Source: Raillietiella orientalis (Eukaryota). Taken from it: 64,000 nt of DNA. The stretch spans positions 682,001 through 746,000 of the forward strand of contig JAYWIR010000041.1 in NCBI GenBank assembly GCA_036172245.1. The letters run 5' to 3'. The position numbers and the translations under genes are program-made. Of this stretch, positions 1-64,000 are shown one piece after another (position 1 is the stretch's first letter; every line of letters begins with the position of its first letter). A model generated the notes under the pieces. That model was given only the letters and a program-made list of their open reading frames with translations. It was not told where the DNA came from and did not search any database.

Positions 1-642
1 GTTAGGCCTGAAACCTTCCTTGCCCCCCTCTTGCTTTTTCTAATGGTCCACCATACAAGTAGTGGCAGGAAATTCTTGGAGACCACGGCAGACATTCGAA
101 AGCTCTATTTTAGCTATCTTTTAATAACTAGTAATCACTCTTTCTTCTGTGCCTTTGAAGTATGCGTGACTTGATGTGAAATGCGTGTTGCCACTTTGTG
201 CGATGGTCATACCGCACTTGTCACGTTTCTATCCGAATATCACACTTTTTTTTCTTTCTTTTTTTCTTTCTTGCTAACAGTTTCCTTTTTCTTGTCGAAA
301 CAAGTGCTCCTGCTATGCTCACTAGGTAATGATAACGGAAACGAAATCGCATCCATCCCATCCCGTGTAAACGTTGCCACTTCCGGAGGCTTTTTGCCCT
401 AATTCTATGTTTTTCTTAAATGCTCCGTGATCATCCCTACCTCTCTCTCTGCCGTGCTAGTTTTCAAATGGCTCCTTCTTCTACGTCTTCTATGCTAGAA
501 GGCTCTTGTTTTATTCCTCAATTCCTTCAAAAAACCAAATTTTTTTTTTTTTGGCTCCTGATATCGTTTTCATTTTATTGGGTTTTCATCACCTGCACCA
601 AAGTTACAACTGATTATTCAGTGGCTGATAATTGCATCATGT

Positions 643-1361
643 TCAAAGAGCAAAAGTATCATGTTCTTATAAGCACAAGGCTTTTTTTTTTTTTTGTCCT
701 CCAGTGTATGTGACCAAGCAGTGTTTGCTGCCTGTGGGCCAAAGGGTCTGCGTGGTTGTGGGAAGCTGCCTGTTTAATCTCTGCTGTTAGAGCTGCGGGG
801 AACAAAATGACCACCAGCTTTTGTCTATAATCTTAGCATGTATTCAACGTATTATGTTATTTTCTTTTATTTCACTGCTTACCGTTTCACAGCTTGGTCT
901 GGCAATGAAACGGAGATGCTGGAAGACTGATCAAATCCAAGAATTAGGTTAATGTCAAGCGCGCACAGTGTATATTCAGCCTTTCTTGTGCTGAAGAATT
1001 TTCGTCTATTCAGATTTGGCACCTTGAATTGATAGACATTTAGAACTACATTGGCGTGACCTTCAAGTAATCGTTTGTTATCACAAGTCTGTACTTTTTG
1101 GTGAATGATTGTGGACTTCGAAAGCATCGCGATTTACGTGATGTAATGAAAAATCTTTCCTCTGTGCAGCTTTGTGAGGAATCCTTGCAGGCTCCTCTCT
1201 GCTGCTGCTGTCCCCCCAACGTATTGGTGCTCGGGGACATATGTGGCATTTTTAGTGGTTCGCGAGGAAACCAAATCCAGCCGAAAAAGAACAGTTTTTC
1301 CATCGGGTGGTTGGACCACCATGTCGTAATCACATAATTGCGGAACTGCGCATCTTCTCAT
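643..1361 (-). CDS. Putative unidentified spliced gene, head-to-head with RSU1 (tentative exons 1361-1138, 1088-1061, 1022-883, 824 to ~715, 665-643)
   Basis: ORF MRRCAVPQLCDY...GKIFHYIT can be joined into one open frame through GT-AG introns of 49, 38, 58 and 49 nt, sizes typical of this window. There is a strong donor CG|GTAAGC at 883/882. No homolog recognised. Confidence 0.35.
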
Positions 1362-1655
1362 CTTTGCCAGATTTTATGCAATATGTTACTTAGACCTAAA
1401 TGTTATTTAAACCTAAATGTAACGGAGACTACTTTGATCGTTCTACATTTACAGTGACACTAATGCAGTCATTTATGTTATTCCAGTATTTGCCATTGTG
1501 CTTACGTTTCATTCATTTTTTTGATTAATTAGAAACCGTCCATGGTAGAACTTGTGCAGTTTTAGAAGGGACGAAAGTTTTGTTCCCGGTTTGGTCATCA
1601 AAGAATTTTGGCTATTTAAAAGGATCTAAAGTTCCCAAGTTGACCATTTAACAGA

Positions 1656-4600
1656 ATGTCTAAGGCAAAAAAAATCCTAGAAGATGCCATTGCCAATGGG
1701 AATCCAGAGATTGACTTGGTCAATAAAGGAGTATCATCTTTGGAAGACTTACCACAGCTAAGTAAGAACATATAACTTGTAAAGTTAAAGTCTCCATAAC
1801 ATGAATCTTGTAGCTGATTTAACGTTTATCACCCGCCTGACACTCAGCCATAACAAAATCAAAGGTAAAAAATTCATGTTTATTGTTTGCAGCATGCATT
1901 ATTTTATGACTTCCTGAAGTTCACTTCTCATAAAACTCATAAAACTTTATAAACAAAAGGTCTCATAAAACTTTATAAATGCTTACTTGGTAACCATCGT
2001 AAAAAAGATTTATTTTAATTGATAACAATGGTATTTTTATTGTATGATATTATCTTGATTTCATTTTGTTCTGGTTTTCACAATCTTATGTGTTTGTCGA
2101 ATTTTTTGATTGCTTCCCAATGTTCTCACGTATTTTCTGAACTTCAGTTGTGCCTTCAAGTATTGCTTCATTAGAAAAATTGGAAATTCTTAATTTCTTT
2201 AATAACATGATTGAGGAGATTCCTGCATCACTTGCTGTCATGCAGCATTTGAGGATACTTAATTTGGGGTAATGGTTTTCCTTTTTATATATATATTGAA
2301 TATTTTTTTTAATTATTGAAATTCGTTCCTCCCAACAAATCTTCATGTTGCACATCAATCTTGTTGCATCATTATGGATGCATCAATCTTGTTGCATCAT
2401 CATACCTTTTTTTTCTGCATTTTAATGGACACAGTAAAACTTGGTAATGTGAATTTTCACAAAATGCCTTCCCCGCTTCATAGGAAACTGAGTAATGCGG
2501 TCATTTAGAAAATTACTACAATAGATTAAAGAATGTCATGCCAAATGCTAGGCACTCTAAGAACCATGTCACCCTGATTTACCTGATTTGCATGCTTTTG
2601 ACATTCATAGATCTGATACATTTGTCCAAGACTTTAATGATTCGTGAGCCATGAAATATGTATTGCAATTTCCACAAAATTTTGAATTTAAACTGTAAGA
2701 GACAGATAATTTGATTATTTTTATGAAAACAAGTATATGATGAAGCCAGAATTGCTTTGTTATCCACAATCAGCATATAATGTGGACAATATGTTATTCA
2801 TAACTCTATAAACACTCTAAAACCAGTGCTACTAAAATTTAGCTGACAGATTTCAAAGTTTTGCCTTTTTTTTTGTTTTTTGTTTTTTCTTTTGCTTTAC
2901 ACTTCACTACTGCATTAGCTATTCTAGGAAAAAGTGATGCTGAATATCTCGAAGATCAGAAAACAAATTTTTAGCTCTTAAGTGTTCATTATAGAAATGT
3001 AAGAAACGTTGAAGATCATATATGTTATCAAAAATTCCCCAAAATCATTTTGATAGAAAAAGAAAATCCAGAATGGCCGAATTGGTATGCACTATAATAA
3101 AATTAATACAGCAGAGTTTTCTGATCAAAATTCAAGCTAACTAGTCTTGTCTGATATCCTAAAGAACTACAATTGCCCTCAAAAAGTATGAATTTTTTTT
3201 ACAACAGTAGAGGGAACGTGTTTGAATTGAAAGAAGAAAAGTGACATGTGGAGAAAAGTAAACTTCCTTGCATTCATACATCTTTAAACCATACCAGCAA
3301 GATCATTATATGGACCATATTTATCCAGTTTTATTTATGTATGATGATCCATGAAATCATGGATATGGACCTAATTATCTTTCAAAAAATAATTTAAATG
3401 AATTATCTCATACACTGATCAAAAGAGAATAATGCGCTTGTGGTATAGATAAGATGGAAATGGGGTTACTGAAAACTCAATGACATGGAAAACAAATTAA
3501 TGAAAGATTAATGCCATGGTCTTAAATAAAATAGATAACAGATTGCAAAATCTGTTGGCAGCATTGAAGTTATTGGAGAGTGTGAGTACTACCAATAATC
3601 TCTCAGTAGCATCTTTAGTTGTCAACTAAAATAATATTAAAAAGAGAACAAAAAAAAACTATTATATTCATCGATTCTGCTTTTCGAATGCACAGTGCTA
3701 ATATACAGACAGATGAAAAGTAGTACCAATTGCAGAGGTGCAACATGTAATAAGGCATGTAATAGGATTTCTTTTGAGTTTGTGTAGCGCATTTCAGCAC
3801 ATATTTAGATGATACAAGGAAATAAAACAGCTCCGATCCTAACTGTATTAAATTGACATTCTGAATGCTAAAATTCCATCATAATCACCCCAGTATAATT
3901 TGGAGATTTTCCCACATTCTAGTAGATAAGGAAATCAGTTCATGAATACTAATGTAAAAAATAACCTTGACACTGGCATTTTTGCATATCAGGTATTTTA
4001 TTCATCAAAAATTATTGATGTGTCTTGTTTGTTTGTCTTGTTGCAACTTGTTTTTTTGTAATGACCAATCACTGGGAAGCTGTTGGCACATTCTCTTCAA
4101 GGGAAGTTTGTTATGGGATTTTTTGTATGTTGATTTTTTCTATTTCTATACTTGTATTTTGAAGATATAATGTATTTTCATATAAATATTGTTGTGATAC
4201 GTAATTATTAAATACATTTGCAAGTATAAGCATTGAAATATATAAATGAAGTATAAAATTAATCTTTATTTGCTTATGTTTATCAAACTCTTCCATCCTC
4301 AGTGTTGTTATGTTTCTTGTTACCACAGGTTTTGAAATCTTTGTGCTTTGAAAGATCTGAGTAGGGTAGTATTTAAATCATGATTAAAATACATATAATG
4401 TTATACTGCTTCATTATTGTGTTTAGATTTTGGGCATATTAAATGATGAATCTTAAGGAAGTTACTAAGTTCCCCCTTGAAAACAACCTGAGGTTATAAT
4501 TTTATCACTATCTACTGTTGTGATTTTGAAATCGTTTCAGGATAAAGAATCAATATTTGGACAGTTATGTGCAACAAGCTGTTTTTGAACCTCTGTTCCA

Positions 4601-6824
4601 TAGGGAGATCTTAAAGGCATACAGTTGGATGACTCATTTGAAAACATGAAGACAATCATAAAGTACCCATTCTTGTTGTGAAAATTATTGTGATATTAAA
4701 AATGATCGTACATTAAAATATATGACATATAACATCCATTATATCAAATAGCTTGCTTGCTTATTAAATTCACTGTGGTTCTGCACACCCAAAAAACTTG
4801 CATGACAAAATTTATATCATTGTCAGAGCTTCTTGACGTGTATTTATTTTATTAACGATGGCATTGGATTCAAAATTATTTGTGACCATCAAACTGCCAT
4901 TTGCAAGAGATTAAGATCACAAACATGATTGACACTATGAGGTTTACAGAAAATGCAGCAATTTTATGATTTGGTAACTTTTATGGAGTGACAACAACAG
5001 CAAAGTAAATTGTGATCTTTCACAGAGTGGAAGCTAATTATATTTAGGGAAGTATCTTTTTTCTTCCTAAATTGAATGTAATGTTCATTGTGTCTAACAA
5101 TGCATGTTACCAGTCTCATCTCATAATACTTGATATCCAATTCTCTTTATGTGACTGTGTGACCTCAAACTGAAGAATCTATGGTGATTCTGTTTTTCTT
5201 GAAAGATTTAAATCAGTGATTAGCAGTGTAAAAGTTTGTTATTGCAGTGGTCTTCAGTTAGGAGCTGACAGAATAAAAAGGATGATTGATCATGTAATGT
5301 GTTTCACCAATAGTTTCAATGTTATATGGAACAAAACTTTAAGGAATTATTATCTCGTTATCTTCAAATGCTTTAAGTCAAATGTCTTAAGTTTCCATAA
5401 GAAGGGGTTCACAAACTCATCATGTGCTTAAATTACTTCACGATCACGGTTTTTATTTAAGAATTCTATGAAGTTTGCAATTTTATTTCTCAATAAGGGT
5501 AGATAAAAATTTTCGTTAGACATATAAAATAAATATTGCTAAAGACAGTTGTTTTGGTACATAATGCATAGTCTGTTGTTAGTTATTTCGGTAGTTCCTT
5601 GTAATTTCAGTGTTGAGTTTTTAATTAGACATAAACAGTATTCGTGTGGTGTGTAGCATGGTATTACTTTCATCATTTATAATTCTTAAATCTGGAAATT
5701 CCATTGGTGCATGAAGGTGTTGTGTGCACATGTTCAGTTGATTCCCATTGATTATTATTTTCTAAGAATCGAAGGTACTGGGTTTGATTTGAGCCGTTCA
5801 TTACTTTTGTGTTATCTCAACTATGAAAGTCAGAATAAGCAACCAACCATCTCAAATTGTGCTATACTGATTTTTTTTATTCCAATCATATGTGATTTGG
5901 TGACTCAATTTCATAGTTATTTTATACTTCATTCAATTATAAGAGTTTTGTTTCATGCTGCATTGCGTTTTTTAATAATATTTTTCTAGTATTTGGGTTT
6001 TAATTGATGATACAGCATAAACCTGACTTGTGTAATTTCCAAAAAATCATTATTTGATGTTTGGTATTTTTGAATTTAGGAAGCTGTTCATATAATTTTA
6101 GGATGAACCGCCTTAACAAACTGCCAAGAGGATTTGGAGCCTTCCCTACTTTGGAGATTTTAGATCTTACCTACAACAATCTGTCAGAAAACAACTTGCC
6201 TCAGAATTTCTTTTTTACAGGTTGTTATTTTGCTCTGTGTATGCTAACTGCTCTCTGGTATAGATACTTTAAGGGCACTATATTTGGGTGACAATGACTT
6301 TGAGCGTATTCCTCCTGAAATTGGCAATCTAAGAAATCTGCAAATTGTGAGCGCCATCTGGAATTAACCTGGAGTCTGCTATTTTTATATAGCTTTCATT
6401 GCGAGAAAATGATCTCCTTGAACTGCCAACAGAAATAGGACAGCTGACTCGACTTCGAGAGTTGCACATTCAAGGAAATCGACTAACTGTGCTACCTCCT
6501 GAAATAGGTGAACCAATTCTGCTATTCAGGAAATAGGAGTAATTAAGATTGCAGCACACACAGATTTGCATACTAACAAGTCAGTTCTTCGCATGGAAAA
6601 TAATCCCTGGGTTACTCCTATTGCTGATCAGCTGTTGGTTGGTGTGTCTCATGTATTAGAGTACATTCGTTCAGATACTTATCAGTAGTGAGTATGGTTG
6701 GAGTTTTGTTTTTCACTTAAACGTGTATTCTAGTTTGTATAAAAAGCATATGAGTGCTCCAAACCATCCTGTGCCTCCAAAAACGAATGACAAAAGCAAA
6801 AAATTATCTCGACGCCATGACTGA
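1656..6824 (+). CDS. RSU1: Ras suppressor protein 1 (LRR protein); exons 1656-1761, 1814-1864, 2148-2268, 6102-6220, 6264-6346, 6393-6507, 6555-6687, 6734-6824
   Basis: Spliced translation [11 protein letters not shown]...[11 protein letters not shown]...[28 protein letters not shown]...[12 protein letters not shown]...[28 protein letters not shown]...[14 protein letters not shown]. All introns are GT-AG and frame-consistent. Confidence 0.95.
4600..4980 (-). mobile_element. Possible highly decayed Helitron/PIF1-type helicase C-terminal remnant in RSU1 intron 3
   Basis: Frameshifted minus-strand peptides in the expected order: PNHKI...[23 protein letters not shown]. These resemble Helitron PxHKL..IMLLRN / LCNGTRL / FAMTINKSQG / VFSHGQLYVA motifs. 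Very degenerate. Confidence 0.3.
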
Positions 6825-7994
6825 CAAATTGTCATGACTGCTTGGATTTATATTTTGCAGAAGTTAATTGAACTCCAACAACTAAACCTCAATGATTGAC
6901 TTCTCGTGTTATGCTTACAAGCTAATCCGTCCCTTAATAAATTCAGCCCCCCATGTTTTCTGTTTCGAAGCTTGGTGCAGCATTAACAGACATCTTTGCA
7001 GTAGCATATTGTTTTATACATTAGCTGAAATGATTCTTAAACAAATTTCTAAGAACAGTACGCATAATTGTATTTTCTATTTTTACTAAATGATTAGAAA
7101 TGAAGAAATACTTTGAAACGAAGGAATAATTTGTAACAGTGTTCAATTCACGGTGGAAGTTTGTATTCAAGTTTGTTCTTTTAAACCAAAGCAAGCAAAA
7201 ACTGATGCTATTAGCAGCATTTCAGATTGTAATTTAGAGTTTAGGAATTCTAAAGAATGGATAACAGTTGAAAACGAATTGACTTGCCTTCAAAAAAATA
7301 TGCTCTTCTAGAGAGAGTGAGAAATTGAGAATGCTATACAACTCAATTGCTTATTGCTACGTAGCTTGCTGCCAAAACGAAAAGTTTCTGCTTTTCTGGC
7401 TACCTAAAAATCACTCCAGAATGTGTATGATTACTTTCAAATTGAAAGTGGTTTAATTACTGCATTAAGTTAGATGTAGCCAGCATCTAACTTTAGCGGC
7501 AAATTTCGTCGCAAGCAGTAATTATGCATATAATATCCTTGTACTTTAGTTTTCCTTCCAGCAGCTCGTTAATACATGCAGTTCTGGTTAATTGCCTTCC
7601 AATATCTGTGATCTTGCGACCATTGAGGCAGGTTAACGATTTTTAGCACTCTTGTTTCACTGCTTGCATTGACTTTTGGTGGATGCACAAAATGTATTTT
7701 GTTTTTTGATGTTAAAAAATTTAATTTCTATGTAGCACTTCTAGGTGGACAATTGGATTTGCATACTTTTGTTTTTGATTTGCTACCGAGATCCTATAAA
7801 CAGTATATGTATAGATAGAAATGCTTTCAGTTTTTCTTTTTATTTGTTCATTTATGAGCCCAGAACTGTTAATGCAGTTTCAAGGGCCAGCTGATGCAGT
7901 CTATGCATTAGTGACCTTGAAGAATTCACACTGCAAATTAACACATGATTAACTCTTATGGATCTCATTTTCTAGTAAATATTTATAAATTTCC

Positions 7995-9777
<1,783 letters not shown>

Positions 9778-10723
9778 TTCACTCCAAACTATAGGAGCCT
9801 GTGGCAAGAAATGTCAGATTTGTGATTCATTTGCAAGATGCATGCAAAACTACATTCAAATCAGATATAATTTCATACTTCTGAAGCTGTAAATTTTAGT
9901 ATTTTCTATTATTTACTGTTGAAAGTTTGTGAAGAGATATAGTTATTTATTTTTGTAATCTAAGATGATACCAAATTGTATCATATGATGGTACTTCAGT
10001 AATAAAGATGTAACAAATAATTAAAGCTGCTATTCCACTTCACATTTTAAATGTTGATGCATAACATGAAAGCATCAAAGTATTTAAAAAAAAATTTTTT
10101 TTTTTTTTTTTTACAAAATCAAACGCTTTATGATAAAACACCATGCACAACAAATGAAAGGAAACACGAATAATTTGAAGTCATTAAAATTGACTAGAAT
10201 AGTTTGCTAAAATTATTTTCCATGCTTGATTAAACTTCCCACATATTACAACCCTTCAAACTTGCATTCATTACCTCAATTGTTGAATACTCTAATTGTA
10301 ACAGCACTAACCTCACAAGAAATGCACAAAAGGAAACCTCTGCACAACTAATTCACACACATGGTACTATTGGTATAAACATCATTAAAGATGTGTATGT
10401 AAATTTTCAGTAATTCTAAAGCAAATATTCACAAATATGAAATGCAACATCTTAAATCATAACTATCAATGGAGTATATGTTATCCTAGAAAGTCAACAG
10501 GGTACACACGTGATGGCACTTGCATATGACAACACTTAATACAAGGAAACTTGAAAATGTTGGCATTTGTTTTCACATATGCATTTCCAAAACTCAATTT
10601 GAAGTGATAAAAATACGAATTTTGATATACCGATGATAAAATTACACCTGAAGATATACATAATACTTATGAAAAATGACGGAACGTTCAAGACTTTTAT
10701 TAAAAATCGGTAATTCACATATT

Positions 10724-11217
10724 TTATCGTCTTGCAGCTGGAGTCCATGCACCCCTCGCCACGGCTGCAGCTCCTCTTAAAGCCATTAAGCCTCTTGCTC
10801 GTCCTCTTCCTCTTGCAGCTAATAATACAGAAATATTATTGTATATTTACAAAGCTATGCTGCAATTTTAACGATGAAGGCAATGAAAGTATATTCTATA
10901 CCTTGAGCTCTTAAAATAGCAGATTTCCCTCTTCCTGCCGTGCCCGTACCCTTGCTTTTTATATTCTTAAACATTGGTGCGTTCTTCAACATATCTGGTA
11001 GGACAAGAAATCGTATTTTCGATCCTCTTATATAGATATTCTCCAGTTGGGCCACTCTCCCATCTCTATATGTGACGGTAACATTTACCATCTGACAGTT
11101 CATATTGTCTTCAGCTTCTATTAATTTGCCTCGGTAGACCTCTCCTGTGTTTGTTTCACAAGATATAATGTGCCCTTCGGCCTCGTGCAACACTTTTACA
11201 GGCACACCAATGGACAT
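10724..11217 (-). CDS. SNRPD3: Small nuclear ribonucleoprotein Sm D3; exons 11217-10902, 10818-10724
   Basis: [43 protein letters not shown]...[21 protein letters not shown], followed by an RG-rich tail [10 protein letters not shown]... in the second exon. Confidence 0.97.
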
Positions 11218-12161
11218 GATAACTGCTGCAGACACAAACGAACTTTCAATCCCACATATGCAACAGCAGCAGTACCACTCGCTATTCCTCCTACTCAATT
11301 TAACAAATTCAAATCGGAACTGTATGACATAAATTCAGTTTGCCTAAGTCCTCCCATACTTGCCATGCATTTACAAATGTTAACGTATATTTTCGCATAA
11401 ACACATACATAAGTTATATAATACGAAGCAGTCTAAAGGAAATTTTCAAACACATATAACAAATGTAACCAACCAAGTTATATATTTTATTGTAATATAA
11501 AGGAATTGCAATATACACAAAATAATTGGATTTGATTTGTATGTATATAAATATGCTCTCAAGAATTGTATATGTGATTAAACTTGAGTCAATTTATTAA
11601 GCAATCAAAGTGTAAGCGACACTGATGGATTACCTAGTAAACGAGGAATATATTCTGTAGGAATATAGCTGTCCTCTGTAGCGCTTTGTTTCGATGCCTG
11701 TCAGAATAAATCTTAACATAAGTTCAAATCGAAAAACAAATCATCAAGAAGCAGAATTATAAGTTCTCCTAATTAAGGTGCCAACGGTGGTTTTCTTTAT
11801 TGAGTGATCATATCATACTTATTATCTTTAGTATGGTTTTCAAATGTTAAGTATTCTATGAATTTTCATAGTCTGAAATAAGGCCATGTGATTAGAATAC
11901 TTAATCGCATAAAGCGATGTAATGTAATACCAGAGCATGTACGAGAAGAAAGAAACGATTCTCTGCAGCTTCAGAGGAATATGAAATTTGCACGTGTTTA
12001 GTTCAATGGATGATCAATTCGATTAATGTATTAAAACATAGGGATAATAATAACTGTCACTGTATTCAGATTCTTCATTGCGGTTTATTTTCCCAAATAG
12101 CTTTCTAATCCTCCCATTACATTGCAAACAATTCAAGAATTCTCTTTTTCTTTTACTGAGC

Positions 12162-12298
12162 AAAAGTTTAGTTTCGCTCCTCAGACATCATAATTGATGC
12201 GCTTGAGCACAAACTGTGAAAAGTTCAAAACACTTGCAAGCAGCTTGTAGCTGGATTAATAGTTAATGCGGCCAATAAAGAGATAGAAATGGAAATGT
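12162..12298 (+). repeat. Diverged direct repeat, copy 1 (copy 2 at 13065-13199)
   Basis: Shares CTCCTCAGACAT..ATAAT, CACAAACTG.GAAAAGTT.AAAAC.CTTGCAAGCAGCTT and ATTAATAGTTAATGCGGC with the copy ~900 bp downstream. Confidence 0.85.
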
Positions 12299-13064
12299 CT
12301 TTATTCACCATTCGTTCTATCAGTTCTGAATGTGAACAAACTGGCTGTGAGAAACCGCGAATCTCTGGATCATCGGATCGCTCAGATTCGTTGAGGTTGC
12401 TGAAATATGACTTATCTCCCAGCACATCAACGAGTACAGCCGTTGCATTCCCTGGTATGATGCATTAAATTTCATGCACACGTACAACTCGAAAGCAAGT
12501 CTGTTAAAATGATGCGAAACTGACAGACTTTTATTTGCATTCATCCTTTGACACAACTTTAGCCAATTTGCGATCTCGCCATTTTACGTAATTTACGTAC
12601 ATGTCAGCACACTCCTCAACTGTTTACACAAATAAGTATCACTCGCAGCAGATAGAAACAAGTATGTAATGTTCTTGTGTCTAAAATATCACATGTGCTT
12701 TGTTCTCAAAAAATTCGTTTAATTGTGATATATTTTGATGATATTGTATAGCACAAAACCAATTGTTAGCAAAAGTAGTTTCTGGAAAGTGAATTTCAGA
12801 TTTATTGCAGGCACTGAATAAACGCGTCTTTGAATAAATGCTTATTTGACGGTAAAAATTCATAGGATGATTAATAGTTACTTCCCAATTAATAGCATTA
12901 TATATCTTAGCATTTATTGGAAAAATTTTCGTTATAGCACTTTGCACGTGGCTGTGAAATACATATACACATATGAATGTACGAATATATTACTTGTCCA
13001 GAAGTTCTAAAACTCGAACATCAAGCATTTGTAACATGACATTAGTGACATCCCATATCAAATG

Positions 13065-13199
13065 AAAAGTTCAAAGTTCTCCTCAGACATTATAATCAAT
13101 TTGAACACAAACTGGGAAAAGTTTAAAACCCTTGCAAGCAGCTTCATAGCTGCATTAATAGTTAATGCGGCAAATGAAAAGTTGGAAAGGGAGCTGTTC
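13065..13199 (+). repeat. Diverged direct repeat, copy 2
   Basis: Aligns by eye to 12162-12298 with scattered substitutions and small indels. Confidence 0.85.
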
Positions 13200-13959
13200 A
13201 AAGTCTTTCCTTGCTATTGCATGTTCAGGCAAAATTTCAAGAGTAACTTTTAATGAGAGCTAAAGACACAACATGAAGATGTAGGAAGGGGAAAAAAAAA
13301 AAACAGAATTATTCTATGCTGCGGTACAAAATGTACACAGGATTCGTAACTGTTACCTTGAACAATTTGTTAATAAAAGTATTCATAAACTTCGTCAATA
13401 GCAAAAAGCATAAGCATTTAGTAACCAGAAACGTCGGAATATGTGAAATAAAACTCTCCGGTTACCTTACGTATGCGTTTTCGGGCCTGCATAATAGAAT
13501 ACAAAGAAAAGAAAGCTATGAAATAACCATTCGTAATTAGAATACTGCATTGCATTGATTTTTGGAAAACCACTAGTGCGTTGTACAGGTTCCCAAATCT
13601 GAGGATTTTGAAACCACCAAAGAGTCTTTGGAAACATGCTTTGAAAAAAGTTTTGCATTCTCAGAGATATGCTGTCTTTTGTTTTTTTTCATTCCATATT
13701 GCACATGTATGTTAGCAATTTTTTTTTACTTTGTGAGCCAATTTTTTAGCATGAATTCCGTGTGCAAAACCTTGGCCTCCACATCTGAATTAAGAAAAAT
13801 GTCATCAATAGAGCTAAAAAAAGCAAAGAGATATTATTTTTTACTTATCGTGCACTAGAAAGCATTTTAGAATTTTGCAAGAATATACCATAATTTAAGC
13901 ATATATGAAGAAATTATGTTAAAGGCATTCAACGGAGCTTATGGGAACGTGGGATAACA

Positions 13960-14650
13960 CAGTGTATTAGGAAGTGAATGAGACACCTACTGTGCTCAGT
14001 CAAGCTAAGATGTTAATTACAAGAGCTCATTGTTTGATTTGCATGCAGACCAAATTCCCCGGCATCAGATCCCCATTTCCGTACTTGTTCCATGAAATTT
14101 TTTAAAGCGTACTGTTGTTCTTTGAATGCACAATCCTTTCCTTGTTTTTATTTGTCCTTGAAGGTATGACAATATAGAATGCCTTATCAAAGTATATACT
14201 GTGCCTTCTTCGCCTTGAAAAACTCATGAGATCAGTCTGGACCGACATGCATAACAAAGGATGGTTACTTAATTACAAAATACGCCCTACGTCCAAACAA
14301 AAGTGATCGCTGCTATTATCCTTGCTGCTGTCGCTTGACCACAGATTTCTTACATACAAAAGTTCAGTTTTGAACTTGTGTTGTGTCCATACACCTTTCC
14401 AGTAAACCAAAGTGTACTCTGGAATCACGAATCATTGGTGCCTTGTGCTTGTTCCCTCCTTCTGTGGCCTGTATATTTGATTCTCATTAGCGTTAGTTGT
14501 TCCAGGAAACTGCTAGGACTTAAGTGTGTCACATACATTCCTCTCCGTTGTATTCACGCAAGAAATCTATGCGCTGAAGGTCGAATCTTTCTGCCTCAGG
14601 CATCACACGACAACGTCTACTGGTCTCTTTTGTATGCTAGGACATCACTG
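13960..14650 (-). mobile_element. Possible decayed IS630/Tc1-mariner-type transposase remnant
   Basis: Fragmented minus-strand peptides RRCRVMPEAERFDLQRIDFLREY, NLWSSD, FVMHVGPD, DKAFY and IHCVIP. Their order resembles MERxDI..R..FLR / W / IIVHAG / DNASYH / YHCELNP of DDE_3-type transposases. Confidence 0.3.
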
Positions 14651-16194
14651 TAAACGAATTTCGAGAACACCCCTTTGAAGCGCAGGGCTTTACAATCCAA
14701 CTCAACATACACACGCATTACACTTCCTTTTTACATCGGCTTAAGAACCGATGGCATATGAAATTTGATTTTTTATATCATGAATCTACTCTTTAGACGG
14801 ACCCCCCCCCATTGTTTTACATGGAAAAGGGACTGCTTGCTGTGCACATTCCACATGATGTGGTAAGGCACATCCTCCTCTGAAACTTCTTATTCTCGGG
14901 ATTTCATCTCACTCTATACATGACTTTGGATTAGGACTAGATTCTATAAATTAGGTTTACTAAGCATGTTCGGTGCTTTCTATCAAGTTTTAAGGTCCGC
15001 ACATCGAAACCATATCAGTTTGCCAATTACGACATGAGGTACATGGTCACCCCTTCGTCAAAATCCATGCACTTAGAACTTGACCTACGTAAAACTTTGT
15101 GAATTATGGAAATGAGGAATTACTTCGATTCATTTTCCCTCGATTTGGCAAGATGGACAAATCTGACTTTGAAAAAACCGACTTGTGAATTTAATTGTAA
15201 CAATCTTTCTCCTGACACTTTTTCTTTGCGTTGTGGGAATCCCAGGCTGATGAGCATAAGCTAATCACTTCGTTACAATAAAAAATCACTCGATTTCTTA
15301 ACTGTAGCACCATCTGCCCACAAAGGGAACGTTTACACTACTGGAGCTAGAGATAATGTAATACTTTACCCATGATAATGTGCAAATCCGCTAAAATACA
15401 GGAACGAAGTACCACATCTCATGACTAATTTTTTGAAAGTTTTGAGAATTTTGTTTTCAATTCAGTAATGCAACAGAAAACTACGATTGACTTTTGTTTC
15501 GACTCTGCTTTGGTATTTGGTATCACCCCTCACAAAAGGTGCAGAACAGCATTCCAAGTTATGCACAGGCTAAAATTGCTTCGTGGATAATAGTCGAATG
15601 ACTGTTGTCCCATAACTTTTTAGAGATAATCGTTTCTGATTATTCAGATTCGCAAAAATAAGTCACAATGTACACTCATCAACATTCCCATTTTTGGCTG
15701 GCAATTCCATAATGCGCTTCAACCCTATAAGAATACTAAAAGTTAACAGAAAACGGAAAGCGTGAATAATTGAAGTAATTCATCCTTTCTAATGTGCTAA
15801 ACGGTTTCTAGATCAAAAGCTCTTAAATCTTGAAAATAAACCCAGCTTACGTTATCCAAATGTGTATGTTTTATAATACCCAAAAGAAAATTCATTTTCT
15901 GTGAATGGGAAAAAAATCAGGACCAGAAAAAATAAAGAAAGCTCAGCAACTTTTTGACAAGGAAGAAATTCTACATAACAAACTTAAGAGCATACATCAT
16001 CTAACTTTTCATCTTTCTAACAGCCTTCCTAAGACAAATGAACACAGCAACCAAAGAACATTACAGAAATGATTCCTTTATAATAAGGAGAAAAAAATCC
16101 AGACACAGCTCATGCTGCATCTTATGTAAATTGCAATCCCATGCTCATTTAGAATGAGCAGGTCACTATATGCTTCTGATTTTTCTTCATATCA

Positions 16195-17024
<830 letters not shown>

Positions 17025-18227
17025 GGCATTCAGTTTATCACAATACAAATATGAGAATCCTCAGAACAGAATTATTTTTTAAATTGATATCTACACCAAT
17101 AACTTGATAATGTTTATCCAGCAACTAGCAATTCCTTTTTGGTTGATCCATCTAAAGAGTCATGGATTAGAAATAGCAAAACATTTGGAAATAGATATAT
17201 ACTTCAATGTACTGAATGCATTAGAAATACATTGTTAAAAGGCAAAACAAATTGAAAATGAAATTTTTAAGTTATTATCGAAACATATCTGAAAATGAAC
17301 AATAATTAAAGAACATAATTCCTAAAATTTTTTAAGGGAGTCTTTCGAATCATGCTCTTGATTCCTTCTATGAATAATTTTTAATAAGAAATCAGCATGC
17401 CAACTATCAAATCCAGTGGCCCATTCTAGTAATGATGTTTTACTGAAACATTTAATAAGCATATGAAATCTAATGAATTATGCCACTCTTAAAATCATTC
17501 ATAATTTCTGAATAATGAATGAACTTATTCATGAAAGCTAACACCAAGGTTTGGGAGAGGGGGATTTTTATATATACTGAAAAAACTTTGCATAACATAT
17601 AATGACTTTATGTATTTATTATTCGAAAGATAGAATCATACATAATGAAGTCCATTCTTTGATATTTGATGCATCCTGATGCAAAAAATTGCATCTATAT
17701 AATAAAAAACAAGTACAGTTATATTGAAAACAGTACAGAATACGATCCACTTAATCAAGACAAAAAAGGAGGGACACAACGAAAAAGAAAAAAGCACAAA
17801 AAATATAAAGATGAGAAAAAACTAAAATCCCTAGGCTTAATAGGAATCCCTAGGCCTAATATACCGGACGCCAAGGCAATACAAAAAAAAAAGGTCTAAT
17901 TTGCATGAAGTAATACAAAGCAATAGAAGGCTGCTGCTTCTTATTTTCACATTTCAAAATTTGTGGAGTCTCCATTTAATTGCATGAATTTCCATTTAGT
18001 TACAAACCGATTGATGAGCATCATCTCAAAATACTTGTTCAAGCATTTTGAGAATACCAAAGGATGAAAATTCCTCGTGTTTGGCTTTCAAACTCAAAAA
18101 CTAATGTCGAACAATTCTTTACTCAACATTTTCGGAAACAAAACTCTTCTGGCAATGGAAGGTAATCCGAATGCATACGTTTTCAGGGCATTTCATTGTT
18201 TCCAAGCCGTCTTCATACGAGGCGATG

Positions 18228-18230
<3 letters not shown>

Positions 18231-18270
<40 letters not shown>
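18231..18270 (+). repeat. Poly(A) tract of 40 nt
   Basis: Uninterrupted A run, within the probable 5'UTR intron of Rab11. Confidence 0.95.
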
Positions 18271-18271
<1 letters not shown>

Positions 18272-18987
18272 GAGGAATGAAAACAACAACTCAAACGATA
18301 TTCAGACTACTTATACTAATTAACAAATATTCACAACTTCAATTCATAAGAATGTGAATTTGCGGCACAACTTATCGAAGCACCCCCTTGGATTTACATA
18401 CAATTACATAGAATTAATGCAACATACAACGAATTCCAAACTATAAAGATTCTTATGCACAGATACAGAAAACTGGCAACAACCGTCCTGCTTCCACACG
18501 GCAGCTTCTTTTCCCGCTTACATTACATAACAGTTCATAACAGTACACTGATTCACTACACTACCGCATTCCTCACGCATGCAGGCAACTCACTACGCAA
18601 CAGAAACCACCCACCACCCGACATCTCCATTACATCGGAAAACTGCCGAACGTGTGGCGTGCTGAGTTCGTTTCGAGAACACATGCCACCGCTTATGTAA
18701 CGTGTCGTGCATTAAATAGCATCTGACGAAAACGATTGGAGAGCCCGGCAGTTTAGATGAACGTCGGTTTCTTTCAATGTCAGCGCGTTGGGAATTCAAT
18801 TCTGAGGTCTTGCGGTGCGATCAACTCGGTTTCGGACAACGAATGACTTTCAGTCTTCCTTTGGAGGTTTTTTGTTTTTTTTTATCAATACAATATAGCG
18901 TTATTATTGTATGTTATTATGCTTTCGTGGAACATACAATTTAGATGCGTTGGAAAGAAAGGAAAAAAAAAAAAGAATTATTCTTAC

Positions 18988-19150
18988 CGTTTCCAACAGA
19001 TAACGGGTTTCCTTTACATCTCGAGGCTTCCACGGAGTCTAACTAAAGGGCACCGAATAAGAGAGGAGACGACTTGCTAAATCAAAGGTCTTCACCGTCA
19101 AACAGCGTGCAGTCGTCTTGAGAAACGAAACCAACGAAAAATATTCGAAA
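18988..19150 (-). other. Probable non-coding 5'UTR exon and promoter region of Rab11
   Basis: Consensus donor ACG|GTAAGA on the minus strand at 18988/18987, in a locally CpG-rich stretch. A candidate acceptor TCTTTAG lies near 17152, upstream of the ATG. Confidence 0.45.
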
Positions 19151-22100
19151 GTTTGATTATTTCAATTTTTTTCATTGCTTACTGTTTTTTGAAACGTATT
19201 GTGTCAAGAAACTCTGCATCTTACTTACTACTTCTTACAGTCCATTCTGCTCGTTAAGCTATTTTGTATAATGCACTCTATTGTATTTTATTGATTATCT
19301 ATACTCAATAACAGTATAATGAGTTGGCAGTATAAATAACAGTATACTTCTCATATTCACTTCAAATGTGATTTATGGACTGTCATTCGAGCGTAAGAGT
19401 CCGTAGATGTTTTGTAAACGAGTAGCTCATAAAATGAACTTTTATTGATAGGAAATCCTGTGACTCCTCTGTCCGACAAGTGAGAATGGCATCATAGGGA
19501 CTTTCTGCTGCCATTCGGACACTGGTAGACATCTATGCTCACAACGAAATTCTTTTGATCGGGGTTTTTGGAACATGTCTGCCACAAAACGAGGGCATTG
19601 CTCTCGATTTAATTTACAGCAAATGCAAAAACTATTTCCATACCTATAAAATACTTAAGAAATTTGCTATCTGCTTTTGGCTTCTTTATTTTGCTTCCGA
19701 ATATTGATTCTTCTCCTCTTTCTCTACCATTCCAACACTTTTCCTCTCTAATGGCCAAATCTTAACCACTCTAATATTCACGGATTCTAATTTAAACTGA
19801 GTGATTAGTAAATCCTATATAGCTTCTCTGATGTCGTTTTTTTCCACAGCTGTGCTTAATTTTTCTTTTTCTTTCTTTTTGATGCACGAAATGTTCTTAG
19901 AAGCATACGAAGCAGTACTTGGAGATTTATCAAGGAGGAATGGAGTTCATCCATTCATTCGTTTGTTTGTAATAGCGACCCTCCTATTCTTGTTTGTGTA
20001 GAAGAAAAAAAAAGAAAAGTAGAAACCAAGATGGAATAGAAAAATTGTATGAATTCTGGAACCAATACTTTCAACAGGTGGAACTATAAAAATGTCACGT
20101 TTACACCGTTGACGCATATAAGCTTACGTGAACACTTTCCTTTGAAGGGTTCGTTTTCATTTTAAGGAGCTGCATTTCGTGTGCTGTGGTTATTCACGCA
20201 TACAAATGAATATGAACAGAGATGTGTCGTATGCGGAAGCAACTTTATTCATGACTGGGAACTATTCCATGCATATTAATTCAAAGCTACGGAGAAATGT
20301 TTCTGGTCAATTTTCATTGCAATTGTGCGAATTGTGGGTCTTCGAAAAAGTGAGGTTCAAAGACGGTGCAGGAATGTTTAATCAAAAAAGGAAAAACAAA
20401 CAATTTTTCAAGTAAGTCTCTTAATTTTTTAATACACTTGAACTTTTCAAGCTGCAAAAAAATATGTGATAATTTGTCAAGTCTCTCAGACAGCAATAGA
20501 CTAGTATTCCGGTATGCTTCAGTATTTCAAATATTCAATAGCAAATGCCTAATTAACATAATCACATGATTACGACTTTTCCTCTTAACATATCGTCAGT
20601 AAGTTGATTAAACCACTGATATTGTTTGTGATGACTCAATTCCGTCTTGTTCACTCGACGTTGGCTATTCGAAGTTCAAAACTCAATATCTCCGAACGGT
20701 CCCCATAAACAAAATACGAATGATTTATGGATCACTTAATGTGTTTTCATTTTTAAATCATGTGTGACTTTTTACATGTGAGAATTTTCGAACCCCTTTA
20801 TTGCAAAAGGCAAAAGTGAACTTTTCCAGACCAACTGAAAAAATCATTTACTCGCACATCCTGGTCTCAGCTTTTTCTAATCCCTAACAGATATTTTCAT
20901 CAGCGTCCAGTCATCAATGCTAAAAAACGCATTTTTTGTATTTTTTTTTTTTTTTTTCGAGTAAGCGAGGGTATTATAAAATATCATCTACTCAAATTCT
21001 GGGAAATGTAACTTTTGGCGAAAAAGATATCTCAAGTGGACGCATGGTGCATTTCTTTGAAATTACGCTGCCGTTCTCCTGGCTTACCTTAATAGAATCA
21101 CTCTTGACATACAGATCTCTTACTACTAGCATTCGCCTTGAAGAATTCCACAATGTACACCCCAAGCTTGTGAACTTTACTGAATGAAACAAGAGGCTAT
21201 CAAATGGGAAAAAGCAGCGATAAACGCTATAAAATGTATTTATCTGTAAATGCATGTACATAGTTCAAGAATCCTCCTTGGAATTCTAAATCAGGAATGC
21301 CACACAGTACGCTCTCAATTTTGAATGTACTACAAGATTTACAACGCTTACTTCATATGACTTGGAATCAAATTCATGCTGGGATAAGAATTCTGCAGAA
21401 ATAAAGTCGCCACACCAAATCGAATGCAATGTCCATATTTTGCCAAAAGTGTATCTGCAAAAACTTCGATTAAAGATGTGCTTTACCTATGAGTCTCTAA
21501 CCAATACCCCGATTGGAAATTGGTTTAAAAGAGACAACATTTGAGACAAAAATGTGAAAGGGAGAGATGATCGTGTAGATGGAAAGGGAATACAAAAACA
21601 TGAATCAGGAATCGGTTCGGGAAAAAAAATAAATATAATTACAATACGATAGCCACTAGCATAACCTTAACGTGGACGTGATAATTGGATAACATTTTAG
21701 AGTTAGAATGATTAAAGTCGATTGACAATTAGATTGAAATTTCAAGTAAGAATGATGAACAGAATAATTAATCACACTGATAATGGCAAAGCATATTTAG
21801 ATTTTATTCAAAGAGAAAGGATCATGCTTTACAGGAGTTTTACTGAGAATGCCATGGATACTCGTGAAACATTTAATTGCAAGTACACTTGTTTGTACGT
21901 AAAAGAAGCCAGGCCTTACCCTTCGGTAAGGAATATGGTGTGATTAATGGAATATAAGTTTTGGTTAAGTACAAAAAATTTGTAGTCTTCGATCAGATGA
22001 TGGAGACCAAAACAAAGCAAAAAGTGAAGTGTAGAAATAAAACAAAACTGAATTCTGAGACTTAAAAAGCCAAGAAAAGTTGGCTATGGTAATAGCAAAC

Positions 22101-25100
22101 TCATTATTCGGAACTTTTTATTAATGATATGTTTTAGAATTAAAATATACATGTAGGACAAAAGAAAAGATGGTTATGATACAGCTATTATGATGACCAT
22201 GAAGCAAGAGTAGTAGTAGAGTAGTAGTACGTGGTTAGAAAGTGGATGAAACCTATTTGGGAACGTTTAGCTAAACTTAGAGGTCTTAGTTTTGAAGATG
22301 TCAGTGTTCGTGTGCAAAATTTATTGCCATTTAGCTACACCAAGAGACCACCTGGAAGTTATCAAAAAGTCATTTCCATGAAAATAGGGAAATAAATGGG
22401 AAATTAATTGATGGGAAATAGATGCAGAGTATGCAGTTTGTAGCGAGAAATCATGTAAGATGATACCTTCCTTTATTGAAAGTTCTTTTTGTTATTCACT
22501 TATGTCATAATTTTTCTTGGGAAAAGAGCTTGCGAGTGGAAGCGCGCAATACTGTACACTACCATTTGAATCACACAGTGAGATCAGCTGATAACTTCGA
22601 TATGCCCTTTGTTCAAGCTTTTTTCCTTCTGTTTTGATATTTCGTTTTGCTATCATGATTATTATTTAGTATTTGTTTTCATGCAGGCACCACTCCATGT
22701 CAGATTAGAATAGATCGAATGAGACTACTAGATTAGATTCCCACTCAAAAGTACCACTTTTTCCACTTTATTAGCATGCCATTTTTTTTTTCTTTTAATC
22801 TGTTATACGCGCACAACTCTGTACATGGATTTGATCAAAGGAATAAATCGAAGTTCCAGTCACATACATAACTTTCAAACACATCGTACTGCTTTATTTA
22901 CTACGTTCTTAATCTCCAAAAACGTACGTTAACTGGGTGCCCCTTTCCTCCTCAATTTCCTTAAGCAATTAAAACACGAGATCTTATCCATAGTTTGGAA
23001 AAAAAAGAATATGAAAATCGAATTCAGAATCTTTATCAATACTTGTATGGGAATGGAAAATCAGAATGACAAACGGCTCTTCCTGATGGTTTTTCTAATG
23101 TGGAAGAATTGAGTGCCCCTATGCTTCTCGCACAAAAAGTGTATGTACACTGCTCGTGGGACCGCCCAAACCCTGAAATTTGCTTACACTCCTGTCAAGC
23201 AATGGTTCTCATCATGATGATACAATCACCGCTGCATATAGAAAAAATTGAAAATAAGGACGAAAGGGGTAATCCTTCAAAGATCACATTAAACCCACAA
23301 GAAACACCTCAGACAAGAGACACACTGATAATCCAAACGCGAGAGGCTGAGAAAACAGCCGGAGGAAAACGATATTGGGACACACTGGAGACACGAAATT
23401 TGTATTCAAGAGGCAAAAAATATTACTGAAGGATTGCATACACATGAAACAAAATGTGTGAAGTATTAAGACATTTAGTGGCTAAATTTACATGTCCTCC
23501 GATTAATAAACATTACATATCTAACACCATGAAATGAATTCCAAATTTCAATGTAATGGAGACAATAAGCCCAATTAAACCAAAGCATAATCGCTATTGC
23601 TAGCATCGTTAATTAGCGATAGAGGAAAAGGGGAAAAAAAGTTTGGAAGTCCCGATTTGGCAGATGGAGAGATTAGCAAAATTAAGGGGCATGGAGGAAA
23701 GTGCCAAAGGCTGCCAGTGAGCTCTTGAAATACGACACGATTTGTTCGAGAGCTTCCGTATCAAGAAATCGATTAAATTACACGTGACTTGACTTTCCAT
23801 TCACCTCCAATGAAACTTTCTGGAGGGCAAGTTCTGGCCTTTTCGAAGATTATCAAAATAGCCCGTTTTACACTTCCTCTGCTATCAAATATCATAGATA
23901 AGGAGGAAAGTGACGACGACTTTACTGACTGACAGAATTCTATAGATAATTGGACAGATGGCAAGCTATGGCATCAACGTGAACAAATTGCTCGTAACAA
24001 GATGGAATAATTTTTTTTTTCTTCTTTCAGTCTGAAGATTCGATCGATTCACCATGGAGAAACCGTCGTATTTGCGATGCTGATAGCTTTGTTTAATGGC
24101 CTGGTAATGATAACGCAGAAGCAGGCCAAATGATCCAGAGCTGGCACAAGCTAAGGGCAACGTTGGTTCATAGTTCAGGGCAAGCAAGGCGGTAAATATG
24201 CATAATGATGACATGGTTAAAGGTCTGATCGTAATAGTAGACGAGGCAGATGATTCACAAAAACGCTGAATTATCATACAGGAAGTAGAAATGCCTTCGA
24301 ACAAAAGAACAAAGAACGAAAGGCGATACACTGAGAAGCGAAAAAAAAAAAAAAATGTCTAGTGCAGACACATTTTTAATAAAGCTAAAGGCTGAGCATT
24401 TTAAAAACAGCTTTGCATTGCTTTGCTACATATGTAATACACAATAAAAAGAAAATGACTAAAATGATACAACTTAATACAATGAAGAAGGATGGGCTCG
24501 TGACAGATCTTACTGTACATTTGGAACATACACTCCATTAAAAAAAAACATTGGAATGATTTCCTCGCCCGATGCGATCACAGCATGAAAGTCTATACTC
24601 CAGCTTTTTGAATCATTTTGCAAAACATGAAACAAGAAACTTCCTTTTTCTGATGAGCTACATTTTAGGAAAGAATACTCTGAATCCACCAAATGCAGAC
24701 CATGAACTTATATGTGGAATCTAAGTAACTTATCCGGGTTACATTCAGTTACGATGGCAATTCAGTACTTTCAAATGCCAGTGATGTGATAAACTCAATC
24801 CCATGCAATAAAGATCACCCTTACCGCAAATCTTTTATTATGAGCATTCATGTTTGCAAGCAAAAGGCCAAACTAAAGATTTTCCTGATTATCCGTACTG
24901 TGCACCACTTCTGTTCATTTCGACTGTTTGCTTTCTTGAAAACCAATCCCCTAAACATTTCCAAGGTAGCCCAGAAACATCTATGACACCTGCAATGGTG
25001 AAGAAACAACTCAGTATATTACGAAATTTACAAATCGGAAAAAATATAATTTTCCGATTCGCCTTTATTAATATCGTGACTGGATACTTTTGCCAAAAAC

Positions 25101-26855
25101 AAAACAAAAGAAAAGAAAAGAAAACATTGCCACTCTTCATCCCCAATCCATGTAAAATCACATTGCTACGATTGATTGTACTGGAGTGGTGCCTGAAAAA
25201 GAAAACGAAGTGGTTACTGACATCAGGAAACAACGTGCAGCAGTTTAGGATCACTGAAAACATTTGAAAATTTAACTTAGAACCGTTACTGAACACGATC
25301 AAAGCCTTCTTATGAGGGAAAATACCAGCGTCGCCATGACTGGAGAGTTTTAAACACCCGACCTTAACGAGAATGTTCAATCTGATATGCTTCCGGTAAG
25401 GGAAACTTCAGGACAGACCATGCGTTTCCTCCAATCTGCTTTGAATACAAAATTTCTGCAATTTCGCCAAGTGGGGAAAAGCACTGATGAGCTTTCACAC
25501 CAAACTTTCTTGGCAAGCCTACAAGCAGATCCTCTCCATCTCACATCAACGCTAGTTTTGCTCATACACATATTCAAACAAATATACAAGTACGCTAAAA
25601 TAATTGAAAAATGGTTACTAACAACCGAACCTTGAAAATACCAAAACTAACAGACGTGATACTTGTCTAATTATTCTTCTTTTACAATATGCATTGGATG
25701 CATTAGTAGCATTAATTTATGAAAATTTTGATTACATCAACCAAGTAAAAAGTAATGCTGGCAGATTTAATCGAGGATCAAAGTGTGCACTTCGAATTTC
25801 CGAGATTTACTGATTTTTCAAACGAGATCTGAAAATGGACTTATGCATATTGAATCACTGCAACCATTGCTCTAATTAATTAAATGAAAAGTGCTTTACT
25901 TTTCTTTAAAAATAGCCTTTACTTTAAAAGTATTTCACGATGCAGTGTAAATTGAAACCAAAATTTTAACAATTTCGAAATATAAAAGTAAAGATATCCA
26001 ATCAAGTAAAGATTCCCAACTAATAGAATTTACCGGAAAGTCTATCTTGAAAGAATATTTGATTTCTCACACCTGTAACTATACTCCGTTCCATGAAAAT
26101 ATTGAAAAAACATAAAATTTCAAAGAAAACCACTTTAAAAAATTACCTTTTGACAAGGAATGACACAATGTTAAAAAAATTGGGATCCTAACACAAGGAC
26201 TGAATGAAAATCAGCCAATCTGGCGAAAAATCTGTTTATTTTGTTTTATAAAAGCTTTATAATTAAATTACGCTAATTTGAAAAAGACATCATTTTTGCA
26301 TAATTATATTAAAGTTATTCCGATATAATGATGCTTTTTTAAAAATGACAACACACACAAAAGTCAATGAAATACATACAGCACTCAAAATAATTCAATT
26401 TCTGATAAACCACATTAAGAGCAAGTATAAAATAGTAAAGTACACTAGCTAACATATGAAATACCATTAGTGGATACGAGTATGAAATACACTTAAACTG
26501 AATCAAACAAAAATATGTTTCCAAACTCAAGGATATAGATATTATAACCAGTATAAATATTACATTTTCTTTGCAGTTCACTAACGCTGCTATAAAGAAA
26601 ATACCTAGTCTGAACAATCTGATGCAACAAAGTGATTATGAATGCCATTCTCTTAAGTAGAAACCCTGAAAACCTTCACTTTTATATGCCAGAAAAGGAA
26701 AAAGCTACAAATACACATAAAGCACTGAAATTTTTTTTAACCTCTGCTTTTACTCTAGAAAGGAGAAACTCATACTAATAAATGCACTTGCTATATTCAG
26801 TTACAATAAAATGAAACATTAAGATAAATTACCACTATTTCTTATTTTGCATAAA

Positions 26856-29441
26856 TCAGTGTTTCTTGTCTGCAATCATTCTAGAATAGTATTGCACATT
26901 GATAGTTTCCTTCATTGTGGAAGCCAATTTGGGAAGTAATTGTACATGATCATCTACACATTTGACACTACATGTTTCAAAGTCAACTTTGTATGTTTGC
27001 ATCTGAAAATAGAATCATTTGTTTTCTGCAGAATATAAGCTTTCACTTGAAACACTACATCAACATGGGTTCAAATACCGATTTATACTTTACATTTCTT
27101 ATTTAAATACTTCACAGCTAAACTACAAAAATTTCATGTACAAAAAAAAAAGATAAAAATGTAAATGTAATCTTTGGTGGCGATAATTTTATTATGTGCA
27201 AGTACAATTCCAAAAGAATAAAATGAATGCATCATTGTTTTATAAATGTTACCTGAGATGAAGTAGTTTGAAGTGATACTTGATCTTTGATTTTATCCTG
27301 ACAGCTCTGAATACACCTATGCAATCTATCCTGAAATGTCCTATTTTCAATTCGCCTATTCAAATAGAACAACAATAATTACTGAGCGGTCTTAAAATTG
27401 CTTAAAAAGTTTTAAAACATTAACACTCAATAAGTTGTAATTAGTTCATAGTAAAAAAACAAAAACAAGAAAAAAAAAATTTGAAGTTGAAAAGAACTTG
27501 ATATTTCAACTTCATATTTTCACACACTTTCATACACTATGGTCATTTGTGGAATTCCCATAACACCAACACTGGGTGACTTTGGAAATCATGAATTTTT
27601 ATATAAAATATTGGAAGAAAACAATGCACGACATGTTTACAAAAAGTGGCATATGCAAAGACAAGAATTATGGAAGCAAGCATAAGCTGCTTATGCTAGC
27701 ATTTTTGCCATTGTATTATTTTTGGCACTCTTACTTTGAAGTAAGCATAACAAAATGGGGAAAAAAAATTAGCAACCTTGGCATCAAATTGCAGTCAGAT
27801 TTATCAAACTGATTTTCTAGTGTTGTAACCTCCCCCCCCCCCCAAATAAATATCACTAAACATTATCAAAAAATACAAGAAAGTTTTTAACCCTATATGC
27901 AAACATTCATGAGCACAAAAAAAATTCTAAATACTATTTATGCATTTGAGTGAATGATATTATCTGAAATTGGGAACACTTGTTTAGGTGAGAATAACAA
28001 AAAAGCTTGATCACTAAGTCAATAACTAATCTAATCATGAGGAAATGTCAGAAATTTGAAATACTTCATTTCATTCTTTTTTAAAGAAGAATTGGAAAAT
28101 AGTGTAGCTATGTTCAAAAAACTACCCAACTGTATTGAAAAACAATAACACACAATGTGCATATTGGTAGCATGATAAATAAAGGATGGATGTGCTCAAC
28201 AAATTAATGAACAAACAGGATTTGCCTTCAATTAAAGAAGGCAAAAATTTCCTCACTATGTTTTATGTTCACACATCTTCCTTAATCATACTTTGTTTAA
28301 CTGATAAATGAAATGCATTTTAAGAATTTAAATTAATTTCCATGTTTGGTACGTACTGTTTTATTTCACTTGCACCCTGAACCATACAAATACATACTCT
28401 GCACTAAGAGTATGCTTTTGTATGAAGTTAACTGTTACACTACTCATCATTTCAATGAGTAATGTAACACTCATACCTCATTAAAAATGTGACTTTTCAG
28501 GAAATCAGAATCTTAAGTGGGTTTCCTTTTTAATAAATGTCTAGAACACTAATAAAATACTAATACATATGTAAATATGTATCATTGTTTTCATGTATTT
28601 TATACTACATATTTGTCCCAGGAGTTATATTATTCCCCTTTCAGTTTTATTATGAAGTTTTCACTGCTTCTGTGAGATCTTTACCCCTGAACACTTACTT
28701 TGTTTTGTTTTCTCATTAGGAGTTACTGGCACATTATACAAGTACAGTATATTGTACTCTGAATGTCAAAGGTACAACTTTTAAAATGGAGCTCTGAAAT
28801 GTTTTGAATGGAAAACCTGACAAAATTTCACATGGTTAACAGATACAGGTGTCCAATGTCTTTTGGTTCTTAAAAACGTAACTTTGCAAAAAAAAACACA
28901 AAAAATTAAAATAACCTCGTTATTTAGAATTATTTGTTTTCCGTATCAATTTAGAAAGCCACGTGAGATGTGACACGGTTTGCTGCAGACAGATGGCCCT
29001 TACATGTGTTTTTATCCATTGAAAACTGGGATGACTTTATTAAGTCAAAAAGAACCATAATAATACAAAAGCAAATACAAGACGAATTATTTCTGCAATG
29101 TCGCTAGAATTTTAACTAACCTGTAAATGCCCTAATTCATTTTGTACGTATGCCTGAGCTTGACTCAAGGGTTGGGAGCATTTGTCCACACACTGGCTTA
29201 CTTGTTCAAGAGTGCTGTCATTATTCTCAAGGCAGGCAGCAGAACAGTAATGCATCATTGCCTTAAAATAAAGGCACCCAATCAGTTATCAAAATAGGTG
29301 CAAGTAACATTGTTTAATATGGATGAAAAGGCGAATGTGATATACCTGCATTTTCCTAAAGTATGATTTGTCGAGATCATTTATTGTGATATTGACAGCA
29401 TCTTCAATTTTATGCTGAGCCAATTCGGTTTTCGAAGTCAT
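26856..29441 (-). CDS. FAM136A: FAM136A-family protein (twin CX3C, mitochondrial intermembrane-space type); exons 29441-29346, 29261-29121, 27330-27253, 27002-26856
   Basis: Spliced translation MTSKTELAQHKIEDAV...YFRKMQ|AMMHYCSAACLEN...QCVDKCSQPLSQAQAYVQNELGHLQ|DRLHRCIQSCQDKIKD...|...CSVKCVDDHVQLLP. It shows four CX3C motifs and phase-0 introns. Missed by the ORF track. Confidence 0.93.
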
Positions 29442-29582
29442 CTTGAAAGCTGCTTCGATTTACAGCGAAACCTTCGGCACTGCGAGTGAACGCTACCATC
29501 CGCTCCCTGCACACTTCAACTCCGTGGGAAGCAGGGATTCCAACGTGCTCGTGCCTTACACAACCTTCCCCCAAGCTTCCCA

Positions 29583-29590
29583 CTTTTATA
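29583..29590 (-). promoter_or_regulatory. Candidate TATA box of FAM136A
   Basis: TATAAAAG on the minus strand ~140 nt upstream of the ATG, at the edge of a CpG-rich segment. Confidence 0.4.
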
Positions 29591-30323
29591 AAGCGAGGAT
29601 GTGATTGCAAATTACTTTAGGAATGTTAAATTTAATAAAAACCACCACTCTGAAAATAAAAGCCTTGTTGGTTTATGTTAATTTTGTGTTATAGTTTACG
29701 CAGCTTCAAGTATCTGAAATTGGAATTGATTCTGCTTCAGAAATTTAGGTAATGTGAAATGCTTTTAAAATGAAATTTGTCTTTATTTAAAACATGATTT
29801 CAGACCACACGCTTACATTATTTTGAAGTTATTTTAGAATAACACGATTAGAATTTGGTATAAAAAATAAGGGCAGCAAGTTTTGGATTTTAGGCACACT
29901 AGGCAATTTTTGCATTACTACGATTCGAAATGAAATAGAAATAACTATTGCCAATTATGTTTGGGTTAGGTACAAAAGCTGCTATTTTTTCCAGTCATGT
30001 TTAGTGATAGCAAGAATATATGTGATTTCATGTTTTCAAACCAAAATTAAATTTGAAGACTCAGACACTTTGAAGCACTTCAAAGATTCTTAAATCAGAA
30101 AACATCGGACGAATAACGGGAGAAAAGTTAGTTTCAATGAAATTTTGTCTTGTGATCAAACCCCACAAAGCAAGCGACTTCTAAACTTCAGCTACATTGC
30201 ATGCATTGGCTGGATCAACTCGCTTTTCTTTTTAATCCACCTTTTATATTTCCATCAATGTAGAAAAGTATTACATACGAATATGTGCCATAACTGCTAT
30301 TAATGAATACGAGTCATATTTGA

Positions 30324-30674
30324 CTAAGTGAAGATGAAAAAGAGCTTGGAACTGCCATTGTTGATATAGGAGGTGGGTACACTGCGATTGGAATTTTTAA
30401 AGGAGGGAATTTTATATATTCAGACAGCATTCCAATTGGTGGTATTCATATCACTCGAGATATGGCTTATGGACTATGTACAAGCATAGAACATGCAGAA
30501 CGCATAAAAATACTGTATGGTAGTACTATCGTGACTTCAATAGATGAAAACGAGTATATCACAATGCAAAATAATGAAAGTGATGAACCGACCCAAGTGC
30601 TCAACTCTGAACTTGTTGCCATCATAAGAACGAGAATTGAAGAAATACTTGAACTAATAAGAGAGCAATTTTAA
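30324..30674 (+). pseudogene. ftsA: Internal fragment of bacterial cell-division gene ftsA, Wolbachia-like
   Basis: 116 open codons: LSEDEKELGTAIVDIGGGYTAIGIF...IPIGGIHITRDMAYGLCTSIEHAERIKILYGS...IIRTRIEEILELIREQF*. These carry the FtsA phosphate-2 (VDIGGG) and P(I/V)GGxHIT.D / AERIK motifs. No introns and no native start. It closely resembles Wolbachia FtsA as I recall it. Confidence 0.92.
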
Positions 30675-30828
30675 TGGTCTCCCTTCCCTTATTGCTGACA
30701 GGACATTTGTTTCCAGTTCTTTATAATCTACCAATCCGGTTGTTCTATTTGTTATTCTTTGAATCATATATCAAACCTCCTTTCTTTATACCAATTTATT
30801 ATTTTTCTTTTCGGTTTGACACACTTCC
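30672..30828 (-). mobile_element. 5' end of an IS256-family insertion sequence (Wolbachia-type), truncated
   Basis: Minus strand: putative terminus GGAAGTGTGTCAAACCG at 30828, Shine-Dalgarno AGGAGG (30781-30776) and ATG at 30767. It encodes MIQRITNRTTGLVDYKELETNVLSAIREGRPL, matching the N-terminus I recall for Wolbachia IS256 transposases. Cut off at the ftsA junction. Confidence 0.8.
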
Positions 30829-30840
30829 TTAAACGTTCCC

Positions 30841-31642
30841 AGCCTGTTTAAAATCTTCGTAACAGGAGAGAAATGAAGGAGAGGACAATCATCTGTAAGC
30901 TAGTGTTGAGTTTCCGCTTGCAGTTTTTCCACAATCGCCTGCACTTTTCCAACCAAGAAAAAGATCTCAACAACCCATCTTTTCGGCAATACTACTACAT
31001 TCGCACCAATGATAGCTTCTATTTGTGTTGCAAAGTTTTCTCCCGTGCATCAATCAGTGTGTTGTTGACTTCAGAGAGCTTTGCACTGTGCTTTAGCATT
31101 TTCGACCATTTTCACAGCACTGCTACGGTCATTTGCTTCTGCCGTTGTTACATAAATTGCATGTGGCAAACCTTGTGTATCAACTGCGATATGGCGCTTT
31201 ATACCTGAGGTCTTTTTACCTGCATCATAGCCCTTTTTTAGCAGTATCTGCGTTTTTAACGCTTTGAGAATCAATTATACAGAAACTAGTTTTCTCTTTC
31301 CGACCACTGCTGATACGGACCTCTCCAACGAATTTTTTTCAAGACTAATTCCAACAAGCTTGGCTCTTCTCCATTCTTTTTACTCCAAACTCGAAAATAG
31401 TAATATATGCTCTCTCATCTTGGAAAACCCACTGGTAACATCCTCCACTGACCGCCTTTTTAGACGTTCAACACTCCACAAAATACGTCATACAAATCAA
31501 GTTTTCTTGGTTTCGTTTTCTTCTTGCTACTCTCCAAAATTGCTCTCGACTCACATTACTTGGATAACTTTTCTGCATAGATAACCTCATTATTAATCTA
31601 TGCTTATTTTACCTCATCTCTTCGGGATTTTAAACAGGTTCT
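30841..31642 (-). mobile_element. Decayed IS5-family (IS1031 group, ISWpi1-like) insertion sequence
   Basis: Terminal inverted repeats AGCCTGTTTAAAATC (30841-30855) and GATTTTAAACAGGTTCT (31626-31642). OrfA starts at ATG 31578 (MQKSYPSNVSREQF, KKKTKPRKLDLYDVFCGV, QWRMLP), with an A7 slippery run near 31333-31339. OrfB has IIDSQSVKNADT, GYDAGKKTSGIKRHIAVDTQGLPHAI, VLPKRWVVE and WLEKCRRLWKNC...LLRRF* (stop 30848). Several frameshifts, stops and deletions. Confidence 0.93.
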
Positions 31643-31779
31643 TAGAAGGAGAAGAGATCAAAAAAGTTCTTTTTTAAAAAACTTAAGGTATAATATAAAT
31701 ATTTGATATCTTTTATAAGGAATTCGGCAAAAATTTGTTTAAAATGTTTCTTAAAAACATTTTCTTATGAATGATATAA

Positions 31780-33700
31780 GGTAGTATAATAAACAGCTGC
31801 GGTATTTTGACTGTGCTAAGGTAGCATAATAATTAGCTATTTCATTGATAGCATGAATGCCACCATACACCTTACAAATCATTCCCGCCCAATTCAAGAT
31901 CAAGGTAACTCCTTTGTGAGCTGATACGTGAACTATGAGTAATTCTGTTTCCCAATTTTCGGTCTCTTTGAAAGATACTGACAAATGGATGACTGATAAA
32001 TAAGACTGAAGATAGTAAAATAATAGGATGATAAATAAGATGATTAAATAACCTTGGAGATTCGGTGAATGCCCGAAGTGCTAAGGAAATTTTCAATAAT
32101 ACAATAATTCTTTCAAAAGCGTATTGTGTGAGTTGATATACTCAAAATCTAACCGAATATCATACTATGTTTATTCGTTTGCCTGTGACTTAAGTGACAC
32201 AGCCCAAAATCATTATCAGACCTTACATTTACGAGAGTAACCGAATGGACTTTCGGTAGAATAAGAATGGAGTTTTGATTTTTTAAAAGTTAAAGAGTTT
32301 TTATTTTATAATTCCGATTCCAACACCAGAAAGATAATTTTGAAATGAGACCGATTTTTTTTTTGCCATGATCTCACCATTGTATTCTACTGGAAACTCA
32401 TCTGAAGCACACACACTTCAAATGAGTAAGAAATCACAGTCTTTGTGAATGTCTTCGTGATGTGACAACGCACGAAAGACTCGTGCAAGTCATTACAAAG
32501 TTGATTATGAGGTGATTTTTGAAAGGCAGTACATTTCGAGAATCCTCGACTTTTTTTGGCTGAATGATTGGTGGGACTGATTACTTGCTTGAATAAGTTA
32601 AAGCTTAACTCATCCATTATCTCTAATAAATTTAAAGGGATGGAGTGAAAAACACTATCAGCATACGATTACTTCCTTCGTTATCAATGTTTGCATTCGG
32701 CGCCCCAATGCAATATGCCTTCTGGTAAATATTTCTCCGAGAAAGGCTGAAAAACACGCAACATTACATGCACGAAAATACTGTAAGATCCGGAAACATA
32801 CAAAATCATTAAATCGACATTTTTCCAAGAGATTGGGCATTTGAAAAAATGAAAACAAAATCAGTTTTAATAAAAATCTGCTAAGTATCAACTGCCAGGC
32901 GCAAAACATTATTCAACGATGACTTCAGGATAGAAGGAAATAAACCATATTAGATTGTAAGCACAGGCATATGTAATTAGTGATACGGAGACTACTCGAA
33001 GAGTAGAAGGAAATTCTTTGATAAAGGGAAAGAACCAATAAGTTCGCAGATAATGGGGAAGTGACAGCAATGTCGAACTGAGATTCTGAAAAATAGATTA
33101 ACGGTTTTGCTTCACATCAGTAACTAAAAAAACGATCCGGACAAGAGGATTTGGAATCATTCATACCTCATATACACAGCTATGAATTTACAAAAAAATC
33201 TACGTTGATGAACGGTCTATTACAACGACATCATTGAATGTAATGGAAATAATAAAATAAAAATTCCTATCAAGAAAAATAACTCAAAAGTAATGGTGCA
33301 ACGAGTAATATTTATAAGGTTGCCCAAATTGAAAACTGGTAAACAAAAAAAGGCGTTCTAATTTTTTGACCAAGGACGAACAATTCAGATGTGATTTATC
33401 CAAGCATCAACAGAGTAACAGCTCACTTTCATTAAAGGTCTTACACATGGTCTTTCACATTGAAGGTCTTACGCATGTAATTACAGAATTGGTTTTTATC
33501 TATTTGGAGGCTTTCACATGGGAAAAGCGACACATTTGATGTGAACGGAAAAAATCGAATAATTGCAAAGCTACCTTCAAACCACATTAGGCATATTTGT
33601 ACAGGGAGAGATTTCTGTATTAAATAGAATCGAAACATACGTCCACCTCTTTAGTTTTCTTTTAGGCACAGGTAGGCAATCATTTATAAAGTCCAAGTCC
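31780..33700 (-). mobile_element. Decayed non-LTR retrotransposon remnant (RT plus RNase H-like)
   Basis: Minus-strand fragments in order: VDVCFDSI*YRNLSLYKYA*CGLK..LFDFF (cf. D..KAFD.V.H..LLYKL...G), LKSSLNNV / FCAWQL, then KISLALRAF, HPFVSIFQ..LGNRIT and VHVSAHKG (cf. RNase H WVPAHxG). Confidence 0.45.
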
Positions 33701-34104
33701 CTACAATCACCAGTAAACAAGTCAGGCTCCTTCCGGATTTTAGTAACACAAAAAATTATTAGACTACTTAAAATGTTGAATTTAAATGAACAATTGCATG
33801 TGCTTTTCCTTTTGGGTATTTGTGTGTAGTATTTACGCCATTCTAGCAAGGGAAATGAAAAATGAGAAAACTAACGAATTCGGATCACTCACAATTACCA
33901 TAGGATAGCAAATAAATATTCTTTACATACAGCATCATTCAGTGTCATGACTGACACCTAAATATCGTATGCCAGAAATGATAATACAATAAATCGAACA
34001 TTCACAAAAAGCAATGTATTATTACCTCTTTTCTAATTTTATTCAGGACTGATCTTTTTCGCAATTTTCACTTAAAAGTGCCATGGCAATATAATTGCAA
34101 TAAT

Positions 34105-37100
34105 TTACTCTGGGATTGGGTTCCTAACTGAATTCTTGATCTTGGATTTGCTATGTTGCTGTTGTTTAGTATTGTGTTTCAAAATCAATGAAAATGCTTG
34201 ATGATTTGAAATCTTTTTACCAAGCCTTTTTCGAGTCTTTTTTGGTGCATCATAAATCGTGAATGTGGACTCATCTTTCAGAAGTGGCTTTTTTGGGTTG
34301 GTTGAAGCATAATAACGATTTCTTGATCGTTTATAATTGGTAACTTGGAGCAATGTCTTTTTTGGGGGGTCACTTTTTTTAAGACCACTTGACTGAACAT
34401 GCTTATTCTCTTTTTTCTACAACACAAGTAATCGATCCATATCCAATTTGCGATGCCTTTTTACCTGAGAATTTTTTTTCTCCTTCTTCAAATGATTTTT
34501 GATAAACACTTTTCTGGCTGTCCTTTCAGTATTAAGTGACTTTTTCTGAACAAGTGCTGGATTTTCATCAGCCTGCTCACCTATAACCTAAAAGAAGAAA
34601 CTTACATTGAAATTCATTAGTTTTATTAACATGAGTGAAAAAGCAAAATTTTTGCGGAAGCAAACTCAATTCCAAATCAGTACATTCTTGCATTTTGTGC
34701 TCAAGTATTGATTGCATATGTTGAAAAACATACTGGAAAAATTGTTTGTTTTCTCAAAGAATGCCACCTCATACACTCATAAAATGTGCTAATTAACTTT
34801 ATATGAGTTCCATACATAAAAATCACGAAATGAAATTCTTGCAAATTAGAAGATGGTCATCAAGTACTTGTTAGCAAAGTTCCAATACAATTACTAATTA
34901 CAAATACCACAAACAGCCCACCACACTAAAGAAAACCAACACAATGATACTAACAGTGAATTAATGCAACAGTCTAATTCAATAATTTTGAATATTGGTT
35001 CTTAGTTAAGCAATTCAAATTTACTGATTATGGGATCCATGGACTTACATTGCTCATTGAATAATCAATGCCTAGTGATTTGAGTTTTCCATTTAGTAAC
35101 CTTAGTCGTTTAAGTTGAACCATACGCAATTTCTTTAGCTTTGCAGGAGTTTTGTTTTGGTTATGTCGTTCTCTTGCTATTTTCCTCCTTTTGTTGAAAT
35201 ATTTTGTGAAATCTTTGAATAGACTTCTGTGCAATTTTTGTTTTTTGAAAAGCTTACCTGGAATAAAAAGAGCAAAACTTTTTTCTACTGACCACCCTGT
35301 CTTTGTAGCTTGTGAGCAAACAGGTATATGATTATAAAGTATCAGAAATGAAATTACACAAAAACTTTGCAAACAACTTTTTAAACGTCCCATAAAAAAA
35401 TTCAGGAATTCAACCAATAACCTATTATACATTTCATGGTTCATCATATCCTTTATTTACCAAGCCATCCAAAGAATATTAAAAGAATTCCTGCAGCCTT
35501 CTTTCTCATTAGAAAACCCTTTCTAACATATTTTCAGTTTGAAACAGTGAGTAACTTAACACAATTACCTTCATAAAATCATAAATTCTTTACACAAACC
35601 AGCTTTTATTCCACAAAAGATTGTAATTACAAGAAAAGAACTGTTGTAAAAATCTGCTTTCCATTTGAAATTCAGGCTAGGTTGTTTTTTGTACATGGAA
35701 ATGCAATTAAGAAATAAAAATACCAAATGATTACTCAGATAACAAGAAACTTGTAAGTTCTTCAATTTCTGTACAATACTCTGGGATATACAGAATTTCA
35801 AAATGCTACTTGCTGGGTGAAAAACGAACTTTACTTCATGATTGGAGAGAGGGATATGAGACAAAGAGGCTTTTCTCATGACCATTCAAAAAATTCAGCT
35901 ACTGCTAAAATGCTTCCTTTCAACTTTTACTGACTTGAACTAAAATACTTCCTTAAACTGACGAGTGTCTAACTTTTATTCATATAATACAATGGGGTTG
36001 GTCAATTACAGATATGAAAATTCCTGTAGTTTACAGAATTACATGAGCCTCAATCCTTTTTAACGTCTTATGATCAGAAAAATTTCACAGGAAAGACATA
36101 TAATGGTTTGGCTGAATCCAAATACCAAAACTTAATGTTTTCACTAGGCTAATAAAATCATATTTCAGAACTATAAGATATAACTATGCAACCTTGTAAC
36201 CTGAAGCATTTCTAGTTTCCAATGCTTACAGCTATAGCATATGTTGCTGGACTACCAACAAAAAGTGGAGAATTTAAAACACACAAGAAATGTCATTGTA
36301 AGTGATATGAAATTTTTTATTTCAGTTATGCTGAAATCTGCAGCTAGTGTAAGAGAGAGAAAAAAAAAAAACCTTTGGTAACACATCTGGCTAATGAAAA
36401 ATTTTGATGAGTTAAAAGGTAACTTTTAAGGGAAGTTCCTCATCCAAGACATGGATGTTGAATTTCTTCTGTTCTAAAAATTAAGTATACAAACATATTC
36501 AGCTGTTACCATCAATCTACAGCAATATATGAAATTACAAGATGAAACATGTTGCAAATCTCTTTGACTAAGGATCACAAACTGATTTTTTAATTGTACA
36601 TTTTCTTGAAGGATGTCTTAGAACAAAATTACTAGATATTACAATCTAGATGGGTAACTGCCATCACAATCACTGTCATAGCACTGCTATCTTAGAGAAT
36701 TACTTTTTCTTTTTCAAACATAGATCTAAACTTCAATTTAAAACTGATACTCTGATTTTGCATCAACTATTCTGAGGCCTCTTCAAGTCCACAGTTTTCA
36801 GTTCTTACATTTTTCACTTTCTTCAAATTGTCAACAAGATTTATTACTTAATGCTGTACTATGGGGATAAAGTAATTCCACATTGCACTAGATGATGGAA
36901 ATGCAACCAATGGAAACTACTGTACTACGTATGTAAAAACAATCATCCACTTAAAATATCTTCATAATGTACTACTTGTGAATATTATGTATAATATAGT
37001 GCACCACTGCTATCCAAAGGAATGCTCTGGTCAAAGCAAATTAAGTTTACTACAATGTGTAATTAGAATGCCAATACAAATCAACAGAAATTTTTGATCT

Positions 37101-38031
37101 TACTACCAACATAAAAGGACAACATAAGTTACAATTTAATCCTAGCTTTGTAACCAATTTTCAAATACAAGACTGAGCTGGGTTGATATCAAGTGTTAGA
37201 TACAAAATGCTACTTTATTTGGAAACCTTGTGGATTTTGTGCCAAGATATATACTCGATATAAACTCCTACCATTCAGAAGAATGCATAGAATTCTTCTA
37301 ATAAGAAACACCAGTGAGCAAGTCATATGTAGATAGTCAAACTTACATTCCAAAAGTAAAGCAACATTCGAATGTAATTTTAACACTGGCCTTTGAAACA
37401 CCTGAACTTTTGAAAAATAAAACCAAAGTACAAAACAACGAAAGAAAAAATGCTGGTGCAAAAATAAAACAGAAAACCGCGAAACTGAGAAATGTACGTA
37501 TGAAATTATCACTAAAAGAATCAATGTTCTGTCTTTTGATTAAGTAAAATTTGGACCCGAAATAAAGGAAAGAAATTGTACACAGATTACCACCTATTAT
37601 ATTAATTGAACGTGCACTCAAATCATTTTACTCAAGATTTATGAATTGCAAACTTTTTGATTCGAACGCTTTTAGATTTTCTAAGTACTTACATTTCAAG
37701 AGCTTATTATACATTAAATAATTGTTCATTGTGTCTGCCACTACTTTCGCAACACCTTCCTCTTCAAATTCTACGTATGCATAGCCTTTGCTTCTACCTG
37801 TCTAATAGAACAAACCTGTAAACTATTGTAATATGCTGAACAATTGGCACATACCTTTCTGCTTTTTGCCAATCGCAATCGCATTACTCTACCAAATTGT
37901 GAAAAATACTGCTTCATTTCACGCTCATAAAATCCATGAGGAATCTGTTTTAAAATAATAACCCGTGAGTCAGTTTTTCCGGGATTCCCGGATAATAATA
38001 ATTTGGATCTATGCACCTTTGGCTCGCTCAT
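34105..38031 (-). CDS. NIFK: MKI67 FHA-domain-interacting nucleolar phosphoprotein / Nop15-like RRM protein; exons 38031-37855, 37801-37693, 35257-35049, 34587-34465, 34416-34105 (true start may lie further upstream)
   Basis: [76 protein letters not shown], then ...KLKSLGIDY and a basic low-complexity tail. Frame-consistent GT-AG introns. Confidence 0.9.
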
Positions 38032-41000
38032 TTTTCGCACTTTACGTTTTGCAATGCACTATCATGCGTAAAGATCACATTTTCAACTACAAGATGCACT
38101 ATTACCAAAGCAAATTATTTCGAAACTTAGTTCAGTGATGAATAAGCTACTTCAATATGCATCATTCAAATTAGTGCATCATTACCTATTAATTTGTTGG
38201 GAAAATAAACCATATGGAAGTTGATAGAATTTAATCCAAAAGCTCATTTTTTATTCAGTAGTAGTAAAGAATGAATTTCAGTAAATTATGTTTGCTACAT
38301 AGAATCAAAGTACAAGGCATAAAATAGGTAGCGTAATATACTAACTGATATATAGATATGAACTGTTACTACTTCGATTTAAAGTAAAATTCATAAATAC
38401 ATACTTGTGAAAGGGAAGCATCAGAAAAGCGGCTCAATTACGTTCTTTCAAGGTTATTGTTGATTCATTAACTCAGCATTCATCAAAATATTGTGTCATA
38501 TTATTATCTGTTTATCATTAAGTGGTAATGAAAGGAAACAGATATTATAATTTGAGTATTTTACAGTAGCAAACAGTCCTTTTACGAATAAATGTGGACA
38601 GAGCATAAAGCCAAGGATAGAGATGTAAAGACTTTAACTATTACTAGAAAGACGAATTAGTTGAGAATTCAAAATAATTGGAATTCATATTATCTATATT
38701 GAGGTATGAAGTGGTAGATTTCAAATAATTTGTTTGCAAAGTAAACTCAAAATGTTTAGTAAAGCAATTAATTTTATTAATTGGAAGACACCTCAATAAA
38801 TGTATTTTGAGATTTTTTCGTATAACACAATTATTTTGTTTTTATTTCTTTGGTGTAAAAGGTATCAAATCTCTCAAAACAATGTACTCGCTTAGCTACC
38901 AGCATTAGACGTGCCAATTATCTGCAAATAGACAAGGATACTGCGTCCGATAAGAACTGAAGCTATATAAATAAGAGCTGAAGCTGCTCTTCGGTTACTA
39001 AAAAGCAAAGGAAAACTGTGCACTTAAAACAGAAAAGTAAACGCTTACTTCAGAAAATAAAAACAATGGATGAACGAAAGAAGACACGCTTCAAATTATC
39101 AAGACTTTCAATTTAAAAAAGTTATAAACAAGTTTACCATATGTAGAAAGTCATTAGAGACTGGAAATTTGATAATGTCATTTATGACGAATAGGAGCTG
39201 AAAGTTAGAAAAAAAAGGGATTCAGAAAGAAAGATCTAACACGACCATAGAAATAAGGATGGAGAAGAATCAACTTGACACTAATAATTTAGTAATCTGT
39301 AAGCCTTATCTTTGTATAAATAGCAGTTTAAACATACAGTTCAACATGATAAAAGTGGACATGCAGGACCTGATGAATACTACTTAACATATAATAAATT
39401 ATCAGGAAAGAAATCTATTAGTCATACAATAAAGGGATATTTAAAAATTTAGGTAATGAATCAGTTTGTGTAATTTTTGCATTCGATTATGAGAATCCCA
39501 GAAATGACGATTAAATATGTCTTTGCTTTTATGGTTTCTCAGGAGATAGGAAAAAATAAATTTTATTTTTCTTCTACTTCCTGATAAACTTCATTTATGA
39601 AGAAAAGCACGTGAAAAATATGTAGCTTCAAAGAAAGAGCTGACAATGTTCACTGTATTCAGAATCAATTTTTGTTCACAAATTCCAATTGTAGTCAGAA
39701 AAGACATGCTAATAAAGATTAATAATGTAATGCTAACGAGCGTGCATAAAATGATATACATTTGGGTATGATTGATACATGTATTACAATCACGAAAACT
39801 GCTTTTGAATATGTTGAAAATTGCCAGCTTTATATATGGCAACACATAAAATGATGGAGATAGATAGATGGATAGATAGATATAGATACATAAATACCGA
39901 TATCTCTTTATCTTTAGATTGCAAACTCTACAGGGAGCCTTGTTCATTTTCTTTTCTTTAATCTTTGATTCTGAACTATTAAACCAATATAGTCCTGTTT
40001 CTTTTCCTATTGCATCTAAACGAAACGTAACTCCGTTCCCGGTTAATGAACTATAGCTGATTTCTGTCGTTGCAGAAAATCTAAAGGGTCTTTGTTCTTA
40101 AGTATTCAACTTGTGTCACAACAAAATTAATGTAAAACAAAAGAGACAGAATGAGAAATACCCTGAAACCTCTTGGAGAACGTACTCATAGATGACATAA
40201 TCAAATGTGCATAATTTGCGCAATTCCGGACGAGAAAAATTGGTTTCCCCTTTGTTTTTCACGTTTCTCTTATTTCCAGTCACCTGTTCAAAATTGTGAA
40301 AGATAATTTATCAAATCCTCTTTTCAATGACTATTTTTATTAACAGCATCATGAAAAAATCTACTTTGCGCCTGGATACCTCAATAATATTTCGGTTAGA
40401 GTAAGGACGTGTCTGAATTTAGCCCAAAGGTCTGAGTTCAGCAACTTCGTGATTTTCTGTGAATGTCTTCTCTTTCACATAATAAGGCAAAAGGATAAGT
40501 GAAACGTGCAATGAGGAATTAGGTGACATAATAAAGGGATAAAGACGGTACTGGTCATTTTGGTTATATTGATCTCTTTTAACATTATAATCCTACAGAT
40601 CAAGCTGAACATCTGGAAAACTATCTCATTCCTTATGACCTGCTGAATGGAATCTTGAGATACAAAGTAAGCAGACGTGAATTTCTTTTCTTTCATCTAT
40701 TTGACAAAGAATCCCTTTAACTTCCTATGGACCTTCAAATTTTCAAGGTGACTGAGGTAAACTGAGGCAGCTTGGAATCATTTAATTGAAAAAGAACAAA
40801 ACCAGTAAAAGTGGCTTTTCCCGGACTCTCAGAGGAGAAAACATTTATAATGTTAAACGCTTACACATTCTTCGTTGTTATGAAAAAAAAAATCAAAAAT
40901 ACTCAACAGGGGAAGTAACCAAGAAACAAATATTTCTGCCCCCAGTGTTCAAAAAATTATAACAAGCGTAATCACCTTTTCCTTCACTGTGACATGAAAA

Positions 41001-41046
41001 CAACGGAATTCTTTCTGAGCTGAAAGAATCCATTGCTTCGTTCAGA

Positions 41047-42099
41047 ATGAATAGTCTTCACGTCCACATTCCTCAGCAAATCAACCAAGTGCGTTGCCGA
41101 TTGGATCACTCTGCAGATGGTTCCACACCTCCATGCTTATACAGTGAAAAATTCTACGAGAAACCAAAAGCGTTTGATACAAAAACGAACATCCACAACT
41201 TGTCGTATGAACCTGCACATCACTACCGAGCTTTCCCTGAAATGGGACCTTATGGACATGTCTGGAACAATATGGCAATGAATCCCAATGCGTTTGTTCA
41301 ATATCCTTCTTACATGGGAGACCAGCAACCTCATCAGAGGGATTTGCAATGCAATCCTTATGGCTCATATGATAATTGCATGAATTATTATCCTCAGTGT
41401 GCTTGTTGCTGCATCCAGAATTTGGAACAAGGTTCCATATGCGAGAGTAATCCTCCCAAAGAACACAACACCAATGATAATCAGCCGAACTTGTGTTCCA
41501 GTGTCTGCTGTGGCGGCTCTATGAATACAGCACCAGTAAGCTATCCCTTACCGAACTTGCCTCCGGTACGAGGAAATTGTCGTCCCCAGGAAGTTAAAGA
41601 ATACATCGAGCGTAATCGACCGGATCGAATGGTATGCAGCCCGCTGCTAAAGTTGAGGAGTAAGCATAAGTGCAAGAAATCTCACACAAACCAGAACTGT
41701 TGCCAATGCAAACCGACCGATGACAGGAAAAGTGAAGTGCACAGTCCAAATCAAGAAGACTCTAAACTGGAGGAATCGGCTCAGAGGAAAACGCCTTCAG
41801 AGGATAATTCGATGGCGGCAAACACTAAGATCGAAATAGGAGATCCTCCTCTTGTGGACGCCAGAGACGAGGATCCACCGAAACCCTCATCCCCGAAAAA
41901 TCCCGTGACAATACCAAAAGCATCAACAAGAATCAGAAGTGATTCTATACCCAAATTCGATTCGAACGCGGATGAAAATCAGGACGAATTTGTTACAAAC
42001 TTCAAGTTTCTCAGAGAGGAATTTTCCAAGTTCTGCGAAAAAGCTAAGATTAGAAGTCTTCTTGAGGATTTTATCAAAGAAAACCAAATATCCGAATGA
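41047..42099 (+). CDS. Intronless 350-aa protein of unknown function (Cys/Pro/Asn/Gln-rich, largely disordered, helical C-terminus)
   Basis: 1053-nt ORF, much more GC-rich than its flanks. The ATG is preceded by an acceptor-like TTCAG|A. No family recognised. Confidence 0.6.
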   Translation: MNSLHVHIPQQINQVRCRLDHSADGSTPPCLYSEKFYEKPKAFDTKTNIHNLSYEPAHHYRAFPEMGPYGHVWNNMAMNPNAFVQYPSYMGDQQPHQRDLQCNPYGSYDNCMNYYPQCACCCIQNLEQGSICESNPPKEHNTNDNQPNLCSSVCCGGSMNTAPVSYPLPNLPPVRGNCRPQEVKEYIERNRPDRMVCSPLLKLRSKHKCKKSHTNQNCCQCKPTDDRKSEVHSPNQEDSKLEESAQRKTPSEDNSMAANTKIEIGDPPLVDARDEDPPKPSSPKNPVTIPKASTRIRSDSIPKFDSNADENQDEFVTNFKFLREEFSKFCEKAKIRSLLEDFIKENQISE

Positions 42100-42679
42100 A
42101 AGACCAGGAAGCTATTGCAGGAACTGCACCTTTGTCAGAGAACACGGAACTGCAGCGTAGATCCCAACGCACGAAATAGATAGTTGCACGATGAGATATT
42201 TCAGATTATACTACTAGATACTGTTTTGTTATGTTATCGCAATGCATGTGTTATAATTTCATTTTTTTTGTATCTCCAGCGGTTCAAAGGAAAAAAAACG
42301 TTCCTACCCCCATCGCTACATCTTTTCATTCACATCACCTGAGAATTTTGGTTTTCACGTCAGTGAGCTGACTGCTCCCTGTTTTTTTCTGACTCAAATA
42401 ATAAGAAAAATATTTTCATTACATCATCACTTTGAATAAAACCGATTGTGTTTCTATAAAGGTATCAACTTGTAGGACTAGACTGCTATCGCTTGCTGAT
42501 ATCTTCGAAGACTTTCTGTCTTCTTTTAAGAGAGCACGCATGCCCTTTAAGACTTGCATCTTTCAACAAACTGGTGCTGATCGTTCCAAGGACTTTCAGA
42601 AGCCCCTCCATTTCAGAAGGCTCTTAATGACGTTCTTTCGAATATGAACATGTAGAAAAGAAGGATTATTTATGCTCCT

Positions 42680-45600
42680 TCTTTTTAGAATTCTCAAGCG
42701 CTTCCTAGGTTTCTGGCAATAAAATTCATCATTTTGTGTACCCCATTGTCTTCAGAGAATACTTGCTGTACCCAATGGCAAAGTGCAGTCAACAAATTCT
42801 TGAAAAGTTCTGAAGGCTTCAATTTTTAAAAATAGAATTCTTAAATTGTAAAGAGAAATGGAGGATTTGTAAATAAGGCAATCGCCATGCTCATTTTGTA
42901 ACCAATACAGGAGAGATAAGTAGATTTGATTTCGAATTTAATTTCAGACCTATTCGAATGAACATGACTGAGATTTAGTGGATATTACATCTTTTGACTA
43001 GTAGAACAGAGAGAAGCAGGGACTATAGCTTGTGGTCTCTGTAACCGTTATTTGCCACGGTATATGAATGTAAAGAAAATGTGATTTTAATTGCTCTCTG
43101 AGCTCGCATCGTTTTATCCCTATGTATTATAATCTAGTTTTACCATACTCCTCTGCATGCTATATAAGAATAGAGTAGTTCTATCATGCCTTCCTCCATC
43201 ATATTATTCCCTGATGATGATTAAACGACAATCAGATTGATTAGTGAGATTGTGTATTGCTTTATTGAATGCACAGTTCATAGATGACAAAACAGGATGT
43301 CATTTTCTATTAAAAAATAGCAACAAAAACGGAAGCTTCGAACAAAAATCATAAAAGCAGTTTTCTAAACAGCATCTCGAAATCTCGAATTTTATAACTA
43401 GAGTTGATGAAGATATTATTTGCTTTGTTTTAGTACATAAATCAAGATATCTCGTTTATGAAAGACAAAGATATGACAAACAGACGGAGTGATCAAGTCT
43501 TTAATTTTCGTACTTCCCTCCCACTAATCTCCAACATTGTCTTGGATCCTAAATAAGGGAAAGAAAATGTTAGTAGAGCTGTCCATAAAAATGAACTAGC
43601 CATCGGCTTAAAGCTTTCTTTCGTTGCTGACCACTCTCAGAACATATTTGCATTTCTTATTTTCCAAACGTTTTGCCTCTCTTCCATCGAAGGTATTTGA
43701 AACTACAGGAGGAAGTTAACGTGCCTTCGATATTGTCTTGAATACTATCCAGATTTTTTTTTTTTGCCAGTGACATTCTGAACTAAAGGGTTCATAGTAG
43801 ACCCCAAAGAGTTTGTGCAAGCTAGTCTCTGGGATAACTCCTGCCGTATGTTTGCAGCATGATTCATTAGCCAAATTAGATTTATAAGTGTGAGAAATCA
43901 GAACCTGCAAACTACAATGCCACTCCTATCCAGATTCATTCCAACCTATGAGCGCTTCTTGATAGTTTCTTGCTCTGTCTGCCATTCTTTTCGTCAAATT
44001 AAATGATTTCTTTAAACCTTTGTCAGAATAGGTTTTATAGAAAATAGCATACACATTAAACAAGTCAGCAGTTGGTAATATCTTGTCGGAGCTCCGTGAA
44101 TGATCTCTGTATTAAAATGCACAACCGGCAGGTGTACACCTTTTTACATATTGAAGGGTTACCTATAGGTATGATTCAAAGCAGAATGTTGGAACTTTAA
44201 TCTCTGTAAGCTACCGTAAATCTTTGAAATGGAGGAACAAATCTGCATGAAACAACTTCTTGGAACATGAAATGATAACAAAAGCAGAACACTGTCTCAA
44301 TTCAAAGTTTTTCCTTAATAATCCGAAGCCAATGTGGCTGAAATCTCCTCCGAAAGCCTTGAAGAAGTTTAGGAAAATTCAGGACCGTAATGCAATAGTT
44401 CCAGAGAACTCTTGGATAAACATTATTGTGCAATCAGTACGTCAACATTCACTGAAGACTGACAAAAATAACTAAAGGTCTAGCTTTGATTTCACTTCAT
44501 CATATGATTCGGATGAATAGAATTGTTTTTGACTTTTTATTCGAATAAACTCTTGCAATACTGAGGCGGAGGAAACGTATTAGGTAGAAAAACCTTCCAA
44601 ACTCGCATTGATGCCTCAAAAAATTCATGAAGGAAGATTGATTGCATCGAAAATTTCACAATGATGGTGTTCTTTCGCCACAAAATTCCCGGGGAACTCA
44701 CTGGACTTTATAGGGAACTCAATGGATGGTTTACAGATTTTTTTTTTTTCTCCCATTAACTCCTCATACCTGAAACTGAATATTCTCATGCTAAAATATT
44801 CTCAAGTAGAGGCTTATTTTCAAATTTTCTCCATTATTCTGATGGATTGGTGCTTAAGGTTAAACATTATCCGAGGGAGATTTTGCAGAGTCTTTACCTT
44901 GTCACCATTCTGATGACAAAGTAAAGATGACATAGTTGTCTAATTTTTTCACCTTGAAACTTCACGACTCCTGGAGCCCATAGATTGCAATCTAGTCTTC
45001 CACTTGTTGATCGAGTCGAGGGATTAATTGCCAATTATTTCATGGAAAAGACTACAGTTACTGAGATTTGATAACCAAGAAAAATGCTAGTTAACCTGAA
45101 GCTCGTTTCTACAATAAAAAGAATCTCAATTAATTCAACTCTTGAAGAAAAAAAAAGAAGTTTAGAGGAAGTGAAACGAATAAAGAGATAGTTGTCTGGA
45201 TGGGAATCCTAGTGAAAAAGGCATCCCATTACTTCATAGGAGGAGGAATCTATGCTCTCCGTGATGCATAAGATAGAAAAAAACGTACTCCTTGCGTAGA
45301 TTACAAACATATGGAAAATGTTAAAACATATGGAAAAATAAATGCATTTAATATCGGGTATAACTGTTTCAAGAGAAATACCTTTTCCTTAAGTTCATCC
45401 TATTCGATAAATCAGAGAAATAGTACTCCAGAGTGGAATTAAAAACTTAAAGTGGTAATTTAAGATGGTCTCTGACTCTCATTCCCTGTCATCTGTTCTA
45501 TTTTGTTATCTTTTCGATCAAATGAAATGAAAATTTAAGCCAGAGAAAACAATTCCTTATTGAGTGTAAAAAAGAGAGAAAGGGAAGGTTGCGATTTTTT

Positions 45601-46300
45601 TATGATTTAAATTTCAGATCTATTTTCTCCAAGAACCTTCATTCCGGCTCTTTAACAGTAGCTCAGTTTTTGAATGTCCCTTGTGATGTTTGGTTACTCT
45701 CTTTTTTGCTTACATCGGAGTAGCCCCCATCCTTTTTTACTTCTATCCTTCGACCTTAAGAATTTTCTGTTTGAACATGTTTCTGCTCGTACTTCTATTC
45801 TCTATTCCATCTTTCTCTTGCCCACTTTCAACCATCTTGCATTTACCATTTCAGAAACCTAAGCCCATGAGTTTTGACAATGAACTCGAATATGTTTAAA
45901 GATCCGTTAGTTTCCATGTTTCCATAGATTAGACTAGATTTAGATTTTTCCTCGTGATCTGTAGATGAGCAATGTTGGCATTGACAGATTCCAAAAGAGT
46001 TTTTTGGGCACTAATTCTACAACAGACATCTTCAAAAGAAATGTCTGACGTTTGAAGCAGTTGTTTTTTAAATAATGTCTGTACCAGTAAGATGAAATTA
46101 TTGGAAAAATCCATTTTGTTCTAAAATTATGCTGAAACACAGTTTGGATTCTCTCTGCTTTGTAGAATCTCATTTTGCTTTATAATTAGTCTAAGCATAT
46201 GTGAACCCATCAAATACTGAGGGAGTGATTCTTGCTTTCTTATAAGCAACTGCGTCTTCATTCTCTACTATTTTCTTCAGTGATTGGAAGAAAAAGAATA
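42680..46300 (-). mobile_element. Decayed RTE-like LINE remnant (ends approximate)
   Basis: Minus-strand fragments in canonical order: SSPGI (~44690), GFRRRFQPHWLRIIKEKL (~44330; cf. GFR...LRIIxEK), ELRQD...DLFNVYA (~44070; cf. GVRQG..LSPDLFNLY), FPYLGSK (~43550) and PRKRL (~42700). Confidence 0.55.
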
Positions 46301-48135
46301 CATTCGTATTTTTTTTTTTGGACTGGGAGTAAAAGAATAACTTTCGAAGAGTCTTTCTGTATCTAGAAATTCCTTAAAACTTTACAGTCCCTGATCTTCT
46401 GGGTTAATGATCATAAATACGCTAAGAAGAGAAAGAGACTATTTTCTGCTTTCAAAGACATTTCCAAATCTGCAAAAGGTAACCTCGTGAATAGTAAATC
46501 ATCTAAAGCATCGAGCATACTATCTTAGCCGCAATATTTTTTGATAAAATATAATGCAGTCATTGTATTGAAATTTATTTTCACGACATTTTCACTGAAC
46601 ATTGATTGCATTAAGAAGATTGTAGTAGATCCCTAGTTAACGTATAAGGATTCAAACTTGAACCTGGACGTGTTTTTTCTTGCAATCTCGTACAATCTTC
46701 CAGCAGTCTTTACCGATTTTCTGTATAATCTGATTTCTATGTAGTCTTGACTCTGATAAATAATGTCAATTTCATCAGGAAATCTGTGCCTTTTTTTAAT
46801 CATCTGAAAGTACAAAGAGGTATTTATTTATTTATTTCGTGGCCTTTTTTTCTTTCTGGAACCTTTTTTTTTCTTTCCTTTTTTACAGTCTTGCTACTTC
46901 AAAGAATACGGTGTTGTCGTAACCTGGAAAAAAAATGCATGGGACAGCTGCAAGTGTTAAAACACGAAACTTTTTTATTATGATGCAGAAACCATTGTGT
47001 GAACATTACCTTTCATTAGAGTTTAAAAATTGATGAAATGCACGTTAATAGACTTTTTGTTCTCTGATGTACGTTCCCATACCATTATAATTACCAAATG
47101 CAAGAACCTTCGTCTTCTCATTCAAACAAGGAATTGCAAGGTCATTCGAAACAGAAAAACAGATGTGATTGTACAAGAGAGAGAAAACGTCAACGCATGC
47201 TTCTGGTTTTGTACAGTAAATCCCTGAAATCCAAAATAAGACAAAGAGCTATGCTGTACGGAATGTAATAAATATACTTCTTGAACTTTGCGATGGTTGC
47301 AACTTTAATGCCTGTTACCGTGTAGCGGCCGCCCGTTCGTAATGTGAAGCAAAGTTTGGGAACTGCGCGATGCAGTTGCGATTGCTGAAGTGAGATGATT
47401 TGAACGTAACATATATTAGGATGTTTCCCCATTCACTGCTGGCGGTTTCTTTCAAGATTTCATTTAACACAAAAGAGATTGAGATGGACTTGTAAATCAC
47501 TATACTTACGGGAGAAGGCCTCTCCATTTTGAGATTTGTGACAGAATACCCAAGATTGGTAAGTTGAACGTATTTTCGACTGTGTTGAAAGTTTTCCAGC
47601 CCAGTGTGGTATTTCTCGGTAAATTTTATGATTGATTGAATTTGGTCAAGCCATTTTTAGGTTTGGTTATTGCAGTCAACGGCTTCAAAAGTATTACATC
47701 GATAACATGCAGTGTCATTTGAGTAGGTGTTTGTGTGCAAAGAGTACGTTTTCATGTCAGTTTTTGCGGTACCGCCGATGGATTTCAATTTGTTCCTTCA
47801 CTTTGATTGTGATTTTTTAAATGTGAAAAGGGTTTATGGCGTTGCTGAGCACTTCATGTTACAAGCCCCACATTCTTAAATGTGGCTTTGTGTTGTAAGT
47901 TAGGTGGCCATTTACCGACTTCCATAAAGTCGATAAAAAAGTGATTAACTGGAACTGAAGTTTGAAATATTTGAACTTGGCCCGTATTGTTTATCTATGT
48001 TATACCGAGATCGTGTTTTTGATTACTACTTGTCTGTTTATGTCAGATTCAGCTGCTCATTGCAGATGCCAATTTATCAGTTTTTAACATTTACAATCAG
48101 TTATTCCATTCATAGGCAAAACTGCACCTATAAGA

Positions 48136-51100
48136 ATGGAAGAGAATTCACTAGATCAGCTGTTATTGGAAATCAATACTACAGATACCAAAAAAAAATT
48201 AGCTTTAGGTTCTACAGTAGTCAGCTATTTATCAGATAAGAACCAACCTTTGCAGTGCCAAGATATTGGGCAATTAATAGATGGCATGATAAGTTGGCTC
48301 CATAATAGTAACTTTAAAGTAAGTGTTCCACATTTATTTTCTCTTAAACAGTGTTGTCTAGGTTGCCCAGACTGCCCTTGATATCCTCATTTTGTTAGTG
48401 GAAAGAATGGGAGAGGATTTCCGTCCATATTTTCAAGGAGCATTACTGCCTATTGTTGATCGACTTGGTGAGACTAAGATAAAGTTATACATTAGAGTTA
48501 ATTTATAAAAATAGGGGATGCAAAAGAAGTTGTGCGTGAGCATGCCCATTCTCTACTACTTAAACTTATGGATTTTACTATCCAACCCCAGCAGTTCTAT
48601 GAGAAATTGCAAAGTATACAAGCATTTTCTCATCGTAGTGCCAAAGTGCGTGAAGAGTTGCTGTTGCTCTTACAAAATACACTTAAAATGTAAGCTGTAT
48701 TTATGAATGGAAATACATTGGTCTCTTGGTAGTTATGGCTCCTCAGGTTTGCAGTTAAATCGGCTCGTGCCTTCCATTGTCAAATTACTACAAGATTCTC
48801 AAGTAGCTGTGAGGGAAGCTTCTGTTCATACTCTGGTAGAAGTGTACCGTCATGTAGGGGAACGCATGCGTCAGGATCTCACCCGAAATTACCGCCTTCC
48901 CCCAGCAAAGTATGCAACGTTGTGCTTTCCCTTTCTTAATTGATTGTATTGTCAGGTTACAGTCCATTCTTCAAAGATTTGATCAAGTAAGAGGTGCAGG
49001 TGAAATGATGCCAACTGCCCAGTTACCATCCCATGTGGCTGTTGATGGTGAGTTTCTTTTCCCTTTTGCAGAGGATTATGGTATTGATATTGATGTACAG
49101 CCCAAGTAGTTTTAAAGTTGTTAAAGAATCGTTTTGCAAATATCAATGCATTCGAAGGCCGTATTTCTTGTACATTTGAATGTAATTACATTTTGCCATT
49201 TGAAACTTAAATGGATGCGTGTCGGAGCGAGCACGAACGGATTCATGCTCCATTGATGGATGTGTATGCTTTTTTTTCGGTTTCGTGTGACGTCACCGTT
49301 TTTTTTCTTCTTCTTCCTCTTTTTTTTTGTGTGTGTGTGCCTAGAACGCATTGTAATAATGTTGGGGAAAAAATTTTTTGCGTTCAATTTATGATAATCA
49401 CACATTACTGTCGGAAAGATGCGAGCGCAAAGTTTTGTACTCGTAACACACCGAAAAATCAATGATTACGCAACGCCATTTTTATTTGCTCACAACATAT
49501 TTGCCCATGTAAAATTAACGTGAGAGAGCACTTGTGGAAAAGCCGAATGCATGCAGGCTGCTTCTCCTGAATGTCGTATTTCCTTGTACCGAGTAGTAGC
49601 AAGTACAATACACTAGCGAAAACGATTTAAATTGGCCGTAATCATGCCCGCAGGACTTCCTGCAGTGAACAAAATGATTAAGTTTCGCAGTCCCTAAATC
49701 TGTGTTGAGGAGTAAAAAAAAAAAAGAAGAAAAAAAAAAAAGAAAGAGGAAAGAAAGAAAGAGAGATACGATTTTTTTTTCCCCCCCTTCTGATCTCTGT
49801 CGGTCTCAGTGACACACTGGATTTTCGGTATGGTTACTTTTGTGTTACGGTTTCTATGAGGAAAGTTTTGTTGACAGTGTGTGTGTGCGTGCTCATGTGT
49901 GCTTTAGTGTCACTGCACACGATTTTTTCGTCGGAAGACAAAGTGAAGTCATGATGAGATCCAGAGATCGGTGATTAGCATCATTCCCTCGATTCGTCAG
50001 CTATTTTGAGATCGTTAACGGATCACAATGGCATCACTTGATCCCTCGGTGTGGGGTAAAGAGGAAGAGTGGATACTTCTCTTTGACAACCTGTTAAAAC
50101 GTGAATCTTTCAACCGAAGATCAGAGCGTGTCATGAGGCCTTGCAGAATGCCAACTGGTAAAGGTAAATCATTTAGGAGAGTGTATATGTAAGTTTGACG
50201 CTGCTTCTGTTACCATAGCTCCCCCCCCCTCCTCCTCCTCCCCCTGATCTCCCGTGCTCGCATCCGAATGTGGCAGATACGCTGTGGGTATCACGGGCTT
50301 CCAAACAAATATGTGGAGTGTCAGTAGGTGGGGGGAGGTGGGGGGGGGGGGGCTGCTATGCTGCTCCCTACGTATCGAAAATGGGGAGAACCCAACAACG
50401 GTCGAGTTCGTCGGAGTGTTGCATCGTGGCGCGCTGCACCATTTCCGATTGATTCGTAGCACACGCTGTTGGATTTCTGTCGCGTTTGTCTTCCGCGATG
50501 ATTTTCGAAATTTTTGTCGAGATTTCGGTATCGTGAAAATAAGGAACCGCGTGCTGCTAAACGTTTTTGCGTATTTTTTTATTTTTATTTTTTTAAAATA
50601 GGTGATTCAAGGAAACATTACGTCGTTGCTGTTGTATTGTGTGTGTGCCAATTCGTGTTTCTCTTGCATAACAACCGTAAATGTGATTATTAGATTACAG
50701 CAGGATCGCATGTTAGGCAAAAGATGCCTCCGCCGTTTCATGGATGCCAAAAAAAAAAAAAAAAAAAAACCTAAATCACAACCTTCTTGGTGATAGTAAA
50801 CCCTATCAGTAGTGGATCACTGATACATTGCACATTCCTTGAAGATTTGTAAAGCAAATATGGATTCGAGAATCCAAAAAAAAAACAAGTAACCATGGGT
50901 TTATGCCGTAAAAATCCAAACAGATTCCTGGACAGAAAAGTGCATTTCCCATAAGAACCTCTTTAAGAGTGATTCAGGATCCGCCTTGCCTTCAGTTGAA
51001 GACGTTCGATGAATTTAAAATACTCTGGAAGGGGGGGGGGGGAACAATAAGCGAATATCTTGGTATGTTTATTCAAATCCGCACGTTGCCTTGGTTATTT

Positions 51101-54100
51101 TCATCATTCTCCTCCGCCCTAATGTAAGCTGACGAACAAAAACTGTGGATCACCAGGCAGCGCTGCTTCCTTATAGATTTGCTTCCTGGGTTGACGTGCA
51201 CTCGAGTTCTTTAAAATAAACACGCCATTGAAGGAATCTTCTTATTCATTGTGGAGAAATTCAGGGATTCTTTTTTCATTTGCCAATGCACCTGCATTCC
51301 CACCGGGTAACCACGAATTCGAGACCCTCAGTTCATGATGTTATCCAATTAGATGTAATTATCGTGTCAGTGGTGGTCTTCTAATCCTCCGTGCGGTGAG
51401 CTATCGGGGGATGCGCCGTGAGATCCTCCCAGCATGCCTGCAGAGATCATCTCTCTCGTGAAATGCTTCCCCGAAGTGCATTCACGAGGTTTCCGAGGAC
51501 CGGCCGAGATGCCCCCGCTTTCTCCCTTGCAGACGGATTAGGCAGCTTTCTTTTCTTTAAGCGGTCGGTTACGATCCATCCTCTATGAATTGGGCTCGTT
51601 CCGTTCATTTTCTCATTTGCGTTCGAGTGATTTCCATTAGTGATTTCTATTGTACAGCATCTCGTGGCTGAAGGGTTGTTGCTGTTGTCGTTCGTAGTAA
51701 AAGCGAAGCTTACAACTCTTGCGATGTTCTTGGCACAAATTCGTTAACAGTAGTTGTTTTCGAAAAAATTACGAATAACTGTAATAAAAAAAAAAAGTGC
51801 TTATCTTTGTTATTACGTTATTTCGCGTAAGGCTTTTGAAGTAGAAGCAGCTTCCCATGGCTCGGTTTCGAAGTAAATGCTATTTATCCTCGAGACATCT
51901 ATTATTATCTTACTCGTGTTATGAAACGAGCAAGTACGTAACAAGAGGGAATCAATGTACCGTTCGCGTTAATACATTGGTTATGAGCACTGACCGCAAA
52001 ATCACTTCTGTGAATTTTTCACGAGAAACTGTTCCATGAAAATTTTCAGCGATTTGGCTGGTAGCGGGTATGGAGAGAGAGAGTTCCTTGGTATGGAAAT
52101 GCGGCAATGGCGGGCTTCCTGGTCCATTTGGCCAGAGACGTTCTTGTGCTTTGAAATCGAAAGAGGAAGTTTTCTTAGCGAATGTGGTTTCTTCCTGGAC
52201 TATTTCGCTGATTCGTGCACAAATGGCTGATAAGGAGTAAGGCTTCTTGAATCGGCTACGCGCTATAACTTTGCTATTGAATAAATGGCGTCGAATCACC
52301 TGGAAAGGGTCAAAAAGGCGGTCAGTGATCGCTTATAGAGAAAAAAAAAAAAAAACATTGCCAAATTCGTACTCGAGATAATTAGAACTGATGTCAAAGC
52401 TTCTGACGGAACTCTGAAGGGAAGCGTTGCCGAAGTTTACGTCTCAGCGTTGTGCAGGCAAAGAATGCCGTCGAGTTGGTAATTGGAAAAGATTGCAAAG
52501 TTCTTCTTATTCACATAACAAATGAGGAAAATTGCTTTCAGTGTTAGTGAATCGCCCTCCATCCCGTATACTACCTGCGCTGTGTATTGTGTTTGGTACG
52601 CCGAAAGCACACGATCTTCGGGAACACGAAACTTTCGCTTAAACAAGTGCGTACGTACACATCAAGAATTTGTCAACATTTTGCATTTTGACTTTGTAGC
52701 TCTCGACGGCAGTCCACATGTATACGCTTAAGGCTTAGAATTTATGTAACCAAAGGTTTTTCCTTCGAAAGCAATTTCCGGAAGGGATCTGAATGTTCAC
52801 TAGCTACAAGCTAGGACGTTACATAAATAGATGATGTTACACTCTGTTTGCGAATAGAACAGATCTTACAACAAGGATTATTTTTGAGTATCCGAGCGTT
52901 TCTTGAGAATAAAATACGTCACGCCAGTTGCCAATGGAGACGGAGATGTTCGATGAAATATCTCTGCAGCATTGCGTTTAGAAACGTGTTCCGGAAACTT
53001 TCAGATAGCACCTGAAGAACGAAAAGACCTCAACTGGAATAAGTGCACGACTAGGAGATGCTTATCTGTACATCCAGAATGCGTTTGGATCTTGGTAGCT
53101 TCGATAGTGTTGATAAGAGGAATGCAGGAGGATACTTTCGTGAGGAGATTGCCCGTCGATCCTTGCTTGCATCGAGTTCTCAACAAACTCGTGTTTTTGT
53201 GATTGTATTGGGGCCATCTTGTTTTATCGGTTATGTACTTTCTTTTCTTGATTTCTTCGCATACATCGCCTTTCTATGTGCAAAGGTTGTGCATGGGGTA
53301 ATGGAGAAAGGACGATGGGTCCTCAAAAGGACAACCGTCTGTTTTTGTCTATGCTGCAATCATGCGATGTGGTCGGCTTCTCCCGTGTTTAAATTCGAAA
53401 CTCCTGTAGTTGTCACCTACTTGGGCTGTGTGGCAAACTTCGAAAATCCGGAACGCGTGTGTTTTGATAGCTTCGTCGAATCGCACCCGTAGAAGTTTAG
53501 AGTGTTTGGAACGGAGGACGTGGAGTGTGATCTTGGCCGACGAAGTCCTCTTGTACGAAGGAGCTTTGTTTTCGATTATCCTAAGTGAAAGTATTCGTGA
53601 TATGCATGTGCAGCCCGAAACTTCTCCGTAGTTTTCTTTATCATTCTGCGTTTCGTCCAAGTACGCGTTTTTTTTTTTAAAAAAAAAAAAATGAAAATTC
53701 TGGAGAGTATTAGGGAGCGCATTTCTGTGTTTGTTCCAAGAAGCGGGAGAGAGTGGTGCAAGGGATCTAAGTGGGAACTCACTGTTTCAGTTTTTCTTTG
53801 ACTTTTCGACTCCCGATTGTATTTTAATTTCTTTGTTTTTCTTTGTCTTTATTCATGTAGGTCTTCTTGTAGACGGTTCAGAAACTCGGTCTATCTTCTC
53901 GCCATTTCCATGAAGTAGGGTGGTCTGTGTTTCAGTGGCGATTCGCTGATTGTTTTGAGGCGTTCCCCAAAACTCCCCACAAATTTCACGCCCCGTTCCT
54001 TTTGTGTTCCTTGCAAGGCGTACTTTTTAATCCATCAATTGGTGAGAAGCGATTCGTATAGGTAAATGGCGAAACGGAGTCCCCAGGAGTGGGATTCACT

Positions 54101-55334
54101 TTTCCAAACGGCTTCCCTTTTGCCTTTCCATTATTGCTCTGTACATTGTACACATGAATATTGCACTTGAACTGATTGTACGGAAACTCATTGGTTCGTA
54201 ATCGTAACGTGCAAGCGATCAAGGTTGTTGTTGCTGTTGTTTTGAATACCCAGATGTATTCGAAAACAGCCTTTGTCCATTAGTTTTATTGCATAATGTT
54301 TGTGGTCCGTTCGTGTTTGCACCTCCTGTGCATCCCGGAGTTCTTTAATTGCCCTTGTTTCCCCCCCCCCCTTTTTTATTACGGTGGCATCCTCATTTTG
54401 AATTTCTCATGATGCTCTGGAGCTTTCACTTTCCTGTTTATTCATTTTTTTTTTTCTTCTTCCGGTCATTTCATCTCATCAAGCATAAATTGGGATTTTT
54501 TAAATCCGTGATTACATTCTTATCTGGCTGAAAGGTTAACAAGGGTTGCTTAAAAAATATGTGTATGTATAAAAAAAAAAAAAAAGAGCTGAAAAGAGAA
54601 GGGAAAGGGAGTTACGGTTTTGTGGAGATGCAAATCATATCGAATTGCATTGTGGTTTCCCTTACTTGGAAATTTGTGAGTGTTCGAAGCTGTTGGAAGG
54701 TTGACGTGTTCGAAGCCAACACCGCCAGTGAGCACTTCTTGTCGGGGAGAACTGCAACATAACACAGGCCAGGGTGTTTGGTCGTTGAAGTCTTACGTAG
54801 CCGATTCGGACACCAGATTTTGGTGTTGGATACCGCTCGTGTGCTCGTATCATAGCAGACTTTTCGAGTTGGGGTTACGTGCGTGCTGCAATAAAAGGTG
54901 CATTCATTGCAAATGAGAAGATTGTGTGACAACCGATAAACACGAACAGAAGCTGATAAAGTCCTCCAGAGCAACCTGGAGAGGAGAGTCCTCCAGAAGG
55001 TTTATTATAAGTTTACTTTTGAAAGAAGGAAATCGACATTAGGAAGTGAATTGGAAGCTTACAGCAGGCAAAAAATTCCTGTCAGCAGGTTTTCCGTACC
55101 GCAGTAAGGAAAAAAAGCATGTTAATAGAAATTTGATTTGCTTCACTTTAAGGAGTTGGTTGATAAACCCCGCGTTTTTCCCGGACAAGAAATCCACGCA
55201 ACTTGCGTCTCCGGTTTCATGGTGGAGTCTCGGAAGACACACACTTCTCGCTGCGTGGTTCTCCCCCCCCTGAAATGTTTACGTTGCTTCGCGAAGAAAC
55301 CTTCTAGCAGGAAAATTTTTGTTTCGCGTTTTCA

Positions 55335-55376
<42 letters not shown>

Positions 55377-58300
55377 GACCAACTAAGATCCTGGACCGAA
55401 ATCGAAATGATTGCATTCTTATCGACAAAACTCCCTGGGCCCGTTTTCTGTTTTCCTTCGCAGTGGGCCTTTGTGCTTGTGCTGCTGCAGTAAGCAGCAG
55501 AAGCAGAAGTGCACTGATGATGGTTTCGTTCGCATCCGTAGAAGTTTCACCACCAGCGGCATAAAACTGCAGCCTCCGCACATAAACACTCTTCAACCGA
55601 AGTGGGGGCTTCGGAGCGGTTTCCCTTTTCTTATGTTTAGACGTTCGATTTTTTTTCCGCCTCCACTAAGCTGTTTCCTGCTTTCCTTCCTTAGAACGAT
55701 TTCCTTTTTAAGCGTATCCCAGGATTTTTTTTTCCTTTTTTTTCTCCAGATGTGTACTCTGTATTTGTTCGTGCTTGTTTCAAAATGCTTCGCAAAGAGG
55801 AAACAAGGAAATCCATGCACATTACTGCCCTGTGATTTTTCGGGCAAAAGGAGACTGTGAAAGTCGGATGCGTGCGTGCAAATCACAGTGAAGTGTTCTT
55901 GAAATCAAAAAATCCTCAGCACTTACTGGACCATTTTTTGTTCTATAGAAGAAAAAAAAAAAAAAAACGATTTCAATGTACGGCCATTACTTATAGGATT
56001 CGTTCGTAGATCATTGAGAATCTCTGTCCATATTGATGCATCGAAAGTTGCATTTCTGCAATCCCTCTTTGAAACGCAAAGTGGTTGGAAGGGTTTGTCA
56101 TGCTTTAGACGTAGAAGGATTTTCTTTCGTGTGCAAAGAGTCACAAAGATGCTTATTTCACTGTCAGTTGCTAAGTAGTTTCTTTAGAACATAAGCAGCG
56201 CAGATGCTCTTAAAAGTGTGTTGTACGCTTCTTGTTTCCAAGGAAGACCTCATTTTTTTAAAAAAAAAAATCTCAAATTAAAACCGTGTCGAGGAATAGC
56301 AGAAATCTTTCTCCAGTCGACTGCAACGCTCACTTGGAAAACTGCCTTTCCATGATGTTCAGTGAATTTTCTATACTAATGAGTTGTGTCGTTTGTGAGC
56401 TCTTGCATTTGCCTCCCTTTTTGCAGTTGTTTCCGATGAAGGCACACAAGTGTTTCCTGGTTCGGAGGTGTTTTGATCCGCTTTCATTAGCAATCGGTTT
56501 ATCTTCATCTGCACTCTTCATTTCTTCGTAGTGTATATTGTGCAGACGGATGTAACCGCGTTGGTGTGTATCAGCAGTTTTGGAAACGTTTCCGTGTTTC
56601 TGTCAGTTTCCTGTTTCGAAAAAGCAATCCTGCAGTGTCTTTTACTGTGGAAGGGAATCGCGGATTCTTTTGTTTTGCTACGGAGTTTGAAAACGAAGGT
56701 TTCAGAATATCCGAAAGCAGCCCGGCAGGCTACTCTTGCAGCACGTGCTTTTTTCTCCCAGCGCGAAGAGTTGGAAACTCTTCTGCTGCTGAATGGGATC
56801 GTTTTTGTAAAGGCAGCGCGTGCAGAGATGGGAGGAAAATGGAAATGGACCAAGTAAAACGAAAAGGTTTGAAAGGGAAAACACGCGTCTCGAGAAAGCG
56901 TTTGGTTATAGGTGGTGTAAAAAACAGGAGTCCGTCAGCTGACTCCGGAGCACGGAATTCACTGCAGTGCATTCCGTCGTAAAATCGTGTCGGTTTTTTA
57001 GAGACGAAAAAGTGCTTCCGGGATCCTCTCTGGTAGCAGCATCTCGCAGTGTTCTCTCAGATTTGTTTAACCTCGGACGAAAATTGGGCATCTTCAGTAA
57101 CTCGCGAATGATTTCCATTGCGTGTTGGCACAAAGCGGTATCCGTAATATTAATGCTAACGTGAGATCTTTCTTTTGTTTCGAAGAAAGAAAAGAAAAAA
57201 ACTTGAAAATGAATCATATCAAATTCCAAGTTTTCAAAGAACTCGAAAATCTCGCCGAAGTAAATGACCTTTCCAACATCATATTACTATTTACGAGCTT
57301 TTGATTCGTATTCTATCGACTAAATTGTTCTGCTGGTAACTCGGGTTTGATTAACTGCTGGAGGCAACCTTTGTACCAATTTCTGTGTACTCTTCGAGAC
57401 GCGTGCTAGGCTTTGGATCACACTGTGTTGCAATGACTTTCTCCAGCAGTAACGCATTCGTACTTCAAAAAGGCATTTTTCTTAACCAAGAATGTTATCG
57501 CAGTCTTTAGGTACTTTCCATTACGACTTCTTTTGCTGGTGTGTGTGTTCATAGACAGACATCTGGGCCTTTTGTGACCTATTTTTTTTTTCTCAGGTGG
57601 TAGTAAAGAAATGGATGCGTGTCGTTAATTCCGTTCTTAAGTACTTCATACTTAAATCATTGCATAACTCATTCGCTACTGTGTCCACGTCGCATGCCCA
57701 GGACACACTTATAATTTCCTGGATACACTGATTATTAACAGTACTATTCGGATCATTAGATTTTTCTAGACTACTTGGACTTACCGTTTGTAGATTAGGC
57801 TATCTCTTGATTGCAACTAAGGCGTGTCAATAGTGTTGACGCCTGTTGATTGCTGCTTAGATCGTGTTTCTTACATCTTGAAACAAGATGATTCTACGTG
57901 CATGACTTATTGGATATTTGTGGTCGTTTCCACTCGCACTTGACATTCGATCTCTTTATTGCTGAAGAACGGACTCGGCAAATCCGGAGGATTGTATTCG
58001 AGTTCCGGTCTCTTTGAAGCTTGAGGTGTCCTCTACAAAACTGCCTCTATTGTGTTTGCCTCCAGCAGGGGGTCTAGAATTTATTTTGGAAAATCTTTGT
58101 TCCACTTAGGAACGTTATTAGGAACAGATATTTGAACTACGTGAAGCCTTTTTATAACATTGTACATCTATATTCACTTATGTAACTGTATGACCATTTG
58201 CAAAAGGTAAAGATATGCAAAGGACAACTTATCCAAATGGAGTTACCGTTGGTTGCTTTTTTCACGGTTACTTTTGATTCCCTTTTGGCAATATGCTATT

Positions 58301-61300
58301 CATTTCGAAGGTCAATATCTTGTGTGTCTTACTGTGAAAGATTGCAACATAATGTATGATGATCCCATCGCAAATGTCTTTATTAGTAATAATCATTTTC
58401 GTGTGGTTCTTCAACATTGGTTAATGTCCAATTGTTAAGTAAGTAAGTAAGTAAAAAAAAAAAAAAAAAAAAAAAAACCTTGAATTGCAAGAATAGTTAA
58501 ACTGCATGTATTTGAAATTGTTCGTTTTTCAGCGACTTTTTTATCCATTTAAGTTAATCTACATCGTGTATTTACTTTCGTTGCTTTTCAGTTGGACCAG
58601 GTGAAGATGAACCTGATGAAGCAACAATGGTAAGTTTAATGTATCACTTGTGTAAGTGATGAGGAATCTATCAGAGCCGGAGTGTAATAATAAACCGTGC
58701 AAGCAGTGCACCACCCAATCGCAGGCAGCAGTGTGTGGCATCTAAATCAACATCAGTCAATACGTTGCACTCTGCAGGTGAGTGGAAGCTGGAATAAGGG
58801 TGACTGGACTTTTTCTTACTGCCTTTTGGTTGTACTACATTTCTCTAACATACTCTTCATCTAAAGCTTCCAACATGGCTAAACGTTGTCCTTTTGTGCG
58901 CAAGTCTGCTTCAGTAACAGTAGCAGGTAAAATCACTTGAATGCACTGTGCTTGAAACTTCGTGAGTGCTCTGGAATTAACTGCATTAAAAATCATTTAG
59001 GTGCTGTGGATGAAGAAACTTTCATGCAAGCATTCAGAGATGTTCCCAAAATACAAATATTTACCAGCAGAGAACTGGAGGAACATTTGAGTCAAATAAA
59101 GGAGATTATTTCTAATTTGTCAAATGATTGGAGTAAGCGTGTGGATGCTGTAAGTATATAAAAATTAGAAATTCAAACCTGATCATCACCATAAAAATAC
59201 TTAGCTAAAGAAATTAAGGTCCTTGGTGTTAGCTGGGGCTGCTGAATACGAAGAATTATGGCCCCACCTTCGACAGCTAGAATGTGCTTTCCAACAGACT
59301 ATTCGTGACTTGCGCTCACAAGTGGTTCGTGAGGCATGCATTACAATTGCTTTCATGGCCCAAGAACTAGCAGGCCGTATAGAACATTTTGTTGAGATGC
59401 TTTTACCCTATCTTCTGAATTTAATCAGCAATAGCGCTAAAGTCATTGCTACCTCTGGCATAGTGGCTATTCGCTTTATCATTGCTCATGTTCACTCAGC
59501 CAGGTTGTTGCCTATACTTGTGCAACACCTGGATTGCAAGGCTCGTGAAATTCGGCGCAGTTGCTGCGAGTTCCTATGTCACATACTACTCATGTGGCCT
59601 AGGCATGTACTGGAGAGGCATCTGGCTCTTTTACAGGATGCTGTACACCGAGGCATAATAGATGCCGATCTTGAGGCTCGATCTCATGCGCGCAAGTAAG
59701 TTGGTATGCCATTACAGTCAGAATGTATTCTTTGTGAAGAGCCTTCTGGGCATTTGCAGATCATTTCTCAGAACAAGCTGATCAGCTCCTTAACTCTTTA
59801 GATGCAACACACAGAAAAACTGTTTGTGGTGAAGCATCATTATCACAGGATTGCAATACTGCTAAACCACGTCCTACACTCATGTCCAGTTCTCAAGAAA
59901 GCTTAAGTCGTTCCAAAAAACAATTTGTGCCATCAACTAATGGAGTCCTATTTAATCAAACTGCTTTACGTTCTAATAGTGCCATAGATTTGGCAGCTGC
60001 CCAGAGAGCTCGGGCTAGAGCTGAATATGCAGCACAACAACGCAGTGCACTGAGAAGCAACATGAAGCCATTTCTGTGTGAGTACAATTGTATTTTTGAA
60101 ATTCCATAACTGGACTGTTTATTGTAGCAAGATCCCGTACCACTAATTCAGAACGTGCTGCTCTCAACTCCAGCAGCAGTCCAGGCATGTCCCAGTCACA
60201 ACGTGAGTTTTTTTATCATCATTTTATAGTAAAAAATTTCTGAGATAGCAAGCAGCAGATCTGCTTCTCCCTCATCTCGTCTTAGCTATGCCACATATTG
60301 TAGTCCAGCAAGCACACTAGGTGGAAATCGAGCCCGACGTCGTTCTGGAATACCTCTTAGTACAAACAGTTCCCGTGAACCAAGTCCTACACGTAATGGA
60401 TCACTAAAAACTAGTCGGTAATACCTGAAAATTTTGTCTCCAAAAGGTAAAGTCCTTAATAGATCAAAATCAATAACTTCTCCTGGAACAATGGATTGGA
60501 ATTGTGTGAAATCACCCTGTCTACGTGACATTGAAAGGGACATGGGAAGCTTGACATTGGTAAATTACACCGAACATTTATTTAGAAATTTACAAATCTC
60601 TCAGGGATCAGGCAAGCGATCAAGTGGAGCGGGTGAGCATCCTAACAGCAAGGAACTCCATTCCGAGTGGGCATTTGGGCGTCTTCCAGATGTGAGACTT
60701 ATATTTTTCCTTTCTTTTGTACCCCCTATGTGTATTCAGAGAAAGCATCATGATAGAGATTCTTCGTTTATAGATATTCTTCAGGCTTGCCGAAGTTCGA
60801 ACTGGAATCACTGCAAAGATGGATTGGTTGCATTGCAACGTTTATTGCATCATGGCGGGGTTCTGTCAGCAGATGAGCTGAATGCAGTCACTCGCTGTTT
60901 AGAGATCATGTTTGCCAATACACATGCTAGAGCACTTCCGTTGTTGCTTGAAGCTGTGGGTGATTTACTTCGCTGTTATGCTAGACAGTTGCACGATTGG
61001 CTTCCAAATCTCTTGCAGTGCTTATTTCATGCAGCTGATGCTGAACTGTCAGCCCCAATGCTTCATCCCATTCTGCGTACTTTGGACCTTGTGAGGTAAG
61101 GAACTGTGATTTAATGTGTACTAATAATTGTTGCAGAAAACTGTTTCCACCTGGATTGCAGTTGGCAGCTGTCTTTCACTTCCTTTCTACTAGTCCGTTT
61201 GCTAGATCATGTGTATGTGCCTTAAACCACCTACATACCTTGATGCCTCAGCTCACTGCTGCTGACATTCCTCTGGATGCAGATCGGACATTACAATTGA

Positions 61301-62444
61301 TCAACAGCTGGAGTCAAAATGAATCATATCCCCAGCTCCAGCAAGCTGCCATTCAGGCAATAAAGGGACTCAAAGAGCTGGAGCCAGATAATCATTGGAA
61401 GAGTAGTAGTCCTGCTTCCCCACTGTCCCATCTGAGCCACAGCTATTTAGAAGGCAGTCACAACTACCAAGATGTATTTCGTTCACTTAGGAAAGCAACA
61501 GTGGAAATTCAGAATTATCCATTCGGACAAACACATTCTGTACCAAGAGATTTGACGGCCAATCAGCTTTCCTTGGATTTGCCAAGGAACAAACTCGAAT
61601 ACTCTCGACCTGGAACGGTACAAATAAATCTGAAGCAAGCAAATATATATATATTTTTTTCTAGTTATTGGACAAAACAGTGATGTCGGCGACACCAAGA
61701 GACAACTTGTTAAATGGGAAGACTTCTTGCACTGTTTCCCAGGTTCTTAATGATTTGAGTAGTCCAGGCTGCTTGCGAGCAGGACTTACGCAACTTTTAA
61801 AACTGTGTAAAGTCGATAAAGCTGCAATCGAATTGCAACCAGAGTTCCGAAGATTATTGAAGCTTTTGCTAACAGAAGGACTTCATGACAAAGAACCATC
61901 TGTGCGCTCCCTAGTATATGCATGCTTGACTGAAATGCTGTCGCTCAAGCCACTGCTTGATCAGTTCGTGCTTTTTACAGAGCTGCTCATATTGAAAGTT
62001 TTGGAAGGTCACAAAGACAGTGAGAAAGATGTAGCACGTGCAGCTGAAACTTGTGCTACTACTCTTGCTTGTTGTCTTCCACCTGAGGAAGTAGCTCGTG
62101 TCCTTAATCCCATCATTCAGACAGGTGAATTTCCAATCAGTTTAGCTGCCATAAAAATGATGACACATTTGTTTGAGCAACACAGCAAGGAAACAGTGGC
62201 ATCTTTGGTAGCTATGGTCATGCCAAGCTTACTCCAGGTATTTTAAGTAATGACTGGACTTTGATATGTTTTCTAGGCATATAATAATGACGAAAGTTCC
62301 ATGCGGAAGTCTGCTGTGTTCTGCATGGTGGCCCTTTACAACATTTTAGGGGAAGCTCTCCGCCCATATCTGCACGAACTTGGTGGCAGCAAACTAAAAC
62401 TGCTTAATCTGTATATCAAAAGAGCGCAGGAAGGCAGTCGATAA
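48136..62444 (+). CDS. CLASP: CLIP-associating protein (CLASP/Orbit/MAST); exons 48136-48318, 48362-48467, 48515-48689, 48733-48909, 48956-49047, [9.5-kb intron], 58592-58629, 58675-58777, 58867-58926, 59001-59149, 59205-59695, 59740-60077, 60128-60202, 60249-60417, 60463-60559, 60605-60691, 60740-61095, 61137-61617, 61665-62237, 62277-62444
   Basis: TOG1 (SWLHNSNFKV, DRLGDAKEVVRE, LVEVYRHVGERMR), TOG2 (GAVDEETF, DLRSQVVREACITIA, NSAKVIATSG), LRSNSAIDLAAAQRA, SQSQPSSRSASP, an SxIP motif RSGIP, and the C-terminal CLIP-binding domain ESSMRKSAVFCMVAL...KLKLLNLYIKRAQ. Confidence 0.95.
50028..50163 (+). CDS. Candidate alternative first coding exon of CLASP (short, TOG1-less isoform)
   Basis: ATG 50028 opens MASLDPSVWGKEEEWILLFDNLLKRESFNRRSERVMRPCRMPTGK, ending in the phase-1 donor AAG|GTAAAT (alternative CTG|GTAAAG at 50157, also phase 1). 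This is the phase required by the exon at 58592. Confidence 0.5.
55339..55368. repeat. (TC)15 microsatellite
   Basis: Direct reading of the sequence. Confidence 0.95.
58436..58477 (+). repeat. (TAAG)4 followed by an A25 tract
   Basis: Direct reading; resembles a retroelement 3' tail. Confidence 0.8.
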
Positions 62445-62489
62445 AGAAATAACAAAACATGGTCTGAGCATTTACTGAAAAGGTTTTTT

Positions 62490-63318
62490 TTACAGGAGAC
62501 CTCCACCAGTTTTGGTCTCGTTCATATATGCATCCAATTCTGCATCCAGATGGCTTTTGGTCCTTGCCATATATTCATCCAGTTGCGAGTCTAGTTGCTC
62601 TTTGGTCAAATTTTTAGTTTTTTTCCATTGTCTGCCTCCACGGCCTCGGATGCCACCTCTTGCTCTTCGTCTGAATGCCAAACCACTCTTGGTTTTTGTG
62701 AAGGTTCCTTGTCCCCTTCCTCGCCCTCGAGCAAAGTTGCCACCTACTGCAACTGATGTCCAATTGAGGAAGAAATGATACTACCTCTATTATTAATAGC
62801 CTGTGTGCCTCTTCCTCTGCTTCTTATTGCAACTTTGCCTTTATTTGCAAATGCAGCATTTCCTCCTCCTCTTTTTCGAATTTTGTTTCTTCCTACTCGC
62901 GCTCTTTTCAAGAATCCTGCTTTAAATTGTTTTGTCGTAGCTCCTACAGTACTTAAATGCTATCATTCACATATTCTTTCCTAATTACCAGCCCAAGTAA
63001 GACTAGTTAGATTTCTTTGATAACCCTTCCAGGTTCCAATTGGTACTTTTAAGGAGAGCCTGTTTTTTAAGTTGCTTCGAATACCAAGGCGTTGCTGAAG
63101 ACTTCTCTAAAATAAAAATAATTTATTTTCACAATCTCTTGTTGAGATTAAAAAAATTATTATAACTTACTTTTTTCAATTTTAATGCAGCTATTACAGC
63201 AGGGCGGTTTTCCATCTGTTGGGCTAATCTACGATTGCGTGCACTTGCTTGCTGAATGAATGCATTTCGTTGTCTGACTGACTGTGCAAGACCAGTCCCC
63301 ATCTGGATTGCAGTAAAT
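62490..63318 (-). CDS. CHTOP: Chromatin target of PRMT1 (Friend of PRMT1), 5'-incomplete; exons 63318-63171, 63106-62989, 62943 to ~62784, ~62745-62490
   Basis: RFTAIQ...QQASARNRRLAQQMENRPAVIAALKLKK|RSLQQRLG, an RG-rich middle, and the FoP C-terminal duplication TKEQLDSQLDEYMARTKSHLDAELDAYM. The first coding exon was not found in the window. Confidence 0.93.
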
Positions 63319-64000
63319 CTAAAATCCCAAAATATAAATGATACTACTCGAGTTTTTTTTTTCTTTTTTAAAAAAAAGAACTCATTGCATTCATATGCAA
63401 GAAACTCCTCCTTATCAATATATTACTTCACAGTATACAACATATTTAATAAAACCTAGCATACATGGTTACAATGTTTTAATGGATTTGAAACTTGGGG
63501 CATCATGGACTTGTTACTCTGATGTCTAAGTTTTCATTTTAACATCATCATATTCTGATACCCCATACTTCCTACAAACTTGCTAATATTAATTCATGCA
63601 AAAGTTTATAGATTCATCAGTAAAGATGACAACTTTTGTGCCAAGATCACATAAAAGTCCCAAGATGGTCACATGCATACACAACAAACTATGGATTGGG
63701 CAATAAGCTTTGTGTGATCCTTGTGCAAACTGATCAGAGAACTTACTTAACTTTATGCATATTGATAGCTTTTTATGTACACAAAGCAAAAACTTTATAA
63801 ATGAGAACAAATCAATTGCCTATTCCATCTTTTTATCGGAAATGAAGAAACCTGCATTGCAAAAGGAATTCATATTACATTAATATTCTTTAGCACTTCA
63901 ATGCAAAACATACTGCATAAAATGGTTAATCCAAAATGAAAGATGCTCACAATGAATTCATACATACGGACAAAGAACCATTTTTTGTTATCAGATTTGG

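Follow-up and report, generated by a model that had tools for sequence, protein, structure and literature searches.

Fragments of Wolbachia DNA lodged in the chromosomes of arthropods and filarial nematodes, known as nuclear Wolbachia transfers (NUWTs), are described as non-functional and neutrally evolving, as nesting within Wolbachia gene trees and as being assigned to a supergroup by phylogeny (PMC12693587). The survey of 22 filarial genomes presented in that paper reports their neutral decay and their use as fossils of past infection. Another Wolbachia-derived insert is 'Sequence X' on chromosome 7 of the butterfly Aphantopus hyperantus, where a copy of ISWpi4 lies between two Wolbachia-like stretches and the IS was proposed to have carried these flanks with it by transposition (PMC10083226). 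Among the ISs of Wolbachia, ISWpi1 encodes an IS5-family transposase in two ORFs, and a mean divergence among strains of 0.22 % is given for its consensus (PMC2515875).

Here, an insert of about 1.4 kb was analysed that lies in an animal contig, within a stretch of 64 kb that is referred to throughout as the window. It has in common with the NUWTs described in PMC12693587 that fragments of Wolbachia DNA sit in a host chromosome, that they nest in Wolbachia gene trees and can be assigned to a supergroup by phylogeny, and that they appear non-functional and neutrally evolving; unlike that survey of 22 genomes, the present case concerns a single site. As in 'Sequence X' of PMC10083226, the insert is short and includes IS sequence with Wolbachia sequence on both sides, though the IS families differ, being IS481 in the former and IS5 and IS256 in the window. 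A further difference from 'Sequence X', as it is presented there, is that transposition into the host is not supported for the window, because the ftsA and IS256 pieces are joined at a point within each of the two genes and the IS elements have been truncated or have decayed. The IS5-family element in the window resembles ISWpi1 (PMC2515875) in encoding an IS5-family Wolbachia transposase, with two ORFs in the live copies of both, but it belongs to another group within the IS5 family. Its identification as ISWpi1 was considered and rejected, as neither of the published PCR primers matches the window at up to 3 mismatches.

From the sequence comparisons set out below, we consider it highly probable that the insert (30320-31717) is a small nuclear Wolbachia transfer (nuwt) that came from a supergroup-F-type donor, present at some time in the germ line of the animal's ancestors, and was captured in the chromosome. 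It is a further case of the well-documented transfer of DNA from symbiont to host.

Four Wolbachia-derived pieces between host genes

The window contains no N, and spliced eukaryotic genes are found on both sides of the insert, which is contiguous with host nuclear sequence to the left and to the right within the contig. The insert itself is a gap-free mosaic of four pieces, namely part of ftsA, the 5' end of an IS256-family element, an IS5-family element and the spacer upstream of sucA, and each piece is truncated (Table 1). Wolbachia provides the top match for every one of them, and as the E-values against Wolbachia go down to 1e-150 and below, chance similarity is excluded; the matches establish a Wolbachia origin for all four pieces. 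With a 1405-nt query representing the insert, matches at E 1e-20 were obtained in 57 of 60 Wolbachia species genomes, via ftsA and/or IS5. When the 64-kb window was compared, in four blocks, with five Wolbachia genomes, no Wolbachia matches were found outside 30320-31717, and the sequences flanking the insert occur only once in the window.

Table 1. Features of the insert and of the surrounding host sequence (positions in the window)
Feature	Position	Strand	Details
FtsA gene (ftsA), internal fragment	30320..30671	+	~codons 189-305 of ~412; both ends missing; frame open, 0 indels
IS256-family element, 5' end	30673..30841	-	~170 nt; terminal repeat 30815-30841; GGAGG 30776-30780; ATG 30767; first 32 codons
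IS5-family element, decayed	30843..31645	-	~803 nt vs ~860 nt in live copies; transposase frame broken by eight indels
7 nt between IS5 end and sucA spacer	31646..31652	.	filler or diverged donor sequence; from alignment to wStri and wTis
sucA upstream spacer, non-coding	31653..31717	+	65 nt; homology fades by ~31725
FAM136A-like gene (DUF842), four exons	26859..29441	-	PF05811 on three exons; start codon near 29441
DUF842 exons with Pfam matches	29115-29285, 27235-27378, 26859-27014	-	stop-to-stop frames
Nop15/NIFK-like RRM gene, two RRM_1 exons	37631..38058	-	~6 kb right of insert
SHMT	7989-9544		Pfam, stop-to-stop frames
LSM	10855-11334		Pfam, stop-to-stop frames
Ras	16298-16699		Pfam, stop-to-stop frames
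CLASP	59205-62246		Pfam, stop-to-stop frames

The homology of the ftsA piece to Wolbachia is ungapped over 352 nt, with edges that were set by the alignment. An open frame of 116 codons lies at 30324-30674 (plus strand), and an internal ATG in it gives 70 aa. This frame matches the Pfam FtsA model PF14450 (E 2.4e-23; 83 bits, above the cut-off of 31.8) and also TIGR01174 (E 2.6e-31), where the score of 109 bits does not reach the cut-off of 175.85 for a whole protein, since the fragment covers no more than positions 189-301 of the 371 in the model. The piece is a fragment of the FtsA gene and not an FtsA gene. At the nucleotide level it is most similar to the metagenome-assembled genome (MAG) Spi319_bin9 (93.2 % identity), followed by wPaur (92.0 %), wTis (91.2 %) and wMoz (90.3 %), with wCon and wStri at about 85 %.

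The IS256-family piece is broken inside the transposase gene at its junction with ftsA, and what remains includes a GGAGG motif 8 nt before the ATG. A 37-codon ORF (30654-30767, minus strand) was not matched by any Pfam or NCBIfam model when the piece was examined alone, and the assignment to the IS256 family is by proxy, via a homologous copy in one Wolbachia genome (G048) that extends into ORFs matching Transposase_mut (PF00872; E 1.3e-39 and 5.7e-26). The piece is 82-84 % identical to multi-copy elements of Wolbachia genomes. A 281-nt query made up of the end of ftsA, the IS256 piece and the end of the IS5 element found matches in 40 of the 60 Wolbachia species genomes at E 1e-5, with 97 further matches beyond those listed.

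In the IS5-family element, the minus-strand ORF at 31071-31274 matches DDE_Tnp_1 (PF01609) and NF033580, and in live relatives the NF033580 match spans both of two ORFs. The closest copies, which are about 860 nt long and 99.8 % alike, are in genomes G015 (at least seven copies among the matches listed) and G043, and the window element shares 93.1 % identity with them over 793 aligned columns (55 mismatches). For the sucA-spacer piece, wStri, wPaur, wTis and wMoz each have a single matching site, at 90-92 % identity, and one 58-nt match in a further genome (G006) is 100 % identical. The Wolbachia gene that lies just downstream of this spacer in wTis matches NF006914, 2-oxoglutarate dehydrogenase E1 (sucA), with an E-value of 9e-249.

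On the host side, the insert lies between the 3' side of the Nop15/NIFK-like gene and the promoter side of the FAM136A-like gene, and no gene is broken. The FAM136A-like gene was recognised from its DUF842 exons, DUF842 being what we take to be the FAM136A family, and its first exon was identified from reading frames, which puts some 880 bp between the start codon and the left end of the insert. Compared with the PDB, this first exon gave no match. For the RRM exon, the best solved relatives are C1827.05c of S. pombe (E 8.5e-12) and yeast Nop15 (E 2e-8), with human NIFK matched weakly (E 0.0018); Nop15 and NIFK are presumably orthologues. Rfam families were matched neither in 29000-33000 at E 1 nor in the whole window at the gathering score, and the two Wolbachia loci around the sucA spacer likewise had no Rfam match.

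Two observations concern the more distant host sequence. For one SHMT exon, the best of the 120 hits listed come equally from arthropods, vertebrates and other groups, at 66-73 % identity and with none nearer, and in a quick SHMT tree the window lies on a long unplaced branch. A search with the 368-aa open frame at 40993-42099 found no match.

The first-pass annotation had proposed a Wolbachia-like island in an animal chromosome, consisting of pieces of ftsA, IS256 and IS5 between FAM136A and NIFK, and the island is borne out by the finding of four Wolbachia pieces between spliced host genes. All three of the pieces it listed are present where it placed them, the flanking genes are confirmed by the DUF842 exons and the Nop15/NIFK-like RRM gene, and the IS256 5' end with its Shine-Dalgarno sequence is indeed there, the GGAGG being in place and the homologous copy leading into PF00872 ORFs. 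The IS5 element was correctly described as decayed, with its eight indels and broken transposase frame, but only one of the two TIRs attributed to it is complete (31626-31645), the other having lost its last ~5 nt at the 30843 end, which abuts the IS256 piece. The extent given for the island, 30321..31645, needs to be revised; the insert is slightly larger, and the fourth Wolbachia piece (31653-31717) is beyond its end.

Decay of the insert and its probable standing as host DNA

To describe the changes in the ftsA piece, the window was compared with the consensus of the eight F-type rows with which it groups in the tree described below. Fifteen substitutions are private to the window, 11 of them non-synonymous and four synonymous (pN/pS 0.79), and several are at residues that do not vary across the 23 Wolbachia rows of equal length that were compared. 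When seven F rows are compared in pairs (the long-branched wMmer being excluded here), there are 143 non-synonymous and 243 synonymous differences (omega ~0.17), a ratio that differs from the 11 and four of the window with a Fisher p of 0.006, in a test that involves only 15 changes and takes as reference the consensus of eight strains rather than a formal branch model. Within these small numbers, the private changes look neutral, or nearly so, as would be expected if constraint had been lost.

The IS5 element carries eight private indels, made up of deletions of 19, 3, 2, 7, 33 and 2 nt and insertions of 1 and 7 nt. At the indel rate of the IS5 element, the probability of finding zero indels in the 352 nt of ftsA is about 0.03, and this fits the picture of decay less well. 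Either the IS5 element had partly decayed while it was still in the donor or the pieces are not equally old, and decay in the donor is the simplest reading.

In none of the Wolbachia genomes examined are the four pieces next to one another. The distance from ftsA to the sucA spacer is about 349 kb in G005 and, with contigs assumed to be circular, about 142 kb in G043 and about 500 kb in G033. Among the matches listed in the 60 Wolbachia genomes, none spans the joint between the IS5 element and the sucA spacer; a few of the IS5-end matches extend 15-30 nt past the end of the IS and none of them reaches the spacer piece. On contig 93 of G003, an IS5 end is found next to some 26 nt that look like the terminus of an IS256-type element, and the remainder does not align. 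From this arrangement, the IS256/IS5 joint, at least, may pre-date the transfer.

Truncation, near-neutral changes and donor loci that do not adjoin fit a decaying insert in host DNA and not a chimera with a live symbiont. The alternative, that reads from a live Wolbachia were wrongly joined into the host contig during assembly, might be entertained given that the sequenced animal may well carry Wolbachia and that G+C is slightly raised over the insert (0.36-0.41 vs ~0.30-0.34 nearby). However, a chimera of this type should be intact, syntenic and close to 100 % identical to a live strain, whereas the insert is a 1.4-kb mosaic of four truncated pieces that are not neighbours in the Wolbachia genomes examined, its identity to the nearest live sequence is no higher than 93 %, and ftsA, an essential single-copy gene, is cut at both ends and has a near-neutral N:S ratio. 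The insert is also placed centrally in 64 kb of contig sequence that contains no N and has host genes on both sides. An assembly artefact is, hence, very unlikely, and the features of the insert fit neutrally decaying nuclear Wolbachia DNA rather than contamination.

Even less likely, in our view, is that the insert is real but has been put to use, either as the source of a putative transcribed FtsA-derived peptide or as a piece of the FAM136A promoter. Its open frame of 116 codons with an internal start for 70 aa, and its position, with the FAM136A start codon about 880 bp downstream, would be compatible with such a role. The open frame needs no explanation, as the probability that it would stay open by chance after 15 random substitutions is about 0.52. 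The pN/pS of 0.79 and the changes at residues constant in Wolbachia argue against a selected peptide, as does the loss of both ends of the actin-like fold from the fragment, and there was no match to an Rfam family in 29000-33000. We infer that the insert probably has no present function.

Placement of the donor

Relatives of the ftsA peptide were sought by scanning one genome per prokaryotic species, which gave 399 candidate stretches and 87 relatives, and the best 80 of these 87 were kept. Among the 80, the top 25 loci (70-89 % amino acid identity) comprise 23 from named Wolbachia and two from MAGs labelled 'Rickettsiales bacterium', and the loci that come next are from Neoehrlichia (59 %) and Anaplasma (50-58 %). 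In a protein database, 44 of 334 candidates were matched at E 1e-30 and those that are named are all Wolbachia FtsA save one from Anaplasma. The best identities there are 87-88 %, and a donor closer than 88 % amino acid identity was not found among these 44 proteins.

A maximum-likelihood tree of ftsA was built from 29 rows, namely the window, 25 Wolbachia or MAG rows and three outgroups, over 348 columns, with the loci from more distant bacteria (L029-L080) left out. The window falls in a clade of nine rows (support 99/98) together with wPaur, wMoz, wTis, wMmer, the two Rickettsiales MAGs and two Wolbachia MAGs, one of which is from Paracimex. Assignment to supergroup F is reported for wPaur and wMmer (PMC9903615) and for wMoz (PMC10195089). 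Within the clade, the window branches as the sister of the remaining eight F-type rows (93/90) and has an end branch of 0.05, part of which may represent divergence in the donor lineage and not decay in the nucleus. This topology hints at a donor positioned beneath the eight sampled F-type strains, though little weight can be placed on a tree of only 352 nt.

Another Rickettsiales or Anaplasmataceae symbiont as the donor can be set aside as having a negligible probability, for though two of the five closest ftsA records are labelled only as 'Rickettsiales bacterium' MAGs, both of them lie inside the Wolbachia F-type clade, the Wolbachia rows are split from Neoehrlichia and Anaplasma by a branch with 100/99 support, IS elements of both types occur in multiple copies in Wolbachia genomes and the spacer piece matches the region upstream of sucA in Wolbachia.

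The first-pass annotation had made its reading depend on best matches in Wolbachia or other Rickettsiales and had suggested an ftsA tree as the means of placing the donor in a supergroup. The top 25 loci are indeed Wolbachia or Rickettsiales MAGs, and the tree puts the window inside the F-type clade. Its view of the island as the fossil of an infection is likewise supported, by the near-neutral changes in ftsA, the eight private indels in the IS5 element and the nesting of the window within Wolbachia.

A more far-reaching proposal, which we regard as doubtful, is that the insert is the sole surviving trace of a Wolbachia lineage that branched off earlier than the sampled supergroup-F strains separated from one another, in a host that would be fast-evolving and poorly sampled and may no longer carry the strain. 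If this were true, the known host range and the age of the F-type radiation would both be extended.

Formation and significance of the probable nuclear transfer

If the insert is a nuclear Wolbachia transfer, as we favour, it could have arisen when germ-line cells in which bacterial DNA had been set free took up this DNA at a chromosome break. The capture would have been by end-joining repair, with either several fragments taken up at once or a larger piece taken up and later trimmed by deletions. The joint between ftsA and the IS256 piece is not a transposition joint because it is inside both genes. The IS256, IS5 and sucA-spacer pieces were possibly adjacent in the donor since both of the joints between them are at or near IS termini, and this part of the insert may already have been contiguous before it was captured. 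The finding in G003 of an IS5 end beside an IS256-type terminus weakens the detail of several fragments having been ligated, and leaves integration unaffected.

Inserts of this kind are common and mostly inert, and the general picture of DNA transfer from symbiont to host is unchanged by this one. The value of the site would rise only if the host lineage proves to be one from which no F-type Wolbachia is known, or if its placement below the sampled F strains is upheld with longer fragments. For annotators, and for those who apply contamination filters, it is a caution, as this stretch would need to be treated as host DNA and not as symbiont DNA. For the biology of the animal, the insert would serve as a marker that its lineage once carried a supergroup-F-type Wolbachia and, given a whole genome and related species, the site could be used to date the association between host and Wolbachia.

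Live relatives of the fossil IS5-family copy

The closest relatives of the IS5-family copy in the fossil, those in the Wolbachia genomes G015 (locus L094) and G043 (locus L095), which represent two species-level genomes, are 99.8 % identical to one another, and at least seven copies of this element are present in G015 among the matches listed. Together, this near-identity and the copy number suggest that the element has recently been active or has been exchanged between strains.

A possible IS256-type terminus adjoining IS5

On contig 93 of the genome G003 (locus L116, approximately 1050–1190), one end of an IS5 is directly adjoined by approximately 26 nt resembling an IS256-type terminal repeat, but similarity to the IS256 element does not continue into the stretch beyond, which gave no alignment with it. 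The 26 nt could be a solo terminus or belong to a related element. Most contig breaks in the G003 assembly fall at this same IS5.

Host and putative host coding sequence outside the fossil

Coding and putative coding features in the window
Feature	Position	Strand	Remarks
SHMT exon (host)	8855–9544	+	Database comparison and quick tree
Open frame, 368 codons	40993–42099	+	Low complexity, rich in cysteine and proline

The open frame, which had no match in a Pfam search and no relative among database proteins of 202–644 residues, could represent either a host exon peculiar to this lineage or a piece of a longer gene. In a quick tree the SHMT exon lies on a very long branch, and it shares no more than 73 % identity with any of the 120 database proteins listed, which suggests that the host belongs to an animal lineage that is fast-evolving or thinly sampled.
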